Shown: positions 1 through 64,000, numbered from the stretch's first letter. The stretch is 64,000 bases of DNA from Raillietiella orientalis (GCA_036172245.1 JAYWIR010000027.1:310001-374000), one strand, 5' to 3'. Made by a program: numbers and translations. The notes: a model not told the origin generated them from the letters alone.

Positions 1-628
1 CACCCAGAAGCATCAGCGGGGCGATTCTTCTCCTACGTGAGAAGCTGCGACCTGACCTGCGTCAGAAGCATCCCATCGCGGCCGGCGGACGCCATCGCCG
101 ACGTGTTCAATCCCCTCATCGATGACTGCGATACCAGTGAGGATTCCAGCAGGAGCTCCTCGCGGTGCTCGATGGGAAGCGTCATCGCCGCCGCCACCTG
201 GAGGCAGCACCAGAATTTCCAGCAGCGCTCAGGTAGGTCGGGAGTTGCAGAGAGGGATGCGTAGAATAGGCAAGGGGGGAGGTTTCTTGCCCCTCACTTC
301 CCTCCCATCTCCAACTTCCCACCTTCGGCCTCCTGGTCCTTGGAGTCTCACAGGCAACGTCGTCCCACCGCACTTCTCGTCTGTGACGGTCTGGGTCCAC
401 CTACCGCAGAGAGCTCCTGTCCCGCCAGGAGAAAAAGAGACGCCTCCGGTCCTGGAGAGAGAAAAAGTAGGAGGGGACCACCCCTTGCAGATTCTCTTCA
501 CACCTGCAGCCCTCGGCCTCTCCTCACTTCGTCCGCTCCCCGCCGCATGAAGGCGCGTTCTATGTCGGCCTTGCGCGCGCCTCCTGAGTCCCGCCCTAAG
601 ATCGGCGGTTGTTTCTTCTGTGTTCCGG
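1..628 (+). CDS. Probable internal exons (<1-232 and 491-~628) of the TRMT9B-like gene
   Basis: Open frame to the donor TCAG|gtaggt at 232/233 and an acceptor ccccttgcag| at 490. Phase 1 is preserved and the Ser/Arg-rich product resembles the terminal exon in composition. Assignment to this gene is inference, and the second donor (607 or 628) is uncertain. Confidence 0.4.
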
Positions 629-3600
629 GTAGGATCTCTCCACGCTGAATTCCGAAAAGCACACTCTCCAGGCTCATCCGGGACTCAGCTGTTCTACCGG
701 CGTATTTTAGGCGACTATGAGATGCTTCCGAGGGTAGCGGGAGTCATCGCACACGTGAGAGAGGACACCATTGAACTTAGCGCGAGGGAAGGGATTTTTC
801 CTGGCCCTCCCGTGACAATTCGCTCACGAGTTCCCCTGGGATGATCTCTTCTTTGTCCGTCTTCCGAGGCTCCTACAAGGAGCCATCGGCCATCGACAGG
901 GTAGTTGGGAGCGCGACGGAGGATCCGACGTGGCACCCAAAGGGAGTGGGGCTGAGGGAGCACCCTCTGTTGCCTCCAAAAGCAGTGAAGCACGAGTGTA
1001 AAAACAGCGACAGGACAGCACTGGACCTTTGAAGCACAGCTTTGGAGGTCAGAAGGCAAACTCGAGGGTCGTACCGCTCCCAGGTCTGCTGCTGTGAGAG
1101 CTGCCTAGGGACGAGCCCGCGCGCACACGCGAGAAGCATCCAAAGGGAACGCTTGATCCCTTGGCCTTCCCTCCGAAATACTAGGGAAGAGGAGAGAAAG
1201 GAATGGGACCCATTTGCGATCTGGGAACTGGAAGCAGCAAAAACGGAAAGGCTCGATCCCTTCCTCTCCATCCAACCGTGCGCCGCCCTCAGGGTAAAGC
1301 CGCCGCGACCCACGGCCGGTCAAGGTCGCTTCTACAACCGAAGGTGGCGCTCTGCCCTCTTCCTTCATCCTCATTTAGTGAGGAAGGTCCGCCGAAGGCG
1401 AATCTCCTGGATTTTGCTCGAGATGACCCTCCTGCAGTAACCTCCAACGTCCCCGGACCCAGCTTCCGGAGTCACGCGCTAACAAGGAGGGGAAGGCGCA
1501 ACAACTTCCTCGTCTCCACTTCTACCTCCGGAGAGTTTGACTGGACTGCTTTCCCGAAAATGCCGGACCTCCTGCGTCGCAGAATTAGTGTCGAAAGCTC
1601 GTCCTCCGGGTCGTGTCAGGGCGCGTAGGCTGAAAAGCTCCAGAGTGGAGTCCCGTCCCGGCGTCACTTTCGAGCTTTCCTCCGAGTGCCCGTTTTCCGG
1701 GGAACTTCCGCCTGGGACTCAAGAATGCTCGACCGAAGGTCGAGCATTCTCTTCAAGCGCTCCGTGGTCGTGAGGATCACCATCGGCAACCGGGGACGGC
1801 TCGGGAAAACTTTCTTTGAGCCATCTTCGCGCCGACCAGGACCGTGCCTTCCTTTCCTCCGAAGAACCACGGATAGCTTAAAGCGAATGCTAGACCGTGA
1901 GTCCCGGGGCGGAAGTCTCCTCAGAAACGGGAGCATAGGAGAAAAGCTCGAAGGTGGCGCCGGGAGAGGACTCCCCCTCCCCCCGGAGCTTTTCAGCCTC
2001 CGCGTCTCACTGGAACTTTCTGCTCTCCTTCCCGCTCCGCAGGATGCTCGCGGGAAATGAGGCACCTCCGAACAAAAAGTTATTCATCTGCCTTTGCGTG
2101 ATCACGCCTTTGCATCATCATAGCCAGCTTGTCCTTGCGTCTTTTGCTGACTGCCATTTCTGTTTTCTTTAGTCGCGGTTTTACTAGCACTCTGCTATCC
2201 ATTGCCAAGGAGCGTTCCGAGAGTGTGTCTCCGGGGAGGAAGTGGACTGTCTGCTAGTTTTCTCGGAAGTCTTAATGAATGTCTCCAGCAGAGATTCGGC
2301 CTTCCCTTTTAGAAGGGAGTCCTCCTTGATCTTACATCGTTTTCTCCATAGACGCGAGAGCTACCTAGCTTATCACGAGGAGCCAAACCCTAGATCCCGG
2401 CCCCTTGCGTCCAAACAGGGGAAGATGGCTTGTCAGGGATGCATTCCCGCTGCGGAGCGAGACTCGAGAATCCCAGACAGCGACACAGAGCTCTGGATCC
2501 GAGTATTCAGCAGCAGCAGTGTGCGTTGTCATGCCAACATGAGCGAAGGAAACATAACACCGCAACAATGATGAGTAACAATGAACATGTGAGATTGCAG
2601 CAAGCTGCTCAACAATGCTCAAGAGATTGATATACCAAACAGAAAGGAGGGAAACAGGAAGTGCATTGATCCTGTTCTTGCGGGCTTTCCATCCAGACTG
2701 GCAAGGGTCAGGTATGACTTTCATCTCTTCGAAAGGAACCACTGAAAAACTTCACATGCCCTGGAAATTCCGCTGGAGGACTGATAGATCTATATTGCCA
2801 TCGTTTGCTCTCCCATCGTCTTCGTGTTCTCATATTCGGACTAGTCAAAAATTTCAAAGAGGAGGCTGAAAGCAGAGGCTGTTCTTTTATTGTTCTGCGT
2901 CCGATCTCCCTCTTGCCTCGCTCCAGAGCCACAGCGCTTCCGGAGAGAGCACCGAGGAGATACTGTTCCGTTCTTTCCGTTCTGGATCGCTGGACTTCTT
3001 TCTTTATCTCCGAGCTCACTTACACACTTAGCGTTAATTATGGATTTCGTGGTGGATATAAATTCAGCGTGGTGCTTGGCACTCGCCCCACAGGGACCTC
3101 TTGTTTGCCCTTCTTCCCCCCCTTCTGCCCTCAGTTTTTTTTGTTCGTTCCCATTTTGCTCATGATGACCCCGAGAAACGATGGTGGTCTTGCATCCCTA
3201 CACCACGAGTGTTCTTGATCATCCTTATATCGGGAACCCAGGATGTGTGGTTCCATTCACGTCCTGAGCTCGAAGACCGAAAAAAAAACCGAGACAACCG
3301 ATCAGGTATTCGCAGCACCTCATCTCCTTTCTTCGTTGTGGAGGAGCATGCCGCCATCACCGCCAACCTTCGTGTGGTGGATTCAAGTCCAAGGGGACAG
3401 CGTGCGACGTGTCACGCATACCGGAGTTCGACGGGATCTTCTGTACTATTCGCCCACGGAGTTTCTCATCTAGGAGTGTTCTCTGGAACCTGCAGGAACT
3501 CCAGAACGAGAAGGGAAGAGGAAAGGCTTTGCCTTCACCTACGAGCGAATGCCTACTTCCTCTTTCCCTCCGGTCCCTTCTTCCCTGACTCTTTCCAACA

Positions 3601-4809
3601 GATCTCGAGCTGTCCTGCTTCGCATTGCCAGAGCACGGGATCCCACGTGAACGATAGCAGCACCTTTCCCTCAAAAAGAGGGGGCAGAATTTTTCCGCCT
3701 CGGGGGCTTGGGGCAAGCGTTCTTGTTACTGCGTTCCTCCCATTGCTCGCCAACTCCGCAACAATCATGAGACGATCCTGGTAGTGACTCTGATCTTCCT
3801 CTTCAAGCAGTGGAGAGAATAGCAACTTTGCCGTCGCTAAGCTGCCACTCTGGCAATCCTACCGATCCCCGATAGACGGTGGCAGGGCGACAGCGAGGGG
3901 GTAGACCACAAGGCAGCGATGCCATGAGAAGATCGTCGAGGGGAAACTCACGGAACGTTACCTTCCACCCTTCCATTAGCGAGGTGGGTCTCCCCTCCCG
4001 GGAGGCCACTCGCCCACCAGCCGAACACCAACTGAGATCGGCGAACGGGCATTGCAGCTCCCCGAGGCGTGCAGTCTCCGCCGAGCCTCGAGGAGAAGGA
4101 TCTGCTTAGCCGTCAAGGGAGACAGCGAGATGGAAGAGGGTGACGAAGTCTCATGGTACTGCGTCCCGGAGAGTCCAATTTGGTCCAGAGAACGGCGTCC
4201 GAGAGCGTGACCTTTCTTCCTTCGCTCTATCCCAAGGCCTCCCTCCCCCCACCTCACATACATCTTTACACGTTTGCGCACACATAACGCTCTTCCAGGG
4301 AATGTACAGGAAGCGTACCTATGGGTGTACAAAACGCATGCACATGACATTGCAATGAGTACGCAGGTTGATTGATCTCTCTCGGCAAGCGTGCATTTTT
4401 CCGGGGAGAATTCTTCCCTCTTCCAGGAGTGTGTCCGCGGCAGATTTCAGCAGCGAGTACGATCCGCCTGCCTCAGGGGAGGGGAGCAGCAGAGCTTTTC
4501 CAGGCTAGGAAGCATCTTGGTGGGGATCGTTCTGGGGGTAGCCACTGGACGAAGGGGTGAGAGGGAGGGTGGACACCCCTGCGCGCGCGCGCTCCACCTT
4601 CTGCCTCATCAGGAACCGCGAGTGTGTCCCCACTGGCCCCACTGGCCTCGGAATGGACTCCTAGGGGGCTCTCCTTTCATTACCCTTTCATTCCTCCAAT
4701 CCCGTCAATCCTCCCTTCGGAGGGCCCTTCGAAAGGGCGAACGAGAGCCGCCTTTTCCCCCCGGACGAGGATGGGAATGGGCTCACTTTTCCGTCTCCCC
4801 CGTTTACAG

Positions 4810-5050
4810 GACGCTCTCGTACGACCCCTTCAAGCACAGCATGAGCCATGCCCCTGCTCCAGGTTCACGGTGGTGAGGAGGGAGAGGGTGATCGTTCCCC
4901 TCCCCAGTAGAAACTCCCACAGTTGGAAAAGGTGAAAAGGGGTCAGCTTTCAGTTGGGATATCCCGGAATGTGCTGTGGCGACCGGCGACCCCGCCGCTA
5001 AGAGGCACCGTCGATTCTTCAGCCGAGAGTTTCCACGAGCGGGTTATAAC
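4810..5050 (+). CDS. Possible small internal exons (4810-4872, 4954-5050) of the TRMT9B-like gene
   Basis: tttacag| acceptor and |gtgag donor, then ctttcag| acceptor and |gtgtga donor. Phases are compatible with the exon starting at 5164 (RTLSYDPFKHSM.../WDIPECAV...). Confidence 0.3.
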
Positions 5051-5163
5051 GTGTGAGGGAAGGCTGCTCCTGCAGCTCCCGAGGACTCTCCCGGTCGGAA
5101 AAATGGGTGTAGCTTACCCCACTTTTAAGATCGGGGATCGCCTCTGCTTTCCCATCCAGATAG

Positions 5164-6606
5164 CCTTCCTCGAGAGAACGACTGGTGAAAGCAAGCGGAA
5201 CACGCGGCGCCTGCTTGGAAGGGAGGAAGGGGGAGATGACCTCGGCGAAGAAGGGAAGCCACTCCTCGACCTTTTGTTGTTCCGTAGCCGACAAGCAGAG
5301 GTTCTCCGAGAAGGCGCTGCTCGTGGTGAAGGAGGAGCTGTCAGTGTCGGCGGATGAGCTCAGAACCGGCGGTGGTGTCGGCGGCTCGGCCGGCGTCCCG
5401 GCGAAGGATAGGGCGGCCGGTTCCCTCCGAGGCTGCGCCTGCGACTTTCCCAAATCCAGGAGCTTGGAAGTGATGGGCGTCTCGGACGCTTCCGACGAGG
5501 TCGCCGCCTTCCACTCTGACAACGACGGTAGCGGCGGCGGAGGCACTCCGAGCTCGCCTTCTCCCGGGCAGCTCTTCGGCGAGTGCAGGGCTGCCACGGA
5601 AGCCACAGCCTCCCTGGAGCGGTTCGCGGCCAAGCTGCTCAAGGACGCTGTCCTGGCTGCCCTACGCGAGGTCAGCGGAGGGGGACCGTCCACTAAGACT
5701 CTGTTTGGGGAGCGCAACTCCAAGATGAGAGCCCACAGGAAGACTTCCAGCACCTGCAGCCTGATGAGCATCTCCTCCAGCGGCTCGTCCACCAAACCCA
5801 AGACGGACTCGTTCGATTCCTCGATCTCCTGGACGACCACGCTCTCCAGTCATCGAGGTTCCTCCTCCTCCCAGCCTCTGTCTTCCTACTCCCGGGGGAG
5901 CACCTACTCCAGTATTTCCCTGTCGGACATCGAGGAAAAAACGAGATCCACAGGGAGGACAGGGTCTAAGAGCAGCCCTCCGGTCCTCGCGAGGGCGAAG
6001 AGCTTCGCAGAGACGCGAGGTCGCTTCCCGCGCCGCCTCTCCCGCCCGCATCTGGAAAAGATACGACTTTTCCATCTCAGAAGGCCACCGAGGGCGCAGC
6101 AGCAGCAGCAGCAGCAGCAAACTAAGTCCTCGACCCTCGTTCTCAGCGGCGTCAACATGGCGGCTTGCAGACAGCACCTCAAGATCCTTCCCGGAGTTCT
6201 CATCTGTAGGCGGGCGGAATCCCGGAAGAGGGACGGCATCTTCCGGCACTTCCGATCGCGCAGAGACAGCGGTGTCCTGGGCCAGCAGGCATCCTACGAG
6301 GCGCGCTCCCTGAGGAGCTTCTCTTCTTCGAGCGGAAGGAAGTCCAAGGGTTCGACCTCAGACCTCGCCAGCACCTCCGGAGCGGAAAGAACCACTTCCG
6401 ACGGAAGCGAGGGAGGCCTTCCCCGAAGAGCTCCAGTCCCCACGGTTGCTTTTGCGAAGCGCCACAAATACTACCACTTCTTCAGGGGAGGGGAGCTGGA
6501 CGGACTCATCGAAGAGCACGTGAAGAACCTGCACATCCTGTCGTCGTACGGAGACCGCCGTAGCTGGTACGTCATCGTCGAGAAGGTGAGGGTGTGGACC
6601 ATCTAG
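5164..6606 (+). CDS. TRMT9B: Terminal exon of a TRMT9B/KIAA1456-like (Trm9-family) tRNA methyltransferase-like protein; the SAM-binding domain is presumably upstream of the window
   Basis: Long open frame ending KYYHFFRGGELDGLIEEHVKNLHILSSYGDRRSWYVIVEKVRVWTI*, matching the Trm9/ALKBH8/TRMT9B C-terminal motif YYHxFxxGEL...SWxVIxEK. It is preceded by a long Ser-rich region. Acceptor cccatccagatag| at 5163. Confidence 0.8.
   Translation, partial: PSSRERLVKASGTRGACLEGRKGEMTSAKKGSHSSTFCCSVADKQRFSEKALLVVKEELSVSADELRTGGGVGGSAGVPAKDRAAGSLRGCACDFPKSRSLEVMGVSDASDEVAAFHSDNDGSGGGGTPSSPSPGQLFGECRAATEATASLERFAAKLLKDAVLAALREVSGGGPSTKTLFGERNSKMRAHRKTSSTCSLMSISSSGSSTKPKTDSFDSSISWTTTLSSHRGSSSSQPLSSYSRGSTYSSISLSDIEEKTRSTGRTGSKSSPPVLARAKSFAETRGRFPRRLSRPHLEKIRLFHLRRPPRAQQQQQQQQTKSSTLVLSGVNMAACRQHLKILPGVLICRRAESRKRDGIFRHFRSRRDSGVLGQQASYEARSLRSFSSSSGRKSKGSTSDLASTSGAERTTSDGSEGGLPRRAPVPTVAFAKRHKYYHFFRGGELDGLIEEHVKNLHILSSYGDRRSWYVIVEKVRVWTI
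6097..6120 (+). repeat. (CAG)7CAA coding microsatellite (polyQ8)
   Basis: Read directly; in frame in the TRMT9B-like exon. Confidence 0.95.
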
Positions 6607-9049
6607 CGCGGGGGAGGGGAGCAGTCGGCTGCTTCCCTCTGGCTCTATCCCTCTGCGGAATGCTCCGGGGGATTCTGACTAGCGGACTTCGTTCCGAGGC
6701 GCTGTCCACTCGAAAGCTCGCCTCCTAAGGAACCCCCGGCTTCAAGCTAGAAGAAGAGGGAACAAGACCGACGATTGTCCCTGCGGTTCTCCCGAGGGAG
6801 GGGAACGCAGGGCAGAACCGATGGACTCGCAGAGACCGATAGAAAGGGATGAGGCGGAGCTCAAATCCTGGCTCCTCGCAGGAACCTTCCTCCTGAAATC
6901 TTCAAGCGCAATAAACAATTTCGTTTCCAGGACGTTGGTGGTCTTTGCGCGACTGCGCAGCAGTGACTTCGGCCGCCGACGCCCGAGCGGCCAGGAGGAT
7001 AGCGGGGCCTCCGCAACTCGCGCAGGTTCTCATTGCCAACTCCCTTCCAGCACCCGCCTGATTCTGGAAAATCTCATCCCGTCTTCCACCTCTCCTCTGC
7101 GTCCCCTGGAATGTTCGCCGTGTTCTGGACGTCGGAGGTTTCCACCACAGAGGTTTCCGCCTCTCAGTGGACCATCCTTCCCCACCAGCCATCCGTTTCG
7201 TGTGCACCCTGCTGCAGAACTCGGTAGCCAGGAGGCATTGAATCCCGAGGAAGTCGCCCGCCTCTCCCGACCCGTGTGTCTTCCTTCCCCCCTCCGCCCG
7301 TCGATGAAGAGTCCCCACCGCGGACCCGGAGCGACGCCTCGAGGCTGTTCGAACGAATGCCCCCCAGAAAGTGCGATCCGCGCTGGCCACTGCGTCTTCC
7401 TGCCCAACCGAAGGGCCGATCAGCTTTCGCGCCGGTTTCCCGAAGAGTTATTTTTACATGCCTAGCAGGCTCGTGTGTCTCCGTGGGTTCCCTCCCCTTC
7501 TTCCCCGCCTCTGCGTCCACCGTGCGACTCCGGGTGGCGCCGCGTCGCCGAGGTGCTCACACCCCACCTTCACCCGGGCGCGCACACAGGCGGACTCTCC
7601 CGGATTCGTCGCGTTAACTCTTGCTCTCTTGCAGCCAGTGATCCGTCGCTTGGGTTCCCCCGGCAACCGGTCGCGGCGCGAGAGGCGGGATGCAGAAGAA
7701 ATCGCGTCCCTCGATTCATCCTCCTGCCCGCCTCCTGTTCCTCTTTCTTTTCCTTTGCTCATGCTGTTAGGGCGCCGGGAGCCGATTCGTGGCGAGAGCG
7801 TCTTCTGCCACCTTCTCTGGCGCTCTCGTCTTTCCTCTGACCCTTCGAGCACCGTGGCAACGACCAGCGAGAACCGCACGGCGGAAACACAGCGAGCACG
7901 CAAGCCAGCCGGGAACGACGGAAGTGACGTCAACGGACGTGCGGGCTATGAGGGAAACGCGCGCGAGAGCGACTTCTCCGTTCCGTCATCAGTGCTGCCA
8001 GCTTAGCAATCGGGTGAGCTTTTTCTTGGATCCGGGCAATTGGTCTGCAGGTAGCAAACCAGACGATGCGGCGCCGACTGCCACTCTTCCAGAGCGTAGA
8101 GCAGCAGCAGTTTGCCTGGCCACCGTCCGTCCGCAGGCTGCCCACGGGCTCCCGGCAACCACTGCGGGTCGAATCCAGGGGGAACTCGACCTCTGGGAGA
8201 TCTCCTTTTCGATAACGAATGACTTTTTAGCAATGCGTGTTCGTCCGATGCTTCCTCTGGGAGCCGCCCACTCGCGAAGGTTTCGAGCCGTCTGACCGAC
8301 CGCCGCAGCCAACGGAAACCGGAAGCTCTCCATCGGTGTAGTCCGCGCCGCGAAGGCCCCACTTCTTTCCGTCTCCTGGGTGGACCCCCGTCTGCAAAGC
8401 TTCGAGTCGCCTCCTCAGGTGTCCAGTAGCCGCGTGCGCGCGCTCCCCCTCCCCTCGCTGTCTCATCCCCCGTGCAGGCCTCTCCGGGGAGCGCTCCGGG
8501 GGCACCCTTGGGTGCCTCGCGGATGCTCGTGAAGACGACAGGACATGCGAAAACTGGGCGTCTCTCCGCGGTCTACAGGTGGCTCGTGTCATTAAGATGC
8601 TCTCGCGAACGCTCTCTTCGTCATCCCCTTGCCGCATCTTCGTCGTTCTCCTGTTTGTCCCCCTTGCTTGGAGGAAACAAGGGATGGCACGAGGAGAGAG
8701 ATTGGCTGCCTCTCCATGGGGACTCAAGCAGCCTCGAGTGGTCTTCAGGATGCTCCTTCGGAATGTCGGCGACTTGCCTAACAGCACTTGCATGATGGGA
8801 TTCCAGATCCCCGCAGCCCCCGAGGCATCGGGAGAACCAGAAACCATGGTTACGACAACGTTCTTTGCTCCTGAGAAGCAGCCCTGAGCCGTCGGCGCTG
8901 TAGCCGATGCGGCTGCCTGGCGGGATGCGCTGCGCTTCCAGAGACGCCAGCAAAGAGAGATCCCTTCAGATCAAGGACTCTGCTCCTGGACCGCCCCGAA
9001 GCTCGAGGCAACGTGTGCCATCAACCAGCTGATCTCTCTCTGCAAGAGT

Positions 9050-9600
9050 CTGGGACTCTGCCCAACATTTCGCGAGATCTATTTGCAGAAAACTATCACA
9101 GTGTTGCCACGTTTCCTACCCCCCCTCCTTACCCGAGAGCCTGGAACCAGCCTTTGCAATGTATTCGGGTACGTTCCAAGGCAAGTCCAGGCTATCGATA
9201 ACCTGAGCATCGGGAACCTGATGCTGACATACGGGACTCTGATCTGTGCTCGAGGATCTCTTTCGCGCCTGCACTGCGCTTCCTCAGTGCATCTGTCTTT
9301 CGAGAGTGGTTCGTACAGTCCCCCTTAAGCGCTCTTCTCGGGGTCTCGTTCCAGGAAAAATCTGCGCGTCAACCCATTCTTGGTTCTATCCCTTGTCAGA
9401 TCTGGAACTGGTTCAACAGGGACTTTTTCTGACATCCGGTCCGTCACGATCTCATACCCCAAACCGGTCTTTGATGCGATGCTTGCCTGGATTTCATTCG
9501 AGCAAATGCTACGTATTCAGAAGAGCGTTCCTCTCACGGATGGGAGTGAACGTTTATTTATTTATTTATTTTATTCTGATTTTATTTATGTATCTAGTTT
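9050..9600 (+). mobile_element. Decayed 3' fragment of an L1/Tx1-clade LINE
   Basis: Frameshifted peptides resemble the ORF2 C-terminal Cys region (..EDLFRAC.., ..CQIWNWFNR..), followed by a (TTTA)n tract. Confidence 0.3.
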
Positions 9601-9999
9601 TGGGAGGAAACCACATTTTTGCACAAAAAATCTACATCTGATGCGTGTTTTGCTCTCGAAGCACGAACTGACCGACTCAACCACGGGAAGGGAGAGGCCG
9701 GTTGGATACGTTGCTTCCCGCAGCCATTCGACAGGCAACAGGAATTAGAGGGGCAACGCAAAGCCGATTCTGGGAGCAAGTGTTCTGAAATCGAGACGGC
9801 TAGTCGCTGTTAGCACCTTCTGCACGTGTGAATCTGAGAATCTGGGAGATAGAGACACGATGGGAGGATCTCGACATTTGTTCACTCTTTCCCGGCTTCC
9901 TGGAACTTCACACTACATGAAATTTAATCAGGATTAGGTTCTAGTTGCAATAAACGCCCTAAACGACAGATAGCTCCACCTGGAAGGACCGATCCTGTA

Positions 10000-11870
10000 A
10001 AACTGCTTCATCAGAAACACGAAAAGACAAAAACAGAAAGCGAAAAAAGTTCTGTGGTGACATCAGCAAGAGCCTCTGAAGATCATGTATGTCTTGTTTA
10101 ATCGATATCTAAATCCCTCTAACCAGTGCGGGCTGACTCTCATGGATCCAGTCTCTAGCTCTAACGGCATTGCGAGCTCTGCAGCATCATGGTACACATC
10201 GGAATCCCCGACCGCCGTCTTCGATATAGCACTGTAAGGAGGTGTAAACCGGGGTGTCGGAATGCCAATCTGGCTGGGAAGCTACGGGTAGATGGCCTCG
10301 TTGACAGCAGACAGTTACATTGCTTGCATGCCCATCATCTCTCGTCATATCCTAGCAGGCATCGCTGACTTCATTCCAAGATCAATCTCCAGGACAGCAT
10401 GGTTCCAGGGTCGGCTTCAAGAGGGCGAAGCGATCCAAGGCTGCTGATCGGAGCGAATTCTAACTCGGGAGGCTGCGATCCTGTGAGACGAAGAACAGAG
10501 ATTATATTGTCTCTTCGTGGCTTCTTTCCATGGCTGCATCTCGTTCATACATTGGCTCCTCGGACATTGAGGTCTGAGAAGAACTAGTGCCGACCGATGC
10601 GAACATCGACGGAAGTTCCGTGGAAGCAGTTTCCATTGCTTTACACTCTTAGGGCAGGAAAAGATGCACAAAACAGGGGAGCGAAGATGGAAAAGTCCCT
10701 TTGACCGTATATAAAAGCTTCTGTTCACTCAATAAACACATCTGGTTCGCATGCGTTCTTGGAATTTTCAACTCTCGCAGAATACTGTCGTTCCTGGGAT
10801 TTCAGCTGACGAGCTGAACGAGCTGACGGCCATCGCGCGAGTGATCAAGTTTTTTGAGAGTTCAAGAGAGAGCTGTTAGTTCCAGTATTTCCAGAAGTGG
10901 AGGAGTTTTTTTGAAAAACCCTGCGGATGGCGACGAAGAAGAGACGTGTACACCACAGATGGATGAGGGAATGTAGGAGCATTCATCTCATCTCCCATCG
11001 AAGGGACAAATTCAGCAAGACGATCGACCATGCCGGGAGCATCTAGACAGTAAGAAGAGAGTCGTCCAGGGTAAAGACCTGGTAGAGACCTTTGAGAAAA
11101 GCTAACCCAGAGTTATGATTGAAGATGCAACTCCGAATAAGCGCATGAAGATCAGGCACAAGGAAGCATAGCTTTACTCCATGGAAAGGCATTCGGGCCA
11201 AGGGAAGACCATATCTTGTGTGATACAGCATCCTTCGTCGGCAGACCACCTGCCCAACGGTGACACTCAACGGTTCTTTGATTTAATCCTGCCGCGTGGC
11301 TCCATGTACTACACGTACGGGAAGCTCCCACCAGGTGCGCCGTCAAACTCATCTGCAGGAGGTGCCTGGTATAGGAAAAGACTTCCTCAGTTACATTCCC
11401 AACCACTGCTTCTCGAACGAAGAGCTGATAATCGAGAGGCACAACGAGCTGGTGGCCCGAATCAAAAGCGCTGCGCATGAGAACTGGAAGCTGATGACCT
11501 CCTCCAATTCACCCATCCTGGGGCAAATTCGGAACTGTGACTGAATTTGGAGCTACAGGATGAAGATATGGTGCCCATCCTAGTCTTCTTCTGAAGACTC
11601 CTAGAACAGTCATCTTCCGGAGCACTCGAGGGACAAGTGCAGAGATCGATTTGCTCTTCACTTTACAGGAGTGGCAAATGGATTCCAGAGGACATCAGAA
11701 CGGTCTCCGTCATGAGATTCTTAGAATCGTGGAAATCCTGCAAACGACGTCATCATTCGATGAGCAGCTGATGGGAAAACATCAAGAACAAAACTGTTCC
11801 TGCACGTGCTGCTCTAGGGGGACCTACTTTAGACACAGGTTGGGTCACAGTCCGAGATGAAGGAACCCTG
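10000..11870 (+). mobile_element. Heavily decayed RLE-type non-LTR retrotransposon (Utopia/NeSL-like)
   Basis: Fragments in the expected order across frameshifts: RT-upstream PDRRLRY (~10206), QGKTISCVIQHPSS..RF, zinc-knuckle remnant NHC...IIERHNELVARIK (11400-11466), LESWK (LGSWD-like), CSRGTYFRH (SRDIYxEH-like). Confidence 0.7.
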
Positions 11871-13077
11871 GTGGGGATGGAATGAGAGGGACTCGAGTGA
11901 AGCTGACAGGAGGGGCAGACAATGAGACCGAACATCAACAAGCAAACCACCAGACTCCTGTCTCGATAACAATTTGACTGATTCAGTTGATTATTTCATG
12001 CCGACAGAAAATGCAAAGACTGTCATCCTTCTGTCCGGTTGCATCCTCCAACTCACCATTTGTGGAATAAGCATGGAAAAATCTTCCGTGTCCTTTTTGG
12101 AACACTGCCATTGTATTTTAGGAGGAGTTCCCCTTCCTCAGTTTCTCTAAGGTCAACTTCATCACGAAATTCCTTGGTTTCTGGCCAGGTGCTCCCACCA
12201 GCCGAGAGCCGCCTTTCTGACTTGGTGAATCAAGTCAGCTTGCCGCCTCTCACAGAGCTGAACATCTGCAACAGTTTTGAATGTGTGGCAGCGTTCCTCC
12301 CCATTGCCGGATGGACCAATTCCCCATCCATCGATTCGCTTCCTATCTGATACTTGGATGACCACAAGATGAATGCATGCATTATAAATGAGGAATTGCA
12401 GTCCGCAAAGAGCAACTCTGATCTCTTCAGGTGGGATAGAGACCGTAGATGTGGTCCAACCCCGCGCCGCAGATGATCTTTCCCTGTTCGGGACACTTCC
12501 CGCTCAGGATCTTTCACGTCTCGAGACCTCAGCTTGTATGGCGTTCTGCATTTCATCCCTGTAGGCACAGCGTGAACCTTGACCTCTGGAAGGAATTAGA
12601 GCAGGCTGCTTCGCAGCTCTCCTTTCTTGAGAGCTCCTAGTGCATCCGGACGCTTCCTGCAGAGCGAACGTGGACAAGGACGAGATGATTGTTGCAGCGT
12701 TTCACGCAGTTTCATGTCCACTCTCCCCTCGTCTGAAGCAGCTTGAGCTCCTCCTCGACGAAGCACCGGACCTCTTCCTCCCAAGACAGCCCCTTTTAAT
12801 CGATCGCAGTGTCCTTTCTTTCTCAGGTTATCCCTCCGCTTCTGCTTCCTGAATTTCAATGCTTGTGGAGTCCTCCGCAATTCACTACTCGCTGCTCCTT
12901 TTCTATGTGATCAGTAGACCTTCTTAATTCACAGAAACCCCACCTGAATCGGGGGCCTGAAGATCCCTGGAACGGGAAATGACTTCTTTCGATTTCCCGG
13001 GTCCAGTGATGGCGACAGCGATGGTGATGGTGGTAATGAGCACATGGGATCACGAAGTACGTGATGTCACTCGTTCG

Positions 13078-13420
13078 TACGAGGGCCGATGTGCACTCTC
13101 ACGGTTTCCAAAGTGCACGGGGTTCTCAGCGAGTCCGCTCTGGTCTTGCACTGTCTGGGTCCCCCCTAAAGAGAGAAGCAGCGCGCTCGTGAGACGACAC
13201 ACGAAACAAATCGCGTGGGAGTTCGGCACCCCTCCGGATTCTGCGCTCTGAGGCTTCTTCCTTCCGCCGTCGAAGGAACTCCACTCCTTGAATATTTTGT
13301 CTCCTTGAACCATATTTCGCAAAGGATCACCAACACATTCCTGGGGAGATAGTTTCCCGGGGCGACATCACCTACTGACTCGTGGCAAATTCGCGGGAAG
13401 GCCGTCAACGCAGGACTGCA
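13078..13420 (-). mobile_element. Possible decayed mariner N-terminal (HTH) remnant
   Basis: KEWSSFDGGRKKPQSAESGGVP weakly resembles W...F..GR...D..RSGRP, and a TACGAGGG terminus-like motif lies at 13078. Confidence 0.25.
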
Positions 13421-14136
13421 AAGGTTGGGCCGAGTGGGGCTCGATCGCCGTCAGAGACACTGCGCCTTCCGTTCAATGTCAGTTGTGAAGAGCCCCCGTT
13501 TCTGCCTGAGGTGCTTCCTCCCTTGAGTACTTGCAGATTCCAAACGCCTGCCTACGGCTCCTCTTCATCCTGAGCGTTCTATCTGTCTGTTTTTTTCTCT
13601 TTCAATCGGGCATCATTCGTGCTCGAACGAACTGACGCTTACCGGAAGAGCGGTAGCAGGTTGCTTGCCAATCCGGATGCGGGGATAGAGCGGACTCACG
13701 ACGGTCCTTACCCCCCGGGGCAGAGGAAGCGCGGTCGTTCTTGGAATACGGGGAGTCTGGTTGCGACGTCATCACCTTCGCGGGCGCCTTTCGCTCATTC
13801 AGGTTTGCGGTCAGCCTCGTGCCGGAACCCACTGCCTGGAACGACCCTGGAAGGAAAACTCTCCTGGAAGAGAAGATCCTTCGAGTCACGGAATGTCGCC
13901 TCGAAGGCAGAAAAACCGGAATAAATGGGAGCAAATTGGAACACCCGGAGGCGTCGTTCCTTCTACAGCCCGTTCTATGTTTCCTTCGCCATCGTGGCCG
14001 AAGGAGAAAGAAAATTTTCCCGGAGGCAAACGCTGGAACAGATGCCAAGTTAGTTCGAGCGACCCTTCCTCCCCCCTTCCCCCCTTTACAGTGACCACCG
14101 CTCCCCCACACTGGCGCATTCGATCCGCTTGGTGCA

Positions 14137-14166
14137 GTGCCGGTGCGGTACACACCGCACCGGCAC
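14137..14166. repeat. Perfect 13-bp inverted repeat with 4-nt loop
   Basis: GTGCCGGTGCGGT-ACAC-ACCGCACCGGCAC read directly. Confidence 0.95.
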
Positions 14167-14779
14167 ACAGCACCACAGATCGCGACCGAGGAAGAGATTC
14201 TAAAGGCCAACAGCGCCTGAGGGAAGACGCTGTAGGAGCGACTTTTCGCATTCCGGCTCTCTGGGTGCCAGCACTTCCTGAATCTTTGGGCCACCGGAAA
14301 TCCTCCAACTGACCTCAAAAGGAGGTCTTTTGTAGTCAACGGGCTCTGATAAGGGAAAGGTATGAGATGCTTCGCTGAGATGCTGCTCCGGTTCCTTAGA
14401 GGCGAACCACACATTAATTTCTTCTGCCCACAAGGCAGGGGAGGTCGCCCTTGGGAACGTTAACGGAGTCACACTCCAGGAACAAAGCAAGACCAGGTCC
14501 CCGTGGATCCCCGTTCCGAGTGAGAATTCCTAGCACTCCTCCCTCCTTCAAGCACGCCGGCAGCTCCAAAAGGAGGGTTCGGAGTTCTCTGAAGCGAACT
14601 CCGAGAATCCCTCCGTTACCTGGAAGGGGGGGGACAGCCTTCCCGATTGCCGCGGCAAAGAGGAAGCTGCATCTTGCTCCCCGGCCCCGAAAACTCGTTG
14701 GTGGAAATCACCACTTTGTCTATCGTGACCTGGGCGAGCGGAAAGAAGCTTAGAGAGTTCCGCAAAATTATACCTCCGG

Positions 14780-17700
14780 CAGAGTTCTAATGTGGTTTGA
14801 ATATCTGCCTCGCGTTGACGGGGAGTAACTGGCGAAAATCACCGTCATATTACGTGTCGAGCTCACCGAACCCTCGAACGAAATCAGTGCTGATTTCTGT
14901 CAGTCTTGAATTTATAACACGGAAGGTGTCAGAGCCAATTATGCCCACTTCGTCCACGTCGATGGCTTGGACGTTCAAGAAGCCGTTTCTCCGAGTAAGA
15001 CGTCCTTGTATTCTGGACTTTCCGATCTTCAGTGCAGAAGGGACGGTCATACCGTTTATGGTGACAGAGATCTTCCCTTATCAACGGGCAAGCGACGAAT
15101 GCGTTATGCATCGAGCTGTGAGCCTGACTAAAGCAGTCATCGTACGTCTCCATAATTATCTTCAGGGTGAATGTTCTACAGGCTGCATCGGTAAAGATTC
15201 AGAGATTCTCTGAAGCTGTTTTGTATTCTGTCGATTTACCACTTCCCCAAAACGACCTCTCTCTGTTCTTTATCCGTCAGTCTTACAAGCTTGCAGTATT
15301 CTTCTTCTGACGTGATGCTCTTCCGCTTTCGAGAAACAGTCGAAAGGGAACCTACGGATGTTGATGGTTCGATGCAATTCATTCTGCTGCGACTTGTTCG
15401 AGACTTCTGCAACTGCTCTGCTCCGAGCGATCAGCTTTCTTTGCTTGAGCATCCTCTTGTTCGTCCATCTCAACGCACAATGCTCTGTAATGCTCCAATG
15501 TCTTCTCAATATCGATGTCTGACTCGTATCGCTTTCTACGAGGCGCATTTCAAAACAGCCAATCTGATATAAAGAAAGAACGAATGAGAGAAACGAAAAC
15601 GCATCGGTGGTTCCAAACACGTACATGCTCATGTCATTTTTCTACGTAGTCACCATTTTTTCCCAAAGACTTTCGATACCCTGGAACGAGCTTTTTTTTT
15701 TTTTTTGACCCCTCTGCATAAAATGCCTCCGCCTGGGAGTCCAGTCAGTCCAAGAGCACTGCAGTTTTCCACTCCTCACTTTCCCCATCGAATCGTTGAG
15801 CCACTTCTGGAGGTGCAGGAAGACGTGGTAGTCTCTGGGCAGGACTGTAAGGTGGGTGATCAAAAAGTTCCCATTCGGGTTTCTGAATCGCCTAAAATGT
15901 GCGGACAGCATGTGTTGTTGCCAAGGCACGCGTTGTTGTCGTGAAGGAGAAGAGCCATTCCCGATTTCAGCGTTCCACGTCGCCGGTTCCCAATGGCGCG
16001 CCGCAGTTCTGGAAGTGTTTCTACACAGTAGACTAGCGAAGTGACGGTTGTTCCAGACTCCATAAAATCCATCAAACGGATTCAGAAACCCGAATGGGAA
16101 CTTTTTGACCACCCACCTTACAGTCCTGCCCAGAGACTACCACGTCTTCCTGCACCTCCAGAAGTGGCTCAACGATTCGATGGGGAAAGTGAGGAGTGGA
16201 AAACCGCAGTGCTCTTGGACTGACTGGACTCCCAGGCGGAGGCATTTTATGCAGAGGGGTCAAAAAAAAAAAAAAAAGCTCGTTCCAGGGTATCGAAAGT
16301 CTTTGGGAAAAAATGGTGACTACGTAGAAAAATGACATGAGCATGTACGTGTTTGGAACCACCGATGCATTTTCGTTTCTCTCATTCGTTCTTTCTTTAT
16401 ATCAGATTGGGTTTTACTTTTGAAATGGACGTCGTACAATTCATGGTACATGCATCGTATATTTGCAGAAACTTAGCCGAATCTAAAATGTAGACCACCT
16501 CATTTCAACGGCCAGCAAAGCAAAACTCTTTCTCCCTCAGCCAGTTCTGTATTTCGTAATGAATGTATCGAATGATCTTCATCTGTCTTCGAATCTTGCA
16601 TCGCTTCTTGATGATATTGCATTTCGTGACAAAATCTTCCCAACAAACATCCTTTAGATGTTATCCTTCCTTTAGACGATTCCCGTATTTCGGAACGATG
16701 TTTTCATCGCATATGCCAGCCGGATCGTCTCCTACATTCTCTTCGGTCATTCTTTTCTTTCTTTTCCCATTATTTTGTCTTCCACGTAACCAAGCATCGG
16801 AACGTAATTCGCTTCCCTGCTCGCTTCAAGCATAGGTTATCGAAGAGCAAAGACCATGCGGCCTCTTGGGCACTCATCTCACACTGTTTAACTTTTCAAT
16901 GGTAACTTACTTCAAAAGATCAGTATAGTCCTGATCAGGAAGCTATTCTTGCAATTTGATCAACTCTCTATCAACTCTCTGACTTCTGCCTTGATTGCTT
17001 TTGTCAGCGCATTCAACTACGTATGATGCATAAGAATTTCTTTTCCAAGATGAACTGAAAGTCCATATTAGAATTCAATGCAGGAGATATCCAAGGATCA
17101 AATGGATTGGTCCGGAGTTGTCCCATGGCTCTTTTCAGGACTGCGGGTCCAGTCGATCCTGAACGAATGATGCCTAAATACGTTTTCATGGAGATGTCAT
17201 GTTCTCCAAGAAATTGATCGAGTGAGTCGTAGTACTTTCTTTCCGAATCTTCCTTAAACTGTTTAAATTTCTGTTTAAAAATTCCGTACTGGGATGGGTC
17301 CCTGTGAATTCATCAGTGCTGATATTTGCGTTCGTTCCATAAGAGTGGTTGGAAAACGCAGTGGAGGCTGCTTCGACGCGAACATATTTAAAACGAGCCC
17401 ACTTCTCTGTATCCACCAAGTGGATTGCGTTCTTTCTTTTTTATTGTAAGATTCGCATTCAGACATCCGTTCGAGTTAATTAAAATGAGCCGAATCTTCC
17501 TAAACCAACTGTGCTCGCTGAAGAGCCGTCAGCTCTGTCACCGGATCCTCACCTTCTTGATCCGTACTCAAACGACGTGATGTTCTTCAGATGAGACCAT
17601 CCAACTTCGACTGCACTCAGCATGAGACACAGTTGGCTTTCCAAACCGTCTCTTCGGGCATCTTTTTTTTCCCTTTGCTGCCTACAGCGAACGGAGAATT

Positions 17701-19010
17701 CGGAATGTGCTTAAGAAGTGACAAATTTCTGTTCGCTCTCCGTCCGGCAAACTGTTGATCTCCTCCATTCTTCTTGTGAGAATAATTGAACGAGATCTGT
17801 GGAGATTCTGCTTGAATGTTCTCCAACGCACTCGAATGCCGGACATAAACTGTGAGTTATCCTCAGACACAAGAGTTATCCTTCACCTCCATTTGCAATA
17901 CACGATGCAGCGTAATTTCCTTGGAGATTCTTATTTCACTCGTTGCCATCACACACGTGGTAACGCGTGAACCACTTTTTCAACTTTCGAGGATGTCGTG
18001 GGTAAGCAGATGGAAACTAACGGGCTGGCCGCCAACGATGGACATAGGTTGGCTATGTTGTCTTGTTGGTCATGTTATTATGCTGGATGCTGTACAGTGA
18101 ACGAGAGTAAATATCATTGCAAGATATTTATCTTCGTTCTATGGCAGTGTATGCCGTCGAGCCATAAGTAAATCGATATCACCAGTCTGACCCCAACTTC
18201 GTTTGGTGATCGAGTTTCATCCGAAGATGCAGAAGCTAGGAGCTGGAGATCAGCTGTGATTTTGTAGCGTCAGTATAGCAATCAGGTACCTCTACCAAGA
18301 TCTCACTGTTTCCTTCCTAACATATGCCTGCAAATAACTCGATTTATCGATAAGTTTCGTGATATGAGCGTAATCGACGTCCGACACTCGTGGCGATACA
18401 GCAACGAGTGTGTTATTAACGTCTGCTGGAACGCTGATCACTTGTCCCACGATACCGTGGCAGCCTGTTTCATGTCGCAAGCGTCTGATCTGCATGAATC
18501 TTGGGGAAACCGAACGCTCACTTTCAGAGTCCAAGTGATTCGGAGACGGAGGATCTGTGAACCCATTCGTTCTAGACCACAATGTTACGTTTCCTTCACC
18601 TAAACTTCCGAAATAGGTACCGCGCACTAGGAGCGCTGATGCATTCCCAGAGTATCCTGAAAAAAATTCCACAAGCAAAACAGCTAGATGACTAGGCTTT
18701 GGTGTTCTGAGACCACTCCTAAAGCAGTCTCTCACTACACACGTGCCCACACGGATTATTTATGAACTTTGTCGCAAAGAGCTTGTCTGCGGATGCATAA
18801 TTCCTCGCTTAATCTTGTGCTGTTACAAGGTTGAACAAGCACAGTCGATTCTGGTTGGTTGCACGTCTGTATCTTGTACTTTGATTCAATCATTTGTATT
18901 CTTTGTGGTCCCTTGGATGTCGACGGCTGTGCATCCTCGCCTTCTTGTCCCTTATCTTGTTCACGCTTGCGTTTTCGATTGACTGGGTCCATCAGTCTCA
19001 TAGGTTCCGC
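14780..19010 (-). mobile_element. Helentron/Helitron2-type rolling-circle transposon RepHel pseudogene, interrupted by a mariner MITE
   Basis: Domains in order on the minus strand: DUF6570-like NGF..P...ERSVSPRFMQIRRL...GIVGQVISVPADVN (18292-18750); Rep C-terminal LKR...NPFDPWISPALNSNMDFQFIL...SYVVE (~17000-17150); KIIRYIHY (~16560-16580); PIF1 helicase motifs TVPSALKI...DVDEVGIIG...INSRL...FG...GDFRQLLPV (14810-15050). Many stops and frameshifts. Confidence 0.85.
15537..16436. mobile_element. Fold-back mariner-derived MITE (two inverted 3' ends) with TA target duplication
   Basis: Ends are TA-CGAGG...GTCG-TA. Arms 15559-15889 and 16079-16410 are near-perfect inverted copies encoding mariner motifs WELFDHPPYSP, DYHVF and KLVPGYRKSLGKNGDYVEK*. 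The spacer encodes LRRAIGNRRRG..LLHDN on the minus strand. Removing the element restores the host frame MNCRKRYESD. Confidence 0.95.
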
Positions 19011-19479
19011 CGCCGTCTTTGGTACTTTTCGTCTTGCTGATGCTTGCGTTTAGCTCTTTGCCGTGACACTGAAGTGTTTCCGTTGAGGCAGCTCGTCGCG
19101 GCACATCGACTTCGCCCGGCGGCAGCCGGGCAAAAAAGGGCAAACCGATGTGACCCTTCTGAGTGACAGTCTATCCAGAAAGCAACTACTTTGAACTGTA
19201 TAAGACTGGATGCAATGTAAACTGTTTATGCTTCTGTCTACCAAGTTCGGAGGCGTCCAAAGTGTTTACAGTTTTCGTAACGCTCCAATTTCAGCCGGAC
19301 ACCCCGAAAATGGCCGCCGCCATTCGCGTCAAAAGCGGCGGCCTTGGGGTAACCGCCGCTGGCCGTCCAAGCATGCAGGAAGGCGAGTCAGCCGCTGCTG
19401 CGAAGGCTGCTGGTTCCATCGCCGGCACGCACGTATGGCGCGGCAGCAGATCGGCCACTCCCCTCCATGAGTCATGGTG

Positions 19480-20960
19480 TACACCTGAGGGGAAAGCGCC
19501 TGGAAGCGACGCGCTTTCTCCTCGGCCTGTCCTCGTATCCCGGATCGTGAAACGTGCCAATGCAGTTCGGCATCACGGCTCTGGGATACCTCAAGGTCCG
19601 AGGAAAGCCGCCAAGAAGGAAACTCCTCCCATTCTTCGCGGGTGGCCGTGCTGCAGGAGCTACGGCAGTCGAGCCACCTGGGGCAGCCAGAGGCATCCCT
19701 CTTTGGGAAGATCATCCGTGGTGGGATACTGAAGCTGTACTCAATGGACCCAGGAATCGGGGACTGACGCAGGGCGCTCAGTCGTCAAGGAAGGATGAGC
19801 ACCTTCAGCTGCCGACGGCAGCAAAGTGCTTTGAAAGCCTTGAGGGACTTTCGAGTAACAGGTGGAAGAACGCACTCGCCCCTGCTCCAGGTCACCGCGG
19901 AACAGAGCCGCCCTCGTGGAGCTCCAGCTTTTTTTCACACACTCTTTCACTCAAAGCTCGGGTTCATCTGCGGATGCGGAGGTGTGAGGGCTCACCACCG
20001 CGTCTTTCGACTGGAGATGCGGCAGCGACTGCTCCACTCCCTTCTACAACAACCGGTCGCTGCAGGACGTCATTGTGCGGCCCACCACGAGTGCGTGGGC
20101 GCAAAGAACTTCCCTGGTCACAGCACTGCTTCCCTCAGGGAGGAGCATCTGGGCAGTAACCAGCCGGACAAATGGGAAGTCTGTTGCGAAATCGATGAAA
20201 GGGCGAAGGTCACGGATGCTGCGACCCCAAGTGCCCCATCGAAGGGACTATTGCTCTGGGATGAGCTGCTGGGAATCCCTCAGGAAGACCTCGAGTGCCC
20301 CAGAGCTGAAGAACAATCAAGTCCTCCCCCTGAATTGATAGGAGTCGGTACTTCTACTGTTGCACTGGGGTCTCCCGTTCAACGCCCGCCGGCTCCACCG
20401 GACCCGGGGGGTTGTGAACCCGGACTGTTGCAGGTGCGGAGAGCGGGAATCCCAGCTCCCGCACCTGCTCGTAGACTGTGTTGCCCTCCGGCCCCTGCGG
20501 TTGCGTTACGCAACGGCCCATGGTGTACCGACGGACAATCCCAGGGACGTGATGAAGCACCTCTCCGTGCGCGATGCCTTTCGCCAGCAGCTCTTTGCTG
20601 CCTACGTGGAATTGTGGCGGCCTGGAGCTACCCGAGAGGAGGACGGCGCGATAGGGACGCCATCTGCTTCGTCCTGCGCTTCCTGCGGACGGCAGCAAGA
20701 TGACCCCATCTGGGACCCACACTCGGACGGAACTTGCCGGCATCCTGGAAAGGATGCAGAGGACGCCCTCCAGCGGACCGTGATCCCCTCCCGGGTCCTC
20801 CAGAGTGTTTTTTTTTTTTTTTATTGATTTTTATTTTATTTTTATTTTCGCTTGCTCCTCCGCTGCCGAGGCGAACCTCGCCGGTTTGCGTGCAGCTTCC
20901 GAGCATTTGGGGACGATGTAGGGCCGACGGCCCTACACATGAATGTCTGTTATAGACGCT
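19480..20960 (+). mobile_element. L1/Tx1-clade LINE remnant (internally deleted ORF2 plus 3' UTR)
   Basis: GKAPGSD (KAPGPDG-like) near 19490; zf-RVT-like LHWGLPFNARRLH...DCCRCGERESQLPHLLVDC (20360-20485); T-rich 3' UTR and a hairpin at 20917-20937. Confidence 0.7.
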
Positions 20961-23100
20961 TTTTTATAATAGACGCTCCAGAGTTACCGGGTGATGAACT
21001 CTGGGTCCCCACTACCACCTGCTGCCCTCTTGGATGGCAGACAAGGATCGCGTCCTCCAACGACAGCTTGAGGGCCTCCGACCTGATGAAGGCTTTCCGT
21101 TTCCCTGAAGCCTCTGTGAGCGGTTTCGGCGCGTCTTCCGAAGGAACCTCTAAAGCGATAGCAGTTCCACTTTTGTGGAAGGAGGTAGGGAGAAGAAGTG
21201 GATGAAGAGCGGTGAAGTTCAAGAGCTAGGTGACGAGGAGGGTTCACGAATTCTACGAAAAGGGAGAGATCTAATATTTTCACATCACAGAGGATGATGT
21301 TCCCAGCATCGTCTCCGTCATCAGAATGGAGCGGGAGAAGACAGCCCGCCTGCGCTAGCGGCCACACGACTACGATCTCCGTACGTGGCACCGAACATCG
21401 CAGGTTCGAACCCCGCCCGCGAAGAGCCAACGCCGAGAACGGGGAAGGGGGGGGGAGAGGGGGGAACGTCTTAGGTTTCGAGTTCCCTCTTTTCCTCAGG
21501 ATAGCGCTGGCTGGCCTAAATTTAGGCGCTGCATCGGTGGAAGTCGGATGCTCCGTCCCACTGACTGGTCGGGATTGGAAGTCCTTCAAGACCATCAATG
21601 AACCCTTCGAAGTTCCCTCCGGTTGTACAAATGGAGCCGTTCCCCCTCATTTGGGACCCTCCATCGCGTACCCATGGGGAGCGCCCTTTAGAGAAATTGG
21701 GTAGCATACCTTCGTGGTTCTCTTCGAAGACAACCAGGGCGAGGGTTTCCTTCGGGCCTCCCTACCAAGCGTGAGAGGAACGCACTCCTCCTTCCGGAGC
21801 CTTCCTGGATTCTCCTATTTGCCAGGTCGGACGAACTGTCCCAGACAGCAGAAAGGCTCGCTCTTCATCTCCATTCTCAATCCTTCCTTTTCCTCTTTTA
21901 TTATTTTTGTTCCTCCTTCTTCATTCCTCACCCTCTCTTCCTAGTACTACTACTACTACTGGTACCAGCATTGATCCTGCCACACCCCAACGTCAGTCTT
22001 CGACGTCCTCACCTTCGACTGCCTGCTTCCAGTGCAGCTTCATGGTCTGTGGTGAGTCCACCCCACCGTGTGTTTTGGGGTACTGAAAAGAGGGTGGTTC
22101 GGACTCACAAAGTTGGGATGGGGAAGGAGCGTCATCAGTCAGCTTAGGAAGGAGACTTGACTCTCCAATTCTCAAAGTCCCGAAACCGCAGGAGCAGCAC
22201 TTGAAAGGATTTTCGAATACAGGGGAGAGGGAAACGCGCACCACTTCCGGTTCGCAAGCAGGAGAAGCGTCGCCTATGCAAAGGGTGGAGTAAGGAAGAG
22301 TTCCTTCTCCCCTGACTGGAGTTCTGACGCTCCCAGATGGAAGCACTTGCGCTCAGGAGCAATTAGAGCCAGGAGAGATCCCAATTGAACCGCTAGGATT
22401 GCTGACTGGAAGGAAGAGGAGGAGAAACAACAGCAGCAGCGACAGCAGCAGGGCGCCATTTGTCATAAGCCTGCACTCACAACTAGGAATCCTCTCTGTC
22501 ACCATGAACAATCGGCTAGATGCGGAGCAACTCCAGGACTGAAGCCAGGTCTCATGAAAACTTCCCTCTTTTTCTCGCAGCTAATCTCAGCAGCCTGTCA
22601 TTGATTGGCTTAATAAGACAGAATTCGATCATCCCCCATCTACATGCGCATACCCTTCCTCCTTTCCTTCCCCCTCCGCCATCCTCTTTTTGGCAGCGTA
22701 CCCTATCTTGGGCTCTCTCTGGATTACGCACTTCTGCCAACACTTGCTAAATCCTTAGCTCCCGGGGGGTTGGTTGGCTTCCGGCAGTCCTTTTAGCGTC
22801 ATCAGAATACTTCCCCTTCCTCCTAAATGGCTCTGCAAGGCAACATCTCTTGCAGATGAGAGCAAAGCACCAAGTTCAACATTGCCATTCCCTGCCATCC
22901 GCTCCCGCATACGGAGCCACTGCATGGCTTCCTCTTCTTCCTTTGCTCGAAGAGGGCTGAGGACAAAGTTGTCTTCTTTTTCTTCCTGCTCAGGGAAGTC
23001 TGGAGGGCGATGCAAGAGGCAATCTCGTCAGCAGGCCGACAAAGGCACGGGACCCTGGAGAGTGCTTCTCGGGGATTCTTGGAGGGTAGGGAGTTGGACA
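20960..23100 (-). mobile_element. Mosaic of decayed LINE fragments
   Basis: Weak RT-like (QGPVPLS..., EDNFVL...MQWL), Cys-knuckle-like (FKCCSCG) and EN-like peptides. The segment 21705-21812 is similar to 32549-32660 on the opposite strand. Confidence 0.3.
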
Positions 23101-26100
23101 CGTTCAGGAGAGCGAGCTCCTTCGAAACGGGCCGGATCTCCTTCGCAATGAACGCTCAGTGCGCGTTCCCGTGAGACGAAAGCCCTCACCGCTCTCCTTC
23201 GGTCCTCTAGGGAGGCGGGTACTGGGTATCAGGAAGTTCTGTTTACCTTGGAGATAATGACAGCTGAAGGATTCATCAGGAAGATCGAGGCAAAAAAAGG
23301 GAGAGGGAGTTCCTTCTACAGAGAAGCGCTTTCGGTTCTTCTCTGAGAGGGGGAGGCACAGAACTCTGCCGAGCGGGAGAATGCAACGGAAGTTACAGGT
23401 CTTTTAAATGCTCTTGGATACTGCTGGAAGGGAGGGTCTTCTTTTTCGGGGAAACGAAGTCAACAGGCAGGCAGGAAATCTTGTGCGCACCATCAGCACG
23501 CCGCCGTGACCTTCCGTGGACTCGGTCCAGGGACAAAGGGGGAGCGCAGAGAAGAGAATCAGAGCGCAAAAGAGACTTTCCTGGCCGAGGAGGGCGGCAC
23601 GCTTCGGCCACACACTGCTTGCCACCCTCTCTGCTTCCCCTTTTGCTTCCCCGAGCTGTAGGGAACTTGATGATTTTCGAGGGAACACGGGAAAAGGGAA
23701 GAACACTGCGAAGCATCCTCTGAGCACGCTGAGGCTTCTTGCGCGCGCGGCACGCCAGGAAGCCTCGCTTCTTCGTCGCTCCCCTTGTGCGAAAGGACGA
23801 AGCTCTGGAACCCATCTGGAGCTCTCTGCACGCGTTCTTTCCGTTGCTGCGCAGCCCGTAGGCCGCCCGCTGGTGCTGGAAGTAGCAAAGAAACGAGGAG
23901 GGGAAGAAGGGAGGAGTACCCGAAAGTGGAAGGAAAGGCACGCCTCCCGTTCCCATCGGGACTGTAGCCTGGGAAGGGGTCGGTTACGTCGCGGGACAGT
24001 GCGATTGGTGAGCCAGATTCCGTGACCATCACCCTGACGGCCTCCCTGGCAACGTGTCCTGCTAGTAGGGGAGTCTCCCTAAATGGTCCTTTTACGCGCG
24101 GCAACGGAACGATTGGGCAAACCCATCCGCTCTGTCTGCTTGTCCCACGGAGCAGTCGTGAAGTCCCAAAGGATGGAAGGAGGGGGAGCGTGCGCACCTT
24201 GCAGACCTCCCTTCCGAAGCGCAGGAAGGAAGAAGGCTACCACGAAGTCCGCAAAGCGTGGAATCGAGAGTCGGGTCCGCCTGGGAGCGCCTTCCGCTTC
24301 CTGGAAGCCACTTTCCCCTCTCTCGCAGGCCCGCTGGTCAGAGCGCGGATCCAGGGCCCGTTCAAGAAGTCAGAAAGCGTCTTCATCCCTGCCGGCTCTC
24401 CAGGAGGTTCATCGCAAAAGCTCGAAATCGGACCTGTCAGCATTTCACGCCGCATCCCTTCCGGGAAGAGGAGGAAGGTCTTCGCGGACTACAAGCAGAC
24501 GGACAGGAAGGGTTCCCGGGAGGCGGTGCCAACAAACGAATAAAGGGTGGCGGAACCCTCGGCGGAGATCGTTTCGGGGAGATTTCTTGTCGAAAAAGTG
24601 AGAGGAAGTGAGGAAAGCGGGACGTTCTTCGCTCTCTGCCACCGAGCCAGCCTTCGAGGAGTGCTCTCGGCAGATGGAAGCTTCGAGATGGAACCGCGCG
24701 TTCAGGGAACGCCAGCATCGGCGCATTGCCGTAACCTTGCGGTCGCTGTCCGCCTCCGTTCCCTTCCGGGTTCGCCGTCGATCCCCGGAAAAAGAAGTGA
24801 TCTTCTCCCTCGCGCATCCCCTCCGCCGCGCGAACCCGTAGCCGTCGGGTCAGGAGGAACCCGACATGGAGGGCGCTCCCAGGGTTCGGCGGCTGCTGCT
24901 CCCGAGACCGGCGTCCACGATTCGGCCGCATCCTCGCAGCGTCTCGCAGCTTCCGAAACTAAGCACGAGATCCAGCACGCTCGGACTCGGAGCAGCAGGA
25001 ACCGATCTGAACGCAGGAACAAAAGGAAGCGTAAAGAGTGCAACAAGATGGGATGCGGGGGGATGGCGAGGGAGGCAATTAACATGATGACCACGGTTGA
25101 CGGATTCGAACCAAAGCGTTGATTGAAGACACGCGTGACGCGTTAAAGTTCCTATGTAATGATGTGACAGCGGAAATCCGTTTAACAGGTAAAAGATGAT
25201 GGCATTTCCGGCATTTCTATTTCTTTTTTTTTGTATGTGCCGCTTGACCAAGTGGAAACTCATGCACACATCTTGACTTGATTAATGACGGGGTCACGAG
25301 CAACAAGTGTGAAATTGTATCATTTAAGACACACGCGCACATGCACGTTGGATTTGATGACGATGGCAATTAATAAATTAACGCCCATGAAAGAAGCACG
25401 GGAACGACGGGGCTGAATATCGCATCCCTTCCCCTATCCAGTGGCAGAGTTCCGGCCTTGTGTAAGGACAGACCGTTATCGTGGCTACCCGAACTACCTG
25501 GAAAGCGATCGCTGAGGGTCCAGGACTCCCAGTGCTCCTAGAAACAGCCGCCTTTGCGGCGGACAGACTTCGAAATCCGTCCCTTTCGGCGGAGCACCGG
25601 ATGTCTTTCCGTGCGACCTGGTTCTGGTAGGGCACTTCCCCCCCACCCTTCCCTCCTCTGTTCGCGATGGTCCAAACGGGGAGGATTCGTTTTCTGAAGC
25701 ATGCGGAAATTAGTAATGGGGTCCTTCACTTCTGGAACAATAAGCACTTGCTCATTATCCTAAAAGAAAAGAACGTCATTGATTCTCCGAACCGAGCTGC
25801 TCATTTCATTCAGACCATCACTCCAAGAAAAAGAAGTAAATAAATGCGATGTTCACGTGCAGAAAGAGAAGGCAAAAAAAGGAGGGGAAGGAGGAGGGGG
25901 AAGAAAAGGTCTTGCTGTGACTCCAGGAAGAAAATACGCAAGATGCAAAAAAACATCAAGAGGAAACAGTTGGGAGGGGAGGATGCTCGCCTATTTTCTT
26001 TTCTTATCGACAATCCACAGCACGGACCGAGATGATGGATCTTCACCAGGACGAAGCGTTCTGAAACGCACTCTTAACGATTAGGGCGGCGAGCACTTCC

Positions 26101-27699
26101 ACGCTCCGGGAGAACCGAGAGGAACCGAATTTTCATTTTTTTTTTTCATTCGCTATGCTGGGAACTGCGTCGGAGGCCGTGATATTCGGTAGGTGCATCG
26201 ACATCGCTCCCAGACGATCACACCACGGTGCTCATGCAAGGTCCTGCTAGGAGCCCGGCCGCCTGCCCTCTCTGATCTCCCGTTTCAGCTGGACTCTCCT
26301 TCTCCCTTGGATGTATGATCTCGCCGAAGAACCTCTACCATCTGAGGTGCCTGTTAATCCCCTACGTCCTCCAGAGGATTTTCGCCGTCCCTGTTTGCAC
26401 TCCGTGAAGACTTCCCCAATGCTGATTCGATACTGCTGGTTCCCTTCCCCATGAGGAAAACCGTTGCGAGGTGGATTATGGGATTCTCTGGAACGGATCG
26501 GGCAGTCTCTCTTAGCCAAGGGATTCCGGATTGCAGATATCTTTGCTGCCCTTCTACAAAAAGAAAGAAAGAAAGAAAGAAAAGACCTTCCCAATGACTT
26601 ATTCCTCATCTGGAAATTCACCTTTATCGTATGTTGCCAAAGGCCGATGAAAACAGCCGGACCTCTTTGTGACCTCTTGAAGCGCCACGTCTTTATAGCT
26701 ATGTAAGTGATGAGGATCGAGATTTCGTGGCCGGGGTCGTGGTCGTGTAAGAGCTCACATAAACTTGGATTGCTTGAGATCTGTAAGTTTTAGAATTGCG
26801 AGAATGTCCTTGACCTGTCTTGGAAAATTTGACCTGAGCAGTGGGAGGTCTTCGTCGGCTCCCGATGCTTACGCTGCCTTCAAGAGTCACTCGCTCGCCC
26901 ACAAAAGCGATTCACGTCTTGTAGAAGAGTCCTTTCTTCCTCATCCTCCCGTGTCCCAAGAGAATCTTGTGAGGCAGGCATAGAAGGCAACGGTGAACGG
27001 CCTTGCTGGGCCACGCTCGCTCGCCCGCCCACCCACCCCAGGTGAGCATCAAATTCACTGGAGCTAGGACTCTCTAACTCTTCTGGCTAGGCGCTCAAGG
27101 AATAGGATGGCGCAGAGTTGCGCCGAAGGGATCAGTTTTGGGGCAGGTCCGCAGAATCCGTTCGTCCAATGTGTTCTCCCTCGAACTGATGGCTTCCTCG
27201 GAACATGGAGTAAGCGATCCATAAAAGAATGGACTGCCTTAGGCAACTGGACAGAGGATGCAATGGATACGAGGAAATGGGATTCACGAACGACCGCACC
27301 AGTAGCTGGAAAAGGAAAACCAGGAAAGGAACCGCGCATTGCTGCTCCTGCCGATTTCTAGTTTTCGACTGCTGCAGCGACCCGATGAGGAAACGCAGAC
27401 GGGTTTTTAAGGAAGCTCTCCCTGAAATCGGGAGTGCGGACTCGACGCCAGAGTGTTCTTCAGTCGTCGGGGAGATTCAGTTCTCCGTGTGGTTTACCTT
27501 ACACGATTAGAGCTCGTCCGACTGAACGTGGGACACTTGGACACAAGGAAGAAGAGGAATGCGAAGGAACGGGGTTTGAGGGAAAATTCCCAGGAGGTCT
27601 GCATCGAAGCCTCAGAGCTGGTAAAGGAAGGTCTTCTGTTATTCAGGAACCCCGCGTGCTTTGTGATCAAGAGAGTGTGGCCTGCAGGCAAATGACCTG

Positions 27700-28620
27700 G
27701 TAATTTTTGCCTACTTCTCTCTCCGGTTGCAGTGACGACCTGTCAAGTCGATTAATCTTTGGGCATTCCGCAGCCATGGGCCAGGGTGATTCATGCTTCC
27801 TCGAGCATGCTGATGAGCAGCAAGCACCGGAGAAGAGCGAGGCAGCTCGGGTGTGTAACGGAAACGAGGATTCCCGTTCTGTTCCTGAGAGAAGGAATGT
27901 CCACGTCCAAGAGCTCTGACGCGCTGGGCACGCAGCTATGGGCAACCAGGAATTTTCAGTAGCGGCCTGTCCATGAAATTCTTCTTGAGATACCACCACT
28001 TGAAATCGCATGAGGGGTGATGAGGCTGGCCATGGCAGGGGCGAGCTGTAGCTATTGAGAACCCTAGGGGACCCTATGTTCATCTCCGCATGCAAGAAGC
28101 TGATCCCAGTTCGGAAACAAAGTGTCCTTCCGCCTTCAGCATTCGGATGGAAGAGACGTCCGCCTGCAGGGAGATGCGTGCATTTCCAAGAATACCAAAT
28201 GTCCTGAAGACCGGTTGAAACGACGCAGATTCTTCTACGGCTGTTGACACCACATGAAAAGACGCTGCTTGAAAATTCACCCCCTCAATTGCCCACCTCG
28301 GATCTCAAGAGACTGTCCGAGAGAAGGAACTCGCTGTCTGCACCAAGGAAGCTGCACTCTCTTGGAAGAGCCGGACCGACAAGGGCGTGGTGACCGTGTT
28401 CTTCAGTCCCTTCAGACAGAAAAACAGGAACCGTCAATTTTCAGGGGACTCTTCGAAGGAATGCTTCCCCTTTCCTGCTGACTATCTTTCGAACAGGACC
28501 GCTCAGAAATCCATTCTGAGGAGTTGTCAGGATGTGCCTTCTCTTCCCTTCTTCCCGAAAATTCAGCAACTCTTTCCATAATTCCTGAGGCAAGCCGAGG
28601 ATTCGTACGAACATTCTTGG
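27700..28620 (-). mobile_element. Decayed L1/Tx1-type reverse transcriptase fragment
   Basis: Motifs in RT order across frameshifts: HILTTPQNGFLSG (IxxxQxGFxxG), PLSVRLF (QGxPLSPxLF-like), FRTFGILGNARISLQ (F..SGAxINxxK-like). Confidence 0.5.
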
Positions 28621-31189
28621 TATTTCATGCTTGCAGCTTAATTTTGCTCTTTGTCGACGATGGGGGAAGGGAGGAAGGGAAGAAGGAGACTTCCTGGGGG
28701 ATTCCCAGGAACTCCCCCTTTTGATTTCCAGAGCGTTTTTCTCTTGACGTGCACGAAACATCTCTTTGTAGCAGCCGCCGCGCGATGGCCGCGCTGCACG
28801 CATTGCCAGGCAGCCTCGGGAATGCTGGAGGGACTGAAACTGAAAGCTAAACTGAAAGCGAGCAGAGCTCGTGAAAACTGGTCCTCGAGGGTTGAGCAGC
28901 CAGGGAGAGGTCGGATCGTAAGCCGAGGGCTAGCGATGCCGCCGGCGGTCCGCTCGAAACAGCGAAGTTTGCGTCGTTCTGCTGTCGGTTCCTTCTGCGC
29001 GCTCCCCTGCTTACGGTTGCAGAGGCTGCTGCTCTTCTTTCCCCACCGAGTGGAGTCGGAGGTACCGAGATTTCTTTTCCACCGCGAATCTCGCGCGACT
29101 CTGCAGGCTTCCGGGAGAACGCTGCTGATCTTGCGTCCGGGCAACCGCTTCAGTCTGTCCATCCGTCACGTGTGCTCTGTCTTCATTCCTTCCCTGCCTG
29201 GACCTCTCATCCACCTCCAACGACGGTTTCCCGCCGTAGATCGTTCTGTAAGCACTTCGGCTCGATTCGGCTCGTTTTGTACTGATCAAGAGTGCATCGG
29301 GTATGTACACATCAGTGTAGGTGACTTCCATCGGAGCATGTGAAGAATATCCTAATTCTGCCTGGTGGCTAACGTTTTGAAAATGTCATGGAGCGGTGCT
29401 TCCAGGCTCACGATTTTGCGGTTCAAAGAATCGAGAGACACGTCAGTTAGGGAATTCCCTAACCGGTTTGCTTAACCCACAAATTTACCGAGTCGAGTGG
29501 CGCTCTTCAGCCATCTTCTGCACGTGTTGCGTTCTGAGTTTTCTTATCGTTTCATCGTACATCAGGGTGTAAACACGCACATGGCGGCGAAAGGCAAAGC
29601 CGTGGATCACGGAAATTAAAACATGAGCTCATCTCGGGTGCCGCCTGAGAGTCTGGTCCTTTTCTTCTCAATAGAGAAGCGTGTCTACCAGAAAGCTCAC
29701 GCTATCCGTTCCGTTTTCTTGGTTGCCGGCAAACTGTGGCGAGACCAATATTCCCTCTCCTCGAGATCTTTCCGCGAACCGGCACCTCGGACAACTTGAA
29801 CAGCTCTCTGTAAACTTTCGCGATGATGAGATTTGGCGGCAAAGATGATTAAATCAAATCAACCTTAGCATCTCCGTTCTCTCCTCACCTTCGCCAACAT
29901 AAACAGTGGCCTTTTTTTTTTCTCTCCCTTTTCGTGAAAGAAGCATCGCCCGGTCACAATTAGAATAAAATTCTACAGCAAGTACACAGAAAGTGGATGA
30001 CGTGCTTTCCAAAACAGAGGGGGGGGGGGAAAAAAAAACATAAAATCGCACTCACAACGAGCCGCCGCCGCGGAACGAGCCGAAATGCGAAACCTGGAGA
30101 AGTCACGAACTCCTGCGTCCCACTCGATACCAGTCGCACTAATTTCCTGGTCTGTTTTCATTTCTGACTCCGCGTAAGCTAACACAATGATGGAAAAATA
30201 ATTGAAAAAGTCTCTCTCGTGATCCCGCGCGAACGGGAAAAAACCGGGGTTGCCAGTCGCAGTGGGAAAAAAAAAAAAAAACGCATACGTGGTGACTCGG
30301 ATTCATCGTTTTTAATTGTCGCACGCTGGGTTACCAAAGTTGTTTCCTCGGTACGTGAGAATAGCGGAAATTACACGCTACTCGTATGTAATTGTAGAAA
30401 TTCGGAATCAGCAGGATGACTTGACAACAAATTCCAGCAATCCTATTAAACCGAGCCAGCACTGATGGCCGGGGTCATTTTGAGGCAGCTTGTCGTGATG
30501 TGAATTATCGACCCATCGGCACGAGGACCAAACTAAATATAGACGCTCGCTAACCCACGGTGAGCCTACGGTTGGCCCCTTTATCGACCCGCCGACACGC
30601 AGGCTGCGTATACGCAGGTCTCTCTCCCTGGCCAACGCCTGGTCTGCCGTACGTCGTCGACGTGCCGCAGCCTCCTCACTTTGGCATCCGCCAGCGCGCC
30701 TGTGCGCCAGTGTCTGGCGTTTCCCCCGTTCGCTTCGTCTCGTGAGAGAGCCTTTCCAGGAGCCGGCCTTTACGATTCTCATTGATCCCTGCTGGCGTTG
30801 CCCGTCCTCTTTGCCGAAACAGGAGCAGCGAAGGGTCTTCTTCCCCTTGCATTTGTTCAGCCTGAAGGGAGTTGCTGAGAGTTCCCTCTTCACGGATCCT
30901 CACTTGGGCACCTTCGGTTGCCTCCTGGGTACGAACGTGGGAGGGACAAGCCGTTTCGACGGATTGTGTAGGTGACGTCAGAGAGGCTCCATCGCTCGCA
31001 GACGTCTGGCACGGCTGCAGAGAGGGGAAAAAAATCCCCGGGCTGGGAGACCCCCGCGGCGATCTGTGAACTAAGAAACTGATCGGAGGTCTCTAAAATC
31101 CAAAATGGACGAGGTGCACCCGAGGTCTCCTTTTTTACTTGACTCGTGCACCGATGCGTTTAGTGATTGTCACCCGGGTGCACCGAAGA

Positions 31190-33520
31190 GTTTTATCTCA
31201 TATATGAAAGACAAACAATCGCAATCTTTGTGGCTGGATCGGTGGTCCAACCACGTGCGATTTAACGGGAGCCTGCTGGGTTACCGGTACGGCAGTCCAG
31301 TGAGTTCCGCCACGGCATCAGAGAGGAAGGGACAAACAAAAAGGAGAAAAAAAAGTAAATAAACAAGTTTGGGGGTGCGGAAAGGAACCACGTTCTTCTG
31401 GAGGTGGTCCTCTGCATCCTCTGCAGGATGCCGCCAAGCTATTGCTGTATATAGTGCTTCTGGTGTGGCCATGTCTCGTTGCCATCCTCATGAAGCAGAC
31501 GGCAAAGTGGATGTGGCACCCCTCTCGCTGTGCCCTCCTCTTGAGTCGTTCAAGCAGCTACAATTCCGCGTAGCACAGGGCTGCTAGCGAGGCTGCCTTT
31601 CTAAGGGAGTCGTGAACAAGGAGGGTTTTCAGAGCGTCCCTGGAGTTGCCACCAGGGGCTCCTAAGGTCGCAGCAAAGAGTTCCCAGAGGGGCCGGAGGG
31701 CAACACAATCCACAAGCTGGCGCGGGAGGGACTCACGCTCTTCTCACCTGGCACAATGCGGGTCCTCCTCCCCACCGTGTCCAGTGATGCCTGCAGGCGT
31801 TGCACGGAGGTCCCAGTGCAACAGCATCAGCGGGGACTCCTGCCACTTTGATTGAAGGGTGTGTCTATCCAGAAGCAGTGGAAGTTGCTGCAGGTCTTCC
31901 TCCGGAATACCAGTAGCTCGCCCCAACGCAGAAGTCCACGAGGCGAGACACTCGGGGTCAGAGCTCCCGTAAACTGATCCATCTTCCACTCGTCCAGTCC
32001 TTTTCTCCTTCCGGAGATGTTCACACTAATCTCCCATCTAGCTACAAGACTGCTGCCCATGTGTTCCCTCAGGGAGAGGAGCGCTGTGGCAAGGGAAGTT
32101 CCTTCCTGCACACTCACTCTTCAGTGGGTGTTCCAGGATCTCCCCAAGCGAGCAGTTGTCGTGAAAAAAAAATTCAGCAAACCCTGAACCTGTTCCGGTC
32201 ATGGCTCGTTGTGCTGCGCCCACGTGTAAACGGTTTCCCGCAACCAGGCACTACCGTTCGCGGGAGGGCACGAGATCCAGCTGTTGGTCTGATAGCCACC
32301 CGCCCAAGCTGCAGCCCTTCCTTGCGCCTCGCGCAAGGAAGGGATGATGGAAATCCTTTTGGGTTCGCTATTTTTTGCCTTCCAGCATTTTTTTTCCAGT
32401 TTTTTCAGGGTTTTTTGGTTCGCTAAGTACCTCAAGAGCTGGTCGCGTGCCTCGCGACGCACGTGGCTCTTTAACACTGTTCCACGCCACCTGCGGAGGG
32501 TGCGTGTTCTTCAAGATAAGGGGGCACCCGGAAGGGGTCCTCCCTATGAATCCAGGAAGTCTCGGAGTCCATTCCTCTCACGCTTGGAGAAGGATCTCCC
32601 CGGAGGAAGGGATTGCACCTTCCACCTTGGTTGTCTCCGAAGGGGAACCCCGAAGGGAATCTCCTTTCCTCATTCTCCCCGGAGGGACACCCCTCTAATG
32701 GGGGTGGTCCTCTTCATTTCATCTTCTCCGAAGGAAACCTGGAAAGGATCCGCTAGTAGGAATTTCTTCTCCGGAGGGAACCCTCAAGGGAACCGCTCCT
32801 CTTCACTCCTCTGAAGAGAACCCCGAAGGGACGCTTCCGAAACTCAGAAGGGACGCTGTAGCCTCCCGCAGGGGAATCGCTCTCGCTTGCTTCCTTGCAT
32901 TCTCTGGAGAGGCGCAGACTAGGAGAGCCCCCCCAGCAACAGGAGGGGGTCTGCTCCTTTAAACAACTGGAGAGGTGCCTGTGAAGGCACCTCCTCAATC
33001 TTGAAACCGGAGGGGTCCTCCCGGTGAGGGAGATCCGCTCTCCGTTGCACGACCGGAGAGCGAACTCCCCACTCCTTGATTCCTGGGAGGACCCGAAGGT
33101 TGACTCCGGCTTAAACCACTACCGGTGCCACGCCCGAATGTCTCGGCCAGCCAGCGCCATTGTAGGAGAAACTCGGAACCCAACGATGCAATGGCGTCAG
33201 TTTCTGCCGGAGTATTCGAACCAGCGACGCATGGTGCCACGCGCGGGAAGCCTTAACCACAAAGCCTCCGACGCGAGCCCCGCGCTGCCGGTGGCTTGCT
33301 AGATAAGGAGGAGTGCAGGGACACACCAGGTGGTGCTCCACAACTTCGCCGCAAGGGCAAGTATCCGGAACGGGAACTGAAGCCACAGTCGCTCCAGAGT
33401 CAGGAGGCCGAGACCGCCTTCCCGACGCGGAGTGTACAAGTCCTTCAGTCGGACTCGAGACCTCCCCCTTGGGTTTAGCGAGGTCCCTTGTTTGGTGAAC
33501 GTGGTGGTTTGGTGGTCCAT
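31190..33520 (-). mobile_element. L1/Tx1-clade LINE remnant related to the 19480-20960 element (rearranged or nested)
   Basis: RVRLKDLYTPRREGGLGL (post-RT GGLG motif). GIPEEDL...LLHWDL...DPHCARCE...LVDC and RHPAEDAEDHLQKNVVP align with GIPQEDL...LHWGL...DCCRCG...LVDC and RHPGKDAEDALQRTVIP of the other copy. Confidence 0.65.
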
Positions 33521-36500
33521 CCCTCGAGTTCTTCTACCTATGGCAAGGTGACCAAAAACTCGACATCACCTGACCCAAGAGAACGAAGAGGAACACTTGT
33601 AGGCGAAGAGACTCCTAGAGGAAGAGGAATGGTAGGCAGCAGGATGCTCATATCTTCCTCCTTTCCGATGAGGCCAAAGAAAGGGAACAGGATGGTGGGC
33701 ACCTCTCAGTGCCTGTTGGCTGCTTGCCACCCGAGACCGACGGTCTCGCCCCTCATCTGCACCATCTTTCTCTCTACCCTCAGGCCAGCTCTTACTCTTC
33801 CGATCTTCACAGTCCGCGATTCTCATAGGTCATCCTCCCAGGAGATCAGCCGGTATCTGGGAGGCCTTGTTTCGAAGCTGCGATTGTTCCTCCACTCATC
33901 ACGCTTATCAGTGCTCAAAATCCTTGATCATCCACTTTCAACAAGCGGAGAATCCTTATCCACTTGAGGGATCCTCCTTGTTTCCAGGGAACAAGGGCCC
34001 ATATGAGACGCCAACAGGCTTGGCTTGATGGCAGCGTGTGGTGAGATAGGACAAGGCTGGCATGCTTCATGCTGATGCAAGCTGCCACCTACGCCTCTGA
34101 TCCACAAGTGGGGAAGAGGTCAAGGGCCTCCTATGACAGATCCCCCATTCTCTCACTCGCGGACACGAATACCGCGCTCCCAGCTGCCAGCATGCGAGAG
34201 ACACCATGATCCGTGTCCAAGTGGACAAGCAGAGGAGGAGCAAAGTCATGACGTAAGTCATCTCAAACCTTCAACCTCTTCCCTCTAATTTGACCCCACT
34301 TGGCATCTATGCAAACCGCGTAGACTTAGGTACGGATGGTGCAGGTTCTCGTTTTAGATCGATCTACTATACAGGCGTGCGCGTCTCCCACGGCTGGAGA
34401 TACTAACAGTCCACTCAGGCAGTCCTAAACCCGACGTCCTCAACGTATCCCAGCATGGTGATGCATATTGCGATTTCGGCAGATCACCATGGGTCGCGAC
34501 AACGCGAAGCTGTTTGGGAATTGCTTGACGAAACGGTTCCGGCGGTGGAACCAGGAGGACGGGATTATTTGACCTTGCACCAAAGGGGAGGGATTTCCTT
34601 CCATCAGAAGGGAAGAGGAAGGGAGAAGGACAATGAGGAGGAGGAGGAAGTAAAAGAGGATTCTTTCCATCTGAAGGCCTACTCGCACACGATTTTTAAG
34701 CTCGATTTACTCTACGACCACTCATGAGAGAAGAGGCAACCCCCTCTGTGATGCTTTCGTATCCACTCCTTTCATCTTATTCGCGGCTGGTTTTACCATA
34801 TCGTACGCCGTTGGAAAGGCAGTTGCGGATCCTTTCGAGTGAGGGAGCAATGCCTTCCTGCCATTCTCTCGAGGAGTCCGCTCACAGGCAGCTTTCCTCC
34901 TCCCTACGTAAATTTTCGCCTTCCTCGTTCCCCGTCGGATTCCCCGTCTGGAGCCAATAATTGAGGCCATAATGTATCGTCGTCTCGCATCCGGCAAACG
35001 ACACCAGGATAGGAGGCTGAGGACGTCATATCCCAATCGAAGGGACCGACGACTCACCTCCGTTTGCGAGCGCGTCCGCATTTGATCCTCATGCTGACTG
35101 ATCCACAATTCGTGCCACGACGGCGAGCTCTCACCAGTGATTTGAATTACCCATGTCAGCTTCGTTTAGTAGAATTGCGGGAACTGGTTGTCAAGGCATT
35201 TCATTGATCCAGGCTTCCTTCGGCTACGTGTGAGAGTAACTTGAGTCATCCTTGCATACCGAGAGAAAAATTCTCTCGCCTGATTCATCACTGCTTTTTT
35301 TTTTTTTTTAATGCGATTTCGTGAGCACCTATAACACGGAGAACCAACGGCTTCATTTTCAATCCAAAGGCACAGCTGGTATCCATCGAGAAATATCAGA
35401 AAAACGCCATCTCACTATGATGCTGGGCGGTTGCGCCATCCCAACACCGCGGAACCAGTGCCACCACCCCACTGCCTCGAAGTACGGTGCGCACCCTGAA
35501 AGTTCCTTCCACGGGCGTAGGAGATGTCGATGGAAGCCACGAGGTCCTGACCACCTGGCTTCCCTAGATCCAGCATGAAGCTGGCACGTGGGCATCCGAA
35601 TGTCCCGGCCATGAGGGGCTTAAGAACACCCCGGACTCCCGTCTTTCCTGAGGTAAGAGTCAGCCTCCCTGACAACAGGCTTGGCTGCATCTCGTAGCAC
35701 CTCCATTCCAATCGAACACCAAGGAAACAACGAAGGCCTTCCACTTTGGAAGGATCGAACACTTTGGGGCCAGTTTTGTTCTCGTGATAGCTGCCCCCCG
35801 CCAACCACGATGAGACGCAGTAGGAGGTGACATCTCACATCAAGTGAATGGGGACCGCTCGTCGGCCACTTTTTTTTTTTTTTCCGGTGATTTTCCGAGG
35901 TGCTCGGAGGAGACTGCGGACTTGGAGGTTATCGGGCCGAGTTACCTGACTGCATCTCGGTGCATCCATCCAAGAGCATGGTGAGGGAGGAGGAGACTCG
36001 AGCATGAGGAGAGTTTCCAGGGTCTCGACGAGACAAGGCGCATGTCCTGAGGGAGAACAGCGTAAAAAAAGGAAAAGATCCGCTTCGATCTTTCTTTGTT
36101 CGTAGAACCGTTGATTTTTTTTTTTGTTGTTGTTCCTGGTTCAGATTCGGCTCGCCGTCATCTCTTAGCAGAATTCGTAGCAGGTCGTCTGCCTCTTCGC
36201 CTTCCTTTTTCTTCTTCTTTCCAAATTGGCAGCCCTCACACGCCTTGCATGCTACGAGCAGCACCAACGGTCCTCCCCTGTCCTGCTTACCGGATTATGG
36301 AATTCCGGCCCTGATTGCTCTTGCTGATGGTGTCTCATCAGCTCGCTGCCGGAGCGGATGCTGACTCTTCGCTGTATTTCTCCAAAGCTGCACCCATCCT
36401 TCCCGTCACGCATTTCCTCTCTTGCATTGGAGGCTTTTGGATTGCACTTTCACTCCTCCCTATCTTTTCCATCTTCTCGCCCAACCTTTGGATTCGATCC

Positions 36501-38399
36501 CACCCATCCCTTCAGTACTTACTACGTTCACTACATGTTCCCGAGATAATCTTCATGATTTCCGACCAGCAGACGAGACTTCAGTTTGCCCCACTCCTGC
36601 TGGAAGACGTGTGGACGGATGTTCCTCTTCTCCCGTCCACGAATCGGAGGCGTAGGTGGAAGTTTGCACTTATCAAGTAGCACGTTAGTCCTCGCTTCCA
36701 TACTATCCAATTACTCGTCGCCCTCTCCCTGTTATGGTGCTGCTCTTCATTTGATTTTTTGATTCTTTCTGCTTTTTAATATCGGAAGTTCGTGCTCGTC
36801 GGGGAATGGAGTATCCCCCTCACTTCTTCTCCCCCTTATGTTGCCGTGGAAACGCTTCTCCCTGTCCCTGAAGAACGAACTCGAAGCAATCACACGCTCG
36901 AAACGCATAAACGTGGAGTGCTGGAGGAGGACCCAAGCCACTCACGCAACGTGACGTCACCTTCCTCAACCATCAGGCAGTGCTTCGAGTTGTGATTGCC
37001 CTGAACGGGATTTCGAAAGTGTGCGTTCCCAAAGAAAAACCACACTTCCGTGAGGTTAGAGGTTGCCAGCTTCTTGGAAAACTGGATTGCCGACTTCAGT
37101 GGATAAGAGGTGGGGACACCAGACCAGCATGATGGCACCACGGCAATCAATTATTGAGGTGTCCTGAAGTGAGCAGCACCGAACGATGCCCAGGACACTG
37201 CTGCGACATTATTTTGCAATGTCTCACTGAGACATCTGCTCTTTGTTCCAGATGCAACGGATTCGGGAGTCAGTCCACATCCTGCCCCGTGCTTAGAACT
37301 TTTCACCACTACACCAGCATCTTGGATCTCATAGACGTCGCAGAGCCCACGGGCATTCTTGGCGGCTGAGGAAATCCGAATGACTCCATGTTCGTTCTCT
37401 TGGGTCTCTAGTGGAGAGGGTCTCAGAAAAGGAATCTTTTGGCCTGCTCATTGGTTTGCTCCATTTCACCGCTTATGGTGTCTTCTGTCTGCCTTCCTTC
37501 ACACAGGCAGAGTGTCACCACAACCGTTTGTCTGTATGGTGATCTTTTCACCAAGCTCATCCTGATGTCGTCTCAGACTCCATCCATCCAAGTCCCCGTG
37601 AATGCGGACCAAGCACCAACATCGACTCCTCCATCGCAACCTCCCCACTGTTTTGAAGTGCCAGTTCTGCTAAGAAAAAGTCTTAAAGTCTCTTTTGCCT
37701 TGTTGCTCGTGGTGATGATTTCGTTTCTAGGTTTTCCTGTAATGAGCTTGGTGCTCTACCACATAATGTGGAAGAATCGCGGCGGTCAATTGAATCTCAC
37801 AGGGGTCAGTCGAACGGTCAAGTCCGAGACTCGGACGGGATTCGCCGTCGCCGGCGTCAGGAAAACCCTTGGCTGAGACTGGACGGACTCTGGATTGCTC
37901 GAGGGGCACGTCTGCCGGAGGAAATGCATTGTCGCTCCTCTCCTCCTGAGCTGTTTCTTTCCTCACAACGAGATGTCGCGAAGTCAATGCACGAAACTGA
38001 GGAGCGCTGACTCTTCTCCCACGGTCATTACATGACCCGGAAGAAAGGGAAGGGAGGAAAGACTTGCACCAGCAGTCCCGTGACTAGCAGTTCCAAGCGT
38101 TACTTGTGAGTAACACATAAAACGACTGGATGTGCAGGATTATGGCTCGTTGTGTAAGGAGGAGGAGGAAGAGTAATGCACCTTCACCTGCTCTCTCTCA
38201 AACGTGACATCACCTTAGTGCTCTAAATTGCTCGACGTCCAATCTGAGTGGCTCAAACGCGACTAGGTTGACACACCCTGCAGCAAGTCAGGATAAGGTG
38301 TTTCGTACACCATGCGTTCACGGTGTGAGACGCGAGTCTGGCTCCCACGCTTCACTCCTTGAAAGTGAACTCTCTGGTCTCGTTGAGTGACAGCGATCT

Positions 38400-39066
38400 T
38401 CCAGAGAATCTCGGATAGACGGAAGGAGATCACCGCTGTTGTATCTGCAGTACGAGTTCAAGGAGATACGACCCGAGGTGTCCTCTCTTTGAGGTGAGCG
38501 CCAGATTTATGCGGGATGCTCTTGCACCACAAAGATCGGATCGATGGGAAAATAATCCAAGATGATGACAAGGTTCCTTGCTGGAAGCATCTTGTTCAGA
38601 CACACGGGCGCAGACTGCTTAATTTTCCTGTCGCGAATCGTCATTCGTGGCAAGCAAACCAGTGGATCTCGAACGCCGTGCAGCAAGTCATATGAAATGC
38701 ATCATAAATAGAATGCGGGGACAAAATGCGGTCGTAAAAAGAACGCAAAGTTATGCGAACCATTTCGGTCCAGAAATTCGATCTCAGGAACAGAACGTTC
38801 ACCAGGATGGAGTATTCCATCGACATTCCAAAGGCGGGAATTCCTGTGGAAGAAGGGACGTTGTACTGACAGTGCATTTTCCGTGGACTGCCAAGTGCAC
38901 TTCGATGTAGGGTCGTAAAACATCCTCGTAAGATCACTAATGTCACTAAGACATCACTTTTAAATCCCCTCTCCCTCCTTGAAGTCGTTGCTACTGTTTC
39001 TTTCCATCTAACTGCCAGTTGCGGAAAATGAATAAAGTGCTGAACTTTGCCTTCCAGAGATCTCAT
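38400..39066 (-). mobile_element. Possible highly decayed mariner transposase remnant
   Basis: FYDPTSK..QSTE and WNVDGILH...IEFLDRNG resemble YDPETKxQSxEW and WDxxGxLxxDFLxxG. Confidence 0.3.
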
Positions 39067-39427
39067 CTAAATAGGTTGTTTCCACCAATCCCGTAAACAA
39101 ATGAGGCTACCTGATATCGAATTCCGAGGGTTCAGAATTTCAGAACTTTTGGATGTGATCATCACCTCTCAAAGTTCCCGTCAGCACTTTTGTAAGAACC
39201 ACTTCCTTAAAAGGATAAAGATAATCGGTAATTCCACATCGTTGATGAAGCTGTTTGCCATCACCGCTGCTAGCAGTTGCTAGGAATCAATAGCGTACTT
39301 GGATTTTTTTCATATCTTCATATATGAAAAAAGCGCTATCAAGGTGATGGCAGCTTTTCACATCTTTAACTAGAAACTTCCTTACATGCGTGAGATGTCC
39401 GATCGATTTCATTTCCGGAAGAACAGA

Positions 39428-41041
39428 TTTTTTATTTAGTAAGAAATCTTACATACATACAAATAACAAAGATGGCTCTGCAACATCTTCCGTTCTACGA
39501 CTTAGAATTCTGGACTCGGCAGATGACTTCTCAGGTCTTTATTGCTTTAAAAGATACAGGGTTCCTCCTTTGGAGGGAACTCGTATACAAAATGGATGGA
39601 AACAAGACTGATATTTCTGATTCACAGTATCCATACCATCATTCGCGAGTTGAATGTTTCGGGATGCTGGATCTTTTTTGACGGGGACGTCACTCGTGGC
39701 TGTGGAATGTTTTCGTCCGTTGATCCTAGGGGCGCACCAGATGTAGCAATTGAGAAGATCTCTTCAAAGAAGCTGGAGTAGGGGTTCTGCTATTCCACAG
39801 TGGCTCTTCCATTTTCATACGGTCGCAGAAGACAAACAGGAAGCGGCACGGGTTGTGGAGGTTCTCACTTTTTAAGGGGGTTCACTAGTGCGTGGGAGGT
39901 CAAATTCTACAGGGCGATCATCACTAGCTGCATCCTCGTACCAGCTAATGTTGTCATCTTCAAGGCCTGCTCCTCGGCATGCGGTTCAGTGTTATCGGCT
40001 ACGCTGCAAGATGTTCTGGAACATAGTGAGGAAACGGAACTGCGAACCATATACATAAGCGGTACAATTGTAGCGCTGAGGGTGGGGTTGGGTTTAGGGC
40101 TAGCCGAGAGGGGAGTTGAGGTTTGTCAGGGAGGGAAATGCATCCAGAGCCTTGGTGGATGGTTGGTACTCTATGTGTTTCACGTGGATGTCTCTGGATG
40201 CTCTTATGACGGCCGCGATCATCCTGACCCTGAGGGCTTTTGCGTGTTAATCGGGTATGCCAAGTATGGCAAGGACTTTCAGCGTTCCTTGGGTCTCAGG
40301 CTCCCAGTATGCCGATGACGAATGCATCCACGTAGACCTTCCTACCGGAGTTGCGGAAATACTGGGCAATCTGAGCAAACTTTTTGACCTTTTCTGCCCG
40401 CGCAACTCTAAAGGAATCTCGACGGTTCTCAAAGGGGATGACATCATCGATAATGGCAGCCTGGAAGTCGTCATAGATAACAAGGTCGGGTCGAAATGAG
40501 GAGTTTGAATCGCCTACTTGTTGGTCGGTTTGAAGCCTGGGCCAGTAAGGACGCTAGGCTTTGGCAATTCCTTAACGACTAAGTTGTGGCGCCCAGTTAT
40601 GGAACTGCCAAGGAGGTGTTGGCAGTGGGCGAGTACGTGGCGGAGAGATCCCATGGGCGAGATGCATCTTCTGCATCTCTCAAAGAAGCCGGGGCGCTTC
40701 ACTTTTCCATTGAACGGCCGTAAGTTCAGCCGCGCTCAGTGGATGAATCTCCAATCTGAGAAACGGAGAAACTCATATCTCTGCAGAAAGTTGTTGGAGG
40801 TAGGATGCAGGGGGATACAGTCCATGATTCGACCCTGATCAGACTTGTTGAGCAGAGTAGATGTTCTGCCCACCCACTCCATCGAGCTAATCGTTTTGGC
40901 CACTTGCCAATGGAGGTAGCAGGTGATCCGTTTTCCAGGAATTGAAATGTCAATGGAGTCATCCTGGACGGAACAGGACAGCGGAAGCCTTTTGGAGGCT
41001 TGCCGCAATGCTGACCAGAAGCTCCTTGGGTCGCCAGAGGT
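39428..41041 (-). mobile_element. 5'-truncated Utopia/NeSL-type RLE non-LTR retrotransposon
   Basis: SGDPRSFWSALRQASKRL, DQGR...HPTSNNFL...RFSDWRFIH*ARLNL, zinc knuckle CRRC...HVLAHC...ITGRHN, and RLE motifs RPDLVI...IIDDVIPFENR...AR.EK...VDAFVIGILGA. Ends in AATAAAAAA directly followed by TCTGTTCTT. Confidence 0.9.
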
Positions 41042-41081
41042 CTGCACTTTGATCTTAGCCAAAAAAAGAACGAGATACGAT
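41042..41081 (-). pseudogene. U2: U2 snRNA 5' fragment (nt 1 to ~37)
   Basis: ATCGTATCTCGTTCTTTTTTTGGCTAAGATCAAAGTGCAG versus the recalled U2 start ATCGCTTCTCGGCCTTTTGGCTAAGATCAAAGTGTAG: 5 substitutions plus a T-run expansion, with a 20-nt exact core. Confidence 0.85.
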
Positions 41082-43122
41082 TCCCGAAAGAAAAACAGTC
41101 ACATATGTAGAAGCTTGCTTTTCAAGATCCATGCTTCAGAGGGAACCTGTTTTTTCTGAAAATAAACAGCTCAAGAGTAAAGGGATAAAGATGCAGTCTT
41201 CGTCTCGATATAACGTACAAAAGTCCTGAGGTTCTGCGGGAGCTACAAACTATGTGGATAATTTGTCTTTTGTTCTTGTCACTGCTCTCACTGGAATAAA
41301 TAGTTGCAGAAAACCAGTTTTCGGTGCAAATTTTGATATCCTTCACTAGTTGTTAAATTAATTGCTAGAAAGCTGCGCTGTGCATTATGGAAAATGTTTA
41401 TTTAGTTCGCTAGAGACTAGGACCATTCTCTGAAAGATTTCTTCCAATTCCTTGCACAGTGCTCATATAGATCCTCCTACACTACTCCTGATACGGAAGA
41501 CACATGAGTTGCGTTGGCTTCTGCAGCCTGAAATGCAATCTCATCCTGTTCTCTAGAAAGCAATAAGCATTATTCTACATCTAAAGGGAACCTATGATTT
41601 AAACAGCATTGGTTCCCTTTCCTTAGGATAAACTTATTTCGAAAACAAGGACTCTTGAGTATCAAATGAACTCTCTTGTATTCTCTGCTTCTTTATCTGA
41701 AGTCTTTAACAGCAGTTTGCGTAGCTTAATTCATGCTTTGCTGAATAATGTATTTCATCACTGCTTATATCTACTTGAGAACAAGAGACTGATAGAAATA
41801 GAAGCTGACGAAAGCAACAGAATAGCAACGAAAAGCCGGAATTCAGCTTTCATGTGCTCTCTTCGTGTCGGTATATCTGCAGTACGGTTGCCACTTCAAA
41901 GAATCTGCTGATGCTTTTCCTCAAATACTATCCAGAATTCCAGTGGTACTACTCAGTTTGAAATATATGTTTAAAAAAGAGTAATCAATGCACTGGTTGC
42001 GAAATATCCAGAAATGCTCGAAATCAACACAGGTGTCAGCCATGTAGTCTGCTGACGTTTCCTCTCCGAGAGGATCCTGGATGAAAAGGGATAGGCAGTG
42101 ACTAGGAGCAGGAAGGGTGTTTTTTGGGAGTGTCTTCTGTTCTTTTCGTTGTGGAACCAGGGAATTCTGAAGGCTGGTTTATCTGCAGCGTGCATTGCCC
42201 GTGGCATCTCCTAAGGCTGTAAATCGCCTCTGCATGGCGTATCTCTTTTAATGCATGGGAAAAGATGCACTGGGGAAACGAAGAAAGTACTAGAAAACCC
42301 ACTAACGGTGTATTTCTGTTGTATTTTTCTAATGGCTGCAAGTTTTCCCATACTCGTTGAAGAAACTTAAGGGTGCGCCCCCGACCCCTCGTCGCATAGA
42401 GCGTGGATATGTCGCGGGTGTCCATGATTTGGGGACAGTGGTTTTTTTTTCGTTCTTGCTCTTTTGCTTCCATTTTTTTTTGCTTCTTTCTTCCCTCCCC
42501 CTCCCCTCGTCCCCACCCTCTAACAGTTTCCATGAATAGAGAATAATACTCCAAAGCAAACTTCTTGAGGAGAGTAAGGATATTCCTCTCCACATGAGGG
42601 GAAGTTAACGTGAAAGGGCATAACAAGAGTAATTATGATGCGGGAAATTTGATGAAAGAAAATGAGAGAATTTTCAATGATAGTTCAGTATTACAAAATT
42701 AAGGCACATTCAGTTAAAAGCAGTCGGACGTGTCGAGGACTTCGTTTCGCGCGCCTTTGCACTAACCAGGTTAAGGCAAAAATAACAAAATACATTTCCA
42801 CGTACATTGGCTATTTATTGGTAAATTAAAGGTAGGTGGTGTGTGCTTTTGTGGTTTGAGTGCAATAGACAAGCCATGCATTTTTATGTTCGAACGTATC
42901 CACTGGGACAACGCTGTATAAGAGGGTTCCACGTATGTTTTTTTGCTCACCTGTGAAAATAGTGCATTTATTTTTCTATAATATTTACACCAAAAATTAT
43001 GGTATCATACGTTTAATATGCACAATTTTAGGGAATTATCATCGCCAACAATGAACATTGAATGGTGTATTCATTCAGTTAATGCAATTGCATGAAGCAA
43101 ACCAGATCATTTTCATGGAAGA

Positions 43123-44823
43123 ATGATGTCCCCAACTTCAAAACAGGCAGAAAAGGAAATTTGGAAATTTACAAAATGTTTTCTATTAAAATTTGTTCAA
43201 ACTATTGTTATGTCTCGTTCCGGAATCAAGACAAAAACAAAATTAAATAGGATGGAAACTCGTGACTGGGTAATATGTATTCTTGTATATCTTATTGTTA
43301 GTTAGTTATAATAGTAAGTTGGATTATTCAGCATTTTGTTATTTTTGTCTTAACCTTGCATATCAGTCCATACTCTGGATAGCATTCATTAATACTCCCA
43401 CATTATCATTCCTTGCAGCCTGAAGTAATGAAAATTCAAATCAATAGTTATGATCCATTTAGTGTTTATGAACCTTTTTTGATGTGAAGAGTTTAAAGAT
43501 GTAAAAATTTTATATACATTAAAAGTATCAGATGAAGCCTGGCTAAAATGCAAATTTTGACTGCAGATTGAAAAATAATTGATCTTGTGATTATTGTGAT
43601 ATATTTTTCAAGTACTGCTGTTGTTTGTAGTTTTCTCTGGTGATTGAGGATGCAGCTAATGTCAGTGAAGTTATGAAGAAAATGATCAATTCCCAGACAT
43701 CTGTTGTTTCATCACCTGTGTGTGTAGAAATTTCTCTAAAAACAGTTGATCATAAATTCATGATTTTGGAAACATGGTGGCTATCTATCAATGAGCCACA
43801 CCATTCAAAAATGGGGGACTCATTTTTAGTATATGCAGCTCTAGGACAGCTGTTAAAATCCTTGATTACTGTGAGTCGTGTCACTCCAGCATATCAGTTG
43901 TCTCGTCATCAAACCAAAGATACATTTGTTATTTGTTATAGAGTGTACTTAGGTGAGCCAGAACTTCATGGCTTAGGTATGTACAATGCTTCTTCACTGC
44001 TTGTTTAAATGGAACACCTAGGTGAGGGATACCTTCAGAACCGTATTGGTGAGATAGGTACTCATTTAGGTACCTATTCCTTAAATGTAGCTTATAGGAC
44101 AAATCACAATACGCCTACTCTTTTGAACCATTCCAATGTTCCACCACCAGTCAATGTTTGCTGCTCAGGTTTGAGTCTCCAAGCTTCTCCAGAGAAATTT
44201 GATGCTGATTTGACTCAAAAATCCCAATTGGAACTAGTTGCACATGAAAGGTAGCTTGTACTTTTCTGTTGGTTTTGTCTGATTTCATCCTTTGTTATTT
44301 GGTTTTCCTAAGCAGGGATGGTGATGAGCTGGATTTCTATGAGTTACCATGTGCATTTTCCTGTGATATTTCTCCTTGTGCATTGTTTCAAATACCTTCT
44401 ACTGGTTTTGATCAATTTTTATTGGAATGGGAAAAAAAATGTTTGCTGAAAGCAGAACAGGAATCAGCTTCTTCTCCCTTATGCTCTTTTGATGTGCCCT
44501 GCCTAGCAAAGTATCCTTGTCCGAGTTGGAAATCCTGTAGTTCAATGAGCCAGGATCCTGTAATTCAAAACCTAGTGAGTTTAGAATTAAATGTAGGGTC
44601 AATACCATTTGACAACCAGGAGATACCATTTTCAAATCAAGAATACAACTCTTTTCTGGGCGATTTCTTCTTTAATTCAAGTCCTTCTTTTCTCCATGCA
44701 TCCACACTGGACTCTGAAGTACACAAAGTGGAACAGCAGATGGCTACATTTTGCATGGTCAAGGGAGAATTCAATGACTTGGTTCAGTCCATCATGGGAA
44801 ATAATGAAGAAACTCTCCATTGA
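43123..44823 (+). CDS. ATG13: Autophagy-related protein 13; join(43123-43269, 43631-43976, 44022-44250, 44316-44823), 409 aa
   Basis: HORMA-domain motifs DW|FSLVIED, CVEISLKT, LLKSLITVSRVTPAYQLSRHQ, YRVYLGE, GLGEG, VAYRTN, and a C-terminal EFNDLVQSI resembling EFDAFVETL. Three GT-AG introns (361, 45, 65 bp) keep the frame; 1230 nt in total. Confidence 0.95.
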
Positions 44824-46177
44824 CAACAGGGCTTTTGGTGGCATCTTTAAAGTATAGGTAATATTCAGTTGGAATCCCATGAGTCTATCTTAGTTTGTAC
44901 CAAAGCACAAATTCGGAGACAAATCTTCACAGTGCATTAGGATAAGTGGGATACAGTAACTCCACAGTATGTGATCTATGACTATGTAATTGATCCCCGG
45001 ATGAATGCATTGCCAAGCATTTCAAGCCATATTTGATATGACTAAATTGTGTTTGGCTACTAGTATGATTGTTTTGATCATGTGCCACCAGTGATGCTTT
45101 TTCATGGTACCTTGTTGAATTCCTTGTGTTTAAACCAAGTCCAAAAGCATCAAGCTTTGATATATGTTGAACAGGATTTCGGATTATGCTCTCAACTATA
45201 GTCAGTATTTGGACTAGCTGTCGTACCCAAGGTTTTCCGAATTGTGGATTGAATGGCTTTAAGTCCAGAGATAATTTGAATAATCTAAGCCGAATCCTAA
45301 AAAGTAACGAAGTTATGAAGTTGCCATGCATGTTAAACAAAAAGGATGAAGTAATAAGTTTAATTGCTCGTATTTCATCTCATGTTTCCTCATTGTTTCA
45401 TGCAGCAAGTAATGAGCATGCAATGTTCTTCGTGCAGAAAATATTTTAGAAAAGGATACAGAGATTATGAAGAAAATTAAAAAGTGGTTGGGTTTTTAAA
45501 ATTGGCAATGAAAAAAATATATATATATATATTCAAATGACTGATTAGCATTTTTCATCTTTCTCCTGGACAGAAGGACAAGATGCTTGCCTTCTTAAAC
45601 ACCTGTGTATTTCGGCATTTCAGGAAATTCTGCGAGCTACCGTTTTCATCAGTGACTTGGGTGGCTGCTAGCTGTTTATTATGAACGCGTTTGAAAAAAA
45701 ATGATGGAACTGTTGCGTATTTCGCTCTTTCGGAGAGTAAGAAAGCACCTCCACATATGGATTGGTGATTTCCGAAAATATAACGCTCACATCACCTGCA
45801 GCTTAGATGTTTGAAGAACTTTGTTTGGGCTCACCCAAATTCAAATTAACATGTAGATCGGGTTTTCATGGATAGGACTTACTATGAAAAGGAAGGATTT
45901 CGGAGATGTCTTTCCTTTTTCCTGCGAAGAATTATTGTGGTGTTTCCCATTGGAAACACCTTTGGTCATATCCGGGCGTCCATCCATCTCTCCTGATTCG
46001 AATTTCCACAGAATATGCAAAGCTGGAAGTGACTTCCAAACTGAAGATCCATATCGGACATCAAGTATTTTGCACCGGATGTGAACCGGCAGTGGTGAAT
46101 TCTCCTTAAACGACGTGGACCTGCGTGTGAAATACCCAGTTCACCTGTTTCAAGCTTTTTTCTGGATGCAATAGAGA

Positions 46178-46620
46178 TTTTTTTTTTTTTTCTTCTTCCC
46201 CGCGCGAGATCCATTGCAAAGCAGAGCAAAGTTGGTTGCTTAGGGGAATCACAATTGGCCTTCATTCGGCGCTTTATCAGATTTCCATCATCCATCTATG
46301 CCCATATCCTTGCCTCATGCGTTAGAATTTCCAGTGATTCCTGGAAAAGCGCCTTTATGCGTGTGATGTCCCTTCGAATTTCCAAGGTGCATCTCCGCTC
46401 CCTCTCTCAGCTGGGAGAAGTTGTGAGAGTGTTCCTGAATGTTACCCCAGCCTTCTCCTCTCCATATCACGAAGATGTGGTGCTCAGAGTTACCTGCTTT
46501 TGGGGGTGGAGCTCATGCCCATTTAAGCTCTGCTACCAGAGCAGTCGTTTCACGAGGGCGTGGATGAAAACTCAGATGTGAGGTTTTTTCTCATCGTGAT
46601 CATGACGAAATATCCCCGTA
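46178..46620 (-). mobile_element. Possible LINE 3' remnant with poly(A) tail
   Basis: Decayed coding-like sequence ending GGGGAAGAAG plus A14 on the minus strand. Confidence 0.25.
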
Positions 46621-47938
46621 TCCATAGAGAACACTGGAAAGGAGACAGTCAATCGGTACTTGAGAATTTCATTGAATTGGTTGATGCTAGTTCAAGAGAT
46701 GACGCTTTGCATAAAACGTAATTCCTAGAGTATTTGCAACGGGATGTTGTACGAGCGTCACAAGAGACTGGCATTTTCCATAAGGAAAAATGGAAATGAA
46801 TGGATCCTCCAAACAACTGACTGAGATAATGGGTTGAAATTACTAAGTGGCAAGCAAATTAACTGATGACAAGATACACCAAAACTTGTCAAATGAGAAC
46901 ACCCTGCGCATCAATAAGAAGATTGGAACGAAGCACCCACGATCCGACCTTGAAAAAGGAAACGAGGGACAATTTTCTCCCCGTGAGAACAATAATTTTT
47001 GAGTAATCTCTCTTCCACTGTGCAACAGAAGGGCATTCCTCGGCCACGGCTTACGCCTACATGCCCGGTACATTGGAAATCTCTAAAGGTTCCCATCAGC
47101 GGTGAACGAATGCAATGCGGAAAGCCGAGGGTTCATTCACCTTCTGGAGCAAGAGTGACCTAGCAACGGATCCCGCAAGCATCAAATAATCAGCAATGAT
47201 CACCGGTAATGCTTACTTGGTCCTCGCGAGCATGTGCGGAAAGGCGATGCTCATGTGCATCAAAACCTCAGAAGCATCTTATCCAACTTGCATCTTCCGA
47301 GATGCATACCGAAATCCAGAATGCATAATTTGGAATAACTGGGAAGCCTATTCAGTGGTTTCTTGAATGAATTTGAATGAATGAATGCACAACGAATTCC
47401 TTTTGTTGATCTGCTTCATGGGGATCTTAGAAACCGATTCTAGATTTCTGCACATCGTAGGGGAAGAAAATATTGTTCCATTTTATGTAAAGGTTCTAAT
47501 AGAAAATAAACAAAATGTAAAATATAGATTCTAACTTTGAAAAGTTGAGCGAGGTGACTGGATTGAGAGAGACCCTCGCCGTTTGCTGTACGAGGGAAAA
47601 CGCATCTATTTTCTGAGAAACGCATTTACGTGATAAATATGATGCTCCGTTTCCAGTGAAATGCAATCCAACCTTTGTCCTCACATACTGATGGAATCTT
47701 GGAAAGCATCAAAATCTTTGTAACCTTTTGTGATTTCTTAAGGGACAGACAAACTTTCCTTCACTATCTTTCACAGAGCACCGATCCCTGTTGCTGCAGA
47801 AGAGTCTTACATTCACCGACATCAAAAGCTATGGCACCGTGAATATTGAAATGAGAACATTCAAAAGTCACTTCGGGAATATTTTTTTTTTTACTTAGGA
47901 CTGACGGAACAACAGTTTGCAAGTTGGTTTCAATCAGT

Positions 47939-50900
47939 CTTCCCTATGTCCCACAAGCGGTAGGGTGAATTTATTGAAGCACAGGTAATTCACAAAAGCA
48001 ATAAAACAGACAAAGATCCATGTGGTATGTAGCATAAATTCTGCCATCACTACATCCGATTATTTTACTTTTCAAAGATCTCCGTCAATGCCGTTTTTCA
48101 CTAAAGGCTTGCAAGATCATCACGCCCGCGCACATGGGCGTGATGATCGTCTGTCTCTTTCAAAATATATGGATATATCCATGCCGGGACTCTGCTGCAA
48201 TTCCTAATGCCATCATCAGCCCTTTTAAAATGTCCGTGGCTGTTCTCATCACAGTGCTCCTGATTAAGAGGGCTATGGTTGTTGTGAACCTGGTATTGTA
48301 GAGGATATTCACCAGAGGATATCGTATCCTTCAAACGATCCCTCCAGGGTTTCTAAACTTTCTTCGTGTCTGCAGGCATGCCACCTCCTCAACCTCTTTC
48401 CACTGACGGCGTAGAGTTCGGCAGGTGAGCATGTGGAGCTTGGTTTCAGTATCTCCACACGCCACGAAGAGCTCGCCCTACGGGTCTACTGACCAGTGCT
48501 GCATCCTCGACTCACTCAGATTACTCATCATAAAACATCAGGGAGTCATCTTGAGTGTTCAGTGGCAGTTGATTCAGCCGTAAGGATGGTTGTTCTTACC
48601 GCTCTCATCTTTACGTTTGAATCCCGAAAAGGCTGGAAGTCCCAGTTCGGACTTCGTCATTTTTGTCTGAGCTACTTTATAGCTTCTTTCTTCATCCTGA
48701 TGCACGCGCTGTTGACTCGATTTTTGCAGAGCTCATGTGTCCTGTGAGTGACGCCTGCCATCGAGTCTTTGCATTACGGAAGCTCCGCATTTCATCCCAG
48801 TTTGAGAACTGTTCGCAGTCCCGGATTCCTAGGCTTTGGTGCATCCACTGCTCCGTTACCTGTTGGATGAAGAGAGAATTACCAATGCCAATTCTGCGTC
48901 CCAAATTTCTTCACTTTGAGGCACTGCTTTCAGTTGGTGGGGGTTTTCTCCGGTGCTCGTTTTCTTCCCCACGTGTAATCGATCTTCCTCGAATCTCCCA
49001 CTGTGCCTATAAGGGAGGACATTAGACCACTCATTGGTACTAGATTCTGTGAGCCACATATAGCCACTTGTCTCAATTTTCGGTAAGATCCAAGAGTTGA
49101 ACAGAATGCTCCAGAGGCTTCATCCTGATCCTACCTTCGTTCCTCGGGCGACATAAATGTTTCAACTTTTCCCTCTGTTTGAACCTTTTCTATAACAGTT
49201 TCCTTTGTAGCCTTTCGATCTCCATTCTGATCCTCTTATCGATTCGATAGAATGCCACTCCGAAGAGCGACTTGTCGAGTAGAATGCCGTTCTACAAGTT
49301 GGCCCTCTTCTTGATGCTGAAGTCGGACCGAGTGAATTGTTCTGCTTCTTCTCTGGTCTTCTCCAGGATTTATCTCCACAGTGTTTGCAATGCAAAGGCA
49401 TCTCCAATGTGGATTTCTTTGCACTTGATTGTCTCCACCACTCGGAATCCTTTCTTCGTCAATATCCAGGATACCGATGGGCAAAAGTTGAGGTTTCTGG
49501 GTGTTGAACTTGAAGTCTCAATACCGGTGTCATAAACCTGACTGATTTTCAGGAACGCATACTAATTCTTCTGATCTTTCAGGAAGGACAGATCGCTTGC
49601 ATACTCCAGGTGAGTCACCCGTCTATTTAAAGTCTGGAGACGGCCTCCTTGATCGATCATCGATGGCACAGCCTTTATGTAAAATACAAATTAGCTCCGG
49701 ACGTCTTGATGTACTTCTCTCTCCACCCGGATTGCATGTGTGCCTTGTCCGTTGATGTGGATCTTGAAAAACTTCACTTCAAACTTTCACTGTCTTCTCC
49801 TCATCCTGGCTAAAGTATCTTGGGAAACCTAATTAGGATTTGCAACAACATTCCGTGTTCCACAGTATCGAATGCCTTCTCCATATGAATGAAATCCCAC
49901 ACCAGGTCGTCACCGATTTACCAACCTATGATCTCCTGGGGTCACTGGACGTTGTCAGACATGCGATGTCCGGGCACCGCGCAAGTCTCAGTAGGAGAAA
50001 TTACCGATAGCGTGGTCTTCCGCAGGCAGTTGGTCCAGATCTTCGTCAACTAACCGTCATCCACATTCAAAGTGAAAACTGGTTGCCACTGGGTGACCTT
50101 CGTCGGGTCTCGTCCCTTAGGAAGCAATCTCACGCTGCTTCCTTAGAACCACGCCGAGAGCCTTTGTTCTTTGATCTTTAGCATTAATTCGTATAACAAG
50201 CGAAGTGTGAGACATGGGCACGCTATGAGGAGCAGCTGCCACACATCCTTGCGTAGTTCCTTGAACTCATCTCTAACCTCTTCTATGGAGATGTCTTCGT
50301 CGAGTTAATCTTGCTATTGGTGACTGAGATACTGGTGTAGGCAGCGCAGATGACCTTTTTCTTCGTCTGGCACACACCTTAGGTTTACGTAATGGTGCTG
50401 GAGAGTTTCCACTATCGCTTCCGATGTGTGATGAACCTGATCTTCGTTCTGGATGCAGAAGATATCAGGAGCGATTTTCGTCCTTTCCAGCACTTCCATC
50501 ACTCCCTTGGCATTTTGGAATGCGTGTGTTCTCTTGCACTGATCCCAGCACCCCGAATGAGTGAGTAATCTCGAATGTTGAGCTCCCAGCCTCCTTCTTC
50601 ATCCTCCGATTTTCGTACCGAAAATTGCAAAGCAGGTATGCTTCAACCTGTCCCAGCCATCAACACTGCGAATCACGGTGTTCCGCAGAGTTGTTTCGAT
50701 AACTTCCTAGCGACAGGAAAGCACCTCAACCAGGGGGGCATGCTGATGAGCGCCATCCTCGTGCCAATGTTCTTCCGAGAATTCCCTGTCTTCAAGATAA
50801 ACCGCCGCAGGGGTGATCTCAGAACAGAGTCTGGAATCCCTTAACACGGTTACTGACGTCCTCGCTGTGCAGGGACTGTTGGATCAGCTTGTGGCTCGCT

Positions 50901-52470
50901 GCCAATCATCGCAGTCCGAAGTCTTCAGACAACTGCCAATATGCCCTTCTTCTTCGAAAGCCCCTGGACCTCTTGATGTCTTGATGTTCAGGCCATCCAC
51001 GATGATCACACTTTAGATACGGTCTTACGTTGAGCACTCTGAGGGTCTGCGTAGCTTTCATACACAGATGTCATCCAGCGTATGGTCTGCACACAATTAC
51101 CAGTAACAGATGAACTTCCTGACCAGGACATCTTGACTCCGGTAGGCCGGACTTCCCATGATACAAACTTTTCCAGGATAGTGTGCGCTACCTCGTTCTT
51201 GACGACTATTACCACCCTCTTCTTTCGCTTGTTTTTGGTGCTGAAGAACAGTATGTCGCCCAGTCTATTTTGGAGTTTCGACACTATCTTGAGGTTCATC
51301 ACGTAGGTTTTCTGGAGGCATACTATATGGACACTTTAGATGTCTGCGTGATCCTTCTCCTCTTTTCCTGGCTCCAGAATACGTTGATGTTCCAGGAAAG
51401 GAATCTTGAAATTCTGGCCTTCGACAGGGAAGGAGGCCATGGGGATTTTCTTAAAAATCTTTTTTTTTTTCTTCTTAGCTTCTGATTTGGAGTCCGTATT
51501 TGTCTCCTGGTATCTGCCTCCTCATGCTCCACACTGCTTTCAGACTTCCATGTGGTGTGTGTTATCTGCGATGGAGTGCTGTGCGTCTTAGCCAGGGAGT
51601 TCATCCGTCATCTTCTTCACCCTCAATGTAGTCTGCGTGAGTCCGCCTCGCTCACTGTTTCATCAAATTTCGCCTTTACGACAGTTCTTCAGCTTCACAT
51701 GGTGTTCGTCGCTGAAGATGCCATTCCTGAGGACTGCGTCTTGCATGTCACAAAGCGTTTTATTGCTCCTGGTCTCACGTCTTCACCAATCTGGGCTAAC
51801 TTCTGTTCGTACTCTTGTATTTGTTTCAGATTCTCGCGCTTCATCCGCCTTTCGTCGACGTGTGTGAGGGCTGTTGCTTTTCCCATTCCGTTTTCCTCTT
51901 GCTTTCTTCCTTCTAACTTCGATTTTCCCCAGGTCCCAATATGGGTGGGGTAAATTTATTTTTCAATTTTTGAACACATTCATACTACAATCACATTCAC
52001 CCACTATACTACTACTTTTCACTTGGAGGTCCTTGGGGATGTCGTAAGTTCTGCGTTCAAGGTGGGTTCCTCGGTGTTCGGTCGCGAGCGTCGTCCTCAA
52101 TCCTCTTCAGGATGAATCGGTACGTCCAGGCATGGAGTCGTCCACAGTTCCTGATGCCGATTTCCCTCTTGATGAGTCCTTGCAGGATCTCCATCGGGGT
52201 TGCGGCTTTCCTTCTAACTTCGAGGAATTCCACCTCTCTAGCAGCAGCTCTCTCCATTGCTGGTTTCTTGTTCTTCCTTGTTCCTGACACGCTCCTGTAT
52301 GCGATCGGCGGAAGTTCCCGAAGCGCAAGCCAATGGGTATATTTCCTGCATTTTCGTTTCGCATAGCTGGGCAACCTGTGGAAGAAACACTGCCGCGGTT
52401 GAGTGCACACCTGCAACGGGTTACCCTGCTGTCCACACTAATAGCATCTTCCCTTGGGGCAGAGTTCCCC
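47939..52470 (-). mobile_element. Near full-length decayed L1/Tx1-clade LINE (ORF1 zinc knuckles, APE, RT, C-terminus, 3' UTR)
   Basis: Knuckle CY*CGQQGNPLQVC (~52440); EN start RFLSWNIN and IVCLQ (51310-51410); RT WQPVFTLNVDDG*LTKIWTNCL...ISPTETCAVPG..SDN (49950-50090); C-terminus GIRNCSRVPAWIYPYILK; AATAAA plus terminal hairpin at 47939-47975. Confidence 0.85.
51923..52207 (-). mobile_element. 285-bp 5'-truncated 3' end of a related LINE inserted in ORF1 of the previous element, with a 16-bp TSD
   Basis: Perfect direct repeat TCGAAGTTAGAAGGAA at 52208-52223 and 51907-51922. Encodes GIRNCGRLHAWTYRFILK and ends AATAAA-hairpin-A4. Excision restores the frame EVEFLEVRRKKARGK. Confidence 0.85.
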
Positions 52471-52741
52471 AGTTACTACTATGCTCCGCGGAAAGTCAAT
52501 AAGTGTTCTATAAAAAATTATGAAAATTAGTGTATTTTAAATGCTATCAAGGTTATTTTACAATTTTCATGTGTTTTTACTTGCTTAATTTACTTAGTAT
52601 TACTATCTACTGACCCTATACAATAAACAAGGTATTCCGTTAAAATTTCAGGATTTGTGAAGTGTTCCGTCATAGGAAAAGTTTGGGAAACGCTTCCTTA
52701 AGGAGAGAAAGTGCCGACCCTGTGGCCAAACACCTTGAAAC

Positions 52742-53634
52742 CTATGCAGAGCACGACTGTCTGTATCTTATAAGAACTTCCTGGAAGTGGGCGTCGATGT
52801 GCGTCACCTCAGGGATCTTGGCTCCCTCATGTAGCTTCATCTTGACAACTCTTGTCTTTCCGGAGATTTTCTGCATGTGGTTTCCAAACGCCACATGTTT
52901 AACCTCCCGTATTGAAACTGGAAGTCCGCAAGGTCTTCCTAGTATCATGGAGGCTATCAAAAACATCGTCATGGAAAAGGCTTCCCCAATGTCACGCAGC
53001 AGGCGCCCGTTCAAGTTCATCCATGAGCGCATCCGCAAGTTGTTCACCAGTGGGCGATGAATCCACTGGCTCACGTATCGCTCATATTAGTTCAAGCTTA
53101 CGTTTCGTCTGTATGGAGCAGGTATACAACCTTGACATTTCCGATCCGGGTGGCTCCGATAGTGAGGGTCGTCGCCTTGAGCTCCGGGTCGACTTTAGTA
53201 ATGGGTTCGTCTTAATCAGTCGCCAAAATGTCAGGTTTCAAAGCTGAACGCTTCGTTATTCGTGAGACACCCTCTTTATTTCCAGGCACTACAACCGCGT
53301 ACGTCGTTTTTGTGGACACCGCCACCATCGCGTAGGATGCTCACGGCACTGCTGCCGACGCTGGCGCGGTCACCTCCAGTAGGGCGGCTGACTGAGGCTG
53401 GCACGCTTCCAGACCACTGATAGGTCGTGTCCCGCAGAGAAGGGCAATCTGGTTTAACATCACATGGTTCAATTCCAAAACATCGGTTACAACACTCAGC
53501 ATGCCTTCGTTTATATCTTGGACGGCAGAAACTTGTCCATTGCAAGAACCGCTGGAGGCTATCAAAACACCTTGTGTTAATGATGTCAGCAGCCAAGAAA
53601 CTTCGGAATCCGTCGTGCTTGTGGAATTATTCAA
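52742..53634 (-). pseudogene. Disrupted ORF, possibly DUF4806/BEN-like transposon accessory protein
   Basis: CpG-rich coding-like island in AT-rich DNA, with a helical N-terminal segment and a C-terminal RLLRDIGEAFS...SMILGR...KHVAF...IDAHFQEVLIRYR pattern. Several stops. Confidence 0.25.
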
Positions 53635-54632
53635 TGCAAATTATTCAGTTCCAAGTTATGTCTCCATTAAGATGGTACACTTACATAATGTTACGATTGC
53701 ACAACCCCCCTCCCCCTTCACAAAGCATAATGTAAAACGATGTCCCCTTTGCTGATGGGAGGTCAAAAATTCAATCACTAAACAATCATAGTAGTATAAT
53801 GTAGCCTTGAACAGTTAGTAAACGTAATTTTAATTGCCAGAAAATTATGCCACCTTTTGTGCATTGGCATTCAAAAGATATCCACAGTTTATTCTTGCTT
53901 CACCTAATCTTATTTATTGTACTTTACAAAAGTTGTTAGAGAACTGAACCAAATGAAAATTACATTTCGTTAAATGAAAGGAATGATTTTCTTTTAAATT
54001 CACTTAAACATCAGATCTGCACATCGGATTGAACTGTTTTGATGATGTCGATTCAAATTTCAAGCAATGGCTGTATTTTGCCTGGACCCGTTCAAGTGGC
54101 AGCTCCAACAGTGATAAATTCTGGTACATTCAATTTGTTGACAAATTAATAAACCTGAATGTGATGGCAAAAAAATAACAGTTCTCAGTAGCTACTTCAG
54201 ATGGCCATCCGAACAAGTAACATGGTGATGGCAATACAAGTACATGTATCAACGATTTATGCAATTAAATCTGTCACATTTACAAGGTAGGTTTTAGATT
54301 CCCAGTGACAAAATTTGAAATACTTAGGTATTTAGAATCATAAAGATGGCAAAAGCAGATGGAACCCACAAAGAAAAATTTGAAAGTAATCTTCACCATT
54401 GGTTGGAGAAAACCTGCTTGTGTGTCTGTGCTTCCATTGAAGTACTTGGATAATGTATTTCCAAAGAAAGAAAACGAAAATACTAAGAATCATAAATTTT
54501 AAGAACATTGTGAGCTCTGAAATGAGCAATTTTGTTTACAGCATGCTTGTGCACAAACCTAAAATGAAATTTTTCAAGGCTTCATTTTGTTTATGCATAT
54601 CAAGTCAATGTGCCACTTCATTTCCATTCCAG

Positions 54633-55347
54633 TCAAAGAGAATCCACTATATTGCACATCAATCTATCAAGGGAATAACATGAATCAGATAATTTTTCTT
54701 TAGGTTTGGCATCTGAATTTGAAAGTGTTTCCATAGGGATGGTCAGTTTTGTGTCTAAGCTACACTCATCTGGTAAACTGGCCAAAGCTTGCTGCAAAAT
54801 TTCTTGGACCAAATCCAAATGCTGGGTAAATTTCTCTTGAATTTCCAACCGCTGATGTTTCTGTGCTTCCAGCATGAAACGCAAAGACTCTCTCGCTTGA
54901 TGAGGCCGAAATTCATTTATCAGATGATGCATATGGATAAATAACAAACTAATATCCTCCAACTTCTCTTCTCTTTTGTGGGAATCCGGTGCTTTGATTA
55001 ATATATCAAGCAGATCCAAAAAATTCATTAGCACAGAATAATTTAGCTTTTTCAATTCTTTCTTGTGATCAAAATTCTGTGGATACAATCTTCGGATATT
55101 CTAGTTTAAAAAAAAAAACAAAAAAATCAAATAAACTTTGTTTAAATTTCTGTTTTAAAACCTGGCTTTCCAATGGTCTGATTATAACATCATCAACATG
55201 AAATGGAACACCAAACATAGTATATGTATCATGAAGTGCCTCTGGTGGTTTAGGAACACGATCTTTCCTAACATTTTCGTCTGTATACACTTTGATATAG
55301 TGCATTGGTGGTAAAGGCAAAGAACTAACTTGGGTGGTTTCTGCCAT
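54633..55347 (-). CDS. MED7: Mediator subunit 7; join(55347-55162, 55100-54633), 217 aa
   Basis: [83 protein letters not shown]. One 61-bp GT-AG phase-0 intron. An acceptor (tttcag) 3 nt before the ATG suggests a 5' UTR intron. Confidence 0.98.
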
Positions 55348-58300
55348 TATCTGAAATACAATTCTAAATTCATAATGTGGAAAACTGCATTTAGAAAATA
55401 TATTTGGTATATATGCTACACTGTGTTTTCAGAATATCTAGAAATTTCACTTTTGTGCATTCTGAAACAAATTATTCGGAATTATATAAAACTATCTGAT
55501 TTCAAGCTACAAGCCCAAAATGATGCTCTTGAAATTCTACGTAAGTTTCACATTCTTAACTTTCATTCACGCCAATTCGATCCATCATAGTTGACCCATT
55601 TCACATTACGTTATTTTAACACAAATGTAACCACATTGGTATCACCACACTCATCCATTAACGACAGATTGGAAGTGCATGGTGAAAATCAATTCATTCT
55701 GCAATTTCTATATGACGGGCGTACCACCGATCCATGGCAAACCGAGATTCCTCGTGAACATCTTACCGTAATATCCAAACTTTTATATTCCAATCAAACA
55801 GGAAAAACTCTTCATGTTAAGCTATGCTTGCAGCATGACACAATGGAAACACACAATCACGATATGGATGTGTGACAGTTTTCCGATAAAAAGAAACATG
55901 CATCTGAGGCCACAGAAACGAGCAGCCACAACAGCACTGTCACTGATCAATTTTGAGAAGTGTTACAAATTTAAAGCAACCCTGCGTTGCAGCACTCACA
56001 TGTTAACTAGCCCACGGCACCGTTCACTCAAGACTGTAACTGTAGTAGGATTACCAAGTTTTTTTAATCATCTGGAGACCTAAATTGGATTAGATTTAGA
56101 TTTAAATTCAATCTAGATTCTTACCTAAGAGACTAACAATACGAGTAGGAAAATTAAACAGGAAAACACAGATTTAAAAAAAAATTAGAAAGAAAATTCT
56201 GGAATGTTCTTTAAAAGGGAAACAAATTTCCTTTTCTTTTCAAAAGAATCAAGTTTACTCTTTTCCCATCTCACGGAGTTTTACATCCGAATACTCCTTT
56301 TTTGATTAGCACCATCTATGGAATATATCTTATTTATTATTGAGGAAATTAAAATATTTAAAAAATATAGTTCTTGAAGATCTTTTAGAGTGAGAAATTC
56401 CTAAGCATAAAACTTTTCAGTCATCAAACTCTCGTAACAAGATGGATCGAGACCCGAACAATCGAATCTAAAACAATTTTAAGAAGACTTTAGCTAGATT
56501 CTTCAACTTTGAGAGCTCAGAATAATAGTCTCACAAATTATGATAAAAACCACTTGAATTGGATTTGAAAAACTTTGATATGAATGACGATAATGTCGAT
56601 CGATTTTGACAAAAATGATTACCGTGACTGATCAAAACATTTTTTGGAATCTACATATCATCTTGAGCACAATAAAAATCCATAGTTTCGAAGAAGTATT
56701 AAACACATAGAGTGCAGGGAACAGATTTATTTCAGTAGACTGTGCCATTTTTTGTATTCGGGAGGTTAGATGATTTCCATGAGTAGATTATGATTTCCAA
56801 ATGAAAGTCAAATTCATTAACCAGAGAAAGATATATTGGATCTCGTCTCGAGAGTTAGAAATGTGAATAGGAATATTGAGAACCTGCAAGCAATCTTAAT
56901 AAACGAATATCAATTGACTCCAGATTAGACAGAAATCGAAAATCTATCATGCTTTGAGATTCTTTTGTTGTAAAGTTTAAACCATGTTTAGGAACTGGTA
57001 CAAGCCAAGTGTATCGCTCCCACTAGAAATTCTGGAATCCTAGATGTTGTTTCTTCCTTTATGGTTTCCTAAGTGAAAGATGTGCAGGTTGATTCTCATT
57101 TTGAAAAGCCCAGAAAAATGCGTAAAGTCTGAACCTTTCTGGATTTCTTAATCCTTTATATTGAATACGAACTTTTATTCATGATTCTGCATCTCTTTGA
57201 TTCGTAGAGAAACCGTGTTATCTTCTGTATGCATGATATTACCCTTTCAAAAGTTATAAGCTTATGAGTTTGCTCAGTTTTAAACCTTTTTCCCTTTGGG
57301 CTGTTCTGCGTCACTCAGTCACTTGAACGTTAAAAAGAGTGTTTACTGCTTTCTGATGAACTAAAAACAAAATGAAGATATTGCTTTTGAATAGAAAAAA
57401 ACTGTTTTTGATCATTTTTTTTTTCATCAAGTGCTTCTTTCTTTACTATTGTCGGATTATATCTCTTTACAATAAATCTTGACATGAATTATTTCTATCA
57501 CTAGGTCAACACAGACTAATGATTAATTCATATTTCATTCTTTTAAATTTCAACACTTTAGTTGAGGCTAAATTCAAAATACTGGCTGCATCAACAGCAT
57601 ATTTTCATTATCCTTTATTTTAAGTGTTTTGTAAATGAAACAAAAACAATTTCTAGTTCAAAATTTTTCCTTTTTAACTAAAAGGAAAAAAGTGTCTCTC
57701 ACTGAGGGCATTTTTTACTTATAAATGTCAATGATAAATTAAAACCAAATTTTTTGTTTTAGTGTGCTTTTCTTATATTTGTTGAAAATTGAATAACTTT
57801 AAAGCAAATCCAATCAAGTATCAGCCCATGTTTAACACTAGATCAAACTAAAAGCTCTTTTCTGCATGGAAAATGAATTATTCTGAAAATTCACCATTGG
57901 AATTCAAATTCATTCTGAAAAGAAATATTTTTCTATAAAATCAAGTTTACTCCTGAGTTATGAAATTCAGCCTACAGAGCAAGATCTTTTGAATATGCAG
58001 TGTTCAGCCTTTGTTTGCATAATAGTCATTTTTAACTTCTATAGTGTTCTTCAGAAATTTTAATCTCCAAGTTTCCACTGCCCTCGAACGATGGAGTACG
58101 AAGGTTTTTGAATTTATGCTAAGCCTAGCCAGAAATGTCTCTTCCCTTCTGACTATTCCCTTAATAAAAACAATATGAATAAACCAATGATTCATGATGA
58201 TATCGATCACTCATCGGTCACGGTATTTTTTTTCTGCAGCCAAGGATCGAACGAGCACTCAAGATTTAATCGAAAATGTCTGCAACAGCAAGGACGTTGT

Positions 58301-59384
58301 GGTCCTTCACATAGGTTTTTGTGTAAGTGCCCCGGGTGCTGGCTGCCCTTTGCCATTCATGAACTTCTGTGTGATTCCACCGTGCCGATTTGCAGAGAAA
58401 GTCCTTAATGGCTCCGCGTCGAGGGGAGAGAGTGGAAGAAGAAGCATGCTCCGAGACATTTTCCTGAGGTCTTTGAAGTTTTGAATCCATTATATCGGCA
58501 AACATCAATTTCAGCGTGAAAAATAAGTTGAATCTTTTACCAAAAAGAAATCTTTCAGGACTAATTTGAACCACATCGTACAACAAAACAAACGAAACAC
58601 TTTGAGAAAAGCAGAAATAAGATGCAGTCAAGACCTACCAACCGAGAGTTGCTTTTAGTTTCATGAGAAGGAATCCTTATCAATTGGATCAGGGCTTTTC
58701 CTTCTCCACTCAACGGTTCTCGAAGTGAAATTCACATTTCATGAGTATCACGAATTTTGGAGGCAATGATTTCGGCTAGAAGCACCGAATGCTGGAAACA
58801 AGGAAATCGAAGACTGCCATCCAGACAGATACCTCCCTAGACACCATACCGAAGCCCATTTCCTTCCGATGGGACCTTCAGTACCTCCTCGCGAACCTTT
58901 GCCCTTTGGCTTTCATTACAACTCTGGGACTCCCTATCTCTCAATGGGGGAACTGGGGTTGTTGGTAGACTCTCGAATGTCCTCGATACGAACAAAGGTC
59001 TGCTTCAAATTAGACAAGTAGGTGTGAATACGAAGTCCAAGAAGTATCAACCATTCGAGCTTTGAAATCGATTGCAATGCTTGTTCGGCTATGTGACTCT
59101 GCAGGACAACAAATCGGATAGCCTTGGAATCCATCAGGCCAACTTTTTTTGCACTCTGGCTTCATATTCCTCATGATGATGATGCGATCTTCACATTTCA
59201 ACTGCATTAAGAAAAACACAATGGCAAAGCTAAGGATCCGAGTAAGATGGCTGTCTGTCATGTCTCGACTGAACAAAGGACACACGGAATTCGATGACCT
59301 GGAGAAGTTCCCATGTATTAAATTCAGCTTCTTGTTTTTTGTATACCTGATCTCCCCTTCCCCTCCTCTTCTTACAACTGTTAT

Positions 59385-59716
59385 TACAAGGTGCATTTCG
59401 AAAGGAAGGGCCCATCGGATATAAAGGAAGAACAAATAAGAGAAACAAAAATGTCTTCGTGGTTCTAAACACGTACATTCTTATGTCATTTTTCTACGTA
59501 GTTACTACTAACTTCCAGGCGGCGGAAATTTATGCAAAGGGTTCCCCAGAAAAAAGCCTGCTCCATGGTATCTAAAGTGTTTGGAAAAAAATGACATAAC
59601 TACGTACAAAAATGACACGAGGATGTACGTGTTTGGAACCACCAATGCATTTTCGTTTCTCTTATTTATTCTTTCTCCATATCCTATCGGCTCTTGCTTT
59701 TGAAATGCGCTTCGTA
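59385..59716. mobile_element. Short fold-back mariner MITE of the same family as 15537-16436
   Basis: Ends are TA-CAAGGTGCATTTC...GAAATGCGCTTCG-TA. Inverted arms (~59387-59504 and 59597-59714) carry the same GGTTC(C/T)AAACACGTACAT and TTTT(C/G)TACGTAGT motifs as the first copy. Confidence 0.85.
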
Positions 59717-61927
59717 AAATGAGAGACTCCTGGATTCAGGTATAGCAGAACGGGAAGAGCTGGGTGGGTGGGAGCGAGCATGTTTTGAGTTGACTGCAGT
59801 CAGAAGAGTCTTGCGATTCTAGCGAAAACGCAGATGGCAAGCCCTAGGGTGAACTTTTGTTCGGTGCAAGTTCCTGAAAGTAGTAGTTTGATCCCTCAAT
59901 TGCCGTACCGTTCCGGACGAGCTGATTAAAAAGTTGGGTAGCCCATCTTGAGCTCTCTGGATTCTTATCGGCCATCGTAGGCGGCATACACGGCTACACT
60001 AAAATGAGGTAGCGGAAGGAACGTGAATGGGAGAACAAGAATCAGGAAAATGTTCCTTGGAAGACGCAAAAAGGCCACTATTCTTTCTCCTACTATTCTT
60101 TGCGCAAAATGATCGTAGCAATGGAAGAATTCCAAAACAAGTAGCCTCTGAAAGAGCTTCTGGAAGGCTAGTTGTCCTTCTGTGCAGTTCAAAACCATCT
60201 GTGGAACTGGAATCAATAAAAAAAAAAAAAAAAAGAGAGATGAGCCCAATCGACTTTTGTATAGGGAGATCCTTGGTACCAAAACGAGAACTGTGGTGGA
60301 TGCAAATCATGTTATCCCATTTTTCGTCACCAAGCATTTTTTTTTTTTTTTTGCTTCAGTCTGTTTTGCAACACTCCAGGCTTTTTTCGTATAGGATAAA
60401 AATTAAAACATCCGGAATATCCAAGAGATCACTGAAAGCCATCGAGAGTCACAAATGCAACGGAGAAAGTTTCTACAACCATGCCCAGAACAGCAGTTAA
60501 ATTCATCGCACTTTCCAAGGAAACGACGACTCTAATGGGGTGAGTCTGAAATTCTTCTATCAGATCTCGATCTCATCGCTATCGCATGGAATACGAAGAA
60601 ACCAGAACTCTCAATTTTTTCTCACACTAGAGAAAACACATTAACACTAGAGGACAAACACGGGGGAAGCATTACCTAAGGAAGGAAACATAAAGCAAAC
60701 AACTCAAATGGAAATTCATTTTTGGGAAACGTTCAAGGAGGAAAGGGGACGATCACAAGCGGAAAACAGAAAGCTCGAGGGGGTTAAGGGGTCGAAAGAA
60801 GCATTCATATGGGGCTGATCTCCAAGATCCAACCAGCAAAAGTAGAAAGAACACGGGTGGAGAATATTTCAATATTTCAAAATACAATGTGAAGCTCTTG
60901 AACACCAAGAAACATAGATTTCTGTATTGGAATGTGTTCCGTAGGCACCACTGCATTCAACCAAAAGATAGCAAAGTGCCGCAAATAACGGAGCAAATGT
61001 CCAGAAATTTCATCCTTCGTTGCTCTTGAAGTGACTAAAAGACCATCAGAATGATACGAAGATCAAGGAGCTTAGAGCTGCTTCGTTTGTACAGCCACGA
61101 AGAACAATGTGCTGAATGAAATGGTTTCAAAGAATGAAAGCGAGGAATTCCTCGAAATACCCATTTCTACCAAACAGATGAACCAGCTGAGCTACTCGTT
61201 CATGTACATCATTAAAATGCATTAAAGTGGAACTTAGGAACACATATTTATCTTTGTATCCATATCCACATATATATATCTATGTATATTGTGTATACAT
61301 ACCTATCCATGTATATTGCATACATAAGTTAGCTGCAAGTAATGAAGAATACAGATTAAGTGCATACAGATCGCATTTTGCAATGAAAGAAAGCATAAGG
61401 TGAATCAGTTTTCAGCATAAATTCAACATGCATTTACCTCATTAATTAACTTGCAATTGTACGTCTGCATCATGAAGAATCAACAGCCTGCTTGCAACTC
61501 GAGAATTAGCAGACCTGCATGGATGCTGGATCTTTATGCAAGCGCAAGGAGGCTACAGCGGGAGGTGCATGCAAGGGCTGGCAAGCTCTCCGTGTGCAGT
61601 TGGTCTATAATAGGGTCACTAAGGTGTGTGCACCAACATCATTATACACAAACAAATACCACAATAAGAAATCACCAGCCCTTCTTTCTCCACTCCCACA
61701 GACCCTGACCCATCCTCACCTCTCTTTCACTCCCATCGAGAACCCTCTCCCTAACATGCCTCATACACAACATCTACCCACCCCTCATCCTATGCATCAC
61801 AACCATAATCTTAAATAGACTCCTCTGGGGGAAAGACATAAAGCGAGAATCCTCATTTACCGGTATCCTATCAATAAAAATAATAAAAATATTTAAATTT
61901 GCAATAATCATATTTATGATCTCAGAA

Positions 61928-62570
61928 ATTTTTTTATTCGTTTCCTTCTTTTGATCATTCTTCCATGCTAGATTAAGACTCAATCCACAATTCAGATTTT
62001 CCTGACCCCCATCTAATCTTGCCTTACCATCCGCCATAGAAGTACCTCCATTTAATACCATTCCGCGCTGCATGAGGAAGGAGCACCAAATGCGGTCCCA
62101 TGACTAAGAACTAGAAGCCTGACTGTAGGTAGCGAACAAGGACACCTGGAAGCAGACCTCCAGAAAGCTGAAGGATGAAGTGGATCTGCAAAGTAAGGGG
62201 AAATGGATGGAGTGGATACCAAACCCCAACTTAGTGCCCATACCGGCTCTAAGGACGAAGAATGGCAGCAGCCAGCCGGCGGGTCAGGAACCCTCCTGAG
62301 CCACTGCGCGAGGGATCCCTTCGGTGGCAAGAACTGTTGGGTGTGGCTCCCGAAGAAAACTTGCGGTCTCTCCTTTGTGAGCGGACAAGCGTGTCGATGG
62401 AACGCGAAAGCGAGCCTAAAGGAAGAGTCCCAGAGATCCAGGAACGCTGCCACGGTCAACAGGATCTTAGCACCGTTGTTTCCAATGCGGATTTCTAGAG
62501 TGCAGTTTCCAGGGAGCGTATTAGCCACAGAGGCTAAGGAAGTTGCATCGCCATGGAGTAAGTGATGGCC
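61928..62570 (-). mobile_element. Possible LINE 3' remnant
   Basis: KILLTVAAFLDLWDSSFRLAF resembles the post-zinc-finger IWxxR helix; ends AATAAAAAAA near 61930. Confidence 0.3.
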
Positions 62571-63356
62571 AGAGATGCTGCGCCTATTTTGGTTTTCGTG
62601 AACGTTCAGCTCAATAGTTCATGCGTGGTGCCATTGTGATGTGTGAAGCCCACGAAGACACGCACTATCGTTCGACCAGAAATGAAATTTCATTGGGATT
62701 CTGGTGTTCTCGATTGAAGGAAAAATCCGAGATGCGCTTAGTGTAGAAAAACGCGCTGCTAATTGAGAGGTGCGTGCTTATGCAAAGGAAAGGGGGGGGG
62801 GGGTCTGAAGCACGTGCTGCAGGTTACGGTGGCACATGCAGTCCTAATGTGAAGGACACGGCTTTCAAAGATGGGAGGGGAGGGTAGTTAAGAGTGAGCT
62901 TTTCTCTAAATATTAGATACTGGAGGAATTTATTCCGAACCCCTCCAGGATAAATTGTCGAGCAGATCTAGAAGATCCAGTTTTTCTCTTTCTTCCAATG
63001 ATGGATGACAGATCAATGCGGGATCAGGATTCAGGAGTATCTCGTTTCGTTCCGTGAAAGCAATGGTTAAAAGCGCCTCCTTTGCGAAGCTGGATCAACA
63101 ATCGTTACGATAGCAACTCCCACAAGGACTGCACGTTTTTTTTTTTCTGTCCTGTCGTAATCAGAATGCAACAATTGAGAGAGAGGGAAGGGAAAAAAGC
63201 AGGCACGCATGATCACTGTGCTGAGGTTTCCACGGAAACCGGGATCCTATTATGTCCACAAACATTCCGTCTCTTAGAAACCATTACGCGATGGCACGAC
63301 TGCGTACGTGCAAGGTTATCACAGACAGCAGGCAGAGCTTGGCCTTTTTATCCTTA

Positions 63357-63711
63357 CCATCAAATAGCAAAGCATTTCGTACTTCAGCGACATCCATCAA
63401 CGCTTTCCCTTAATCCCGCAATGCACGATTCGCCATTGCCACTTTGCTTCTTCGGGAGGAGATCGGAGATCCTTCTGCACTCCAAGCTGATGGCATTTTC
63501 AAGGTTAAAAACCAAAAATCCTCCAGGCAGTGCACTTTTAACCGAGACGAGGGAAGACGAAGAAAAGAAAAGAAAGAAAGAAATCCGATTCCGTCTCGAG
63601 AAAACTATCCTGCTTGCGGTGGGATGTTGCATCTTTGAGGAGGCAGTCCATGTCCATGCCTGGCATTGCTGCAAGGGTGCGTAGAGTGCGAAATGCTGTG
63701 CTATCTGATGG
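63357..63711. repeat. Two related LINE-like fragments in inverted orientation
   Basis: CCATCAAATAGCAAAGCATTTCGTACT (63357-63383) matches the reverse complement of 63685-63711 at 24/27. KWQWRIVHCG (zf-RVT-like) lies on the minus strand nearby. Confidence 0.4.
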
Positions 63712-64000
63712 AAGAAATGACTTGACAGAAACCCTTGGTAGTTTGCACAAGTGAAATGAAGGAGAACGGCTAACGACTTGTTGGCTATGAAGAGTAGTTG
63801 AGGCAGTAATTGAGAAGCCATGGACATGAAAAGTAATTGAGACATGGACAATGGAGGAGATATTAACAGCAGACCACGGTTTGCCAGCAGGATTAGCAAA
63901 TGGCGGTCGGCGAAGAGCTCATGCATACATATCCTTATTTTCCTTTAAAGGTTAAAGTGGTGGAAATTTTCTCTATGCAAGTTCCAATAGAGATGCAGCT

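Follow-up and report, generated by a model that had tools for sequence, protein, structure and literature searches.

A decayed Utopia-like retrotransposon copy preceded by U2 snRNA nucleotides 1-36, outside any U2 gene, in Raillietiella orientalis

Organization of the locus

The locus described here occupies positions 39413-41098, on the minus strand, of a 64 000-nt stretch of Raillietiella orientalis DNA (GCA_036172245.1, JAYWIR010000027.1:310001-374000), hereafter called the window. It is a dead, decayed retrotransposon copy, consisting of the 3′ part of a Utopia-like element with nucleotides (nt) 1-36 of U2 snRNA in front of it, and it stands outside any U2 gene (table 1). The order of the parts is U2 head, 3′ part of a restriction-like endonuclease (RLE) element and target 9-mer, each of them being found where it had first been noted. 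The C-terminal 1.6 kb of the element that follows the head comprises a CCHC finger, an RLE domain, the 3′ untranslated region (UTR) and a AATAAAAAA tail. A self-similarity comparison revealed no second DNA copy of the element within the 64-kb window.

Table 1. Features of the locus, with coordinates counted from the first nucleotide of the window.
Feature	Position	Strand	Basis or remark
Upstream copy of the putative target-site duplication, CTGTTTTTCTTTCGGGA	41082..41098	-	ends exactly where U2 nt 1 starts
U2 snRNA-derived head, U2 nt 1-36	41042..41081	-	direct alignment and Rfam 3′-cut match
ORF remnant: post-RT linker, FxDWRFIHxARLN, CCHC zinc finger	40517..41044	-	protein homology
RLE remnant, different frame, TGA at its end	40296..40553	-	protein homology
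C-terminal remnant, third frame, one stop	40166..40295	-	likeness to the family C-terminus
3′ untranslated region, ~740 nt	39428..40165	-	ends in AAATAAAAAA (39437-39428)
Internal hairpin module, ~110 nt before the real end	39535..39580	-	by-eye likeness to Utopia-1_IS
3′ flank TCTGTTCTTCCGGAA	39413..39427	-	first 9 nt are U2 nt 39-47; from C onward, putative downstream duplication copy

The element body and its relatives

The body (41044-39428) is the 3′ part of an RLE non-LTR retrotransposon. Indeed, it retains remnants of the CCHC finger and of the RLE domain, and 520 protein relatives were retrieved at E<=1e-3 among 1.84 billion representatives (best E-value 5.7e-29), in agreement with the 1.6-kb RLE retrotransposon 3′ part originally predicted. 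The first ORF remnant is interrupted by one in-frame TGA (40738-40736) and its frame closes at 40516-40514; the RLE remnant displays the motifs …RPDLVIYDD…IIDDV…AEKVKK…, and the C-terminal remnant (…TLKVLAILGIPD / …RDIHVKHIEY) matches the family C-terminus …IYxEHxTGxRQY, the tblastn alignments of the relatives stopping at 40172. With three stops and two frameshifts in ~870 nt, the divergence can be roughly estimated at ~3-9%. In a word-indexed protein search, the RLE fragment matched one protein of 1110 aa with an RT domain (46% identity), and a 176-aa fragment compared with longer proteins gave no match at E<=1e-5; none of the four ORF fragments was affiliated to a Pfam family at E<=1.

The relatives are proteins of 1000-1600 aa with N-terminal C2H2 fingers and RVT_1, and they match solved R2 proteins (E 1.8e-62, a moderate similarity). 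Their named hosts (ticks, spiders, aphids, ants, bees and turtles) overlap with the Utopia hosts listed in PMC4640811. Utopia elements, which target U2 and belong to the NeSL clade, have one ORF in which the RT precedes a zinc finger and, at the C-terminus, a PD..D/ExK RLE. Both C-terminal domains persist here in decayed form (CRRC…H…C for the finger, RPD…D…K for the RLE), the RT domain being absent from this truncated copy. From these domain remnants, the 3′ junction and the signature of the 3′ end, we consider the element as Utopia-like.

Among metagenomic relatives with flanking DNA, six loci span the C-terminal part (L001, L002, L004, L005, L013 and L021), and at these six no U2 was found by Rfam (E<=0.1) or by motif; L002 ends in …AATAAAAAAGATTAAATCT at the end of its contig, which is too short to interpret. 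Another locus, L026, was discarded as an RLE relative: it has a clean junction between …AAAAAAA and TCTGTTCTTATCAG…, but encodes an APE-type, Keno-like element.

The 3′ end and its target junction

The AAATAAAAAA tail stops at 39428 and is followed at 39427-39419 by TCTGTTCTT. This 9-mer is identical to U2 nt 39-47, the published Utopia target, and is named as a junction motif of ectopic crocodilian Utopia copies (PMC4640811). The junction AAATAAAAAA/TCTGTTCTT (39428/39427) hence puts the 3′ end of the element immediately before U2 nt 39, which is exactly where U2 sequence begins downstream of Utopia (Kojima & Jurka 2015, PMC4640811), and the predicted U2-target junction is confirmed. As judged by eye, the copy, which ends in CTAAATAAAAAA, also carries the 3′-end signature of animal Utopia elements, that is, a hairpin and an A-rich stretch with AATAAA plus 0-10 nt; for the animal families in the part of S1 Fig considered here, AATAAA plus 0-10 nt comes directly before TCTGTTCTT (PMC4640811).

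Further inside the 3′ UTR lies an internal module, composed of a hairpin (TTCCCTCC-AAA-GGAGGAA) and of CCCTGTATCT…GCAATAAAG, which contains AATAAAG. By eye it resembles the published 3′ end of the tick element Utopia-1_IS, …GGAAACCCTGTATCT…GCATCAATAAAAAA, as given in that part of S1 Fig (PMC4640811). The predicted fold of this module was no better than those of shuffled sequences (z -0.68), and the same held for the 3′ UTR pieces that were folded.

The U2 head

The head (41081-41042) was compared with the commonest U2 nt 1-38 across 43 real U2 genes. It aligns to U2 nt 1-36 at 31/36 identical positions, with substitutions at positions 5-6, 12-13 and 34 and two insertions, one of TTT within the T run and one of a single A, for a local alignment score of 21.0; the runner-up over both strands of the whole window scores 14.0, and the maxima in 10 shuffled windows range from 13.0 to 15.5. 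Moreover, its 13-mer TGGCTAAGATCAA is an exact U2 match that occurs once in the window. On the evidence of these alignments, the head is U2-derived, very close to the extent originally proposed (nt 1-~37).

The 40-mer, which had been expected to score as U2, did so clearly in direct alignment and weakly in Rfam. The Rfam U2 model yielded no match at the gathering score in the window, where no U2 snRNA gene (RF00004) was thus recognized, and none at E<=10 on either a 2.8-kb or an 81-nt stretch around the head. When the stretch was trimmed to permit a 3′-cut match, U2 came out as the top family, with 11.8 bits (gathering score 46) over model positions 1-34 and an E-value of 0.52 over 4227 families; real U2 genes reach 139-173 bits. 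The pairing of stem I is broken, indicating that the head is not a functional U2, and folding of the head RNA was no better than for shuffles. The locus is therefore not an intact or recognizable U2 gene.

Such a low Rfam score could suggest that no U2 is involved, the head being element coding sequence or a chance flank and the locus a plain 5′-truncated copy at a TCTGTTCTT site. Read in the frame of the element, the head gives SYL…IKVQTS, loosely similar to [AS][YF]LSG…F[RK]..[ST][NS] in the relatives, with both stretches located 22 residues from a conserved W, and some tblastn alignments do extend into the head (to 41086, and once to 41254). However, a profile built from 87 relatives scores 41.3-41.4 bits with the translated head versus 41.0 without it, and its homology begins at codon 41044-41042, where the U2 similarity stops; in addition, a profile of 323 positions, made from the region lying upstream in the relatives, detected nothing at E<=100 in six frames over 41030-43500. 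A gain of 0.3 bit and an empty upstream profile indicate that the head does not belong to the element coding sequence, and that the copy is truncated at that point. The resemblance to SYL and IKVQTS was accordingly dismissed, as was the alignment reaching 41254, which crosses three stops and finds no support in the upstream-region profile. As the U2 alignment also exceeds any shuffle and any other site of the window, includes an exact 13-mer and begins at nt 1, precisely at the boundary of the flanking repeat, an origin without U2 is close to refuted.

Flanking sequences

Head and body are bracketed by CTGTTTTTCTTTCGGGA (41098-41082) and CTGTTCTTCCGGAA (39426-39413), which share 12/14 positions with a 3-nt gap, as had been described. 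In an anchored-alignment test, 27/1500 random window pairs scored as high (p ~0.02); as a target-site duplication, this repeat is suggestive, not strong.

Downstream of the 9-mer, the Rfam covariance model found no U2 at E<=10 in a stretch taken flush at the junction, and alignment of U2 nt 48-190 from 23 references to the next 228 nt gave a score of 18.0, which 55/300 random stretches equalled. A candidate U2 remnant 50 nt downstream (score 18.5, 5/400 at first) disappeared under this fair null. The same Rfam scan detected 108 bits of U2 behind the U2-targeting element of L026. Both approaches thus bear out that U2 similarity ends after 9 nt. Strictly specific Utopia copies have a U2 gene on their 3′ side; this copy does not, a situation allowed in weakly specific families (PMC4640811). 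On the other side, the flank from 41082 onward showed no similarity to the 5′ flanks of U2 genes, a weak test since the genes compared come from other organisms. The proposal that the locus is not a U2 one largely withstood the two observations that could have overturned it, namely a U2 remainder downstream and similarity to (foreign) U2 promoters.

These flanks also bear on a simple scenario in which a complete U2 gene or a full-length U2 pseudogene received the element and then lost everything past nt 47, either by deletion or by decay to an unrecognizable state. Utopia would normally behave in this way: in Phytophthora and Nasonia, U2 follows almost every copy whose 3′ end is intact (PMC4640811). 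A head beginning at U2 nt 1 and stopping at the canonical site fits this scenario as well. Yet neither the covariance model nor the 23-reference alignment retrieved the missing part, even though the head on the opposite side is still 31/36 identical and the 9-mer intact, so that an extra deletion beginning exactly 9 nt past the junction would be required. Given that the flank repeat would also be left unexplained, and that no resemblance to U2 5′ flanks was seen (for what this weak test is worth), we hold an insertion into a full-length U2 for very improbable.

Origin of the head

Two main routes could have brought U2 nt 1-36 in front of the element. We infer, with a probability of about one half, that a single cDNA brought in head and body together, at a site which is not U2 but resembles half of the U2 target. 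In detail, this cDNA, made of U2 nt 1-36 and the last ~1.6 kb of a Utopia-like element, would have been inserted by target-primed reverse transcription at a site where half of the Utopia target, the downstream one (TCTGTTCTT), was present by chance. After a bottom-strand nick just ahead of the 9-mer, the top strand would have been cut ~14-16 bp further on, leaving the CTGTTCTTCCGGAA duplication on both sides of head and body.

Several observations are in favour of such a one-unit entry. The head match is far above chance, and nothing separates U2 nt 1 from the upstream copy of the repeat; head and body lie together within this direct repeat, which starts at the position of the nick. Moreover, an element that makes duplications and enters a U2 fragment would be expected to leave a repeat copy between head and body, where there is none. 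Ectopic insertion of Utopia at TCTGTTCTT-like sites has been published, with an 18-bp duplication that starts at the nick in one crocodilian case (S4 Fig), the same geometry as here, and 20-bp duplications are reported for reptile Utopia families (PMC4640811).

On the opposite side, the copy is known once only, in the 64-kb window, and the repeat is short and T-rich besides being gapped and imperfect. Few crocodilian ectopic junctions show a recognizable duplication and arthropod families show none, and the presumed site lacks the upstream half-site (GTAGTA) retained by most published ectopic targets (PMC4640811). Likewise, for none of the ~33 published ectopic crocodilian copies is co-insertion of a head shown, and in one of them the head is proven to have been there before (PMC4640811). 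Finally, the head (5/36 substitutions and two indels) seems somewhat more decayed than the body estimate, which is better explained by an older, pre-existing head. One-unit integration, as originally proposed, is thus not established: its direct support is one imperfect repeat, and the original prediction did not consider a U2 fragment already in place.

That alternative is the main rival, and we regard it as a real, if doubtful, possibility. A 3′-truncated U2 retropseudogene or remnant, extending from nt 1 to ~47, would already have been in place, and a 5′-truncated Utopia copy would have inserted between nt 38 and 39 without duplication, as an ordinary insertion into a short pseudogene fragment; the head would never have been part of an element RNA, and the flank repeat would be due to chance or, in part, to the pseudogene's own target-site duplication. 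There is a direct precedent in S4 Fig of PMC4640811, where U2-like …GGCTCAGATCAAGTGTAGTA adjoins a 5′-truncated Utopia of crocodile and gharial and, in alligator, that U2-like fragment is already there at the empty site, followed by TCTCTACC…; another published copy lies within decayed U2-like sequence on both sides (PMC4640811). For a U2-specific endonuclease, the full 18-nt U2 target would be a far better substrate than a 9-nt half-site. Furthermore, tailless, 3′-truncated snRNA retropseudogenes with flanking duplications are known in mammals, according to part of the text of PMC4494074, and the state of decay would agree with a head that predates the body. However, the U2 fragment would need to stop ~9 nt past the insertion site, and with a head still 86% identical, a longer U2 remainder should be detectable; none is seen, L026 serving as positive control. 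In addition, the repeat includes CTGTT…CTT, which would be U2 sequence on the downstream side and has no reason to occur upstream of nt 1 (27/1500), where neither element homology nor similarity to U2 promoters (those of foreign U2 genes) was found.

If head and body did enter as one cDNA, its template could be a read-through transcript of a U2 gene that harboured a 5′-truncated copy at the canonical 38/39 site, initiated at the promoter of that gene and then mobilized via its Utopia 3′ end. We judge this origin unlikely as it stands, but likelier than a jump of the reverse transcriptase from a broken element RNA onto U2 snRNA, which appears improbable. Indeed, the U2 breakpoint, at nt 36 (+-3), is at most 2 nt from the canonical site after nt 38, as predicted by read-through and not by a random jump. 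Against it, efficient production of kilobase-long transcripts is not known for snRNA promoters.

Comparison with known systems

The kinds of objects to which this locus can be compared are all known, namely ectopic Utopia copies, snRNA-LINE chimeras and SINEU. The closest is crocodilian Utopia-1_AMi (PMC4640811), also of the RLE type and with its zinc finger and RLE at the C-terminus, found at non-U2 loci as 5′-truncated 3′ fragments of 1.2-1.6 kb, ending in AATAAA and a few nt ahead of TCTG…/TCTGTTCTT, and occasionally flanked by duplications that begin at the nick. Unlike in Utopia-1_AMi, a head of U2 nt 1-36 is present here within the putative duplication, and the host is not crocodilian, its MED7 being distant from that of vertebrates. 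Co-inserted U2 heads are not described in the Results and Discussion text of PMC4640811, and exact U2 head motifs are absent from its S4 Fig, in which diverged U2-like heads do occur. Indeed, the crocodile and gharial copy of that figure shares with our locus a U2-like 5′ fragment reaching …GTGTAGTA, a 5′-truncated Utopia and a TCT… flank in which resemblance to U2 soon fades; the difference is that, there, the empty site in alligator proves that the U2 fragment came first, whereas a direct repeat brackets head and body here.

The U1/U2-derived 5′ head typical of SINEU has its counterpart in our U2 head, and in the crocodilian SINEU, too, a U2-derived 5′ end belongs to the retroposed unit (Kojima 2015, PMC4494074, in part of its text). 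From the same part, SINEU elements are short, multi-copy and polyA-tailed, with partners of the Tx1 (APE) type and a Mariner target, and their origin is discussed in terms of a switch of template to snRNA and of transcription driven by promoters lying upstream (PMC4494074). Our locus, in contrast, is a single unit of 1.65 kb that retains decayed ORFs and has a tail of the RLE type, and in which the U2 sequence stops at the target site of the element itself; it is thus not a SINEU as defined by a short non-coding sequence, a Tx1-type partner and a polyA tail.

L1-mediated chimeras reportedly contain, as a rule, the whole snRNA. As presented in the portion of PMC4494074 that cites them (Buzdin 2002, Garcia-Perez 2007), these template-switch products resemble our locus in that an snRNA is joined in the same orientation to a 5′-truncated LINE 3′ part. 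They are APE-type, involve mostly U6 and lie as a whole unit within one duplication (PMC4494074); here, the fusion is present in an RLE-type element, with U2 nt 1-36 only, a breakpoint at the element's target site and a repeat that is gapped and matches at 12/14 (27/1500).

The model for a read-through template is the co-transcription of R2 with 28S (Eickbush & Eickbush 2010, as cited in that portion of PMC4494074). R2 is described there as a promoter-less, target-specific RLE element transcribed from the host gene, with an RNA that begins with upstream target sequence. R2 uses Pol I and 28S, and processes its co-transcript (PMC4494074); co-transcription of Utopia with U2 would be an analogy with R2 only.

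Implications

How target-specific elements that lack a promoter come to be transcribed has been established for R2 in rDNA, but not for Utopia and Keno, which reside in U2. The presence of a U2 head between the two duplication copies of an off-target insertion would testify to an RNA template initiated at the U2 start site, and would connect the biology of Utopia with the way in which SINEU and other snRNA-headed retroposons arose. If the read-through origin is true, this locus would be the first physical trace of Utopia co-transcription with U2, comparable to that of R2 with 28S. It would also imply that capped, U2-headed, non-autonomous RNAs can be mobilized in trans, a potential starting point for a SINE-like lineage driven by a Pol II snRNA promoter and built on an RLE element. 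If the head pre-existed, the locus would be an ordinary case of published behaviour, Utopia hitting U2-like remnants, and its value would be for annotation only: such a sequence should not be labelled as a U2 gene or pseudogene without mention of the element.

Body and 3′ junction of the copy

By its sequence, the body of the copy (see table) represents the C-terminal portion of an RLE non-LTR retrotransposon. Its first frame, from 41044, gives 176 residues interrupted by a single in-frame TGA (written X) and carries FSDWRFIHxARLN and a CCHC finger, while the second (RPDLVIYDD…IIDDV…) corresponds to the restriction-like endonuclease and the third to the C-terminus (…RDIHVKHIEY). A HMMER search of 1.84 billion representatives returned 520 matches at E ≤ 1e-3, including 182 at E ≤ 1e-10 (best 5.7e-29). 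Full-length relatives measure 1000–1600 aa and display N-terminal C2H2 fingers, RVT_1, CCHC, RLE and a C-terminal …IYxEHxTGxRQY. The sole relative used as query against solved R2 proteins, P0026, matched them mainly over the RT (E 1.8e-62), and is therefore R2-like without being close. No relative exceeded about 45% identity over any body fragment longer than 32 residues, a 28-residue C-terminal piece reaching 54%. The relatives with a named host belong to ticks, spiders, aphids, springtails, ants, bees, a crayfish and turtles, a range overlapping the published host list of Utopia (PMC4640811). At the DNA level, the nearest relative locus (L002:904-1189, a metagenome contig; protein 51% identical to P0026) closes with …GCAATAAAAAAGATTAAATCT where the contig stops, an ending with the form of a Utopia 3′ junction in which only 3 nt of flank are present.

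Features of the copy, the window and the control locus
Feature	Position	Strand	Details
Fragment of CCHC/RLE region, RLE-type, more decayed	11073-11559	+	62 tblastn alignments from 150 relatives, best E 3.7e-07
Zinc-binding piece matching relatives	20372-20479	+	within ORF 20342-20827; zf-RVT (Pfam) at E 9.5e-04, short of the cut-off
RT piece matching relatives	34474-34587	+	E 1.7e-05
CCGGAA	39418-39413	-	directly after 9-mer; unrelated flank beyond
9-mer after tail	39427-39419	-	TCTGTTCTT
3′ UTR module	39535-39580	-	hairpin, then CCCTGTATCT…GCAATAAAG; about 110 nt before real end
ORF remnants and 3′ UTR	41044 to 39428	-	last bases AAATAAAAAA, end at 39428
U2-derived head	41081-41042	-	ATCGTATCTCGTTCTTTTTTTGGCTAAGATCAAAGTGCAG
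Upstream copy of flank repeat	41098-41082	-	CTGTTTTTCTTTCGGGA
Outer 5′ flank	upstream of 41098	-	ends ATATGTGA
MED7 (Mediator subunit 7), two exons	54633-55428	-	Pfam Med7, E 6.3e-33 and 2.4e-06
APE-type, Keno-like LINE	L026:1740-5960 (metagenome contig)		ORF1 with CCHC knuckles; 1183-aa ORF2, N-terminal endonuclease and RT

According to Kojima & Jurka 2015 (PMC4640811), the U2 sequence 3′ of Utopia begins at nt 39 (TCTGTTCTT…), and the animal families in an excerpt of their S1 Fig run from AATAAA through 0–10 nt directly into U2 nt 39. The 3′ junction of the copy, CTAAATAAAAAA followed by TCTGTTCTT, reads as this Utopia target, in agreement with the original prediction. The same motif is named among the short target-like motifs at which crocodilian copies lie outside U2 genes (PMC4640811). 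Further inside, the 3′ UTR module resembles the terminal 3′ module of the published tick family Utopia-1_IS; it may represent a former 3′ terminus to which a read-through extension was added, or simply a conserved UTR element.

Origin and limits of the head

The head had been predicted to derive from U2 snRNA. Rfam returned no hit reaching the gathering score anywhere in the window, and no U2 at E ≤ 10 when stretches of 2.8 kb and 81 nt were scanned; once the stretch was trimmed to 41044-41083, which permits a 3′-cut match, RF00004 became the top of 4227 families (11.8 bits, E 0.52), over U2 model positions 1–34. As this Rfam support was weak, real U2 genes were gathered for direct alignment. 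A 29-nt U2 motif retrieved 44 loci whose contigs are catalogued as parts of bacterial MAGs, and the three checked with Rfam proved to be full-length U2 (139–173 bits). Against the commonest U2 nt 1–38 among 43 stored genes (carried by 24), the head aligned with U2 nt 1–36 at 31/36 matches and two gaps, scoring 21.0 versus 14.0 for the second-best site on either strand of the window and top scores of 13.0–15.5 in each of 10 shuffled windows. The 13-mer TGGCTAAGATCAA is present a single time in the window. Derivation from U2 is thus borne out by direct alignment, Rfam agreeing on the trimmed stretch only, and a chance likeness to U2 is most improbable. Stem I pairing is broken, so that the head is a dead fragment.

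The 44 loci (L081-L124, genome_contigs), labelled Anaerolineae, Dehalococcoidia, Poribacteria, Metamycoplasmataceae and others, hold intact U2 genes, many in tandem arrays (period about 1.4–2.1 kb) and some beside genes for U1 or tRNA; evidently, contigs of eukaryotic DNA have here been binned with bacterial genomes.

We also considered whether the head might be coding sequence of the element. Translated in frame (SYL…IKVQTS), it bears a loose resemblance to the relatives' [AS][YF]LSG…F[RK]..[ST][NS], with a conserved W equally far away, and several tblastn alignments extend into it. This was rejected: the alignment to a profile of 87 relatives starts at codon 41044, the head translation adding 0.3 bit (41.3–41.4 versus 41.0), and a 323-position profile of the relatives' upstream region matched nothing at E ≤ 100 in six frames of 41030-43500. 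These results place the truncation of the copy at 41044 ± 3, a point coinciding with the end of U2 similarity (U2 nt 36); the canonical Utopia insertion site follows nt 38 (PMC4640811).

Flanks and mode of insertion

With the stretch set flush at the junction, Rfam detected no U2 beyond it at E ≤ 10, whereas the same scan gave 108 bits of U2 behind the U2-targeting element of the positive control, L026. There, the tail …GAAAGAAAAAAA adjoins TCTGTTCTTATCAGTTTAATATCTGATA… (U2 from nt 39), with a U5 gene 600 nt further, which is a textbook U2-gene insertion. Aligning U2 nt 48–190 (23 references) with the next 228 nt gave 18.0, a score reached by 55 of 300 random stretches; a U2 remnant in this flank, suggested by 5/400 under an unfair control, was discarded on that later comparison. 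The predicted location outside a recognisable U2 gene is supported, and a full U2 gene as target, with later deletion, is very improbable. In the 419 nt upstream, similarity to 5′-flanking sequence of stored U2 genes was limited to 22 nt (E 0.06), consistent with a flank that is not a U2 promoter, although the test is weak, the genes being foreign.

A degenerate target-site duplication had also been proposed. CTGTTTTTCTTTCGGGA and CTGTTCTTCCGGAA indeed agree at 12/14 positions with a 3-nt gap, are anchored at both junctions with zero slack, and the downstream copy begins at the nick. Among 1500 pairs drawn at random within the window, 27 score as well, so that the repeat is suggestive of such a duplication. 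The geometry is that of the 20-bp duplications of reptile Utopia families in U2 genes and of the 18-bp duplication TCAGACTTAACTGATTGA of an ectopic crocodilian insertion (PMC4640811, S4 Fig).

We favour, at a probability of roughly 0.5, the insertion of U2 1–36 and truncated body as a single cDNA. The TCTGTTCTT half-site would have served as target, and entry of this cDNA would have made the duplication now flanking the copy. Such an event would account for every feature, including the lack of a repeat copy between head and body and the stop of U2 9 nt after the junction. This figure comes from a rough weighing, with a prior of about 1:4 against single-unit insertion and likelihoods based on three observations, namely the repeat, the 9-mer and the absence of an upstream half-site. 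The template may have been a read-through RNA whose source was a U2 gene with a truncated copy lodged at 38/39, which the breakpoint at U2 nt 36 ± 3 fits; the five head substitutions, too, are easier to reconcile with a U2 gene that was dead and disrupted than with functional U2 snRNA. A template jump onto U2 snRNA, which would more naturally yield other breakpoints or the whole snRNA, is somewhat less likely.

A pre-existing short U2 fragment acting as target is a serious minority possibility: it would have offered the endonuclease a complete target and has a crocodilian precedent (PMC4640811, S4 Fig), but it requires a fragment ending about 9 nt past the insertion site and a flank repeat arising by chance. 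In that figure, 3 of roughly 33 ‘non-U2’ insertions have diverged U2-like sequence abutting the 5′ end of a truncated copy, which the text of the paper does not discuss. In one, the fragment is already in the alligator empty site and thus proven pre-existing; in another, U2-like sequence lies on both sides; the third, ATCGCTTCCCAGCCTACTGAAGGCTCAG joined to Utopia 3509, is ambiguous: most of it is missing at the empty site of the sea turtle, and it may itself represent a U2 head that entered together with the copy.

Ectopic Utopia copies outside U2 genes are already published (PMC4640811), as are U2-headed SINEs (SINEU; PMC4494074) and, as cited there, snRNA/LINE chimeras by template switching. 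No U2-headed RLE element appeared in titles or abstracts of the literature searched on U2 snRNA, template switch and non-LTR chimeras, and the Results and Discussion of the Utopia paper (PMC4640811) do not mention co-inserted heads. Single-unit insertion would make the copy a further variant of these kinds; a pre-existing U2 fragment would make it an ordinary case of known behaviour.

Other features of the window

The MED7 exons mark the window as eukaryotic nuclear DNA. Its G+C content passes from 52–62% across the first 36 kb to 30–48% across the last 28 kb. The second RLE-type fragment shows no DNA similarity to the copy, no U2-like head and no clear TCTGTTCTT junction. Other non-LTR retrotransposons are the probable source of the RT and zinc-binding pieces, which would be their remnants.
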